Below are positions 1 through 64,000 of a stretch of DNA of 64,000 nucleotides, piece by piece (the stretch's first letter is position 1; each line of letters starts with the position of its first letter). The stretch is from the human T2T-CHM13v2.0 reference genome, Homo sapiens: the NCBI RefSeq assembly GCF_009914755.1, contig NC_060947.1; one strand, given 5' to 3'. The notes under the pieces are model-generated. The model worked only from the letters and a program-made list of their open reading frames with translations. It was not told the DNA's origin and did not search any database. A program made the translations under genes and the position numbers.

Positions 1-129
1 AATGCACAGATTAGGGTTAGGGTCAAGCATGGTTCCAATAGAGTTAAATCATAATTAATGTACAGCTTGCTGGGCATTTTTGAGGCCTTATTGTCTAATC
101 TTTGCAACAACAGCAAGAGTAGGTAGATT

Positions 130-520
130 GATTTAGATATTTTGGTTGCAAATAACTAAAAGAAGCATGAAATAGATCAACAAAGAAAAAGGACATTCTT
201 TGTTAGGACACAAGAGTGTTTTATGACATCCAAACGTGTGATTGAAAAATCCTCAGAAAAGAATTGGATTGAGAAAATTAAAATTTGTCAGGAAGTGAGG
301 AAGCACTTTCCCCTCATTTCTTGACTCTCATTTTTTTCTGAAGGTCTGCTTTATCTCTGTCATTCTTCAGAATAATTATTTGTTGCTTATTCTCCATGGC
401 AGAAGATGGCAGTCCATAGTCCCCAAGTTCATTTCCAATTTCAAGGGTAAGTGGAATGGGGAGATGGATTTAACCTGGGTTAGATTCAGGCCACTCAAAT
501 ATGACTGGGGATGGGTCATC
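130..520. mobile_element. Highly decayed ERVL/MaLR-type LTR fragment (LTR33/MLT1-like)
   Basis: Motifs TTTTGGTTGCAAATAAC and ATGGCAGAAGATGGCAG resemble ancient LTR33/MLT1 consensus segments. Boundaries approximate. Confidence 0.35.
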
Positions 521-1082
521 TAGTACAAGCTTGGCTATTGGTGGTCCATTTCCTTGGACCAGGTTTTCTGTTAGGAAGAGTGACAGCTATGAGCTTAGGT
601 ACAATAGATACTGTCATTTATCTTACAGGTGTGAGAAAAATGAGTCTCAATAGGAGAATTAGATTCTCCAAAGTCAACCAAAGCAGAAATGAGCTTTGTA
701 CCTAGGTCCTGTGCTCACAACGCAGTCAGACTTTTCATCATTTTATAACTTCTTCCTAAAGCAAGAAGCATTCTTACACAGATTGAGAATCAAATAGATT
801 TGAAGTGGCTTATGGCAGTGTTTTCACTGTGAATGGGGGTCTAAATAGAATTTATGAGCATGACATATGAGGCTTCTGCCTCAAAAATGATCACAGCAAG
901 ATGAAGACTTGTTGATCGTTGAACACATGCAAGGAAGTCAGAAACAAAGATGTGGCTTGATCTATTCCAGTGCATAAGTCAGACCTACATATAACTACCA
1001 ATAGTCATTGATATTGGTGCCTTTTTATGCCTAGCTCTTGAAGCAGGGCCTAGGGGTCTCAATAGTCTTGTTCTGTGAAGAC

Positions 1083-1410
1083 ACTCATTCAACAAACACT
1101 TATTGAGCATCTATTCTGTCATTTTTCTAAATGCCAGGGATACAGCAGTGAACAAGATGGACAAAATTCCTGGGCCCAAGGAACTCACATTGCAGCTGGG
1201 GCAGACAGGATAAGTGACAAATAGTATATCATGTGGTGATAAGTGCTAGAAAGGAAAATTAGGCAGAGTAAAGGGATAGAGAATGAAGTGGGTCTACAAT
1301 TTTAATTAGAATGGAGGGTGGTTAGTAAAGGTCTCTCTGAAGAGGTGAAGTTTGCGCAGAAAGAAAATAATGTGAGAGAGAAAATCAGCAGATATCTGGG
1401 AGCAGATATG
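1083..1410 (-). mobile_element. L2 LINE 3' end fragment
   Basis: CATTCAACAAACACTTATTGAGCATCTA...GGGATACAGCAGTGAACAAGA...GGAACTCACATT is the typical reverse-complement L2 3' terminus. Confidence 0.8.
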
Positions 1411-1526
1411 TCCTGGTCCTCCATTTGAAAGCCTGTTTCATAAGTGCTCGCATATTGTGCAAATCGGGGGATTCTAATTTTGGGTGACACTTGAATCTTT
1501 GGAATCCTCTTTTATTAGACTATTTT

Positions 1527-2062
1527 TGTGGTGGATTCATTGTAAAAATGGCATAAATCTCTACTACTGTTAGGATCTATGCCCTTAGCAATGTGACTTT
1601 ACAGCTCCTCCCATTAATAGCTAAAAGCTGCTGATTTCCCACTTCTTAAATCTGTTCTAGCTGTGTGACTTCATTTGGCCAAAAGAATGTAGCAGATGAT
1701 GGTCCTGTTCTGAGTCTAGACCCCAAGAGACCCAACACGTCTGTACTTTTTTGGGGAACCCCTACCTCTCTCCTAAGAGCAGAACTAGTCTGTTCTGCTG
1801 GAAGTCATGAGACCATGTGGAACAGAGCTTATTCAGCCCAGTGGCACCAGATGAAGTCTCTGTTATGTGAGACAACCAATATCAGGCATATTATCCACTG
1901 ATCTGCAGATCTATGAGTGAGCCCTGTCAAGCTCAACTAATATGAGAACTTCCCAGCCAACACAATTGACCTCTGAGCAATAGTACATGGCTATTAATTT
2001 AGGATATTGAGTTTCATAATGGTTTGTTATGTAGCATTATCATGGCAGCAGATAGCTGATGC
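1527..2062 (+). mobile_element. MLT1G/H-type MaLR solo LTR
   Basis: Starts TGTGGTGGATT, contains GCAATGTGACTTTACAGCTCCTCCCAT and TTTGGCCAAAAGAATGTAGCAGA, and ends GGTTTGTTATGTAGCA...GATAGCTGATGC. Confidence 0.75.
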
Positions 2063-2175
2063 TCTTTTTGAGTAATAACTAATTAACAATAGCTCTCAGG
2101 AGTTAAGGGATCATGATTGTTTAAATTTAAAATGTATATTTACAACTCAGCCTGGGATACTATCCCCCATTTTGA

Positions 2176-2201
<26 letters not shown>
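2176..2201. repeat. (TG)13 microsatellite
   Basis: Direct reading. Confidence 0.97.
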
Positions 2202-2208
<7 letters not shown>

Positions 2209-3636
2209 TCAAAGTGTGTGCATCATGGGATGATGGGATGACAGGTCAGAAAGGGGGAGTGAAAAGGGAATGTATGCTGAGAGAGAGGGTCAGAGTAAGT
2301 TTACTGTTTACCAGATATGGAAACTTGAAAGACTTCTTTTCATTTTATATGAACATATGATAATGTGGTAAAACCAACACACATAATTTCATAACCATGA
2401 GTTGGTGGAATGTGACAACAGGGGCCTCAGAGGCTCTCTTGTGTTCCTTTGTTTAGGCTGCATCATTGTTAATAATAGTGCCCCTGTCCCCACCCAATCT
2501 GGATAAAACTCTAAATGTTGTCATTGTAAACAACATTGCCAGAAACCAAATCTCTCACACTCACTATGCAAAACACATATGAAAGATGACAAGAGCTAAA
2601 TTACAGCCTTTACTTTCACCCTATCAATCTTCTCTCTGCCTTTTGTAGTCTCACTTTTACAAAACAATTCCAATTGTATTTCATAAAACACCAACAATTT
2701 TTTAAGCTCACAAAATCTGTTTTTCATTTTGTAATGTGTTTTTCTGTAGGACTTCCTCTCTTTCTGTTTATTCAAGCAATAGAAAGAAGCTTTATGTATA
2801 AAGAAATGTTTGTGAAGCATAGATAATATACTTGCTTTGAGCTGGGTTTTTCAGGTGGAGGAATGGATTTATACTAATCATGCTCCCTTCCCTCCTTTCA
2901 GTCAGCATTCAAGTTTGCTGGTGTGAGGACTGCTTTGCAATGTCATGGAAATGAAACAGAAGTGACTCGTCGCCATATAAGTATTGTGTCCTCAGCAATT
3001 AAGTTAAGCAGGTTCTAGTTTTAATTACAATAGAACCACTTGATATGACTTCAAACTTTTTTCAACTGTTATTATATTCTGACTTATTTTTGATATACTT
3101 GGCTTCTTATTTATTATCTTCTCCTTAAGTAGAAGTTACTGAAAGGATGTTTCAGCAAGCTCACATAAATTACTTTCTTCAGCCTTTTTTGGTATTATTT
3201 TCAACTACTTTTCTCTTGCTTAATGGGTAAACTTGTATAAACTAGATAAACTTAGCCTGTAATTATTTCAAAGATAATATTTTACAAACTGGCACAGTTA
3301 CACTATATGTAATTAATATTTCTTATATTTACAAATTTGCCTTTAGCATTGGTCTTACATAGTTTTTCACCAAATCAAAGATTAACACAACAATTTTCAT
3401 ATTTATTTTTTACTCCCTGTTTAAATGTATTTATTTGTACCTCATTCCATAAACAGAATTTGAAGTCAGATAATTCAAAGATGAATATGACAATATTTGA
3501 AAAATAATTTTTTCATGAATGTTCCTTTTAAAACGTATTCTCTTGATAACTGAGAATTTTCAAAAGTGACAGTCAGAAAATATTACGCATTGTCACAAAT
3601 TATCCTAATACCCATTGGGAAATGTACAAATGTTGA

Positions 3637-4007
<371 letters not shown>

Positions 4008-4452
4008 TCTGTTGGCAATTAAAATCATAAATAGAAATAGTCAATTTACTCTTCTTAATTGTAACTGGCATGCTAAAAACTGTTAGTTTTCTATCAAAAT
4101 ATTTATTTCCTATAAATGTATTTATTTACCAGATATAAATGATTCAGCTCTATAATAAACATTACATTTTTTAATCAGGAAACTATCATTTATGTGCTAT
4201 GATTGTTAAAACTTTTTGGTTTAAACACAACTGGAAGATACTCTGAAGCTCTTAAGTGCTCTATTTTGCAAACACTTGTTTTGTCTATGCTCCAAGTTGT
4301 GTCTTGAACTTGAAAATGGCTCCTAAATCATGGTGCATATATCTAATGATGATTTCTACTACAGGGGTGGGGTATTAGATTATCTATTTACTCAATAACA
4401 ATTTTTAAATCATATATTTAGAAACCATTACAACTATAGTTGAAATATAGTT

Positions 4453-4511
4453 GACAAAAAGCTTGCACTGTTCCCTTCTTCAAGCATACATCTGGTAAGA
4501 CAGCAAGTTTT
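4453..4511 (+). repeat. 59-bp exact dispersed copy of 7596-7654, flanked by 16-bp direct repeats CAACTATAGTTGAAAT
   Basis: GACAAAAAGCTTGCACTG...AAGACAGCAAGTTTT is identical at both sites. Flanking repeats at 4431-4446 and 4512-4527. Confidence 0.95.
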
Positions 4512-4781
4512 CAACTATAGTTGAAATTACCAGGAGAGAAGCACACTTTCTCCCTCTCCACAAGTACTAAAGCATTTGCTGAACATATGTTGTCTTGCTT
4601 CATACAATTTTGCTTATAAAGTAGTTGGAGATCTGCTCTCTGACTTTGGGAAAAATATATACCTGAGAGTAAGAGAACCTATAGAAATTAGGTCCAGATC
4701 TATACTTGTAAGAATGTCTTTAGCAAGTAAAAACAAGTTGTATTTTTTAAATGTTTTTTTTCTTTTAAAGGCTAAATCAAT

Positions 4782-4853
4782 CTTTCTTTCTCTCTCTTTC
4801 TTTCTCTTTCTTTCTTTTCTTTCTTTGTTTCTTTCTTTCTCCTTCCTTCTTTC

Positions 4854-4912
<59 letters not shown>

Positions 4913-4915
4913 TCC

Positions 4916-4957
<42 letters not shown>

Positions 4958-4990
4958 TTCCTTCCTTCCTTCCTTCCTTCTCTTTTTTTG
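4782..4990. repeat. Compound polypyrimidine (TTTC)n/(TC)n/(TTCC)n tract, an expanded Alu tail
   Basis: Direct reading. Abuts the 3' end of the minus-strand AluJ. Confidence 0.95.
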
Positions 4991-5345
4991 TGACAGGGTC
5001 TCACTTTGTTACCCAGACTGGAGTGCATTGGCACAATCATGGCTCACTGCAGCTCAAACTCCTGGGCTCAAGAGATCCTCCTGCCTCAGCTTCCGTAGTA
5101 GCTGGGACTACAGGAGTGTGCCACCACGCCCAGCTAATTTTTTAAATTTTCTTTTCGTTTAATTTTTCTCTTTTACAAGTATTTGTAATTTAAAAATTTT
5201 GTCTTTTATTTTTAATTGTTCAACTTTTATTTTGGAGTCTCGCTATGTTGACGAGGCTGATTTTGAACTCCTGGCCTCAAGCAGTTTTCCCATCTTGGCT
5301 TACCAAAGTGCTGGTAAGATTACAGGCAAGAGCCACTGTGCCTGA
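4985..5345 (-). mobile_element. AluJ with an AT-rich expanded linker
   Basis: GACAGGGTCTCACT...CATGGCTCACTGCAGCTCAAACTCCTGGGCTCAAG (J-type right arm) and GAGTCTCGCTATGTTG...CTCCTGGCCTCAAGC (left arm). Confidence 0.93.
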
Positions 5346-5534
5346 ACTGAATTTATTTCAAGATGTTAATACGGATTGAATAATTGTATTTGTAGGGATT
5401 TGTGGTGATTCTGATAGAGGGTAAGGATATGCCAGTGTCCATTATTCATTCTGTGTGCACTCAATTATCTAATTGTTGGCATCATTATGGAGGAGAAATA
5501 ATTTGATTCTGCAGTTATAAAATCTGCAAAAATC

Positions 5535-5705
5535 ATAACTCCACCACTAACAAGCCATATCTTCTTGGTCAAGTAAGAATTTTGCTGAGGTTCAGTTTAC
5601 CAACTCTAAAAATATGCTATTATGACATCATCTACCTTCTGCTAGAATTCTTAAGAGGATTGAATGGAATAATATGTTTAGAAGTTAATTGTAAATGGTA
5701 AAGGG
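5535..5705 (+). mobile_element. MIR fragment
   Basis: Degenerate core CTTGGTCAAGT...CTGAGGTTCAGTTTACCAACTCTAAAAAT...GAGGATTGAATGGAATAATATG. Confidence 0.55.
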
Positions 5706-7016
5706 ATTTTGAAGTAAAATCTAGAATTTTCCTGAGACAGGTAATATACCCTCTATAATATATGATACTAAGTCAACCTATCTTCTCACCTCATTTCCTC
5801 CACATGACTTTACATTAATACAATACAAACTGAACCCATTTATACATGCAACTTACAATGGGATAAATAATTTAGTGGCAAGAATCTGCAGTGATACAGG
5901 CTACACTATTTTGGATGTTTGCAATTTTTGTAAGATGAAGTTTGTCCCCACAATATTAAACAGACAAGTTGGGTTGGGTAATTGTCACTTCACTTCTTTT
6001 CAGTCTGAAGAAGTTTAGTCACATAGTATTAATTTTTAAAAAGGAGGAAGAAGACTATTTGCCAGGCTTGGGATGACAGAGATTTTCTGGTAAAACATGT
6101 CAAGTAAGAAGTGAGAAAACGATGAAAGCAGCAGCGAGGTTGACACGGACTGAACTCAGATAGCAGGCAAAAGAAACCATGAAAGGAAACACTTTGGGAA
6201 GTTTTGCATATCCTAATGAAAGACATTTTAGTAGAGAGAAAGTGTGGTCTCAGTGGAGAAAACAAGATGTCACTATAGAGTGGAGGAGAAGGTAAATTAG
6301 CCATTAGGAAGACAGCACTATATCAGAGGCTCTGGACAAGAAATAACCAAGCCTGGGATAGCAATTTTGGATATTCACTTCTGTAACAATGGATTATTCT
6401 GTTGAAAGAAACAGCTAGACTAAATAATGGGCTAAATCCACATTCTAAGCTGACAAGCTAATTTTGTAAGGCACTCTGATTTTCTTCTTAGGCCCTTATA
6501 TACTCCAAAAGCTACTGAGATCATAGATGGGTTTTTGCTAATGAAGAAACCTCAAGTTATACAAAGGCCAGGTCTTAGTAATAATTACAGAACAAGCAGT
6601 CTACCTTTAACTAAGCCAATATTTAATTGGCTCTTTTCAGTCATCCTATACTATGGAAAAGTGGAGAGCTTTAAAATGTAATGCTTCACAGTTTTGATCA
6701 AACATGATTCCCTTTTCCTCTACATACAATAACCTCTTATACCCAGCAGTGATTACACAGCCCTCATCACTGGCTGCTAGTGTTAGAAGCTATATCAGCA
6801 TCTTCTGAGGCAGCTGGATAAAAAGTTTCTATGTTTATCTTTTAAAAAATCTTTCATTCTCCTGCCTTCTAATACAGTCTGGAAATACATTTTGAATCAA
6901 CTCTGAAAAGAAGACAGCTTAAATACTTGACAGCAGTTATACAGTAAAGGCAGGACATAATTTCTGTTTCAGAAACCATGTGTGCAAGCTGATTTTTCTC
7001 TATAGCTAGAGTTTTA

Positions 7017-7194
7017 GGGCAAGATTTCCAAACAAGCATTTGTGTGCATAAAATGGGTAATTGCACACACAAATGGGCAATTTTGTATGCAATTATCCAT
7101 TTTGCATACGCAATTATATGCTTCTGAGGGTATTACGCATGTACATGAAATTTGGTAAGCATACCCATTACACCTTCCTTTGAAAATCTGGTCC
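7017..7194. mobile_element. Ancient non-autonomous DNA-transposon-like palindromic element (MER121-like)
   Basis: 16-bp imperfect TIRs (GGGCAAGATTTCCAAA / TTTGAAAATCTGGTCC, 13/16 match) and an internal ~36-bp inverted repeat. Family name from memory only. Confidence 0.6.
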
Positions 7195-7595
7195 ACATTG
7201 TAGGTTTATTGCACGGAAGAAAACTGGGATTCTTCCTGTGTGATAATGTAATTGCAATCATTACTTTTCCTTAACTTTTAATCAAGGATCTCAAAGCCCA
7301 TTAAATTACTAACCTAATCATCCCAACAGCCTTATTATCGATGGATACTAAATGTTATGAGAATCTCATTTTAGAAATTAAGAAATCAAGACACAGAAGT
7401 TGGACTTCTCTAAATATTAACTACTATGCATTTAGGATTCCTTACAAACGGTTCCCTAGAATCCACTCTCCATCTGCCTGCTCATATGCAAATCTAAAGG
7501 AACAATTAATGCAAATGGCAAAGGAATTGAGCATAAACACAATGTTTCTTTCCTTCTGGTCTAACCAAGCCAAAGTTTATTCACATTTCTTCCCC

Positions 7596-7654
7596 GACAA
7601 AAAGCTTGCACTGTTCCCTTCTTCAAGCATACATCTGGTAAGACAGCAAGTTTT
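7596..7654 (+). repeat. Donor copy of the 59-bp segment duplicated at 4453-4511
   Basis: Exact identity. No flanking direct repeats at this site. Confidence 0.9.
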
Positions 7655-8208
7655 AATAGGAGAGCTTGTTCACCTGGAAAATTCCTATGTCATTGTCAAA
7701 ATGAGAGAATAAAACATTCATTCACTTCACGGAAGTAAATTGTGTCTTCAGGTTTGCAACATGTTTCGCAGAAGGCTGATGAAAGAGGTTTATTTGACTG
7801 ATAACAGCTTGAATTTTATGGTTACACATGTGGCTTTCTCACAAAGCTGAACACAATGTTCGTTGTGGCTTTGATATCATGGAAAGAAGACAGACATTTT
7901 TGAATATTTGTGGTGGTGGTGGTTGTTGTAGTTAACTTATGTGCCCTTTCGTATTCCTGCTTGACTTGCTACCTGTCTACCATGTCATTATACAGTCTGT
8001 GCTGACAGTATTGCAGAGGCAGAAAGCCCAAGTTTTTCCAGAGAAGGAAAGAGCACAGTCATTCCCCTGCAAAGAAAACAAAAAGTCAGATTGGCATCTA
8101 CTACAGAGAGATTACAATTTGAAAGCAACTGTGCCTGAAACCTATGAATTGCTTATGTTAAGACAAATTATAATATTTGTAACTGACCTTTTATTGCGAT
8201 ATTATCTT

Positions 8209-8345
8209 GTAGTAGTAGTAGTAGTAGTAGTAGTGGAGTATTAGAAGCAGCAGCAGCAACAGTAATAGTAATGTAATAGTAATAGTAGTAGCTCCAGCAG
8301 GAGTAGTAGTAACAGTAGCAGCAGAAGTAGGAGTGATACAGCTAA
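8209..8345. repeat. (AGT)n/(AGC)n degenerate trinucleotide repeat
   Basis: Direct reading. Confidence 0.9.
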
Positions 8346-8359
8346 TAACAAACAGAAAC

Positions 8360-8735
8360 ACCTAACATTTTGCTACTTACTGTGTGCCAAGAACTATGGT
8401 AGGTTTTTTTTTTCTTTTTTTTATTATACTTTAAGTTTTAGGGTACATGTGCACATTGTGCAGGTTAGTTACATATGTATACATGTGCCATGCTGGTGCA
8501 CTGCACCCACTAACTCGTCATCTAGCATTAGGTATATCTCCCAATGCTATCCCTCCCCCCTCCCCCCACTGGTAGGTTTTTAAAACAAATTGTCTCTTTT
8601 CATCATCACAATAACTCTGAGAGGTACTTATTTTTAATCCCCTTTTACAGATGAGAAAATGAGTTAAAAAAAAACAAAACAAAACTTGTCTGTGGTCACA
8701 CAGCTACAAAACAGCAGGCCTAGGATTTGCCCCAG
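8360..8735 (-). mobile_element. MIR interrupted by an L1PA2 fragment
   Basis: CTTACTGTGTGCCAAG on the left. CATCACAATAACTCTGAGAGGTA...CCCCTTTTACAGATGAGAAAATGAG...GGTCACACAGCTA on the right. Confidence 0.85.
8409..8569 (-). mobile_element. 5'-truncated young L1 (L1PA2-type) 3' end with 12-bp TSD
   Basis: ATTATACTTTAAGTTTTAGGGTACATGTGCACATTGTGCAGG...CACTAACTCGTCATCTAGCATTAGG. Carries GAG rather than the Ta ACA diagnostic. TSD TGGTAGGTTTTT at 8397-8408 and 8570-8581. Confidence 0.93.
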
Positions 8736-11700
8736 TGAATTCAGAATTTAAAAGCTATGGCTATGAAAATGAGTACAAATTCCGTTTTAGCCATTTTGTT
8801 TCTATTCCTAGGTAGTCATAGAAGATACAAGGGAAATTTTGCCAGTTACCTATTCGTCAAAATGCCACTCACAGTGTGCCGTTTTCATAACTCATGAATT
8901 TTAAATTAAATCTTGCTAAGTAGTATTAAATCAAAACAACACGTGTAACAAGTCATGAGTTAGACATAGTATTAGACAGAATGAGGGGCCTGACTTGGAG
9001 GCATACTGTTATTTCTTGATGAAAATAAGTGAATTATCTGCCTTAAGATATGTGTGTATGTATGTAAATACAATTTCACCTGGGTGAGTTGGCCTTCTGA
9101 AGTACCTGTCTCTGTCAATAATATTTGTTTCTTCTTATAATAATAACTAAAGCTAAGAAAGACCTCAAGAAATAAAATGCATGCTGTTCATTAGTCTTAA
9201 ACCTTTCATGATTAGCATGTTTATTGGGATGTTTAATAATTTGCTTTCTTTAGAACCTTTCATCTTAGAGTTCCGGTGTGCTTTATAAACATTCTCTTAG
9301 CACTGCAACCAGGAAGATGTATATGCATATATATGGCTTAAATATGCCCCAAATGATTAAATGGTCTACTTTAGGTCACAAAGTGTAGAAAAGTCAGTTA
9401 TGAAAGCCATTCTTTTGTTGAATGATTTATTCTAAACATGCATATAGAGCCATCATTTTAGAAGTATATGTTCCTCGAAATGTATTTCTGTATGGGATTG
9501 ACAATCATGCCCAAAACACTCTAGTTATGAATCAATTTGTAAAACCCAAATCAGGTACTTAGCACCTAAAAAGGGCTTTCTTGAGTCAGTCACATAACTA
9601 CAGTGATCTAGAAAAGCTCTGTAAATAAGTCTGACGCATTACAGTTATATAAATGAATGTACTTGCAAATGCACATACATAAGGATATCAGGATTTTTGA
9701 CCCGATTATTTGGCCAAAGATTTCTCCATTGACCCATATTTACCCAGAAGTTGTATGTCATAGCTCATTTTTCACAATCTCTCTATCTTCCTCATGTGCA
9801 TACCATAGAAGCCTTATTTTTCTAAAATTTTACTTGGGATGCCTAATCAACCAGAAGAAGACTGCAACTAGGATGCCTCTGTGTCATTTACCCAAATGCA
9901 ATGTGCCTACTCTATCTACAGAGTTAAAAGTTAAAATACTTTGTGTGAATATAAGTAGTGGGGACTGGGGAATGTAACCTTGGCTGATAGGTTAGAAAAA
10001 CGCATTTTCTTAAAATCCCATACTGTGAAGTCAAGAGTTAAAGGGTTTGCACACAGATGTTATGTTCTATACCCAAATTGTACTTTTGCATGCCAACAGG
10101 CATACAGTTATCCTCCTAGCACACAAATTTATAATTTTAAGCACATACTACATGCTGAAATATTTACATAAAAGTAGGCCCTGGAAACACATTACTTTTA
10201 CCCTTGGTGAGCTATTATAAAAAAATATGCGAGATCACATACATATATGCAAATACAGTCTGGTGTCTCTGAGTTTTTTCTTACCTTCATCAACCTTCTT
10301 TTATTAGAGACACTATTCAATTTAAAAGTGGATGAGGAGCTAGTTCCTTCAGTTTTTTTCTTCTGCCCCATGCTTCTGCAAACCATTCACTCCCCAAGTA
10401 ACCGTCTCCACTTGTGCAGGTTTCTCATCCTTATAATGCCTTCTACATTTCATTTTCCAGGCAGTTTGTCTAGCAGGCAGTTTTTTCCTTAAAGCAGATT
10501 CTTTAAGCTTAAAAAAGTTTTAGGTGCTCACACAAAGTACTTTCTTTCACCCAAGAAAGTATAAAGGAAAGATAGCATTCTAAGAGAAGCACAAGTATCA
10601 GGCAAGCTTAGAAAAACTGTTAATTTATTTTACTCTAGAGAAGGCAACATACAATCATTTCTGGGGTTTGCTGACATTGAAAGTTGCACATGCTCGTATG
10701 ATATAATTCATTTCAGAAATGAAGTGAACACTGTTTTTTAGGTTCTGCAGCGTTTACATTTATCATGGCTACCACAGATAGTTTTAAGATAATATTATTT
10801 TGTTTATGCCAAAATGGTACAATTAAAAATTGACTATAATCTTGGTTGGAAAACTTTAAGGGAATTTAATGCATAATCAGAGTTCAACAGATAATATTCT
10901 CATCAGCAAAAGAGTGTAAGACCTTAACCCAAGGCCAAAAACAAATTACCCAATCACCCATCAGACATCAGAATGAGAAGATTTAGTGTGTATTTAACTG
11001 GAACGCATGTATTTTGCAGGCTCACTAGATGCAAAATCATGTAGAACAAGACATCACCAAGCTATTTGAAAATGAAATTGTAGTTTACTCATCACTGGGG
11101 ATTTAGCAGTGTTTCTGAACTGGGTGAAATAACTCAGGATGATTCCTCTTTTTTGGACTCTCATATTGTGAACAGATTTGGGGATTATTGAAAATGGAGA
11201 ACACAAGTGACTTTTCACTGAAGAATGTATATTTCAAGGTAATAATTGCATTATGGACATTTGTTGTAATGGTGGTCTGTTTATGAGGCGAGACCAAGGT
11301 CAGGTGTTGCGCATCATTAAGACACAGATGATGAAAGAAGGAATGAAATACATTCATCGGCAAACAAATATAAAAATGAAAGAAAGTTAACAGGGAAGAA
11401 CATGGAGCAATGGGTGAAAAAATGTCTTTTTGGCCTCTCAATCAAAGCCTGATAATATGCCCCATGATTCTTTCAATTAGTTCCCCCTGCCCCCCGCCAA
11501 CCCGACATTCATTTCTCCCCCAACATTTATTTTAATTAAACTAAAGTAAAACTCATGTCTGTTAATTGCCACTCACATTTTCTTGGCTTTTCTGACCCTA
11601 AGAAAAACCTCATTAATGTTAGCAGTAATCTTCTTTGTTACCTAGCTCTAATATGCTCATTTTCAACATGATTTGTAGCATTAGGTAGAGCAACGACTTC

Positions 11701-13719
11701 TGTTTCCCTTCATTGAAACTAGGTATCTGTGTTTTCTGTACATTGCACTCAACATTTGCCCTTAACCGTCTATAAAGTCAAATATTATTCACTGTGTCTA
11801 TAGACTTTGCTCTCACTGACGGTCCTGTAAACACTCTGAAATTGCTTTATCCTGATGTCTTACACATGCCCCTTGGCATCTTCTGTACCATTTGCTTTCA
11901 TTTAAGATGCTTTTTCATATGGCATTGTGAAATAACCATTCTATATAAGCAAGCTTGTAGAAAAGTGATTAAGATGTATCAAAATTTTAACCTCTTTTTC
12001 CACTATCACGTTTATATCCAACGTCTCTTTATCTTTTAAGAGACAGTTTCTCTTAGGACACCTTTTGCTAATAAATTATTTCAAGTTTTTTTTTTTCTTA
12101 ACATTTATAGAATCATGTGTACCACTATAAAGTACCAACTTCAATTCCAAGTGGAGCATTTCACATTGAGAAAGACCCCAACAGAAGTTAGAGTCTCAGC
12201 ATCAAGGATTTTCCCATGGTGATTGGAATATACATGGAAGTGATATTCAGTAATTTAATGACAGCAGATCCAAACATATAAGGTAAAACCTCCCCATCTG
12301 TGCCTAATTCTTTAGCAAGTGTTCACAATGCAAATGCTACGGGCTTTTCTAGGTCATTTGGCATTATGTGAGAAATCACTGCTCTGATCCCATATGGTGA
12401 AGCGTCAGTAGCTAAACAGATTGGCAGGGCAGGGTCATAATACACTAGAATCCTTGAGGACATCAGTTGCTATTTAGTCAGTTCAAAAGCAGCTTGACAT
12501 TCCTTTCACCAATGACATTGTTTATTTTGCTTTAATACTTCTTTCATAAAACGTAACTACTATAGGACAATTTGGTTTAAATTTTCTGAAGTAGTTTTAA
12601 CAGAAATAGGATATGTCATTCTATGTATAGAAAAATGACATATATTTATATGGTAACTGTAATAGATATTTTGCATATAAAACATGAATGACATATACTC
12701 ATACACATGAATGACAGAATTAATCAATTAAGCTTTTAATAATATGATCAGAATTTCTTGCTGAAAACATACAATTTTAGACTTCTATTAGGAAAAGATA
12801 AATGTAGGAGATAAAATGTAAATGAAAGCATTTACATTATTTTCAGGATGATTATCCCATAGCTTTAACCCATCTACTTCTCTGTAATTGAGGTAGAATG
12901 GCATACTAAACTAAAAGGTCATATATTATACTTAATTGACAAACACTTAAGAAGGTTAAATCTCTAAAAAAGAACAAATATGGTAAATATGCTAAAGTTA
13001 GAGAATGAGTGTTTGTTACCTGATTTCTATAGCTTGGTCACTCACTCATTCATTCATTCACTCATTTTTACCAGCATTTTTACTTAATTTGAAGTCATCT
13101 TAAAACTGTTTGCCTTTTGGCTATTCACTAAGATGCTCCTCAAATGCAAAATATTTCATGTTAACCTTCCCACTTTCTAATTTTGTATCATAATTAAAGG
13201 TAATGGGGGGTGGTAGGGAAGATTAACAGGCGCCACCAGAATCTCTTCTTATTGAACAACTTCATTTCAGAATACTCGCCAAACATAAATATATGATATG
13301 TGAGGTTCTATAAAATCTACATCACTTTATAATTCTGCAGTTAGATTAATTATTGCAGTGTATGGCTAATCTTCCGTATGTAAGCAGAGCTTGAGTTATA
13401 ACTAGTCATCATATATTACACTTGATATACATATATAGCTCATAAAAACAAATGGAGAAAGTTGTCAACTTCCGTTCTAAAGGCTATACTTGGAAAATTT
13501 TCTTTTGATATGCATAAAGCAGTTAGAAGTTTAAAAAACTAGCAAAGTATAAAATTCTTGTTCTTACAAAATACTTGACATACATGGTTAATACATGTTA
13601 TTGTCATATATGCATAAAAATGTTTGATTGCTGTGAAAATTTGTTACAAAGAGTGAGGTACCATTTCAGGAAAGGACAATCACAGAGGACCTCTTTAAAA
13701 CTATATAAAAATTAAGCAA

Positions 13720-18310
<4,591 letters not shown>

Positions 18311-18510
18311 TAAAAGTAAAGATAACTAAAATATAAAATAACTTCTGCTTGGGCTTCCTGTGCCAGACAGCCCTTCTATGCAGATACCCTTCTCACCAAG
18401 TTTCTGCTCTTTTGCCCTTATCATGGCCACTGTGGCTTCCCCTCAATTCACTAGTGTGAATGGCTACCTTACACTGTCCCACCTAGTGTCTTCAGGGCTG
18501 TACTACTCAG

Positions 18511-18616
18511 GGAAGAAAAGGAATTGAAGGAAAGAAGGAAAAGGAAAATAAAGGGAAGGAAAGGAAAAGAAAGAAAAGAAAAAAAAAAGAAAAATGAAGG
18601 AGAAGAAAGGAAAAGA
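18511..18616. repeat. GA-rich low-complexity tract (GAAAA/GGAA)
   Basis: Direct reading. Confidence 0.85.
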
Positions 18617-19397
18617 GTCAATATATTTAAAAATGACACTTCAAAAGTAAATTTTTCTTGTTACAAAACCAAGATACAGTTAAAAATAAGATTATCATAG
18701 TACAGGTCTTCACAAACTTCATGATGGCACACAGCAGGTTTCTCAAATAACTGTTGGTGTATGTAAGTTGTGAGGTTTTTCAAAAGTAATTTTGTTCTAC
18801 TAATAAAGTAACAAAATTTTTGCATGCATTTCTATTATGTTATAGTAGAGAGAATCAAAGCTTATCTTTATAAAACGCAATAATTTCATTCACTTGCGCA
18901 GTGATGAGCTGTCCTGCATGGAGGAGTCAGAGTAGTTACCTAGGTCTCAACATGTAGAAATGTCAAGTTCAAGTAACCATCACTCATAGTATACTTTGTA
19001 GTAGGTGAGAGGGTTGAAAATCAACACATTAGAAAGGTAGTTCTAACTTTTCCTAGGCTGAATATCAGAAACTTTTTAAATAAATACAATAAAAATTAAA
19101 CTTGTAAATTCAGAGTAAATGAATTTTAACCAAGGAGTGGCCAGACTATAGAGTTTTGAACTTTGGTTCAAGCAAAGATAACTTTCCACCAAATTTTATA
19201 TGAAAGGAAAGCGAGCTCTCTTCCAAAGGGAAATGTGACACAATTCTCTGTAAATTTTAAATAATCTACACATATTATGAGTGGTTCAGGCAAACATTAT
19301 GCAAGAGGAAGAAAAGCCACATGCTCACTTGTAAGGATGGCCATTACACAGAATGTTGGTTTATGGGGATATTTGGTGGGTTTTCAATGTTAACTAT

Positions 19398-20153
19398 TGA
19401 TACGGGAGGGGAGCAGGGAAGTGCTGGGTAGAGAAGGACAGGGTCCTTGGTGAAGGTTCTATCCTCGGGCCTATATTGGCATCCAAATGTTGCATTTCTC
19501 CAAGACTACTCTGGCCCACCATGCCCCACATTCTGTGCCCATAAAAACCCAGGAGACACAAGTGGCTGGACATTGAGAGGAGCATAGGAGCAGAAGAGCA
19601 CACCGACAGGCACCAGCAGATTCTGGAAGGCCGTCAACGGCAGGACAACCTGGAATTCTGTCTTGGGCAGTGAGAGGAGAGTCTAGCCACTGGGCGGCCT
19701 GACTTCAGGGGAAGACCACCTTCCCATTCCATCCCCCTTCTGGCCTCCCCATCCAGCTCACTGAGAGCTACTTCCACCACTCGATAAAATCTTGCACCCA
19801 TCCTCCAACCCCACATGTGATCTGATTGTTCTGGTACACTAGGGCAAGAACCTGGGATACAGAAAGCCCTCTATCTTTGTGATAAGGCAGGAGGTCTAGT
19901 TGAGCTGATTAACACAAGCCGCCGGCCGATGGCAAAACTGAAAGACCACACTGTAACACATGCCCACTGGGGCTTCGGGAGCTCTAAACACTCAACCCTA
20001 GATGGTGCCGTGGGGTTGGAGCACAAAAACGCTCCCCACAACCTGGCTGACTGCGTGCTCCCTTTAGCGGTCTGAGCAGCGGGGCACCAAAGAAGCGAGC
20101 CACACCCCTGCCACACACCCTGGGAGGGAGATAAGGGAACTTCTCTGGTTTCA
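19398..20153 (+). mobile_element. ERV1 solo LTR, MER52/LTR27/LTR28 group, 4-bp TSD CTAT
   Basis: TG...CA termini (TGATACGGGAGGGGAGCAGGGAAGTGCTGGG ... AAGGGAACTTCTCTGGTTTCA). CTAT at 19394-19397 and 20154-20157. Confidence 0.88.
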
Positions 20154-20369
20154 CTATTTTGTATTTCAAATAAAATAGCATTCCAGATCATGGCATAAAA
20201 GGAAGAATTTAATTCAATTGCAATAACTTGGTAAATATACACCATTTTATAGTGTATTAACATTTATTGAGATAATCTCATACATATTTAAAATTTGGGT
20301 CATATTTGGCTTTAAAATTAGATAAATATGCTCAGTTTTAAAAAGATTACCCTAATTTACTTTAAAAGT

Positions 20370-21000
20370 AAATTTTTTATTGAGGTATAACAGACATAAA
20401 GAAATGTTCAAAAACCGTATATGTACAACTGGCATTTTTTCTTTAATTTATTAACAGCCTTATTGAGGTGTAATTGACATACAGTAAGCTGAACATATTT
20501 AAAGTGTGCAATCTGATAAGTTTTCACATGTGTAGACTCCCATGAAACCATCACCCAAATCAAGACAATGAACATATTCATCATTCCCAAAGTTTTTATG
20601 TGACCTTTGGTAGCCCCACCCTTCCCTACCTCAGAAAACCACTGATATACTTTTTATTGGGAATGATTTGTCTGCATTTCCTAAGATCTTTGATATAAAT
20701 GTAGGTATGCAGAATGTACTCTTTCATATCTGGCTTTTTTCATTCATCATAATGCCTTGGAAATCCATCCAAGTTGTTTTGTGCATCAATCATTGCTTAG
20801 TAATAGTCCATGGTATAGATGCACCAGAGTTGATTTAACTATTCACCTACTGAAGGACATTTGTGCTCTTCGCCAATCTGTGATTGCAAATAAAGCTGCT
20901 ATGAACATTCATGTACAGGTTTTGTGTAAACACATTTTAATTTCTCTGCAATAATTATCTAGATTTGGAATAGATGGATCACACTGTAGATATGTTTTTC
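20370..21000 (-). mobile_element. L1MC1-like 3' end, preceded by a short L1ME-like 3' end
   Basis: TTATTGAGGTGTAATTGACATACAGTAAGCTGAACATATTTAAAGTG...CCATGAAACCATCACC...AATAAAGCTGCTATGAACATTCATGTACA. Confidence 0.85.
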
Positions 21001-23480
21001 AATCCTCCAACAATGGCTTTTTCCCAGAGCAAGCACAGATTTTCAGCCTTTTGCCTGCACCCAGAATTGGCAGGGGAGAAGGAGCTGAACTCAGCTCACC
21101 TTTCCAAGATCCTGTCTTCTTCACAATCTTAGCCTTTATTGTCCTCATTGGTTTAGCAGCTCTCCAAATAAGTTTGCATATTATCCAGTTTTTCTAACTG
21201 ATCTATCTTAAGTTGCATTGAGCTACAAAGAAGCAAAATACTAAATTTCTATTTTAAACTAATACATTTTCTAAATATTTTTTAACATGTATGTTAATAA
21301 ACTTTTGTATATTGATTATATACTTAGCAACTTTGCAAAACTTTTATGAACTCTAATAATTTGAGTTTTTTTTGAGTTTTCATGTAGGCAATATCATCAT
21401 TAGCCTTTTGTTTGCTCTTATTTATTTCTAAATATTTTATTGCCTTTTATTTTTTTAGCCAACTGGCCAAAATCTCTGAAACAATATTGAAAAATATGGT
21501 GAGTCTTGTTCTTAATTTTAAGAAGAATGCTTTGAAGATTTCATGACTGTCATGCTAGCTCTAAGTTTTTGGAAGATGTCTTTTATCCGTTTAAGAAAAT
21601 CCCCTTCTACCAATAAGCTACTAAGATTTTTCCTTTTATCACAAATGATTTTTCACTTTATTTAATAACTTTCCCAAATTTTTAAAGATGATTATGAGTT
21701 TTTACTTCTTTCTCTTTATATGTAAGTTACATTAATAGATGTTGAACTGTCCTTTCATTCCTGGACAAATGCCCCTTCATTCCTGAACAAAGGCTAATTT
21801 GTTCACAAACGTGTTATTTATTAATGCATTATTATATTTAATTTGCTAATATATTGTTGAGGATTGTTATCTCTCTATGTTTATAAGTGTGTTTGGCCTG
21901 CAAATTTTCTATCTTATACTGTCTTTTTCTGGTTTTGGTGTCGTGGTTATGCAATTTTCATAAAGAGCTTTAAGAAGTATGCCATTTTTTCTCTTTTTTG
22001 AAAGTTTTGTTAAGTATGTTCTTTGAATGCTTGTCAGAATTTGTCCGTAACAACTTTTGATCATTCATATTTGCAATTCTTATGTATTTAAGTTTGGTAA
22101 CTTACTATTTTTTTTCTTGGATTTTCTCTATTTTACCTAAGTTTCAAATTTATTAACAAAAGTTTCTTCAGAATATTGTCTTCTATTTTTATTTAGCTAT
22201 GTTTTTATTTTATTTCTAATATCGGTTATATGTATCTTCTCATTTTTCTTCTTCTTTAAAGAGCTTGTTTAATGTCATTAGTGTTTTCAGAGAATCAACT
22301 TTTGTGTTTATTGATTTTTCACTATTTCAACTTTATTTTCTATTTCATCAATTTCTCTTCCTAGTTTTTTTCTTATCATTTTCTTTCTTCTGCTTTCCCT
22401 GGTTTCATTCAGTTGATATTTATTTGTCTTTGAATGTTGATTTTAATGAGAATAAAATTATTGTCTGTCAATCATTTTTCTCAGTACTTTGTATACATCA
22501 TTCTACAGACATATGGCTTCGTAGCTGATGTTCAGAAATCAGCTGTTAATCTAAGCTTTATTTCATTTAGATAATCTGATTAGATTGATATTGGATCTTC
22601 TCATACTAATCTTCATGATTATTAAAGTTTTAATATGTCTTTAATAAATTCTGAATTATCTCTCTAGCTCTATTTCTTAACTTAAAATTTCTTTCTGCAG
22701 TGTTGTTAAATCTTATCATTATGCCATCTGTTGAGCATTTAATTTCGGTGATCATATATTTTTTATTTCTACATGTTCTACTTAGTTTTTTCTCATGTTT
22801 TTTTCTTATCTGTTTACTCCTTTTTTATTTTAAGTACTTTATATAAACTTATATTTGGAATGTGAACTGAATTCAATATCTGTAATTATTATAAATTCTC
22901 TAGTTTCTTGTTTCTGCTGATTCTTACTTATTGTAACTTATTTCCTCATGTGCTTAGTAATTTATTTTTATTGTTATTTCATATTCCTTGTAATTTGATC
23001 TGGGGACTCATTGAGGCCTTTATTAAAATGTGTTCTTCCAGAAGGGGTGTGTACTTGTTTTTATCATGTTCCTGGGGTCTTGTATTTTTTCAGTCTGAAA
23101 TTTTGGCTTAGAGTTTTCAGGCTATACAAAAAGTGTGAATTCAATCTCCAAAGACATGTGTGAGCAAGCTCATAATTAGGAAATCTGACAAGGTACATGG
23201 ACATAGCCATTGAAAGTAATGCCCTTTGGGGACCTCAGCCTTATGGGGTTATCTCTATCAGACCTTGTTTCCTGTTTTAGTCCAGGGCTTTGGGGCCTGT
23301 TCTCTGTTCATGTAACTTGTTACATCCTAAGCTCTATGCTGCAAAGGATGAGACATACTGAAAGGAAAGACTCATTTCAGTTTTCTCTTATTTTAAAGAA
23401 TGTGACTTCTTTTTTGTTTCTAGCTTATAAAGAATTTTGTTTCCTTACCTCTAAGTCATCTATGCAGTATGAAAAAAATT
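21000..23480 (-). mobile_element. Highly decayed L1M/L1ME fragments
   Basis: T-rich antisense ORF2-like segments, e.g. GTCTTGTTCTTAATTTTAAG, TTTGCTAATATATTGTTGAGGATT, TTTTCAGAGAATCAACTTTTG. Boundaries approximate. Confidence 0.65.
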
Positions 23481-23551
23481 AAAATATTAAACTAATATTT
23501 TTCCTTTACTTAATAACACAATAAAATACTGGGAAAATATTTTATTTATTT

Positions 23552-24210
23552 TCCCACTACTGGGTATTTATTCAAAGGAAAGGAAATCAATACATGAAAG
23601 GGATACCTCTACCTCCATGTTTGTTGCAGCACTATCCACAACAGCAAAGTCATGGAATCAACTTAAGTGTTTATCAGTGGATGAATGGATAAAGAAAATG
23701 TGATGTATATACACAATGGAATAATAGTCGTCCATAAAAATAATGAAATCTTGTCTTTTTCAGCAATACGGATGAAACTGGAGGTAACTATGTTCAATGA
23801 AACAAGCCAATCACAGAAAGACAAGTATCACATGTTCTCACTCTTATGTGGGAGCTATAAAATTTGATCTCATGGAAGTAGAGAGTAGAATTATAGCTAC
23901 CAGAGGCTGAGAAGGGTGTTTGGGTGGGGAAAGGGGATGAAGAGAGGTTGGTTAATAGGTACAAACATATAATTAGATCAAAGGAGTAAGTTTCAATGTT
24001 CAATTACAATAGAGTGACTGTAGTTAACCACAATGTATTGTATATTTCAAAATAGCTGGAAGAGAGGATTTCGAATGTTCCCAACACATAGAAATGATAA
24101 ATAGTTGAAGTGATGGATATCCTAAATACCCTGACTTGATTATTACGCATTCTATGCATGTAACAAAATACCGTATGTACTCCATACAAATGTACAGATA
24201 TTATACAACA
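23552..24210 (+). mobile_element. L1MA4/L1MA5-type 3' end
   Basis: CCCACTACTGGGTATTTA...GGATGAATGGATAAAGAAAATGTG...TGTTCCCAACACATAGAAATGATAAAT...CCCTGACTTGATTATTAC. Confidence 0.9.
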
Positions 24211-24382
24211 AGTTTTTTTTTTTGAAATGGGGGACAAAATTATGTGACTAAATAATAGTCACAGTATTGCATGTAGAGTCCTGTGTACCCTTCACTAAGC
24301 TTCCTCAAATGGTGACATTTTATATAATAGTTACATAACATTAAAATCAGCAAACTGACAGGGGTACATGTGTCATTGAATA

Positions 24383-24673
24383 TAGTCGGCCCTCAGTATC
24401 CATGGGTTCTACATCCTCAAAATGTACCAACCACAGGTCAAAAATAGTTTTTTAAATGACACAACAAAAGTAATACAGATAAAAAATAATACAAAAAAAT
24501 ACAGTGTAACAACTGTTCACATAGCATTTGCATTGTTTTAGGTATTATAAGGAATCTAGTGATGATGTAAAGCAGGAGGATTTGCATAAGTTATATGCAA
24601 ATACTATGCCACTTTATATAAGTGACTTGAGCATCCATGAATTTTGCCATCCATGGATACTCAGGGGTGACTG
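24383..24673 (-). mobile_element. MER2/MER2B Tigger-family MITE with TA TSD
   Basis: TIR-like ends TAGTCGGCCCTCAGTATCC and GGATACTCAGGGGTGACTG, flanked by TA. Confidence 0.85.
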
Positions 24674-24889
24674 TATGTCCTAGAATTGTATTTTATAAAT
24701 TAAAGTTACCAACTTTAGGCAAATCATTTAACGCAGTTACTTGCAAAAAATACAATTCATGAAGAAAATAAGGATTTCATTAAAAGATCTTTTTTTAGAA
24801 AATTTAAAATGTGAATATAATAAAGGTGCTGTCATTGTTTTAAATTTTTTGTATTTCATATTTTTATTGTTTTATTGTTTTATCTTCTA

Positions 24890-26322
24890 TGCATTCTCTT
24901 ATATTGTTCTCCAGGGTCCACTGTTTCCTGCCATCTTTTCTGCTCTTTCCTTGAGTATTTTCATTCATGCCTTTAAAAAAAACCTTACACTGATGACTCC
25001 AAAATCTACACCTCTAGCCCAACTTCATCCTGAGTTTCTGCCCTTAGTCTCTATTTTAGATATTTCTGGGGTACTTTCAATCAACATGTCACCAATGTAT
25101 CGTCACTTATACTTTCCCTCCATATCCTCCTATATTAGTTTATTTTTACACTACTATAAGGAACTAGCTGAGACTGGGTAATTTATAAAGGAAAGAGATT
25201 TAATTGACTCACAGTTCTGCATGGCTGGGGAGGCCTCAGGAAACTCACAATAATGGCAGAAGGCAAAAGGGAAGCAAGGCACAGCTTACATGGTGGCAGG
25301 AGAAAGAGAAAGAAGAGGGGAAGCACCACACACTTATCAAAACAACCAGATCTCGTGAGAGCTCTGTCACAAGAATAGCAAAGGGGATGTCTGCCCCACG
25401 ACTCAATCACCTCCCACCAGGCCACTCCCCCAACACCTGTGAATTATAATTCGAGATGAGATTTGGGTAGGGACACAGAGCCAAACCTGTATCACCTCCT
25501 TAACTTCCTTTTAAAATGACTAATTTTACAACCTCCTTAGTAGTTGCCCTAACTAGGAATTTGGGCTTAGTCTTTTACTCTTTCACCCATTTCAATCCAC
25601 GCTGATCTCAGAATCATTTCTAGTCTATCTATGACATGTCTCTCAACCTCTGTTTCATTTCCACTGTCACAGTTTTGTTTCATTCCCTATAATTTTACTT
25701 GTTCTATTAAAAAATTCATAAAGGATTCCTGGAATTCTATCTCCTCAATAATGTTACCAAGACAGTTCTTTACACTGGCTAGTTATCTTCCTAAAACAAT
25801 TATGATCTCATCATTCTTTGCTTAATGATTTCCAATGGCACTGACTCTTCAAACTCTTCAGTTTGGCATACATGGCCCTTCACAATTCCAACCCAGTCAA
25901 TCACTTTATAGTGCCATTTTCTACCTCAAAAGCCTCCCCCTTTTCCTCAGCTGTGCAAACTAAATTCAAGCTGACTGGACTTCCTTGCATATGTCATTTC
26001 CCTTTACATCTTTAAGTCTTTGCACTTGTATTGAGTGTTTTCTTTCACGTCTTGTCTTAGAAAAATTCTATCTACCTCAAGACCCAGCTCATTATCACCT
26101 CCTTTATAATGCCTTCCCAGACTTTTTTACAGTTATTTTCTCCCTTTTTTAGTTTTCCCACAACATTTTCTCCATGCCTGTCTTTTTGGTAGTTATCACA
26201 TAGCATCTGTTTGATTGTAGTTGTCTCTTCCAATATATTATATCATTTCTGAGGAAGAGACCTTACTCAGCTTTGTTTTTCCAGCATTTCAGAGAAAGAA
26301 ATGTTTATTAAATGAATAAATT
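24890..26322 (+). mobile_element. L2 fragments, interrupted by the THE1D LTR
   Basis: GATGACTCCAAAATCTAC, TCAAGACCCAGCTC...GCCTTCCCAGAC, and 3' end AAATGTTTATTAAATGAATAAAT. Confidence 0.7.
25131..25494 (-). mobile_element. THE1D/MSTA-type solo LTR, 5-bp TSD CCTCC
   Basis: GAGACTGGGTAATTTATAAAG...GAGGCCTCAGGAAACT...GGACACAGAGCCAAACC. CCTCC at 25126-25130 and 25495-25499. Confidence 0.92.
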
Positions 26323-27196
26323 TTAATTAAAATCCAAGAGCTCAAGGGATAATGCTTACTCTTTTATTCATACTTAATAACATGCTCATCCATGTGTATT
26401 TTATTTTGTATTGCCAATATATACATAATTCAATGAAATTCACTTCCTTTTCTGGATTATTCACCTCCAAACATAGTCACATGACATGTTTAGTTTAATA
26501 AAAAAACCAGAATTTTATTAAAAAAAAAAAAAACTAGCAAGACCTGCTTTTGTCTACTTTTTCCTCTTGAAATTACATTTCATTAATGGAACACTCATGA
26601 AACTACATTTTAACTTTGGTTTTAATTAGTTGATATTATAGTTATCAATTTAGCTTTGAGGGTATGTTGGTGTTATTGATATAATAATTAAATATAAAAA
26701 GATTAGTCTATTAAAAATATACTAATTGACTTCTGCCAAACATAACTAATTACAGCTGATTGGTCAAAATAGTATAAGAAGTAACTTTAATTACTTAACA
26801 CTGGGTTACACATTTTATTACTTCACGTAAGCATTTTTCTTTTTTCCTGAAAAAAAATTAACTACCGCATCATTCATGTTGATTTAATTTAGAACAAGAA
26901 AAATATGGAAACAGGTTTTATGTGTTGCTTGTTCAAATAATAGAATTAAGAGATAATGTCAAGAAAGGAGAATGCAGCCGTGGATAAGAGTTTATTGTTG
27001 CAAAATATTACAAAGTGCTATTGAACAGGTTAACCATTTGGGGCGCAATTACATGCTACTTGAAAATTGTGTTTAAATTGCTTAAATTACCACCTCACCT
27101 AGGAAATAGAACACTGACTTTTTTTTAAATGAAAGCTTTTTAAAAAACTAGTATGAATCATAGATCTCTCTTCTTTTTACTGCTTGTCACTGAGAT

Positions 27197-27200
<4 letters not shown>

Positions 27201-27232
<32 letters not shown>
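27201..27232. repeat. (CA)16 microsatellite
   Basis: Direct reading. Confidence 0.97.
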
Positions 27233-27240
<8 letters not shown>

Positions 27241-29139
27241 CACATGATCCATGGTAAACATTTTTTGAGCTGTTTCTTTTACATAAATGGACATTTATAT
27301 AACAGATTTCAATGCTGCTTTCTGCTCTGTCCATGAGAGTTATCAAATATAGCTTCTGTTAAACTTTGGACTAATTTACCATAATCATAAAAATAAATTG
27401 ATTGAGACATAAAATCATACTCTGTAAACACAGAAATAAGCACTAACTTTTCTGATTCTAGTAGTTGCTTAAATAATGTTCTTTTGCATACTGCTGGCTA
27501 AGTAACATAGCAGAATGACCCATGTCTTACCCGAAAAAGAGGCCAATAAATGACATTTTACTGAAGGAGAAATTATCAACAAGGATTGATTAGGTACCAA
27601 TTTTGTTAGCAAAGCACTGCCCTGATCTCTGAGATAAAATCAGTGAGTAATAATTGTACCTGTCATGATATATAAAGAGTATAATCAGAAGAAAGGTACT
27701 TAACATTTACACTAAAAACCTGAAATTATGATTCAGCACTGGTTAATGTAAACTTGCTTTATATATGGCTAAATTTAAAGACTAAACCCAATGTTGGTAC
27801 AGAGGTATTTTTTGGTATTAACTCTATGGAGCACTCTTACTTTTGCTCTTAATTTTTGGCATCGACGACTTATCTGCTTTTGGCTGAAATCCAAGTATTG
27901 ATTTTAACCTACAAAAGCACTTTTTTGCTATAGGAGCTGGTTATCTTAGAGATCGTCATTTTCCTATATATCAAGGGGTGCTTCTTCAGGCAGTGCTAAT
28001 ATTTAATTTTAAGTTGTTAGTGTTAGTTGGACTAGGAGTCGACATACCTACTTTAGAATATAATGTGCTGCTTTTCCTGCAGAAAACAATGTAAAGTCTA
28101 TATGCTTAATGAGGCCTTGATTTAAAGAGTTTGCAAATGAAGCTCACTTGTTTTATACTCACTAATAAAGTGTATGATTATTTGAAAAATCTATAAAAGC
28201 CCATAGAATGCACAGAAATAGAACATGATTTAAAAAAAAACAAAAAAGTATTCTACCTTTTGATTAAAATAATTTTGCAAATTCCTTCTCTATTGTTATC
28301 TCATTTTAAAAAGAGTAAAGCAACAAAAACTACATTTAACATATTATCATAAAACAAAACACGAGCTTTTCAACAATTCCAATAATTTCTTAAGGTCATT
28401 CTTTTAAATTGATGTAAACTTGTTTTGTTTTTACAGCTTAAATGACTTTTCCATCATCTTTTTAGCTGAGCATTTAGTTTTGCTCCAGGCAAATCAATGA
28501 AAAATCATCTACTGAAAGATAAAATTTTGTTTATACACATTCACCAGAGACTAGTTTGAAACACACTTCTGTTAGTAGGCTATAAAATGAAATGGCTGTC
28601 ATAAGGGTTATGCTCTTTGTTCCTCCAAAAATGTATCCTGCTTATATTTGAATGTAAACAAATTTTTTAAACCAATAATTTAGGAATAATTTTAAAGAGA
28701 TTTCAATAAAATAATCTCATTTTAAAATGTGAAACTTACTTTAAAAATAAAGTTTTAATTATAAGTGTAGAAGTAATGCATTATTAAGCTTGACAAATCT
28801 TTGAAGCACCAAGAAAAAACTGTTAACCTAACTTTGGACTTAAATGGAAAGCAAAACAATTCAATTTATTTTTATACTAGCACTATCAAAAATAGCATAT
28901 TACAAATCAAATTCAGAGTGCAACTCAGTAATAAAAGGAATGCTGAAAAGGAAAGTTCAAAAATGAACATAAACAGAAGTCATTCAACTGAATGAATAGT
29001 GACAAGAGTATAGCCAAATAAAGCAGGTCACTGTCCTCTTTTTCAAAAATGTAATGTCTTTTCTTCACTCGTTGTTTATCTCAGACCTATACAGCTTCAT
29101 TTTGCAAAATCTCACCTCAATAATCACAGTTTAATGATA

Positions 29140-29395
29140 ATAGCTATTTTTAAATGTGTGCATACTATATTTTAGATAATAGCTTAACCATTTTAAAGTA
29201 TTTACTTATTTAATCTTTATAACAATCTTATGAGACAGACACTGTTGTCCTAATTTTACAGATATAGAAACTGAGACATTGAAAGATTAAGTTGCTGCCT
29301 AACTGGCAGAGTTGGGATTTGAACCTAAGTCAGAATTTGAACATAGGCAGAATCGATCCAGAGACAATAGACTTAACCATTAAGTATTGTGCCTC
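29140..29395 (-). mobile_element. MIR
   Basis: TATTTAATCTTTATAACAATCTTATGAG...TTTTACAGATATAGAAACTGAGAC...GGGATTTGAACCTAAG. Confidence 0.85.
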
Positions 29396-29905
29396 TTAAG
29401 CATTTTTAGTGTACATGCCCATTGTTTTATGGTGACTACATCAAGCAATGAATAAGTATATGAAAAGACAGTTGTTTTCAAGGAGCTCACATTTTGGAGG
29501 TGGTGTGTAGTATGAACACTAAACATTTCTGGATTTTTTTGTTATAAAACATTTAATTGCTGTGTTCAGAAAGGATGTAGATGAAATAAAGATAGAGGGA
29601 GAAAGTCAGTTTGATGATTATTGGTGTAGACATTAACTTAAACACTTTTTGAGACTTTTTGAGTATCTGTGATGCCAGGTGCTAATTAACACAAGCTTGT
29701 ATTTTGAAAGAGGATATTAATCTAATTGGAGAGTCATATATGCCAATGAATAATTGCTGTGGCATGTAATAAATATTATAAGTGTAAAAGGTATCATAAG
29801 AACAAAAGACAGAGGGATTGAATTAGAGTATTGTATAATAGGGAAGATAAAGGGAAAATTGAGGCAGATGTTATGGAATGGTTCCTATATTTGTCCCTTT
29901 CTAAT

Positions 29906-32162
29906 TTTATTAGTCTGTTCTGATGCTGCTAATAAAGACACACCTAAGACTGGGTAATTTACAAAGGAAAGAGGTTTAATTGACTCACTATTCCACATGG
30001 CTGGGGAGGCCTCACAATTATGGTGGAAGGCAAAGGGGAAACAAGACATGTTTTACGTGGTGGCAGGCAAGAGAGCATGTGCAGGGGAACTCCCCTTTAT
30101 AAAACCATCAGATCTTGTGAGACTTATTCACTATCATGAGAAAAGCACAGGAAAAACATGCCCCCGTGATTCAACGACCTCCCACCAGGTCCCTCCCAGT
30201 ACACATGTGAATATGGGAGCTAAAATTCGAGATGAGATTTTGGTGAGGACAATGCCAAACCATATTATTCTGCCCCTGGCCCCTCCAAAATCTCATGTCC
30301 TTACATTTCAAAATGAATCATGCCTCCCCAACAGTCTCCCAAATTCTTAACTCATTTCAGCATTAACTCAAAAGTCCACAGTCCAAAGTCTCATCTGAGA
30401 CAAGGCAAGTGTCTTCCACCTCTGAGCCTGTGAAATCAAAACCAAATTGGTTACTTCCTAGATACAATAGGGGTACAGACATTGGGTATATAAACCCATT
30501 TCAAATGGCAGAAATTGACCAAAACAAAGGGGTTACAGGCCCCATGCCAGTCTGATGTCCAACAGGGCAGTCATTCAAACTTAAAGTTCCAAAATGATCT
30601 CCTTTGATTCCATGACTCACATCCAGCTCATGCTGATGGAAGATGTGGACTCCCACTGCCTTGGGCAGTTCCATCCTTGTGGCTTTGCAGGGCACAGCCC
30701 CGTTCCAGCTACTTTCATGGGCTGGTGTTTAGTGTCTGCCGCTTTTTCAAGTGCATGGGGCAAGCTGTCAGTGGATCTACCATTTGGGGGTCTGGAGTAC
30801 AATGGCCCTCTTCTCACAGCTCCACTGGGCAGTGTTCCATTGGGGACTCCGTGTGGAGGCTTCTACCCCACATTTCCCCTCTGCATTTCCCTAGTAGAGG
30901 TTATCCATGAGGGCTCTGCCTGGCAGCAAGCTTCTGCCTGGACATCCGGGCATTTGCATACATCCTCTGAAATCTAAGCAGAGGTTCCCAAACCTCAATT
31001 CTTGACTTCTGTGCACCTGCAGGCTCAATACCACATGTAAGCCACCAAGGCTTTGGGCTTGCAACCTCTGAAGCCACAGCCTGAGCTGTACCTTGGCCCC
31101 TTTTAGCCATGGCTAGAGCAGCTGGGACATAGGACACCTAGTCCCTAGGCTGCACACAGCAGAGGGGCCCTGGGGCCAGCCCAGGAAACCACTTTTACTC
31201 CTAGGTCTCTTGGACTTTGATGGGAGGGGCTGCCATGAAGGTCTCTGACATGCCCTGGAGATATTTTCCCTATTGTCTACTTGATTAACATTTGGCTTCC
31301 TGTTACTTACACAAATTTCTGCAGTCAGTTTGAACTTCTCCCCAGAAAATGGGTTTTTCTTTTCTGTTGCATCATTAGAGGCTGCAAATTTTCCAAACTT
31401 TTATGCTCTGCTTCTTCTTGAATGCTTTGCCACTTAGAAATATCTTACCCCACATGATCTAAATTATCTCTCTCAAGTTCAGAGTTCTACAGATCTCTAG
31501 GGCAGGGGCAACATGCTTCCAGTCCCTTTGCATAGCAAGAATGACCTTTTCTCCAGTTCCCAATAAGATCCTAATCTCCATTTGAGATCACCTCAGCCTG
31601 CACCTTATTGTCTATATCACTATTAGCATTTTAGTCAAAGCCATTCAATAAGTCTCTAGGAATTTCCAAACTTTCCCATATCTTTCTATCTTCTGAACCC
31701 TCCAAACTGTTCCAAACTCTGTCTGTTAACAGTTTCAAAGTCACTTCCACATTTTTGGATATCTTTACAGCAGTGCCCTAGTACCCAGTACCAATTTACT
31801 GTAATTATCTGTTCTCATGCTGCTAATAAAGACATACCCAAGACTGGGTAATTTATAAAGGAAATAGGTTTAATTCACTCACAGTTCCACATGGCTGAGG
31901 AAGCCTCACAATCAGGGCAAAAGGTGAAGGGGAAACAAGACACCTCTTACATGGAGGCAGACAAGGAAGTGTGTGTGCAGGGGAACTCCCCTTTATAAAA
32001 CCATCAGATCTCATGAAACTTATTCACTATCATGACAACAACATGGAAAATCCCGCCCCCATGATTCAATTATCTCCCACCGGGTTCCTCCCACAACATG
32101 TGGGAATTATGGGAGCTACAATTCAAGATGAGACTTGGGTGGGACACAGCCAAACCATATCA
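29906..32162 (-). mobile_element. Full-length THE1C-type MaLR element (3' LTR 29906-30267, internal region, 5' LTR 31800-32162), TSD CTAAT
   Basis: Two co-oriented LTRs with GCTGCTAATAAAGAC. THE1 internal sequence with PPT complement TTCTGCCCCTGGCCCC at 30268. CTAAT at 29901-29905 and 32163-32167. Confidence 0.95.
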
Positions 32163-32552
32163 CTAATGATCCTGGTGAAGTTTCAGGACTCTGTAAAGTT
32201 ATACCTTCCAAACAAACCTACCTTATCATACACCTATCTCTTCATTTTTTTTAATTGTTGCAAAATATTTTACTTATATTTTTACACTGTCTGTAGCAGT
32301 CATGTCATTGAATGCTGCTTTGTACTATGCATTGTACAGACTAGTTCTCAAAACATAAAGCTCAGTTAAAATGTCATTTCTTTATAGAGGCCTGCCTCCA
32401 TTATTATTCTAGCTCAAGTAGTCAACAGCCCATAAGTCATTATTTTATTACCTATTTTGTTTTCCTCTTTGTGCTTATCACTATCTGAAATTGCCTTATT
32501 AATGTGTTTATTATCTATTGTTTCCCACCAGAATATTAGGGCTGTGGCTATA

Positions 32553-32553
<1 letters not shown>

Positions 32554-32590
<37 letters not shown>

Positions 32591-32656
32591 ACACACACAT
32601 ATATACATATATATATATATATATGTATACACACACATATATACATATATATATAT
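32554..32656. repeat. Compound (TA)n/(CA)n microsatellite with a duplicated higher-order unit
   Basis: TATGTATACACACACATATATACATATATATAT occurs twice. Confidence 0.92.
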
Positions 32657-32713
32657 TCAGCACTAGAACATGTCTGACATACAATATGTGTTTAAGACAA
32701 GAAGCATAATTAT

Positions 32714-33013
32714 AGCCAGGTGTGGTGGCTCACACCTGTAATCCCAGTACTTTGGGAGGCCGAGGCGGACGGATCACGAGGTCAGGAGATCGAGACCATC
32801 CTGACTAACACAGTGAAACCCCCATCTCTACTAAAAATAGAAAAAAAAAATTAGCCAGGTGTGGTGGCGGGTGCCTCTAGTCCCAGCTACTCAGGAGGCT
32901 GAGGCAGGAGAATGGTGTGAACCTGGGAGGCAGAGCTTGCAGTGAACCGAGATCGCGCCACTGCACTCCAGCCTGGGCGACAGAACGAGACTCCATCTCT
33001 AAATAAATAAGTA
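32714..33013 (+). mobile_element. AluY with 14-bp TSD
   Basis: GGATCACGAGGTCAGGAGATCGAGACCATCCTGACTAACAC and GAGCTTGCAGTG. TSD AAGAAGCATAATTA at 32699-32712 and 33014-33027. Confidence 0.96.
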
Positions 33014-33924
33014 AAGAAGCATAATTACAATGAGATATGAAGTGCTCAGTATTGCATTTCACTTTGATTAAATTGTAGGCAAACCCAAATTAATACTTTG
33101 TCATTTACCTTTAGTTGCATTTATTTTTTTCTTACTCTTTGATTCTTTTTAAAAACCATAATACATTTTCATCTTCATTGTAATATAATTAGAATACAAA
33201 ATAAATCATCCATTTAATTATATATTTCAATGTACTTTGACAAATGTATACACTTGTGTAAACACCAAACCTAACATATCCCTTTGCAATCAATTGTCCC
33301 CACCTCCGTATAAGCACCAACTAATAAGATTTCCATCACCATAGGTTATTTTCGCTCCTTCTAGAACTTCATTTGTAGTATGTAATTTTTTGTTTCTTAC
33401 TTCTTTGCTCAGTTTAAGGTTTTTTAAGACTTTCATGTTATTGAAGATATTGGTGCTTTGTTGGTTTAGTGCTGAGAGGTATCACATTGCACAAATATAC
33501 CACAATTGACTGCTTCCAGTTTTGAACTATTATCAAGAAAGCTGCCATGAACATTCATATAAAAGTCTTTTGTGGATATAAGTTTTCATTTCTTTAAGTG
33601 TATAAGAGTAGCTTTTTTGAATCATACAGTAAGAATCTATAAAATATTTTCCAAAATGGCTGGACCATTTTGCATCCCACCAACAATGTATGAGGCTTTC
33701 ATTTGTTACAAATCTTCACCAACAAATAGTTTCATCAGACTTTTAAATTTTACTTTTTCTAGTGTGTGTGTAATAGTGTCTCATTGTGGTTTTGATTTAA
33801 TTTTTCTAACAAGTACAGTTGTTTACCATATTTTTGTGTGCTTATTCGTCATTCATAACTACATTTTAATATGTAAGGTATCTGTTCAAATCATTGCCTT
33901 TTAAAATACTGGGCTGTTTGTCTT

Positions 33925-34709
<785 letters not shown>

Positions 34710-34991
34710 TCTTATTATTGAGTTGTAAAAACTCTTTATATATTCTGGACACAAATCTTGTGTTGAATATATGTAATTCAAATTTTCTAGTCTGTGAATT
34801 GCCTTTTCCTAGTGTCTGGCTTGCCTCTTTATTTTCTTCATATAACTTTTTGAGGAATGAAAGTTACAAAATTGTGATGAAGTCCATTTTCTTTTTTGAT
34901 TATTGCTCTGTCCCTTGTCTAACCAATCTTTTTCAATCCCAAAGTTATAAAGATATTCTATTGCTTTCTTCCAGATATTTTTAAGTGCAGG

Positions 34992-35096
34992 TTTTTTTGA
35001 ACTTTTACTTTAAGTTCCCTTGTACATGTGCAGGTTTGTTATATAGGTAAACCCATGTCATCAGGGTTTGTTGTACAGATTATTTCATCACCCTGG
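34992..35096 (-). mobile_element. Short L1PA10-13-type 3' end
   Basis: AACTTTTACTTTAAGTTC...GTACATGTGCAGGTTTGTTATATAGGTAAAC...GTACAGATTATTTCATCACCC. Confidence 0.85.
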
Positions 35097-35152
35097 TTTT
35101 ATGTTGAGCTATATGATCCATTTTGAGTTAATGTTCCCATATGATGTGAGGT

Positions 35153-35383
35153 AGTAACCAAAAAGCCATAGACAATATATAAAGAAGTGAACATGGCTCA
35201 CATCCAATAAAACTTTATTTATGAACACTAAACTTTGAATTTCATACAAATTTCACATGTCATGAAATATTCTCTTTTTTCAGCAATTAAAAATGTAGAT
35301 GAAAAACCATTCTTAGCTCATGGGCTATACAAAAATAGATGGCAGGCTGGATTTGGCACATGGGCCACATTTTGGCAACTCCT
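35153..35383 (+). mobile_element. MER58B (hAT-Charlie MITE), partial
   Basis: GCCATAGACAATA...CCAATAAAACTTTATTTATG...GGCAGGCTGGATTTGGC...GGCAACTCCT. Confidence 0.82.
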
Positions 35384-37646
35384 ACTTTTTGCATCACATC
35401 TAAATAAGTTATAAAACCCACAATACAATCTTTTAAAACCTTTGCTTTAAATAGTCATACATATTTTAAGAAAATTAAAAGTAAAATATAATTTTTTCAC
35501 ATTTACCTACATACTTTCAATCTCTGGTGCTTGTCACTTCTGCCTAACATTCTGAATTTCCAGCTAGTATCATTAGCCTTCATCCATTAAAAAAAAAAAA
35601 AAATAGCATTTCCTATAGTACAGGTCTGATAAAAATACATTATTTTTATATTCACTTGTCTGAGTATATCTTTAGTTTGCTTTAATTTTTGAAGTACATT
35701 TTTATATGAAATTCTGGATTGAACTTTTTTCTGCTAGATATTTCTTCAAAGATATTGATCTAATGCGTTTGGGCTCTATTGTTTCTGATGACAGATCAAT
35801 AATAATTTAAATCAATTTTTATGACTATGTAATATGCCATTTTTTAGAGTTTCAAAGTTTGGTCTTTATCTTTGGTTTTTACCACTATGACTATGATGTG
35901 CATAGATGTGATTATATTAGTATTTTTTCTGCTTGGTGGTCATTGAGACTCTTTTATCTATAAATTTATGTCTTTCACTACATTTGGAAAATTTGTGTTT
36001 TCAAATATTTTTTCTGCTCTGATTTCTCTTTTTTCCACACTCTAGGTCTTCAGTTGCATGTATGTTGAATCATTTGCTAATGTTCCATATTCCCCAAGGA
36101 CCTTATTATCTTTTAAAATTGTTTCCCTTTTCTTTGTATTGAATAATTTATATTTATCTCTCTTCAGATTCACTAATCTTTTCTTCAGTCATCTGTTTGT
36201 GAGTCCATCAGTGACTTTAAAATTTGCAATATTTTGATATTTTAGTTCTAGAATTTCTATCCTATTTGGTTATTTTAAAAAATTTCTCTGCTGACACTTT
36301 TATCTTTCCAATTATTATAGGCCTATTTTACTTTGTGACCTGAGGCATATTTGTCATAGCTGCTTTGAAATTCTTCCATGATAATTGCAACATATTGGTA
36401 ATCTCAGTATTGGTCTTTATTATTTATCTTCACACACAAAATTTGGGAATCTTCCTCTGGCTCTCCTTTATATGAGACCCGTCTTCTTACTTTCCATTTG
36501 CCACGCTAATCTCAAACTCTGTATTCTATTTCTTTAAGCCAGTAAGACACTTTTATTTGACTTTTAGCCACCAAATATAGCACAGATAAAAGATGTAAAA
36601 AAAGGGAAACTCACCCAGTGCAATTATGATCTTCCAAGCTTCAACCCTCTTTGTTAACAATAATTCAAGAATCTGCATTTTCCAAAACAAATTTTGTTCT
36701 ACTAGCAAATACAATAACAAAAGAGAATTTACATTTCCAAGACTAAAATTTATTCTTTAATTATATTACACAAATGTCAGTTTTAAATAATTTTTTTACC
36801 TACGTAAAATTGTAGAGTAGAGGTAGGAAAGCTCTAATATTACTGAAAGAACAGCTTTAGCGAACTTGATTTCCAGTGTGTTACAGTCTATCAGAGACAA
36901 GGAGAATCTGGATTGCCCAAAGCCAAGATTAATAAATGCCTCTAAAAGCAAAGACCAGGTTATGTCCTGAGAATTTCTTTGCCTTGGCTTAATTAAGAGT
37001 TGAAAAATGAAGATGCTGCTTCTGTGAGTGGTTTTCCATTTAGGAAAGTATCTGAAATGCATTATTTCCAAGCTATTTTTACTCTACATTTTATAAAGTT
37101 TTAAGGCAGTTGCTAATATTTGGAGAAAATTCACACATAATGCCTATATCTAAATATAAACTTTCTATTAGACTTTAATACATATAAAGAAAGGTAATGC
37201 AGTATAATATTGAAAAAGTCTGATACTTAGCTAAACAATCATTTGAGGCTTAGAGCTTAGATGGAGGAGTATACAAGTACATTTTTCCTTCAGCATCACT
37301 CAGCTTGCATGGGTAAACAATAGCATCATCCCTAGTCTACTTATGTCAACCCATTGTGCCTCATAGAGTATAACAGATCTTAAGATTTTTGGAGCCATCC
37401 ATGATTTTCCTCTGGTTCTTTTTTATGTAAGAAGCCTCTCTTCATTGGATTTTCTTCTCAGTCACTCCTTAAGGATATCCTTTGTCTCTTGATTCCTCAG
37501 TTAGGTCTTTAAACTTGGTTATGCTTTTATTCTATTCCCCACTTCCACCCATAGACCTGAAGATAACTTTGCATAATAAATTCTGTTATATTTGGAAATG
37601 TGTCTGAGTAAGGATTTTGAGTGGTGGATAAAGAAATGATGCTTTC

Positions 37647-39584
37647 TGATGTGGCTTGGCTGTGTCCCCACCCAAATCTCATCTTGAATTGTAACTCCTG
37701 TAATCCCCACGTGTCATGGGAGGAACCTGGTAGGAGGTGATTGAATTATGGAGGTGGGTCTTTCCTGCACTGTTCTCATTATAGTGAATGAGTCTCACAA
37801 GATCTGATGGTTTTAAAAAGGGAGTTTCTCTGCACAAGCTCTTTGTGCCTGCCGCCAACCAAGTAAGATGTGACTTGCTCCCCCTTGCCTTCTGCCATGA
37901 TTGTGAGGCTTCCCAAGCCACATGGAACTGTGAGTTCTCCATTAAACCTCTTTCCTTTGTAAATTGCCCAGTCTTTGCTATGTCTTTATCAGCAGCATGA
38001 AAACAGATTAATACAGTAAATTCGTAAAAGTAGAGTTGGGCACTACTATAGATACCTGAAAATGTGGAAATGACTTTGGAACTGGGTAACAGGCAGGGGT
38101 TGGAACAGTTTGGAGAGCTCAGAAGAAGGCAGGAAAATGTGGGGAAGTTTGGAACTCCCTAAACACTTGTTGAATGGCTTTGACCAAAATGTTGATAATG
38201 ATATGGACAATGAAATTCAGGCTGAAGTGGTCTTAGATGGAGATAAGGAACTTCTTGGGAACTGGAGATGACTCTTGTTATGTTTTAGCATGTTAAAAGC
38301 ATCCAGTTTTATAAAGGAAGAAGAGCATAAGAGTTCAAAAAATTTGCAGCCTGGCAATGTGATAGAAAAGAAAAACCCATTTTCTGAGAAGAAATTTAAG
38401 GCAGCTGCAGAGATTTGCATAAATAAAGAGGGGCCAAATGTTAATTCTCAAGACAATGGTGCCCTGTGTTCCAGCCACTCCAGCCATGACTAAAAGGTGC
38501 CAAGGTACAGCTGAGGCTGTGGCTTCAGAGGGTGCAAGCCCCAAGTCTCAGCAGCTTCCACATGTTGTTGAGCCTGCAGGTGCAAAGAAGTCAAGAATTG
38601 AGGTTTGGGAACCTCCACCTAGATTTCAGAGGATGTATGGAAGTGACTGGATGTTCAGGCAGGAGTTTGTTGCACGGGCGGGGCCTTCATGAAGAACCTC
38701 TGCTAGGGCAGTGCAGAAAGGAAATGTTGGGTCAGAGCCCCCACACAGAGTCCTTACCTGAGCACCACTTAGTGGAGCTGTGAGAAGAGGGCTGCCGACC
38801 TCCAGACCCGAGAATGGTGGATCCACCGACAGCCCGCACCGTGCACTCAGAAAAGCCTCAGACACTTAACACCAGTCCGTGAAAGCAGCCAGGATGGAGG
38901 CTTTAACCTGCAAAGCCACAGGGATGGAGCTGCCCAAGACCATGGGAAACCACCTCTTGCATCAGCACGAACCGAATATGAGATATGGAGTTAAAGGAAA
39001 TCATTTTGGATGTTTAAGATTTGACTGCCCCACTGGATTTTGGGCCTGCATGATGCCTTTAGCCTGTTCATTTTGGCCAATTTCTCCCATTTGGAATGGC
39101 TGTCTTTACCCAATACTTGTACCCCCATTGTATTTAGGAAGTAACTAACTTGCTTTTGATTTTACAGGCTCATGAGCGGAAGGGACTTGCCTTGTCTCAT
39201 ATGAGACTCTGAACTGTGGACTTTTGAGTTAATGCTGAAATGAATTAAGACTTTGGGGGACTGTTGGGAAAGCATGATTGGTTTTGAAATGTGAGCATTG
39301 AGATTTGGGAGGGGCCAGGGGCTAAATGATATGGTTTAGCTGTGTCCCCACCCAAATGTCATCTTGAATTGTAGCACGAGATCTGATGATTTTATAAAGA
39401 AGAGTTTTCCCGCACAAGTTATCTTCTCTTGTCTGCCGCCATGTAAAATGTGACTTTCACCTACCACCATGATTGTGAGGCCTCCCCAACCATGCATAAC
39501 TGTGAGTCCATTGCACCCCTTTCTTTTGTACATTGCCCAGTCTCAGGTATGTCTTTATCAGCAGCATGAGAACAGACTAATACA
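37647..39584 (+). mobile_element. THE1A/B-type MaLR element (LTR 37647-38015, internally deleted internal region, deleted LTR 39327-39584) with non-matching flanks
   Basis: TG...CA LTRs and THE1 internal sequence. PPT GGGGCCAGGGG before 39327. Flanks are CTTTC versus CACAG. Confidence 0.95.
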
Positions 39585-39589
39585 CACAG

Positions 39590-39830
39590 TTTACTTAGTT
39601 TATGTTGGGCAGTTTACTTCCTTGAGGAATTCCTTTTCCTGTTATAGCAAAATATTTACCTGAGTCCCCAACCCCAACTAAGACAGAGTGACTTCTCAGT
39701 GTCCACTAAAATTTCCAGTACACTTAGCCCTTACAGTAGTTTTTGAGAGCAAAACTCTATTTCTATCTCTAGCCCTAAAACGTTCATTATATGCCAACAC
39801 AAAAGAAATATATTCAAGTTTTCACTATCC
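39590..39830 (+). mobile_element. Very decayed L2-like fragment
   Basis: Weak similarity to the L2 3' region (TTACTTCCTTGAGGAATTCC...TTTGAGAGCAAAACTCT). Confidence 0.35.
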
Positions 39831-39869
39831 TGGATATGATTCAACAACAAATTAATCAAGTATTCAATC

Positions 39870-40020
39870 ATTTTTCTTTCAATAGTCACTTATTGAGTAC
39901 CTACCATGTATCAGACACTGTATTAACCAATGGGGATTCTAGAGTAAGCAAATAAATAAGGCCTTTCCCAAATGGCCCCATCCAGAAGAAATCCAGTGGA
40001 TAGAAATGAATTTACACTCA
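39870..40020 (-). mobile_element. L2 3' end fragment
   Basis: TTCAATAGTCACTTATTGAGTACCTACCATGTATCAGACACTGT...TGGGGATT. Confidence 0.7.
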
Positions 40021-40103
40021 ATAAGATCAGATAGGACTAACAGTACTAGCTATTTGAAAACACAATGATAGGGTAATAAGTGTTTGGATATCTACTTTCT
40101 GTA

Positions 40104-40305
40104 CCAAAGATTCTTAAGCTTCTGAATGCATAAGAATTACAAGAGAAATTGTTTGAAATGCAAATAAAATTTTTTGAAATGCATATTCTTTGGACTCACT
40201 TTCAGAAATTTTTATTCTTTGTTTGGGGTGGGCCAATAATATTTATATTTACAAGCACTCGAAGTGATTCTGATGCAGTTGCCTACAGTTTAGGAAAATA
40301 AACTA
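40104..40305. mobile_element. MER5A-like hAT MITE
   Basis: ATTCTTAAGCTT...TGCATAAGAATTAC...GGGGTGGGCC...TTACAAGCACTC...GTGATTCTGATGCAG. Confidence 0.65.
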
Positions 40306-40362
40306 CCCCCATAGACTCTGTCAAGCAAAAGGCTATTTAATTCTCAGTGTCTTTCACCAGGA

Positions 40363-40666
40363 TTTTTTTTTTTTTTTGAGATAGGGTCTTGCTCTGTCAC
40401 TCAGGCTAAAGTGCAGTGGTGACAACATGGCTCACTGCAGCCTTGACCTCCTGGGCTAAAGCGATTATCCTGCTTCAGCATCCTGAGACACACGTAGCTG
40501 AGACTACAGACGTGCATCACCAAGCCCAGCTAGTTTTTATATTTTTTGTAGAGACTAGGTTTCACCATGTTGCCTAAGCTGGTCTCAAAGTCCTGGGCTC
40601 ATGCCATCTGCCTGCCTTGACCTCCCAAAGTGCTGGGACTACAGGTGTGAGCCACCACGCCCGGCT
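40363..40666 (-). mobile_element. AluJ
   Basis: GATAGGGTCTTGCTCTG...CATGGCTCACTGCAGCCTTGACCTCCTGGGCT and TCCTGGGCTCA. Confidence 0.93.
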
Positions 40667-40689
40667 TACAATTTTGAACTTTAGTTTTC

Positions 40690-42400
40690 TGCTGGGAGTG
40701 GAAAATGGGTATAGAGAGCTACAAAGAGCTTCACTTTTAATTTTATGACAAAGCAATGCCCGAAAAACAGCAAGTTCACAACTTTTCTTTAATCCATCAA
40801 GTGCTAAAGTTGCAGGGCAACAAACTGACTTGAAGACAAAATAGAGATGAGAACTGCAGAGACAGACAGAGCAATGATTCCCTGGAGCAAGATGCAGTCC
40901 CAAATCACTAAGAGTTTATCTAAGGTGACTGGCAAAGTATAGGTGAAGACTTCCCAAGTGAAAACCCCTGGTGACTCAAATCTAGAAGTGCACACCCTCT
41001 TGCAGGCTTCTTCTCCACTTTCCCACTGGAGATTTGCTGAAAAGATTAGGAGAGTCCTGAGAAAGTTGCCCTCGTGGTCCAGAAATGAGGAAGGGCTGCA
41101 GCCACTGAAGGAGAGGCAAAAAACTTCCTGGGGACCTTTCTCTCCATAAGTCCTAAGGAACAAAAGCCCTAATCTGCATGGAGTAGGGGTGGGGAAGGGC
41201 AAGAAATGCTGTTGCCTTAGGGCAGTAGTGAAAACTCAATGCACCTAGAAGAATGAAACAAGAAAAAAATAACTTTCTACCACTAGGGTAGGGGGCAAAA
41301 TGCATACTGAATTTAGAATTATAGTCTTATGAGAGGCAGTAACATAGAGAAAGCCACACTGTTCAAATCTAGGAAAGGGCTACTAGCACAAGACTGAAGT
41401 TTAATCAGAACAGAGAACATCTCCCAGCCTCCACTGTGAGGCTAAGAAGGGTGGAGTAACTTGTAATTTGCAAGAGAGATTCTTTCTGAGGCGCAGCACA
41501 AAGGAAAGACCAAAGGTTCTAAGGGGATTGCTTACAGGACCCACCATGGATATGAAAATTCAGATGCTCAAGTCCCTTATATAAAATGGCCTAGTATTTG
41601 CATATAGCCTAAACATACCCTTCTATATAATTTAAATTATCTCTAGATTTCTTATAATACCTAATACAATGTAAATTCTATGTAAATAGTTGTTATACTG
41701 TATTTTTCAAATTTATATTCTTTTTTATTTTTTTTAATATTTTTTATCTGCACTTGATTGAATCCAGATGTGGAACCTGTGGATAGAGAGGGCTGACTGT
41801 ATATTGATAAAATCCCTCTGAAAAATCAGCTCCCATCCTAAACACAAGTTATCACCAAATGCATTTAAAGCCTGTGTTATACCGAGAGTAACCATAGCAA
41901 CAACAAACTTCAGTCCCAGCCCAATACCTAATTAGATTAACTGGAACCCCTGAATTAGAAGCCTACCGAAATGAAAGGCATGCACATTTCCAGGCGTAAA
42001 TATTACTTACTTCAGTTTCTACTGTCCTCTACAAGATGTTTGGCTTAAAGAAAAACACTAAGCTTAAGAAATGGCAAGAAAAGCAATACACTCCCAAGAG
42101 ACATGAAAGCATCACAACCAGACACAGACATGACACACGTATTGTAACTGACAAAAAGTTTAAAATAGCTATGATTGATGTATTGAAAGCAAAAATTTGG
42201 AAAACTAGTAAGACCAGATAGGTCATTTCAGCAGGAGATGGAAACTCAGAATCAAAAGGAAATGCTAGAAATAAAAAACACTGTTACAGAAATGAGGAAT
42301 GTCTTCAATGGACTTATCTGTAGACTTGACAATGGCCTAGAAATGAAACACTGAGCTTGAAGATGGTCTATAGAAAAAAAAAGAGTGAAAACAGAACAAA
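40690..42400 (+). mobile_element. Old L1M 5'UTR/ORF1-start remnant
   Basis: TTTAAAATAGCTATGATTGATGTATT, GAAATGCTAGAAATAAAAAACACTGTTACAGAAATGAGGAATG...GGACTTATCTGTAGACTTGACA (ORF1 coiled-coil region). Confidence 0.7.
41522..41799 (+). mobile_element. MER2/MER2B, left TIR missing
   Basis: GGGGATTG...CAGGACCC...GATGCTCAAGTCCCTTATATAAAATGG...GGATAGAGAGGGCTGACTG followed by TA. Confidence 0.88.
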
Positions 42401-42404
42401 TTCT

Positions 42405-42670
42405 GACATGAGGAGATGATCCTGGATTATCTGGATAGGCTCTGTATGCAATCAAAAGATCCTTATAAGTAAAAAAGGAAGATGGGAGGGTCAGAGTCAC
42501 ATAGAGATTTGAAGACGCTACACTACTGGTTTTGAAAATGGAGGGAGGGGCCGTGAGCCAAGGAATGTCGATGGTCTCTAAAAGCTGGAAAAGGCAAGGA
42601 AAAGGATTCTCTCCTAGAGATTCCAGGAGTCCTGTTGGCATCCTGATTTTAGCTCAATATAAACCCAGTA
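42405..42670 (+). mobile_element. MLT1D fragment
   Basis: GGAGATGATCCTGGATTATCTGG...GAGCCAAGGAATG...AAGCTGGAAAAGGCAAGGAAA. Confidence 0.82.
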
Positions 42671-42855
42671 CTCTCTGCTATACTAACACTATTGGCTTGG
42701 AAAGAGCATCTCAGAATTAACTGCAATTTGGTGTTCACTCACATCCTAAAATAAATCCTGTCCATATTTCAACCACTGTTCAAAGACCCATTTAAGGCTC
42801 ACATCCTCTAAAAAGCCTTCTGCAGTCTTTTTCAGTATTTTACTGTGTAGTTGAT

Positions 42856-43344
42856 ATGGTAGGCAGAATAATGCTCTCATCCTAAAGCCCAAAAAATGTG
42901 AATATTTTAGGTTACATGGCAAAGGGGAATTAACATTGTAGAGAGAATCATGGCTGATAATCAGCTGACATTAGAATAGGGAGTTTAGCCTGGATTATTT
43001 GAGTGGGTCCAAAGTAATTACAAGAGTCCTAAAAGTGGAAGATGAGGTCAGTGGAAGATGTGACTATGGAAGAAATGCATAGAGAGATGGCTTGGAAGAT
43101 GGAGGATAGTGTCCATGAGCCAAGGAGTGTGGACAACCTCCGGAACCTAGAAAAGGCAAAAAAAAAAAAAAAAAAAAAAAAAAGTCCTCTGGAGCCAGAA
43201 AGGGAAGCAGCCAACACCTTTATTTTAGCCCAGTGAGACCTGTGTTGGAATGCTAACCTACAGAACTATAAGATAATAATTTTTGCTGTTTTAAGCCACT
43301 AAATTTGTGGTGATTTGTTATGGCAGCAATAGCAAACTAATGCA
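42856..43344 (+). mobile_element. MLT1D/E-type solo LTR with an internal poly(A) run
   Basis: TATGGTAGGCAGAATAATG...GTTACATGGCAAAGGGGAATT...TTTTAAGCCACTAAATTTGTGG...GCAGCAATAGCAAACTAATGCA. Confidence 0.88.
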
Positions 43345-44636
43345 TCTTCTGTAATCTTTTTCTAACCTATTGGTTTCTCTTTCATCAGTTATAACTCCTA
43401 AAATTGGAATAATTAAGCAGTCTTTAAAGTAATGAATGCAATGATAAAGTATTTTTTTTCAGTATGCCTAAAAATGTAGTCTTCACCCTCACCCTAAATT
43501 TAGAGCCTGTTTTATATGTCTCCTACTTAATGTATCTATAGTTTTATTTTTTTAAATAATTCAAAATAATGGTCAATATTATATTCAATAATTCAGAGTT
43601 TTCACCATTAAAATTAACTTCTTCCTTTTTTATGGATGCATTTACCAAAAATTTGGAAATAATCTTCACTTCTGCACCTATTTAGTCATCATCTGATCTG
43701 GCAAACATTTGTTTGTTTAATCCCATATTTTGAAGTGAATTAAAATTAACAAGGTAATGTTTAACCATATCAATTCTTATGATTTAGCAAATATTTATGC
43801 CACAATCAGCAGCAGTAGTACCAATATCATGAAGATTAATCAGGAATTGATATGTCAGTTTCGTTGTACTTCCATTCGGAGGCAACAGCCTCATTGGCTG
43901 CTGTCTTTTCCTGGCAGTAAAATAGCTGGACTTTGACCTTTACAGTTGAAAAAAGAAGAAATTGCCCTCCCTGTGTGATACTAGAAAAATTGGAATTAGA
44001 ATAAATTTCCCTGTGAGGTTATATATATGTAACAATTTTGCAGGCAGAGACAAGTGACCCAATACTCAACTAATTAGGCATGTAAAAGGCCAGTCCTGCT
44101 GGGTCTAAAGAAGTGAGTGAAAGAGTAGAGGGTCCTAAGGAGTGCTGGAACCATTTTAAGTCTGTGTTATCAACAGCAACAATGAAAATTGGCTAGTAAG
44201 AAATATATGTCCTCCTGTCTTGAATGCAATTATAATCTCATAGTATATTACAGTAATGTTGTTAGCCTCCATATTGTATTTGAACAACCAAAGAAAAGAC
44301 ATAAAGGTTGACCTTTGTCTTTCTCACCTATAACAGCTAGAGTCAATAAGCTTTATCCAAATAATCTCCTGATTTCTTTACAAAATGACAAGTAAATTAC
44401 TATTGATCCAATAATGCAGTACATTAATTCAATAATTTGTGAAATACCCACGCTCTGCCTAGCAAGTGATGAGAGTCAATTATAATAACAATAAGTTTTC
44501 TTACCAGCAGGGGAGTAGTAATGAGTGGGGTAGAGAATCAGAGTTTGCAGTGAGAAAATATTTATTCATTGAATTCAATTTTATTTTAAGGGCATAATGA
44601 CTCTCAAGATCTATTATTGAGATGTAGGGAGGTTAC

Positions 44637-44808
44637 CAGTGGTTCTTAAATCCGGAGAGTTATTAAATTTCAGAGTGTTTGAAAATATGTGGGGTATTTC
44701 TCCATAATCATTGGGAATTATTATTGGCATTTAATGCCCTGGGGCCACAAACACTAAATGTTCTGTAATGCACATACTATGGCAAAAGTGCTCTCTTGAA
44801 AAACATTT
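44637..44808. mobile_element. Decayed hAT-Charlie MITE (MER20/MER3-like)
   Basis: CAGTGGTTCTTAAA at one end and TTGAAAAACATT at the other. Internal ATTGGCATTTAATG...GGGGCCA. Confidence 0.5.
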
Positions 44809-44825
44809 TGCCAGACCAATGGAAG

Positions 44826-45186
44826 TGTATTAGTCGTTTTCATGCTGCGGATAAAGACACACCCAAGACTGGGCAATTTACAAAGGAAAGAGGTTTGATG
44901 GAGTACTCACAGTTCCACTTGGCTTGGGAGGCTTCACAATCATGGCAAAAGGTGATAGGCTCGTCTCACATGGTGGCAGACAGGAGAAGAGAACTTCTAT
45001 GGGGAAACTCCCCTTTAAAGAACCATCAGATCTCGTGAGACTTATTCACTATCATGAGAATAGAATGGGAAAGACCTGCCCCCATGATTCAATTATCTCC
45101 CACTGGGTCCCTCCCACAACATGGGGGAATTATGGGAGCTAAAATTCAAGATGGTATTTGGGTGGGGACACAACCAAACCATATCA
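44826..45186 (-). mobile_element. THE1A/B-type apparent solo LTR with non-matching flanks
   Basis: TGTATTAGTC...CCAAACCATATCA. Flanks are GGAAG versus CTGTG. Confidence 0.95.
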
Positions 45187-45570
45187 CTGTGTTTATTGGG
45201 AATTTCAGAAGATTCAGGCAGATTGTTTTTTATCACCAATTAAACTGAATTCATTACAATAAACAATAATTTTCTACAAACTCACCTTAATCAATAGTTA
45301 GAACAGACCTACCTAACACAAGAACTGTGTGATCATAGCAATACACAGAAAGTTCTAATTGTGCCTCATTCTTTCATTCACTGAGAAAAATCCAGGATAA
45401 GAAAGGAAGGAATAGAAGTGTAAACAATGAAGTCAGTAGTCTTGAATATTTCTTGGGGCATGAACTGTAAAAATGTAACCTATTATGTGTAGACCTCCCC
45501 ATTTACACATATAACTACAGTTTGTATATAGGTTCATATTAAGAAGTTTCTAAGAGCATGTTAGTGGGTA

Positions 45571-45940
45571 CAGATGGTCCCCAACTTATGACTTATGATA
45601 TTTCCACTTGTGATTTTTTTGATTTTATGATAGTGTAAAAGTGATATGTATTTACTAGAAACCATAGTATGAATAGTCATGCAAACATTTTATTTTTCTC
45701 TGTACAGCATTCAGTAATTACATGAGGTATTCAACACTTTACTGTAATATAGGCTTTGTTTTAGATGATTGCACCCAACTATAGACTAATGTAAGTGTTC
45801 CTGAGCATGCTTAAGGTAGGTGAGGCTGAAGTATGATGTTCGCTATGTTAGGTGTATTAAAGGAATTTTTGACTTAGGATATTTTAAATTTACTATTGGT
45901 TTATCAGGACATAACCCCCTAATGAGTCAAGGAGCACCTG
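45571..45940 (-). mobile_element. MER47A (Tigger-family MITE)
   Basis: TIRs CAGATGGTCCCCAACTTATGA and TAATGAGTCAAGGAGCACCTG. Internal GGCTTTGTTTTAGATGATT...AATGTAAGTGTTC. TA on the left. Confidence 0.88.
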
Positions 45941-46454
45941 TGTTTGCATGTGCATGTGGAGAGGAATCTCTTAGTTTGGTCTCGTCTGAATGTCATCAAT
46001 GATACCCTCAAAAAGGATTTATACAACAACAAATCACCAAAAAAGGGTATAGTCTGATAAGTGAAAATGGTTTGTGTCATTTCCTTTCCCCTATAAACTG
46101 GGCAGATAAAGTTAACTTATATTTATATTTTGGCACAATTTAGCTAAACACCTTAGCATATTTTTGTCCTTGGTTTAGTTCCACAAAAAAACAGCTATTG
46201 ATCCTTTGCTCTCCTTATAGACTTGTATAGGTCATTCAGTATGAGGCACACCTATGGAAATTAGCGCTTCCTCTTCTATCAGGCTATTGCTTAAATTGCA
46301 TCACTAGTAGCTAGAACTTTCTGTAAACTTTTTAAGGGAATGTTTACAGTCTTTGTACACAAATCGTTATTAAATGCAGTGATGCTGTGTGTGGAAAACA
46401 AACATTACTCTAACTTGAAGAGAGTTGGCTTTTGTTTGAAACACAACTCTTTAG

Positions 46455-46680
46455 CTTAAATTTAACAAACACTTTTTGAGAGCCAATTATGATTCAGACA
46501 TTCACATCAGCATTATCTCATTTAATCTTCTTTAGTCTCATTTAGTCTTAATCACTATGTTTGGTAGGCAATATTTATTCTCATTTTTACAGATGAAGAA
46601 ACAGAAATCCAGAGCATTAAGACAACCTTCCCAAGGACTGTTTGATTCCAGTACTCATATATTTTTTTCATTATGCCATG
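46455..46680 (-). mobile_element. MIR
   Basis: CATTATCTCATTTAATCT...CTCATTTTTACAGATGAAGAAACAGA...CCCAAGG. Confidence 0.75.
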
Positions 46681-49087
46681 TTTCATCTCACAAGATAAAA
46701 GTACTTATTGGTTTGTTTTCTTCTCTAGGTGTAATGTAAACCATAGAAAAAGTGATGCATAGATGTGAAGCCAGTGTGCTAAAACCCTTTCTGCTAGCCC
46801 TGAGACTTTCTGACATATCCGGTATTATGTTGTGATGGTAAGTAGTATACTCAGAGAGTGCAATTAGTTGATTTAGGTATCAACCCTGGAAGAAGATTAA
46901 CATTTTATTAATTAAGATCAGTATGGGGCTTTTTACACTACTGGAAGGTCAAGTAAGAGCAAAGCTTCTACAATATCCCTCTCAGAAGAGTCATCAGTGT
47001 GGCCTAGTGGCCCAATCTCTGAAGATGAACAAGCAGAATTATTGGGATGTGCAGTAGTGTTACGTACCAGGCTGGCTGATGTACCCAAGACAAGATACAG
47101 AGAAAATAGTACCAGAAGTACAGATGGAATTATAATGACCTGCTAAAATTCCTAGCTGTAGCATTCTTCTAATCCCTGTAGCTCAGTTAACTGATCTCCA
47201 TCATAGTTGAACCTTATATTCTGACTTATCACAAAGCCTATAAAGAGCCTTGCAATTTGTCTTTGTAAGGAAACTCCTTACCCTTTCTAACAAAATTAAT
47301 CCCAAACCCAAGATTCTACAATGTTGAAGATTTCTTTACGACATCATTTCTCCAACTCCATTCATATCAAACATGCTGGGTTGCTTATATTCACAGACAT
47401 TTCTTTCCACTTCCTGCCTGGCCTTTCTGCATTTTAACTCTGCTTGAACCATGAATAAATATATTTTATTAGTACTTTTCTTCTATTAACTAATTTTGAA
47501 TGATAGTTCCACTATGACTCTACTCTTTCCATTTTGGTCCTGTACACTAATTCAGAAAGACTCCTGACTATATCCTAATTTTTACAGTTCCCAGCATTAT
47601 ATTAAACTCTGTAGATCTACCTGGATTTCTGGTTCCAGTAGGCTCTCAGTCCAGTCCCATTTGTGATAGAAAGAGTAATAATTTAGCTCACAGAATTTTG
47701 CTTATAGCTTCTGTCTGTATGACATTTAGAATGAGGTGTTTAGCTTTCACTAAATCTAATCCATTCTTTTCTGGGAAGGTGATGTTTTGAAATTTCTCCC
47801 AACAAGAGCAAATGGAAATAAATATTCACAGATTCTTTACTTTTTAATCACATTTTTATCTAGCATTTTCAGATCTTTCACTTTAAATTAGACTGTTGAT
47901 TAGCAACAACCCTTCAAAATTACCTGGCCTGACAAACACATGACCAAAAGATGAAAATTATTTTATGTACATAAATTTCTTGTAAGAGTTTTCTTTACTG
48001 ACTTCTTGTCTCCAACTACCCAACTAGTAATGTTTCTTTTCTTCTGGTGAAAATGTGTTCAAGTCCTCAAAGCTACCTTTATCATTTGATATTATTGTTT
48101 TCTTTGGTATTGACAGAAGAAAAGAAAACAGCTTCAAGGTATGCTCTCGGCCACTATCATTATTGCTAATTAGTTTGTTCCCCTTAGACTGATATTACTT
48201 CTAGCACTTTCTGCTGATTACAAAGAGGTTAGAATATTCACTGCATAATAATATCAAATTTGAGTATGAAGCATATCCGTTTTCCCATGTTTAGATATTC
48301 TGTAACCTTCATATATTAGTAATACATATTACAAAACAAGTATTTTAAATTTAAATTATGGAATTGATTATGATCCAAGCAATGTGAATGCATTCTTAGA
48401 AATAATAAAAAGTTGTATATATTAGAATATCATAAATAATTGAAAGAATGGAAATAAGGAGCAGAATAGCAAAGATGATTCTCTCTCTCTATAAAGTCCT
48501 CATTAGACTCTGCCAAGCTCTGTTCATGTCTACTTACACCATTCCTTAGGAAAGACACTTATGCTTAACTTAGTATCTATCTATTGTCCTCAAATAGTTC
48601 AAAAGTATATATAATAATGATAGCTTAAGGGAATTGAGGTTATTCTGATTTGAAAAAAAATGTCTTGGTGGTGACCTAATTACATTTTGCAGAATTATGT
48701 CAGGATTTGAAAGTTTTGACTACGAGAGCAGTTATCTTTGTTAGTTTTCAAGAGCTAGGAGAGTCTTAAATGTCTTCAAATCATTAGCCTTAGATACTAA
48801 CATCTGGTTAATGGAAACTTCCCAACTTGTAGCCCACTTGAATCTCTTGTAGACATTGGAAACTAAATCTGTGGGAAAAATGGACTTACAGAATTTGAAT
48901 ATCAAATATTCAAAGAATTTGTCTTGCTTTTTGATTCTCTGTGCATATCACTGTGGCATACATTACCATGCTGAAGATAATTCATTGGTACTTATTCTTA
49001 AAGATCTTGAAAGTCACAGATTTCAGAGCATTGTATAGACATCCTTATTCCCCATTCAGAGGCATTTCAGTAACTGGCTATAAGCAT

Positions 49088-49320
49088 TTCAGTGTGGCAG
49101 TTTTAAGAGTATGTATATTGATGTCAGACTATCTGCATTCCAGGCTTAATTTTACCCATTACTACCTGTGTGACCTGGGCCAAGTTACTTTCCTGAAAAT
49201 GAGGTTAATAAAAATATTTACCTCAAGGGTTGTGATGATTCAGTGCGAATCATCCATGAAAAGGAACAAACACATTGTCTGGCAGAGATTGAATGTTGTT
49301 TTGTTTTGTTACCTATTATT
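49088..49320 (+). mobile_element. MIR
   Basis: CTACCTGTGTGACCTGGGCCAAGTTACTT...AAAATGAGGTTAATAA...TACCTCAAGGGTTGTGATGATT. Confidence 0.8.
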
Positions 49321-49557
49321 ATTAGGAGGACAGTGAAGGGGCAAGTATGGAGGTACTCCTCTGAATTTTAAAGTGGATAAAAATGTCCGTGGAGAAGAGC
49401 TAAAAACTGACTAGAAAATCATATGCCTGTAAGATCTACCTTGTTGCATACTAGTTAGGGTGCAGGATGTATTTCTAACATCATTACTCAAAGGAAGGAA
49501 ATTTTGTAACTGACTAAAATACATTCCAAGTCTACCAAGTATGGTCAAGGAATATTT

Positions 49558-49586
49558 TGTGTGTGTGTGTGTGTGTGTGTATATAT

Positions 49587-49619
<33 letters not shown>

Positions 49620-49664
49620 GTGAGTGTGTGTATATATATACACACACACACAATAATATATATA
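49558..49664. repeat. Compound (TG)n(TA)n(CA)n microsatellite with two perfect palindromes
   Basis: (TG)10(TA)4(CA)10 at 49560-49607, and a second 24-bp palindrome at 49624-49647. Confidence 0.95.
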
Positions 49665-50013
49665 GTTTGGCTGTGTCCCCACCCAAATCTCATCTTTAAT
49701 TGTAACTCTCACAATTCCCACGTGTCATGGGAGAAACCCAGTGGGAGGTGATTGAATTATGGGGGTGGATCTTACCTGTGCTATTCTCGTGATAGTGAAT
49801 GAGTCTCACAAGACTTGATGGTTTTAAAAATGGGAGTTTCCTTGCTCAAGCTCTCTCTTTGCACCATCCATGTAAGATATGACTTGCTCTTCCTTGCCTT
49901 CTGCCATGATTGTGAGGCCTCCCCAGCTATGTGGAACTGTAAGTCCATTAAACCTCTTTTTCTTCCCTGTCTTGGGTATGTCTTTATCAGCAGCATGAAA
50001 ATGGACTAATACT
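49657..50013 (+). mobile_element. THE1B solo LTR
   Basis: GTTTGGCTGTGTCCCCACCCAAATCTCATC...CCATCCATGTAAGAT...GCAGCATGAAAATGGACTAATAC. TSD obscured by the microsatellite. Confidence 0.94.
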
Positions 50014-50333
50014 TATACATAATCTCAAGAGAAGCATATTCACATACTTCACATAAACCAGAATTATTGATTTGACTGTAAAGTTTTATTGAAGAAATAT
50101 TTATCAGTAGTATCTTATCTAGTTTCATATTCTACTTCCTCCCTCTCTTATTCACAGATTGAACAGAATAAAGAGTTGCTAAACCAGAATCCTAAATGTA
50201 ATGATTATGAGCATACCCAGGGGGGCTTTGCGAGAGAGCCAAAGATTAAAAAAAACCCTTTTTTGGACCCTTATTCAGATGAAAAATGAACAGTAGTTGA
50301 GCTATTGAAAGAACTGATTATTTGTTCAAAATG

Positions 50334-50542
50334 GGAAAAGAGAAAGAAGAAAGAAAGAAAGAAAAAGAAAGAAAGAGAAGGAAAGAGAGAAAGAGAGACA
50401 GGGAGGGAGAAGGGAAGGAAGGAAGGAAGGAGGGAGGGAGGGAAGGAAGGAAGGAAAGAAAGACAGAAAGAAGGAAAGAAAGAAAGAGAAAAAAGAAAGA
50501 AGAAAGGAAGGAAGGAAAGAAAAAAAAAGAAAAGAAGGAAAA
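50334..50542. repeat. Polypurine (GAAA)n/(GGAA)n/(GGGA)n tract
   Basis: Direct reading. Source of four spurious ORFs. Confidence 0.95.
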
Positions 50543-52808
50543 TTTCTGGTCCTCACATACAGATGAGAGGAAAAAAATGAAATGCTCATCAGAAGCTTCC
50601 TGGGAGATTTTTTCTTTCTGCCCACTCATAAAAGGAAGAAAGAAATAAAGAAAACAGCTGTGTGACTAATAAAGTAAATGGGAATATTCAGCTTGGATCA
50701 CTGTTTTCAAAATGTAGCTGTGGCTATCCCTGTGAGTATCATGTAATGTTCTGATTTTCAGGTTTACAATGGTGAGGAGAACACATTTATTTAGCATTAT
50801 GAAGTGAAATGCTAGAATAATGGTCATGAACATTAGAAATGCAAAAGACCAATTGCTATCTCCATCAATCCTGGAGAATCTGTGAAGGATTGCCCCCTTC
50901 TATATATTCCCTAGTGCTTTGTCCAGGCCAATTTTAAATAGCTTCAGCAATAAATTTCTGCCATTTCTTCTGGGAAACTATTTCACTACCTAATTAAATC
51001 TCTGAGATGACAACTTTTCCTGACATTCAAACTAATTTTTCCTATGTTCAATTGCAACCTGCAACTTCTATTTCTACAGCACATGCTTGTATCAGCCCAA
51101 GTAACTTCCCTGCTTCCTCAGTGCTTACAATTTTTAATACTTCCCCAAAATTTTGGTAGCCAGTTGCAGGGAATTTCTTTGTCAAAAATGTTCATTTCAA
51201 GATCAATGACTATACATATTTTATTATAGACAAAAAATGCAAGTTATTTCTAAAAGCAAACAGATGAGTTAGTGAGCAGAAAAAACATGATTTTAACCAG
51301 ACCTAAAGCCATTAAGGAAATTGAATCTCAGAACAAAAACAAATTGTAGACCTTTTTCGCTCCTTCAGGCCTGGAAGGTCACTAATAAAGCACTCCACTT
51401 TTCACAAGGCAAACAATCTCCTTTTGCCCTTTTCTGTTATTACTCAGTATACATACATGTACTATTGTCTTTTTAACAACTGGGAGAGGCAGGAGGAGCA
51501 ACCTAGACATAAATCAGGGATGTAGGGTTGCCCAGCTTCTTCTATGTCTCACCTACATGAGCTCCTTCCACCTCCCAAGATTCTACAAGAACCTAGCAAA
51601 CACAACCTACAGAATTTTTTTTAGGTTTTAAAAAATTCCATTATTAGGCAGAAAATGTGCCTTTACGTTGTCAATGCTAGAATAGAGAGATGGAAATTTA
51701 GCATTTCAAACATTGTTTATAAATGTGGAAAAGATGTATTGATGTTGTTGTTTAGTTTTGATTTATTTTCAAAATAAACCAGTTGCGATATGATTCATGC
51801 ACAAGTTAGATTTTAGGGATGAGTCATAGATTATGCAGTCCTTAAGTGGAATATTTTGGGTAATTTTTAAGCAAATAGGATAATTTCAGAGAAAATATAT
51901 GCAAACTTTAGAGTGTTTGGCAGAAAGTGGGCAGATAGATTTCTTACCATTATGGAAAATTGCCTGGTAGGCAAGACTCATATTAAAGTGAGACTATATA
52001 AAACTTCAAAGTGGTAATATTTGTTAAACTCTCAAAGTATAACAGAGTAGTCATGAAAGTGATTCTAAATATTAATCTGGCTAAACAAACACCCCACCAA
52101 TATTTGGCTGATGTTTCTAAGACTTGCCAGTGTTATCGTTTTGTTATTCCCTTGTTAGAAAGCTTAAGTTGTTTGAAAACGGACAACATAATAGTTATTA
52201 TCAATAATATTTCAGAAAACTATTTAAATCCAAATAACAGTTACCTTAAGCAATGTTGATTTTTATTTATTGTGTTGCAAATATATGGCTCATAAAACAG
52301 TTAATTGCATGTTCTACATAGAAAATCACAGTTCTTACCCTCTAAAACTTTAACATTCCACTGCAGATACAGCAGTTCGAAACTAAAGCGGTAAATAAGA
52401 AAAATGATAGTTAATCTAAGCTATATATATATAAAGACCCCAACTCAACATTGCATGATTTTCACTGGATATTTCCAATTTTCAACAATATAAAAAAATG
52501 AGAAAATTTAAAACTCAAGAAAAAAATCAAGTAAAGAAATGGGGAAATAATGATAAGGTAGGGTGATGAAAGTGGAAAAAAGAATACTGAATATACAAAG
52601 AGAAAAAAATACAAACATTTTAGCTGACACATAAGAGCACAGAAGATAGTGATAGCAATAGTATCCAGGTTATTATAGAGCTACAAGGTAGTGAGGGAAA
52701 ACAGATCAGAAAATACTTTTACTGATAAGAGAAGCTCGAAATAGGTTAGAAGTTAAATCTCAAAGGTTTTTAATCACTCAGATATTGTTTGCGATATCAG
52801 TGATATAA

Positions 52809-53149
<341 letters not shown>

Positions 53150-53787
53150 GAGGCTTTCTCTCTTGAATTATGTGAGATAGAAACTCTTCCAAGATATTTG
53201 GAGGGAGAAGGAAGCAGTTGTGTTTAAAATGTTGAAATTTTCTTCATCTAATATGAAGAGATATATGAGCATAAAAGAAGCAGTGCAGCATCCTGTGATT
53301 TTAGGGAAGGTGACTTTGAGGAGATACTGGGCTGTCCATAGGACTTTTGAGTGTACTGCATAAAGGTTTTTGTTACGCTATGCAGGGAAACTTGAAATAT
53401 TCAAGTAACATAAAAAATTCAATGCAACACAGCTTAATTAAGTCTAAAGATGGAAAAGGACAGAACAGGCCAATATGATTAAGGAGGAATGCAAAGAGTT
53501 GTATAAGCAATACACAGATGGTTTTTAAAAATACGTCTGCTAGGAAAATGGGAAGATCTATAAAAAGCAAAAGAAGTTAAGATAGACAAAAAAAGGAATA
53601 CATGTATATATATATATACACACACATTATTGAACATTAAGCTGCTGAGAATATTTAAATATAAAACATTTTAAAAGTGTACTTGAAGGTAAATATTTGT
53701 ACGAAAAACAAAAACAAGAAAGAAGACAGGATTAAGTAGATATGAACAATTTTCCACAGAGAAGACAATTTACTTTTTTAAACATTT

Positions 53788-53870
53788 TATATATATATAT
53801 ATATAGTTTTGTTTTGTTTGTTTGTTTTTTGAAACGGAGTCTCGCTCTGTCACCCAGGCTGGAGTGCAGC
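53788..53870 (-). mobile_element. Extremely 5'-truncated Alu (about 40 nt of body plus tail)
   Basis: TTTGAAACGGAGTCTCGCTCTGTCACCCAGGCTGGAGTGCAG, flanked by AAACATTT at 53780 and 53871. Confidence 0.85.
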
Positions 53871-54260
53871 AAACATTTATTTTTTAACTGGAGAGAATAC
53901 ATTACAAATTCTCTCTTTTATTACATTTTAATCCCTATAGTATCAGAATATAAGTATAATATACATTTATACCATAAGAACAAGCAAGGAATCCTCTTCA
54001 ATGATAAAATCTTTATCGTACTTACATGCTTATGGGGAAATTTTTGTCTGTACCCAGAGTTAGTTGAGGGTGCAAAGATAGTGTATAAAAATAGTTATAG
54101 CTATGATTCATTAATTTTAAAGATAAAAGTTCTAATTGTAGGAAAAATTAGCCATTTGCAGGTGCAAATTGTTGAAGGTAAAATTTTTGTAATTTTTGTG
54201 CTGCTTCCATATTCATGAAATACTGTATTGGCTTTTCCTCTTGTCCTTTCCTTTGTTACT

Positions 54261-56569
54261 CAGGCATACCTTGTTTTATTGTGCTTTACTTTATCAAACT
54301 TCGTATATATTGAGTGTTATACAAATTAATGATTTGTGGTAATCTTGCATCAAGCAAGTCTATCGGCACCAATTTTTCCAACGGCACTTGCTCACTTCTT
54401 TCTCTGTATCATATTTTGATAATTCTCACATTTCAAACTTTGTCATTACATCTATTATGGTGATCTGTGATCAGTGATGATTGATATTACTATTGTAATT
54501 GTTTTGAAGTGCCACAAGACACTTAGATAAATATTGTGTGTGTTCTGACTGTTTCACAGACTTACTGGCCGTTTCCCTGTGTTTCTTCCTATGCTTGGGC
54601 TTCCCTATTCCCTGAGACATAAAAATATTGAAATGAGGCCAATCAATACCAATCCAATGGCTTCCAAGTGTTAAGTGAAAAGAAAAGTGGTATATCTCTC
54701 AATTTAAATCAAAACCTGGGAATAATTAAACTTAGTGAGGAGGGCATGTCAAAAGTCTAGACTTGTAGCAAAACCATAAGCCAAGTTGGGAATGCAAACA
54801 AAAAGTTCTTGAAGGAGATTAAAAGTGCTACTCCAGGGAACAAAGGAATGATAAGAAAACAAACAGACAGAAAAAAAAAAAAAACAACTTAGTACTGACA
54901 TGGAGGAAGTTTGAGTGATCAGGATAGAGGATCAAACCAGTCACAGTATTCCTTTAAGCCAATGCGTAATCTAGAGCAAGGCTCTAACTCTGTTCATTTC
55001 TGTGAAAGCTGAGAAAGTGAGGAGAAGAAAAGCTGGAAGATAGCAGAAAGAAGTCATCTCCATATTACAAAAGCACAAGGAGAAGAAACAAGTGCTGCTG
55101 TAGAAGCTGCAAGAAGTTATCGAGAAAATCTAAGATAAATGATGAAGATGGCTGCAGTAAACAACAATTTTTCAATGTGGACAATATGACCTTATATTGG
55201 ACTATACAGGACTTTCATATATAGAGAAAAGCAGTCAATGCCTAGCTTCAAAGTTTCAAAGGACAAGCTGACTCTTTTCTTAGAGGCTAGTGCAGCTGGT
55301 GACTTTAAGTTAAAGCCAATGCTTATTGACCATTCTGAAAATCCTAGGGCACTTAAGAATTATGCTAAGTTTACTCTGCTTGTACCCTATAAATGGAATA
55401 ATAAAGCCTGGATGATAGTACATCTGTTTATAGCATGGTTTACTGAATACTTTAAACCTACTGTTGAGACCTACTGCTAAGGAAAATAGATTCATTTCAA
55501 AATATTATTGCTTACTGACAATGCACTTGGTCACTCAAGGTCTCTGATGGAGATGCACAAGGAAATTAATGATATTTTCTTGCTTGATAACACACCTATT
55601 CTGTAGTCCATGGATCAAGGAGTAATTTGAATTTTTTTTCAAATTAAGAAATACATTTTATAAAACTATAGCTGCCATAGATTGTGATTCTCCTGATGAG
55701 TCTGTGCAAAGTATTTGGAAAACCTCCTGGAAAGGATTCACCCTTCTAGATATAATAAAGAATGTAATTTATAGGAGGACGTCAAAATATCAACAGTAAC
55801 AGGAGTTTGGGAGAACTTGCTTCCTCTCTTGGATGACTTTGAGAAGTTCAAGACTTCTGTGGAGAAAGTCACTGGAGGTGCGGTGCAAATAGCAAGAAAA
55901 CTAGAATTAGAAGCAGAACCTTCAAATATAACTGAATTGCTACAATCCTAAGCTAAAACTTGAATGGGTAAGGAGTTGCTTCTTATAGATGAACAAAGAA
56001 AGTGATTTCTTGAGATAGAATCTACTCCTGGTGAAGATACTGTGAACACTGTTGAAACAACAACAAAGGATTTTGAATGTGAAATAAACTTAGTGGTAAA
56101 GGAGTGATAGATTTGAGTGGATTGACTCCAGTTTTGAAAGAAGTTCTACTGTGGGTAAAGCATTATCAGACAGCATTGCATGCTACAGAAAAAGGAAGTG
56201 ACAATCAATGCAGCAAACATCATTGTTTTCTTGTTTTAAAAAATTGCCATAGCTACCTCAACCTTCAACAACCACCACCCTGATTAGTAAGTAGCCTTTA
56301 ATATCGAGGCAAGACCCTCCATCAGCAATAAGATTACTACTTGCTGAAGGCTCAGATGATCATTAGCATGTTTAGCAATAAAGTATTTTTAATTAAAGTA
56401 TGCATATTGCTTTTAGACATGATACTATTACACATATATATACTAAACTATTGATTCAATATTACCTTTATATGCATGGTAAAATATATTTGTGTGACCT
56501 CTTTATTGTGATATTTGGTTTATTGTGGTGGTCTGAATCCCAACCCACAATATTTCTGAGGTATGCCTG
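54261..56569 (+). mobile_element. Near full-length Tigger1 DNA transposon
   Basis: TIRs CAGGCATACCT ... AGGTATGCCTG (TA follows the right end), 2309 bp, with decayed pogo-type transposase inside. Confidence 0.96.
55238..55480 (+). pseudogene. Tigger1 transposase remnant (start of the DDE domain)
   Basis: [13 protein letters not shown]...[26 protein letters not shown]...KWNNKAWM is the Tigger1/TIGD1-type motif. The rest of the ORF is broken by stops and frameshifts. Confidence 0.9.
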
Positions 56570-56574
56570 TACAG

Positions 56575-57760
56575 GTAAACTGCTATTCAAATGAAAACCC
56601 TAGAAATTCACTTTGAATATAATGATATAGGTAGCTTAAAAGTAAAAGGATGGCAAAAGATATGTAAACCATAGTTATGACAAACCAAGGTGACCAAATT
56701 AATATTAGATAAATTAAACTTAAGAACAAATACAATAAAATGACATAAGTGAAGAGGGATATTACATATTGACAAAAAGGGTTAGTCTATCAAGAAGAAA
56801 CATCTTAAATGTGTCTGTACCAAACAACAGAGCTTCAAAATACATAAAGGAGAAAAATATCAGAACTTGAAAGAGAAAGAGATACATCCACATTTATGGT
56901 TGGTGACTTCAACACTCCTCTTTCAATGATAAAACTAACAGAAAATTAGCAAAGACATACAAGAGCTAAATAACAAGGTCAACCAATGGATTCAATTATC
57001 TGTATAACAACCTTTACCCAAAAAGAGCCAAATACACATTCTTTTTAAGTACACATGGAATAATAACCAAGAAATATACTTTGGTTCATAAAGTAAACCT
57101 TAATAATTTTGAACAATTGAGGTAATACGAAGTACATCCTCTGACAAAAATGGAACTAAACATCACACTAATGACTAAAAGATAACAGAAAAAGATCTCA
57201 AAAGATGTGAAAATTAAACAGCATATTTTAATTAATCCATTTGTCAACAAGAAATGCTCTAGGGAAATTTGAAAGTATTTTAAACTGAATGAAAATGAAA
57301 ACACAAAATGTAAAGATTTGTGGGACAGCTAAAGCAATGCTAAGAGATAAATTTATAGCACTAAACACTTAATTTCCTTTAAGAACTGTTCTTTTGCAAT
57401 CGTATCTTGAATATGTCTCAGCAAAAAGAAAGAATAAACTATTGATACAGCAACTTGGATGAATATAAAGTCATTATTCTGAGAGAAAAAGGTAGTTTCA
57501 AAAGGTTGTATAGCATAGGATTCTACTGATATGACTATGAAAACACAAAACTACTATGATTGAAAACAAATCAGTAATTAAGGATGGGTGGAGAATATGA
57601 TAATAAAGAGATAGAACTGGAAATTTTGGACACTGATGGAACTTTTCTTTGCCTGGATTATGGTGATAGTGGTTGCATGAATCTATACGTGTGTTAAAAT
57701 TCATATAATGGTAGACAAAAATTAACTGTACTGTATGAAAATTTAAAAAGTAAAAGAACA
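56575..57760 (+). mobile_element. Old L1M fragments (ORF2 endonuclease region joined to a 3'UTR)
   Basis: AACAACAGAGCTTCAAAATACAT, GGTGACTTCAACACTCCTCTTTCA, then CAACTTGGATGAAT...TGTGTTAAAATTCATA...ACTGTATGAAAATTTAAAAA. Confidence 0.8.
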
Positions 57761-60329
57761 GTAGAATGAGGTGGGGAGGGCTGGAGGAAACTCCTATAAG
57801 TGAAGGCTGGCTGTATGTCTGGCATAAAATTAGGTACTTTAATGCACACAAAAAATCTGAACTCAATGGAACAATTTGTTAATTGCATATTATCAGCTTT
57901 CTGGTTAATGTCCTTCAGTTTAAGATATAGTGGGAATTTAATGATCATAATCATGCAGTTTTTTATTTAAACCAATGTTTTCTTCTTCTAACATAATTGA
58001 GGGCAATGGTTTTCAAGGAGGCATCATTGTTTCTGATATAATATTACATTTTAAAAAGACATCTTAATAGAGTTTGATTTTTGTTTGGATTGATATTTAA
58101 AATGAGAAAGAAATTTTGAAGGGTGAAAACTTGGTATAATTTTGTACTCTTACAGCTTTAATATTTCATCATTTTAACTAAGGTATTTGAAATAATAGAA
58201 GTTGGTATTTCCAAAAAGCAAAGAAACACATATATATCATACATGGAATAATTAAGTTTTGTTTTCACAGAAATAAATATATCAGCTATTACATAACTTA
58301 AATTAATACCTTCATTTACAAAAAATGAGCTATGCTTCTTTTAGAAATATCTATCTAAGGCTTTTTATTTTTATTTGATTGGTCATTAATACTTTTCTAC
58401 ATACTGCATAGAATTCCATCAGTCTATTGGAGTATAATCTTCAGAAAATAAAAAAAAACTCTGATGAAAATGTAGAATGAACATATTAATTACTTATTTA
58501 GTTACTATGGAAACCTTTGAGATAATAAGGCTGGTTCAACAAGCGTATTGAAGAACAGGGGTTATATAATTCACCAGAAAAGGGAATCTGAAAGGTTTAC
58601 TGAGTTAGAAACCAAACAGGTAAATGTCTACAGGGCAATAAAACATTACCTTTGTCATTATGTTTTCTACCAGACAGAAATTTGTAAGTGGACAGGTAAC
58701 TTCATATAGTTTGGGTTCTAATTAAGTATTAAATTACAAAGTAAAACACAAGTACATTATCCTAAATAATAAATAGTAGAGCTATGTACTAGCACTGTAA
58801 ATAGTTTCTGCTCCTTCTTACACTAAAACAAAAATACGTGAGCATCAAAATTGAAACTTGAAAGAAAAATAAATGCTAAACACAGATTTTCACATATCTT
58901 GCAAATAATTTCTTTCTTCTCCCCTTTCCTGACTCATGAACAAAATGAAATGTGAATATTATCAAAATGTAGACATCTAAAACCAGATCACTCTAGATGC
59001 TTGAATAATTTAAAAATATTTTCTCTTTCAAAACATTTCTTTTTATTCTTTGTCCATGTTGACTTCACACTTTCCTTAAACCTTTTTCAGCAATAATTTT
59101 CTGGGATTCATTTCGTTCTGTTTCCATCCACCTTTGAACTCCTATCTTTGATATTGCATATTAGGAGTATTTCTATATGTGATACTGTAACTCTCGCATT
59201 TACAAAATGTGGCAAAGTTTATGGCCTTTGGAAGAAAATAGGGCAATTAGACATATTCGGCTGTTCAACTGTGTGACCTTATCAGCCAGATTTTCTCTAT
59301 TCTTTCCCTGTTTTACAAGTAAGTGTTCATTCAGTATCAGTACTATTACCACTGTTTTCAACTATTGAATTGACCTTTGGTTTTATAAACATCGGTATAT
59401 CAACCATTAAAATGCAATGAAAATTTGTAACTGCAATTTATCATAAAATGTCCAGAGACAGTCTGCAGAGTAACACACTGTTAATCACAATCACAATCAG
59501 AGTCTTCCATGGCATTATGTCTGCTGATAGTTGGGAGGCACTCAAACTTTTTTAGCCCAAAGGTAAAACATTTCAGTTCTATCTTCTAGAACCAGAAAAA
59601 AAAAAAACTATAGTTATCACAAGAAGGAAGTGAAAAAATATGAGCTTCATACTGAGAAAACAATATAAATTTGTATTTATCACAGTAAAAGGTAAGGAAC
59701 TGTATATTTCTAATTTGTTAATATGTATCTCCTATCATGTTCAGTTTTTTGGTGACTTTAACTTCAAATAGCCAAAGACTCAAATAGGTACTCACTACAA
59801 ACACTAGCAATTTGATCCTATTAGAAAGAATTGGTTTTTCTCCATGTTTCATTTTTTATCTCTTTCAGCAGATCTCTTCATTCAATGCCAGAAGTAAATT
59901 TTTTCAATTGTTCACCTCTGTCATATTTGGCTTAGACAAATATGTATGAGAAGAACATGTTCATTAATTTACACTATAATACTCTTAATAATTTTCATTA
60001 TGAGAAGCAATGTGAAGACCATATATATTTAATGTGTCCAGAATGTGGAGGAAATACCTGATTATAAGTAGTCAGCAAAACCTTAATTTAAAGCACATTA
60101 ATGTCTAAGCATTAGTAAATCAACCATTAAGTGCATTACTAGTCTATAAGAATAGTTCGTGGTGTTGTCTTGACTCCTATTTGCAAATATTCTTCCAATT
60201 TCTGGAAATGACTGAGAAGATAAATGGTTCTTTGTCTCTTCATTGCTCCTATATATCTTCTTTACCATGCCTTCGCTTTCATCCCACTCATATACAACTG
60301 CAAAGATGACCTGAAAGCTACAATTAACT

Positions 60330-60560
60330 TATGAATATTTTAAAAATAATTACTATATACACTATGTGGTAGCCATTGAACTAGACCTTTCATTTATGGT
60401 CTCATTTGACATGCACAGTATATTTTTAAGATATCATTATTCTAACTTTTATAGACAAGTAAAAAAAATACAGCACAGAGCGGTTTAGTGCTTAAAGTTT
60501 CAAACTTGAATGTGTCAGTTTTCAAAATTAGAGAATTTTATAGTGTATCATGTTTATTTC
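60330..60560 (-). mobile_element. Decayed MIR
   Basis: ACTATGTG...GGTCTCATTTGAC...ATTATTCTAACTTTTATAGACAAG. Confidence 0.45.
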
Positions 60561-60917
60561 TAGTTAATATGGGCCATTTTAAATTTTTTTGGTATTTGGC
60601 TTTGGAAATATCAAAAAGGGCTCCCACTGGAAACAGAAGTGTATAAAACAAAGCTTTATAAAAAATTAACACAATATCTCTTTATTCATTGAGCCACTAT
60701 GGCTGTGTTATGTTCATCTCTGTTTAAAAATACATTTAGATAAATATTGAGAAATTAGCGTTCTAAGGAAGTTTCAATATGTATTTTACCTGAGGATAAG
60801 GAGGTAAATATAGTTTTTATGGAAATGCTTATTAGAGAATGTGAATGACAGGAAAATATGGAACGTGATAATGGATAGTATTTTGTTTTTAAAATATCTT
60901 TCATCAGAACATTTCTA

Positions 60918-60920
<3 letters not shown>

Positions 60921-60954
<34 letters not shown>
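60921..60954. repeat. (AC)17 microsatellite
   Basis: Direct reading. Confidence 0.97.
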
Positions 60955-60957
<3 letters not shown>

Positions 60958-61129
60958 GCAAAAAGACACCCTAGAAATTCCCATATGGTATACAGGAATT
61001 ATGAATCTTTTTCTACTCATTTAGAAACTCTACTATAAAAAATTTAAGTAATCTGGCTGTGACTGATTGGAAATAAGTTTAAAATTTCACTGATTTCATG
61101 ACCACTTTCCTGACCAAAAAGCAAAGAAA

Positions 61130-61980
61130 GGTCTTTCACGTCTATCCCTTTTCACTTCCAGTGTTGTTATCCCAGACTGGGCTCTGTAAAGACAGTCATA
61201 AAGGCCCTCTAACTGGTCTCTTCAAAATTCAATGAATCTTCCACATCAATAACAGATAAAACTTCTTAGAGTGTTATGATGATTGTGTTTCTCATGCTCA
61301 CAGTCCTTGGCTGGACGATTCTTGCTGACCAAATGAAATCTTGTTTTCATAGTTTTTTGACCTTGAAGAGATCTTAGAGTTGATATCATGCATCCCTCTG
61401 ATTTGCCAGGTAGAAAAACCGAAGAGGGAGGGGAACTATTTATGTAAGGAATTGATTTCTTAAAAACTTTTTCAGCATATTACATGGAATTTAATGGTGT
61501 CTCACCACTCAAAAATAAAATACACATCACTCATTCTTATATATTAAAAGCCCTTTGTAATATAAGTCAAACCCACTTTCCTAGTTTTACCTATCAATAT
61601 TCCCCTGGATTACAACCATCTTTGCGTGCACATGGAATTATCTGGCATAAATGTCTTTGCTTACATATTTCCTACTTTATTCCCAGTCATTTACTGTAAG
61701 ACTATTATCCACTCTTTCAAATTTCAGATTAAACGTTACCTTGATCATCTAAAGAAGACTATATTTTATTTATTCATGCTTATGGCAATTTTCAGCCTCT
61801 TAAAGCATAGACCCCATTATATCGTGTTCACATTCTATCCCTTCTGTCTAATTCTAAGTTTTTGAACACAGATTCTGATCCTTGAACACCTATGCCTTCT
61901 TTACAACACCTAACATAGCACATTGCATGTATTAGGTGCAAAATAAATATTTGTAGCATGAATAAATACATAAGTGGATT
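61130..61980 (+). mobile_element. Decayed L2 fragments (possible MIR piece inside)
   Basis: CCTCTAACTGGTCTC, and 3' end CACCTAACATAGCAC...TAGGTGCAAAATAAATATTTGTAGCATGAATAAAT. Confidence 0.6.
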
Positions 61981-63065
61981 AATTACCAGAAATTTTCAGG
62001 GGTCCTTTTCACTTATTTTATGTGATGTCAAAACATCCAGATACTTAGGACATCTGTATGGTTGGCATCAAATAGTAAAACATATGCATGGTTAACAGAA
62101 TTTCCTTACTTTTCGTCTGAATGCTTTGGCATTGGTAAAATAGCTCAACTCTCTCAAAACCATACTATTTCTTTGGTGTAGGTTATAGTATTTTTTTCTT
62201 TGATTGAATAAAGAGCTTCAATTAAGAAAACTGACTAAAACCTATTTTAAGGCACATCTATTCAATAAAAAACACAACAGAAGTCAATTTTTTTGCAAAT
62301 TGCATCAGTCAGATCTAAGTAATGGATATAGTTGTGTGTGTGTGCACGTGCGAATATTCTCTTCCTATTGATTGAAACTTTTGGCACTCATTTCTATGAA
62401 GCCCTATGCACATTTTGTGATATTTTCTTTTATTGCAATGCTCAGATGGATCATGCATCAGCCATCAACAATCTGTTTATGAAAGAGGAAACACTCTGGG
62501 AATTGTCAGTAAGATCGTCTTCATATCAGTGCATACTAATGAACATTTGCTTTTCAATAAAACTGCTGGGCTCTGCAAAAGTAGATACTTGATAATATAT
62601 TTATTTTTCATTTTAAAAAGAATTTGTATTTGCAGGAAATGGTAGAGGGACTAGATAATCATATTTTATACTACTCTGGGTAAATATTTAGAGAGAAAAA
62701 AGCACATAAAAATAAAAGAAAGAATGCACATCAAGAATATACCTTAATAATACATAAAATATTATGATATATTGGAAAAGTAAAATGTTAACAACTTTTC
62801 ATGTTGCAGAACATAAAATTCTTTAGTAACTATATTTATTCAAAACCGAATTTTCCTTAAGACTACTTAAACTTACACATCGCTATACTTTGATTAAAGT
62901 GTTTCTAGCATTACAATTCTTTGAGAAAATTTATAAGATGTGCTTACAATGCTGAAAGTATAACAAGTATTTATCATTGATTTCTACTTTGGCTCATATT
63001 AATGAGGGAGATTTTAAACCAAAGCTACTGTGCTTGAAATCTCTATCATAAGGGGAAGTAAATAA

Positions 63066-63093
63066 GTGTGTGTGTGTGTGTGTGTGTGTGTGT
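63066..63093. repeat. (GT)14 microsatellite
   Basis: Direct reading. Confidence 0.97.
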
Positions 63094-64000
63094 ACATCAA
63101 ATTTGTTTGTTCATTCTTTCTCAAACCTCCTTTGTAAGTGCTGACTGTTGGTCCAAGTTGGAGTTAATCTACAACAAGCTCTGTGGAGCCATATAATTTG
63201 TGTTCGTTTTGACAAGTCAAATACTGACAGATTACATATAATTACATATAATGCAGAATGAAACAGTGATCAAGTTGTGCATCTAGTTCCCATCTTTGGT
63301 CACGTTGGAGATATATAGACATAAATATCTCATAGACTTTCTAACATGGTTGTTCCATAGTCTAAACCATAAAAATAAAATAATGTAGTTCCCTCCAAAG
63401 TATAACTTTCTTGTTACTCTGCTTCGTAAGTCTTCACCAGTGATCAAAACCAGTATCAATACATTTCTCTTTTTTTTCCCAAGTAGAATTTAATTCGTAT
63501 TTTTAATTTGTTTTTTCTGTTGCAGGTTTACAATAATGACTGATTTTTTAAAAATAAAACTTGATTGTTTTTAAATCACTGTTGTTGAGTGTGTGTCTGG
63601 TTTCTGGATCTTTGTAACACTCTTCTATTTATACCCAAGAGTGAAATTAATACTGCAGGCATGAAAGCTGTATTATGAAAGAAAATAATTTCTTGTTTAC
63701 CTTTAAAATATCTTAACTTCTAACTTTTTAAATTTTTTAAAATTTTGAACCTCAACCTCAATATCTATCTGAGACTGACTTTGGATATTGGTTTTGCTAA
63801 TCTTATATTTCCTGGTTTTCTGACCTTAGACTGGTTTTTGGGCATGGTATTCTGTCTTTCTTGTATCTTATGCCACAGTTCTCTACCTTATCAGTTTTTA
63901 TCCCAGGTTCTGTCATTTTTTTAAGACCTACTGCTTGTATAACTACTGATATTAGGTGAAAATGCATTCTGTTCTCATGTACATTTTCTAAATATGCCAC

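What the first reader, a model, noticed from the sequence alone, without database searches (positions are those of the whole stretch)
37642..45191. Hidden multi-kb inversion revealed by reciprocally swapped TSDs of two inverted THE1 loci
Seen: the plus-strand THE1 (37647-39584) is flanked by CTTTC and CACAG. The minus-strand LTR (44826-45186) is flanked by GGAAG and CTGTG. Neither has a matching 5-bp TSD, unlike the THE1 loci at 25.1 and 29.9 kb. However, CACAG is the exact reverse complement of CTGTG, and GGAAG reverse-complements to CTTCC, a 4/5 match to CTTTC. Established: MaLR integration makes 5-bp TSDs, and non-allelic recombination between inverted repeats inverts the spacer and swaps the inner flanks in exactly this way. 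Inference: 39585-44825 is inverted relative to the ancestral state. Model 1 is exchange between the 39.3-kb and 44.8-kb LTRs (~5.3 kb). Model 2 is exchange between a solo LTR at 37.6 kb and the 5' LTR of a formerly minus-strand full element (~6.9 kb), which carried the internal region across and created a chimeric provirus. LTR divergence suggests an old event. Standard repeat annotation would not show it.
Basis: partly seen in the sequence, partly recalled or inferred. Interest (0 to 1): 0.8.

Follow-up and report, generated by a model that had tools for sequence, protein, structure and literature searches.

The report
Old inversion between inverted THE1 LTRs
A stretch of about 5 to 7 kb in a gene-free part of the human X chromosome was most likely flipped long ago by recombination between two oppositely oriented retrotransposon LTRs; it is a clean but ordinary example of a known kind of rearrangement.

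Summary
The plus-strand THE1-like element (37647-39584) and the minus-strand solo LTR (44826-45186) both lack matching 5-bp target-site duplications. Their flanks match crosswise, 5/5 and 4/5. Chance gives this 7.9e-5 per pair, or 4.8e-4 over the 6 inverted pairs in the window.

Two new lines of evidence from this genome alone support an exchange.
- The two LTRs of the apparent provirus belong to different subfamilies. The 5' LTR is "type 1" at 28 of 31 diagnostic columns. The 3' LTR is "type 2" at 24 of 25 covered columns, like the solo LTR (29 of 31).
- The solo LTR is itself a chimera. It has a type-2 head and a tail with two linked markers of the minority type-1 sublineage to which the 5' LTR belongs. 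None of the 50 other reference copies has both markers.

I conclude that this is an old inversion by ectopic recombination between inverted LTRs, with a gene-conversion tract. Model 1 (about 5.4-5.8 kb) survives only with a conversion tract of at least 217 nt.

No outgroup genome was available, so the ancestral orientation and the date are inferred, not shown. The mechanism and the detection logic are already in print. The segment holds no annotated gene. Interest is modest.

The parts
37642..37646 (+). Outer copy of target-site duplication X (CTTTC), left of the plus-strand element
   Evidence: It matches 4/5 the reverse complement of 44821-44825.
37647..38015 (+). 5' LTR 'L5' (369 nt), subfamily type 1, sublineage 1a up to at least position 309 (37955). 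It is read as the former solo LTR, plus a terminal piece of unknown length from the provirus.
   Evidence: Type 1 at 28 of 31 diagnostic columns. It lies inside the type-1 clade, support 100/100. It has all three 1a markers.
37910..37955 (+). Stretch of L5 that corresponds to the switch in B (37910-37935) and to the minimal conversion tract (37935-37955)
   Evidence: Column-to-coordinate map; marker states.
38016..39326 (+). Internal region of the THE1-like element (non-coding). It has two internal deletions of about 120-130 nt relative to other copies.
   Evidence: gaps in the subject coordinates of all full-length matches. No ORF of at least 100 aa lies here.
39327..39584 (+). 3' LTR 'L3' (258 nt, about 100 nt deleted after position 47), subfamily type 2 throughout
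   Evidence: Type 2 at 24 of 25 covered diagnostic columns and none of the three 1a markers. It lies in the type-2 clade, in the same 12-row subclade as B.
39585..39589 (+). Copy of target-site duplication Y (CACAG), right of the plus-strand element
   Evidence: It is the exact reverse complement of 45187-45191.
39590..44820 (.). Spacer, inverted under either model. It is mostly unique DNA with old dispersed repeat fragments. No annotated gene, no Rfam match.
   Evidence: the 600 nt at each end are unique in the genome; 42.2-43.25 kb matches many loci at 68-81% identity; 0 Rfam matches.
44821..44825 (+). Inner copy of duplication X (GGAAG, reverse complement CTTCC)
44826..45186 (-). Solo LTR 'B' (361 nt), a chimera. 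The head is type 2 (45186 down to 44930) and the tail is type 1a (from 44905 down to at least 44885).
   Evidence: Type 2 at 29 of 31 diagnostic columns. It carries the 3-nt insertion (0 of 29 type-2 references, 0 of 21 non-1a type-1 references, 8 of 8 1a references). It also carries the 1a state at column 341 (1/29, 1/21, 8/8). It lacks the 1a state at column 293.
45187..45191 (+). Outer copy of duplication Y (CTGTG, reverse complement CACAG)

Best explanation
Two THE1-like (MaLR) insertions once lay in opposite orientation about 7 kb apart. One was a plus-strand solo LTR of subfamily 'type 1a', flanked by CTT(T/C)C. The other was a minus-strand full-length element of subfamily 'type 2', flanked by CACAG.

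Ectopic homologous recombination took place between the solo LTR and the 5' LTR of the full-length element. The exchange lay in the conserved last third of the LTR, where the two subfamilies hardly differ. It inverted everything between the exchange points, about 6.9-7.0 kb, roughly 37.95-44.9 kb.

The event left three traces:
- a plus-strand chimeric 'provirus' with a type-1a 5' LTR, then the internal region and a type-2 3' LTR;
- a minus-strand chimeric solo LTR with a type-2 head and a type-1a tail;
- reciprocally swapped target-site duplications.

A short gene-conversion tract of at least about 21 nt (LTR positions 289-309) accompanied the crossover, so both products carry the solo LTR's markers there.

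Shown: the flanks, the subfamily discordance and the mosaic of the solo LTR. Inferred: the ancestral arrangement, the crossover with its conversion tract, and the choice of partner LTR. No function is implied. The result is a neutral structural scar in a gene desert.
For: 1. Swapped duplications. The flanks match crosswise 5/5 and 4/5. The chance probability is 7.9e-5 per pair, 4.8e-4 over 6 inverted pairs. Both control insertions with readable ends keep perfect 5-bp duplications (2 of 2).

2. Discordant LTRs. I compared the LTRs with 29 genomic copies nearest L5 and 29 nearest B. These came, which each scored 40 of 7443 and 9618 candidates.
- There are 31 diagnostic columns. L5 is type 1 at 28/31, L3 is type 2 at 24/25 covered, and B is type 2 at 29/31. 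No reference copy shows more than 4/31 states of the wrong type.
- The tree of the LTR head splits the two types with support 100/100. L5 falls in one clade and L3 and B in the other, within the same 12-row subclade (81/90).
- A tree with L3 and B held as sisters has a log-likelihood 6.09 higher than the free search.
- The intact control provirus at 29908-32162 has LTRs that agree at 20 of 27 diagnostic columns. L5 and L3 agree at 3 of 25 (my count of the printed strings).

3. B is a chimera whose tail matches L5's own sublineage.
- Eight of 29 type-1 references form sublineage 1a, with three linked markers (column 293, a 3-nt insertion, column 341).
- L5 has all three. B has the insertion and the column-341 state but not column 293. 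L3 has none.
- 0 of 29 type-2 references and 0 of 21 other type-1 references have both markers.
- The 29 copies nearest B all lack the insertion, so B is not a member of a natural mosaic subfamily among those sampled.

4. Partner choice.
- Model 2 needs a conversion tract of only about 21 nt or more, lying in the conserved tail. The longest exact L5/B run is 32 nt in the tail against 17 nt in the head.
- Model 2 predicts that the L3-B head divergence (since integration) is at least as large as the L5-B divergence after the exchange point (since inversion). Observed mismatches are 28/156 against 9/104, Fisher one-sided p = 0.025.
Against: - No outgroup or empty site could be examined, so the ancestral orientation was never seen.
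- A simple reciprocal crossover does not fit either model. L5 keeps the 1a markers at positions 289-309, where Model 2 without conversion predicts type-2 states. A conversion tract therefore has to be assumed.
- The AU test did not formally reject L5 and L3 as sisters (log-likelihood 38.7 lower, p-AU 0.112).
- L3 and B are no more alike than random type-2 pairs. Head identity is 0.827, against about 0.85 expected from the identities (my arithmetic). B's nearest neighbour in the free tree is L003 (97/85), not L3.
- L5-B tail identity (0.906) is not an outlier among random type-1 x type-2 pairs (mean 0.871, 95th percentile 0.912).
- Eight of the 31 diagnostic columns are one 8-nt indel, so there are fewer independent characters than columns.
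- Three of the eight 1a references (L039, L043, L052) are near-identical duplicates, so there are about six independent 1a copies.
- The reference sets were chosen by similarity to L5 and B. Only the typing of L3 is independent of that choice.
- The affiliation of the internal region could not be decided.
- The Fisher comparison rests on small counts and on equal rates in head and tail. Within-type identity is 0.87-0.885 in both regions.
Confidence: 0.62

Rival explanations
1. Model 1: the same kind of inversion, but the partners were the 3' LTR at 39.3 kb and the solo LTR at 44.8 kb.
- The ancestral state was a plus-strand full-length type-1a element flanked by CTT(T/C)C and a minus-strand type-2 solo LTR flanked by CACAG.
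- The crossover for the B product lies at LTR positions 264-289.
- A conversion tract of at least 217 nt (positions 48-264) overwrote the 3' LTR with the solo LTR's type-2 sequence.
- Only about 5.4-5.8 kb is inverted. The internal region is not.
For: - It explains the swapped duplications equally well.
- It explains B's type-2 head and 1a tail directly, as solo head plus provirus 3' LTR tail.
- It explains why L5 is 1a along its whole informative length without any change to L5.
- From my recall, crossover-associated conversion tracts of a few hundred nt are ordinary in mammals. This was not checked here.
Against: - It needs a tract of at least 217 nt across the most divergent part of the LTR. 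That part holds about 24 diagnostic differences, including an 8-nt indel. Only 47 nt or fewer of homology remain on one side.
- It predicts that the L3-B head divergence (since inversion) is no larger than the L5-B tail divergence (since integration). The observed order is the opposite, 28/156 against 9/104 mismatches, one-sided p = 0.025.
- L3 and B share no excess similarity.
Confidence: 0.22
2. No inversion.
- The plus-strand element is chimeric for another reason, such as a deletion by recombination between two tandem elements of different subfamilies, or gene conversion of one LTR.
- The solo LTR received a short non-crossover conversion patch from the 5' LTR.
- The crosswise match of the flanks is coincidence.
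For: - Mosaic LTR subfamilies do exist in this genome. 15 of the 20 3' LTRs typed are neither pure type.
- The scan that produced the finding looked at very many windows, so a coincidence of 1 in 10,000 will occur somewhere.
- The AU test did not reject L5 and L3 as sisters (p = 0.112).
Against: - It needs three unrelated events, plus loss or absence of duplications at both elements, where one event explains everything.
- The flank coincidence has p = 7.9e-5.
- The conversion patch would have to come from exactly the element whose flanks match.
- Both readable control insertions of similar age keep perfect duplications (2 of 2).
- None of the 29 copies nearest B has the 1a insertion.
Confidence: 0.1
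3. The same inverted end state was produced by replication-based template switching between the inverted LTRs (fork stalling or microhomology-mediated), not by meiotic or mitotic crossover. Alternatively it took more than one step, for example an inversion followed by a later, separate conversion.
For: - From the sequence, the structural outcome cannot be told apart from that of a crossover.
- The mosaic in B and L5 could come from two separate events.
- Lee et al. 2008 (PMC2603318, passages read) discuss secondary structure and template switching between inverted repeats as routes to such inversions.
Against: - Nothing specific speaks for it. There are no inserted or duplicated bases at the junctions, and both LTRs have normal length.
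- A single crossover with a conversion tract is simpler.
Confidence: 0.06

Closest known systems
Retrotransposon recombination-mediated inversion (RRMI), Lee, Han, Meyer, Kim and Batzer 2008, PLoS One 3:e4047 (PMC2603318; abstract and passages read)
   Same: Inverted copies of one retrotransposon family lie at both breakpoints. The breakpoint elements become chimeric and their target-site duplications no longer match. That paper used matching duplications to tell the ancestral state from the derived one.
   Different: - That study concerned L1 and Alu, with duplications of 7-20 bp. It covered events since the human-chimpanzee split and confirmed them by genome comparison and PCR.
- Here the repeats are MaLR LTRs with 5-bp duplications.
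- The event here appears much older and is inferred from one genome only.
- A conversion tract can be read here from subfamily markers.
Rearranged HERV-K proviruses, Hughes and Coffin 2001, Nat Genet 29:487 (seen only as an entry in a reference list; content recalled)
   Same: As I recall it, discordance between the two LTRs of a provirus, together with mismatched flanking duplications, was used to infer recombination between separate proviruses.
   Different: - It concerns a different, much younger retroviral family, and was aided by comparison among primates.
- I could not read the paper, so the comparison rests on my recall.
Non-allelic homologous recombination between inverted low-copy repeats (general mechanism of recurrent human inversions; recalled)
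   Same: A crossover between inverted homologous sequences inverts the spacer without gain or loss of DNA.
   Different: Known recurrent inversions use long, nearly identical duplications. Here the repeats are 360 nt and are now only 79% identical overall, so recurrence or present-day polymorphism is unlikely.

Membership tests
Inversion by recombination between inverted retrotransposon copies (RRMI / NAHR) | Homologous repeats in inverted orientation at both breakpoints | tested here: met
   Inverted repeat pairs I1-I5 link 37647-38004 and 39327-39573 with 44836-45186. The blastn table agrees.
Inversion by recombination between inverted retrotransposon copies (RRMI / NAHR) | Target-site duplications mismatched at each element and matching crosswise | tested here: met
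   5/5 and 4/5 crosswise; p = 7.9e-5 per pair.
Inversion by recombination between inverted retrotransposon copies (RRMI / NAHR) | Breakpoint elements are chimeras of the two parental copies | tested here: met
   B has a type-2 head and a type-1a tail. The plus-strand element has LTRs of two subfamilies. The reciprocal switch inside L5 or L3 is not seen directly and requires a conversion tract.
Inversion by recombination between inverted retrotransposon copies (RRMI / NAHR) | Opposite orientation of the spacer in a genome that lacks the event | not testable with these tools
   No primate or other mammalian genome besides the window's own is held (one search states that there are no relatives). 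The flanks are unique in this genome, so no paralogue can stand in.
   LTRs of 369 and 361 nt with TG...CA ends. 7443 and 9618 first-look candidates in the genome, best non-self identity 88%.
   Both readable control insertions in the window have perfect 5-bp duplications (2 of 2). The two elements of the finding have them only crosswise.
   No Dfam or Repbase library is on hand, and Rfam gave 0 matches. 'Type 1', '1a' and 'type 2' are working labels defined.

The most novel reading that the evidence does not exclude
The exchange may be younger than the insertions by tens of millions of years. L5 and B differ at only 9 of 104 sites after the exchange point, while the two LTRs of the type-2 element differ at 28 of 156. 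The inversion would then be confined to part of the simian tree. It would be a rare genomic change useful for phylogeny.

In addition, three signs together can be read from a single genome: the duplication swap, the LTR subfamily discordance and the marker mosaic. A genome-wide search for them could reveal many hidden ancient inversions and measure their conversion tracts without any outgroup.
Probability: 0.25. Interest if true: 0.4.

Novelty: new member of a known kind. Interest (0 to 1): 0.3.

Why it matters
The finding has little biological weight. The segment lies in a gene desert, with no annotated gene, no RefSeq functional element, no Rfam match and no meaningful ORF.

Its value lies in method.
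- It shows that an ancient, balanced, kilobase-scale inversion can be recovered from one genome by combining flank duplications with LTR subfamily markers.
- The same markers expose the conversion tract of the exchange.
- It also warns that an apparently full-length LTR element may be assembled from two insertions. Dating such an element by LTR-LTR divergence would then be wrong.

Tried and rejected
1. Flank continuity through older repeats. The 600 nt at each of the four junctions gave only self matches in the genome. The exception is a repeat about 380 nt away from the right outer junction. No paralogue or older split repeat can therefore show the ancestral joins.

2. Excess similarity of the L5 and B tails as a sign of conversion. 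Identity is 0.906 against a random-pair mean of 0.871 (95th percentile 0.912), so it is not an outlier. That difference is explained by the heavier decay of L3.

3. Affiliation of the internal region, to decide between Models 1 and 2.
- There were 0 diagnostic columns between 8 type-1-attached and 4 type-2-attached internal regions.
- The 3' LTRs of the 20 best genomic matches to the internal region are a mixture: 4 pure type 2, 1 pure type 1 and 15 mosaics.
- Only 2 candidate columns separate the two 1a-attached copies from the type-2-attached ones. That is noise level, and the window's copy has the common state at both.
- This test was uninformative.

4. AU tests. L3+B as sisters is not rejected and in fact scores better. 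L5+L3 as sisters scores 38.7 log-likelihood units worse but is not formally rejected (p = 0.112).

5. The rare state shared by L5 and B at LTR position 269 also occurs in two type-2 neighbours of B (L003, L023). It is ambiguous and I did not use it.

6. Literature. Four full-text searches found the general mechanism but no paper on this locus or on a THE1-mediated inversion. This does not show that none exists.

8. Rfam (0 matches) and Pfam on the only ORF of at least 100 aa (0 families) gave nothing functional in the segment.

Full report
**What is there**

The window holds five THE1-like LTR insertions between 25 and 50 kb. The finding concerns two of them.
- Element A (37647-39584, plus strand) has the layout LTR - internal region - LTR.
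  - The 5' LTR, L5, spans 37647-38015 (369 nt).
  - The internal region spans 38016-39326.
  - The 3' LTR, L3, spans 39327-39584 (258 nt). About 100 nt are missing after position 47.
- Element B (44826-45186, minus strand) is a solo LTR of 361 nt.

All ends are the canonical TG...CA.

**Check of the observation**

- A lies between CTTTC and CACAG.
- B lies between GGAAG and CTGTG on the plus strand.
- In element orientation these read CTTTC...CACAG and CACAG...CTTCC.

Writing out an exchange between inverted repeats gives this pattern. The left element keeps its own 5' flank and gains the other element's 3' flank, and the right element does the reverse.

Two other THE1-like insertions in the window have readable ends, and both keep perfect 5-bp duplications (CCTCC/CCTCC and CTAAT/CTAAT). 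Duplications of this age are therefore still legible here. The locus at 49.6 kb abuts a microsatellite and was left out.

Random 5-mer pairs from the window give 7.9e-5 for one 5/5 match together with one match of at least 4/5. Over the 6 inverted element pairs in the window this becomes 4.8e-4. That is strong for one window, but not conclusive for a scan of very many windows.

**New evidence 1: the provirus has LTRs of two subfamilies**

The two LTRs of an LTR element are copied from one template at integration, so they should be of the same subfamily. This is established retroelement biology.

I took the 29 genomic copies nearest L5 ("type 1", about 369 nt) and the 29 nearest B ("type 2", about 359 nt). 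They came, which each scored 40 of 7443 and 9618 first-look candidates.
- The two sets differ at 31 alignment columns, each at 70% or more in both sets. Eight of those columns are a single 8-nt indel.
- L5 is type 1 at 28/31. L3 is type 2 at 24 of 25 covered columns. B is type 2 at 29/31.
- No reference copy shows more than 4/31 wrong-type states.
- A maximum-likelihood tree of the LTR head (244 columns, 61 rows) separates the types with support 100/100. L5 falls in one clade. L3 and B fall in the other, in the same 12-row subclade (81/90).
- Holding L3 and B together as sisters gives a tree 6.09 log-likelihood units better than the free search found (p-AU 0.62).
- Holding L5 and L3 together costs 38.7 units. 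The AU test did not reach significance (p = 0.112).
- As an internal control, the intact provirus at 29908-32162 has LTRs that agree at 20 of 27 comparable diagnostic columns. L5 and L3 agree at 3 of 25 (my count of the printed strings).

**New evidence 2: the solo LTR is a mosaic that points to L5**

The last third of the LTR has no column that separates the two types at the 70% level. A leave-one-out likelihood score still separates them over positions 242-300 (AUC 0.98).

The cause is a sublineage of type 1, here called 1a.
- It comprises 8 of the 29 type-1 references. Three of these (L039, L043, L052) are near-identical duplicates, so about six are independent.
- It has three linked markers: a base at column 293 (LTR position 264), a 3-nt insertion (positions 289-291) and a base at column 341 (position 309).
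- Among the other 50 references, the insertion occurs in 0 and the column-341 state in 2. None has both.
- L5 has all three markers and L3 has none.
- B lacks the first marker but has the insertion and the column-341 state.

B therefore changes from type 2 to type 1a between window positions 44930 and 44905. The 1a part matches the minority sublineage of the element whose flanks it shares. None of the 29 copies most similar to B has the insertion, so B is an individual chimera and not a member of a sampled mosaic subfamily.

**Which LTR was the partner**

- Model 2 (L5 x B): the B product is explained by a switch at positions 264-289. However, L5 should then lose the 1a markers at 289-309, and it does not.
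- Model 1 (L3 x B): B is explained in the same way. However, L3 should then have a type-1a head, and it is type 2 from position 48 onward.

Each model works once a gene-conversion tract next to the crossover is allowed.
- Model 2 needs at least about 21 nt (positions 289-309).
- Model 1 needs at least 217 nt (positions 48-264).

I favour Model 2 for two reasons.
1. Its whole exchange lies in the conserved tail. There the longest exact L5/B run is 32 nt, against 17 nt in the head. Model 1 needs a tract across about 24 differences and an 8-nt indel, with at most 47 nt of homology on one side.
2. The order of divergences fits Model 2.
   - Under Model 2, the L3-B head dates the integration and L5-B after the exchange point dates, at least in part, the later inversion. 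Model 1 predicts the reverse order.
   - Observed mismatches are 28/156 against 9/104 (Fisher two-sided p = 0.046, one-sided p = 0.025).
   - Head and tail evolve at similar rates in the reference copies (within-type identity 0.87-0.885).

This is a modest preference, not a proof.

**What led nowhere**

I tried three ways to assign the internal region to type 1a or type 2. All were uninformative.

One search also showed that the LTR subfamilies of this family form a network of mosaics. Of 20 typed 3' LTRs, 4 are pure type 2, 1 is pure type 1 and 15 are mixed. "Type 1" and "type 2" are therefore only two of several forms.

The L5-B tail identity as a whole is not an outlier. L3 and B are no more alike than random type-2 pairs. 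Both points are expected if the exchange came soon after integration, but they add no support.

All four junction flanks are unique in the genome, so no paralogue can show the old joins.

**Age**

The L3-B head distance (Jukes-Cantor 0.205) implies about 0.10 substitutions per site per lineage since the type-2 element integrated. With the commonly used primate neutral rate (recalled, about 2e-9 per site per year), this is of the order of 45 million years.

The inversion is younger than both insertions. How much younger cannot be read from this sequence. The L5-B distance after the exchange point (0.092) would suggest roughly half that age, but only if the whole tail were the conversion tract, and that is unknown.

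**Content of the segment**

No gene and no RefSeq element is annotated (hub note). Rfam gives 0 matches over 36-47 kb. The only ORF of at least 100 aa (42252-42641, minus strand) has no Pfam family and lies in old dispersed repeats.

**Comparison with what is known**

The mechanism and the detection logic are in print for L1 and Alu. Lee et al. 2008 (PMC2603318, passages read) state that after such an inversion the breakpoint elements are chimeric and their duplications no longer match.

The use of LTR discordance together with flank mismatch for endogenous retroviruses goes back, as I recall it, to Hughes and Coffin 2001. I saw that paper only as an entry in a reference list.

Four full-text searches turned up nothing on this locus or on THE1-mediated inversions. 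Supplementary inversion tables could not be opened.

**Verdict**

An old LTR-mediated inversion is very likely, about 0.85-0.9 over all versions.
- Model 2 with a short conversion tract is the best version (about 0.6).
- Model 1 with a long tract is a live rival (about 0.2).
- Coincidence is unlikely (about 0.1).

It is a new instance of a known kind of event, with modest interest.

Noticed in passing
window 25130-50013: Five THE1-like insertions lie within 25 kb: about 25.13-25.49 kb (-), 29908-32162 (-, full length), 37647-39584 (+), 44826-45186 (-) and about 49.66-50.01 kb (+). This seems dense for a family with candidate copies in the thousands genome-wide. No statistic was computed.
   Followed up: partly
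window 29908-32162 (-): This is a full-length THE1-like element with an intact 5-bp duplication (CTAAT/CTAAT). Its LTRs belong to a third subfamily, mixed at my diagnostic columns, and agree with each other at 20 of 27 of them. I used it as a control.
   Followed up: yes
window 49655-50013 (+): This solo LTR is type 1 (27 of 28 covered diagnostic columns). Its 5' end runs into a TA/CA microsatellite, so its target-site duplication cannot be read.
   Followed up: partly
window 38016-39326: The internal region lacks two blocks of about 120-130 nt, after its positions 275 and about 443. These blocks are present in all 11 reference copies whose matches span both sites; a 12th copy (L051) matched only from position 619 and a 13th (L010) matched only positions 23-194.
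   Followed up: no
window 42252-42641 (-) and 42200-43250: The only ORF of at least 100 aa in 37-46 kb is 129 aa long and has no Pfam family. It lies in old dispersed repeats that match many loci at 68-81% identity. It is probably a chance frame.
   Followed up: partly
window 45569-45786: A dispersed repeat has 39 scored copies elsewhere in the genome, out of 661 candidates, at 72-78% identity. It lies about 380 nt outside the right junction.
   Followed up: no
loci L039, L043, L052 (G000 contigs C21, C2, C18): These three type-1a LTR copies on different chromosomes are almost identical (end branches 0-0.005). They presumably lie in recent segmental duplications. They reduce the number of independent 1a references from 8 to about 6.
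   Followed up: no
loci L074-L093: The 3' LTRs of the 20 proviruses whose internal regions best match the window's copy show at least four recurring mosaics of my type-1 and type-2 states. The LTR subfamilies of this family are therefore reticulate, not two clean groups.
   Followed up: partly
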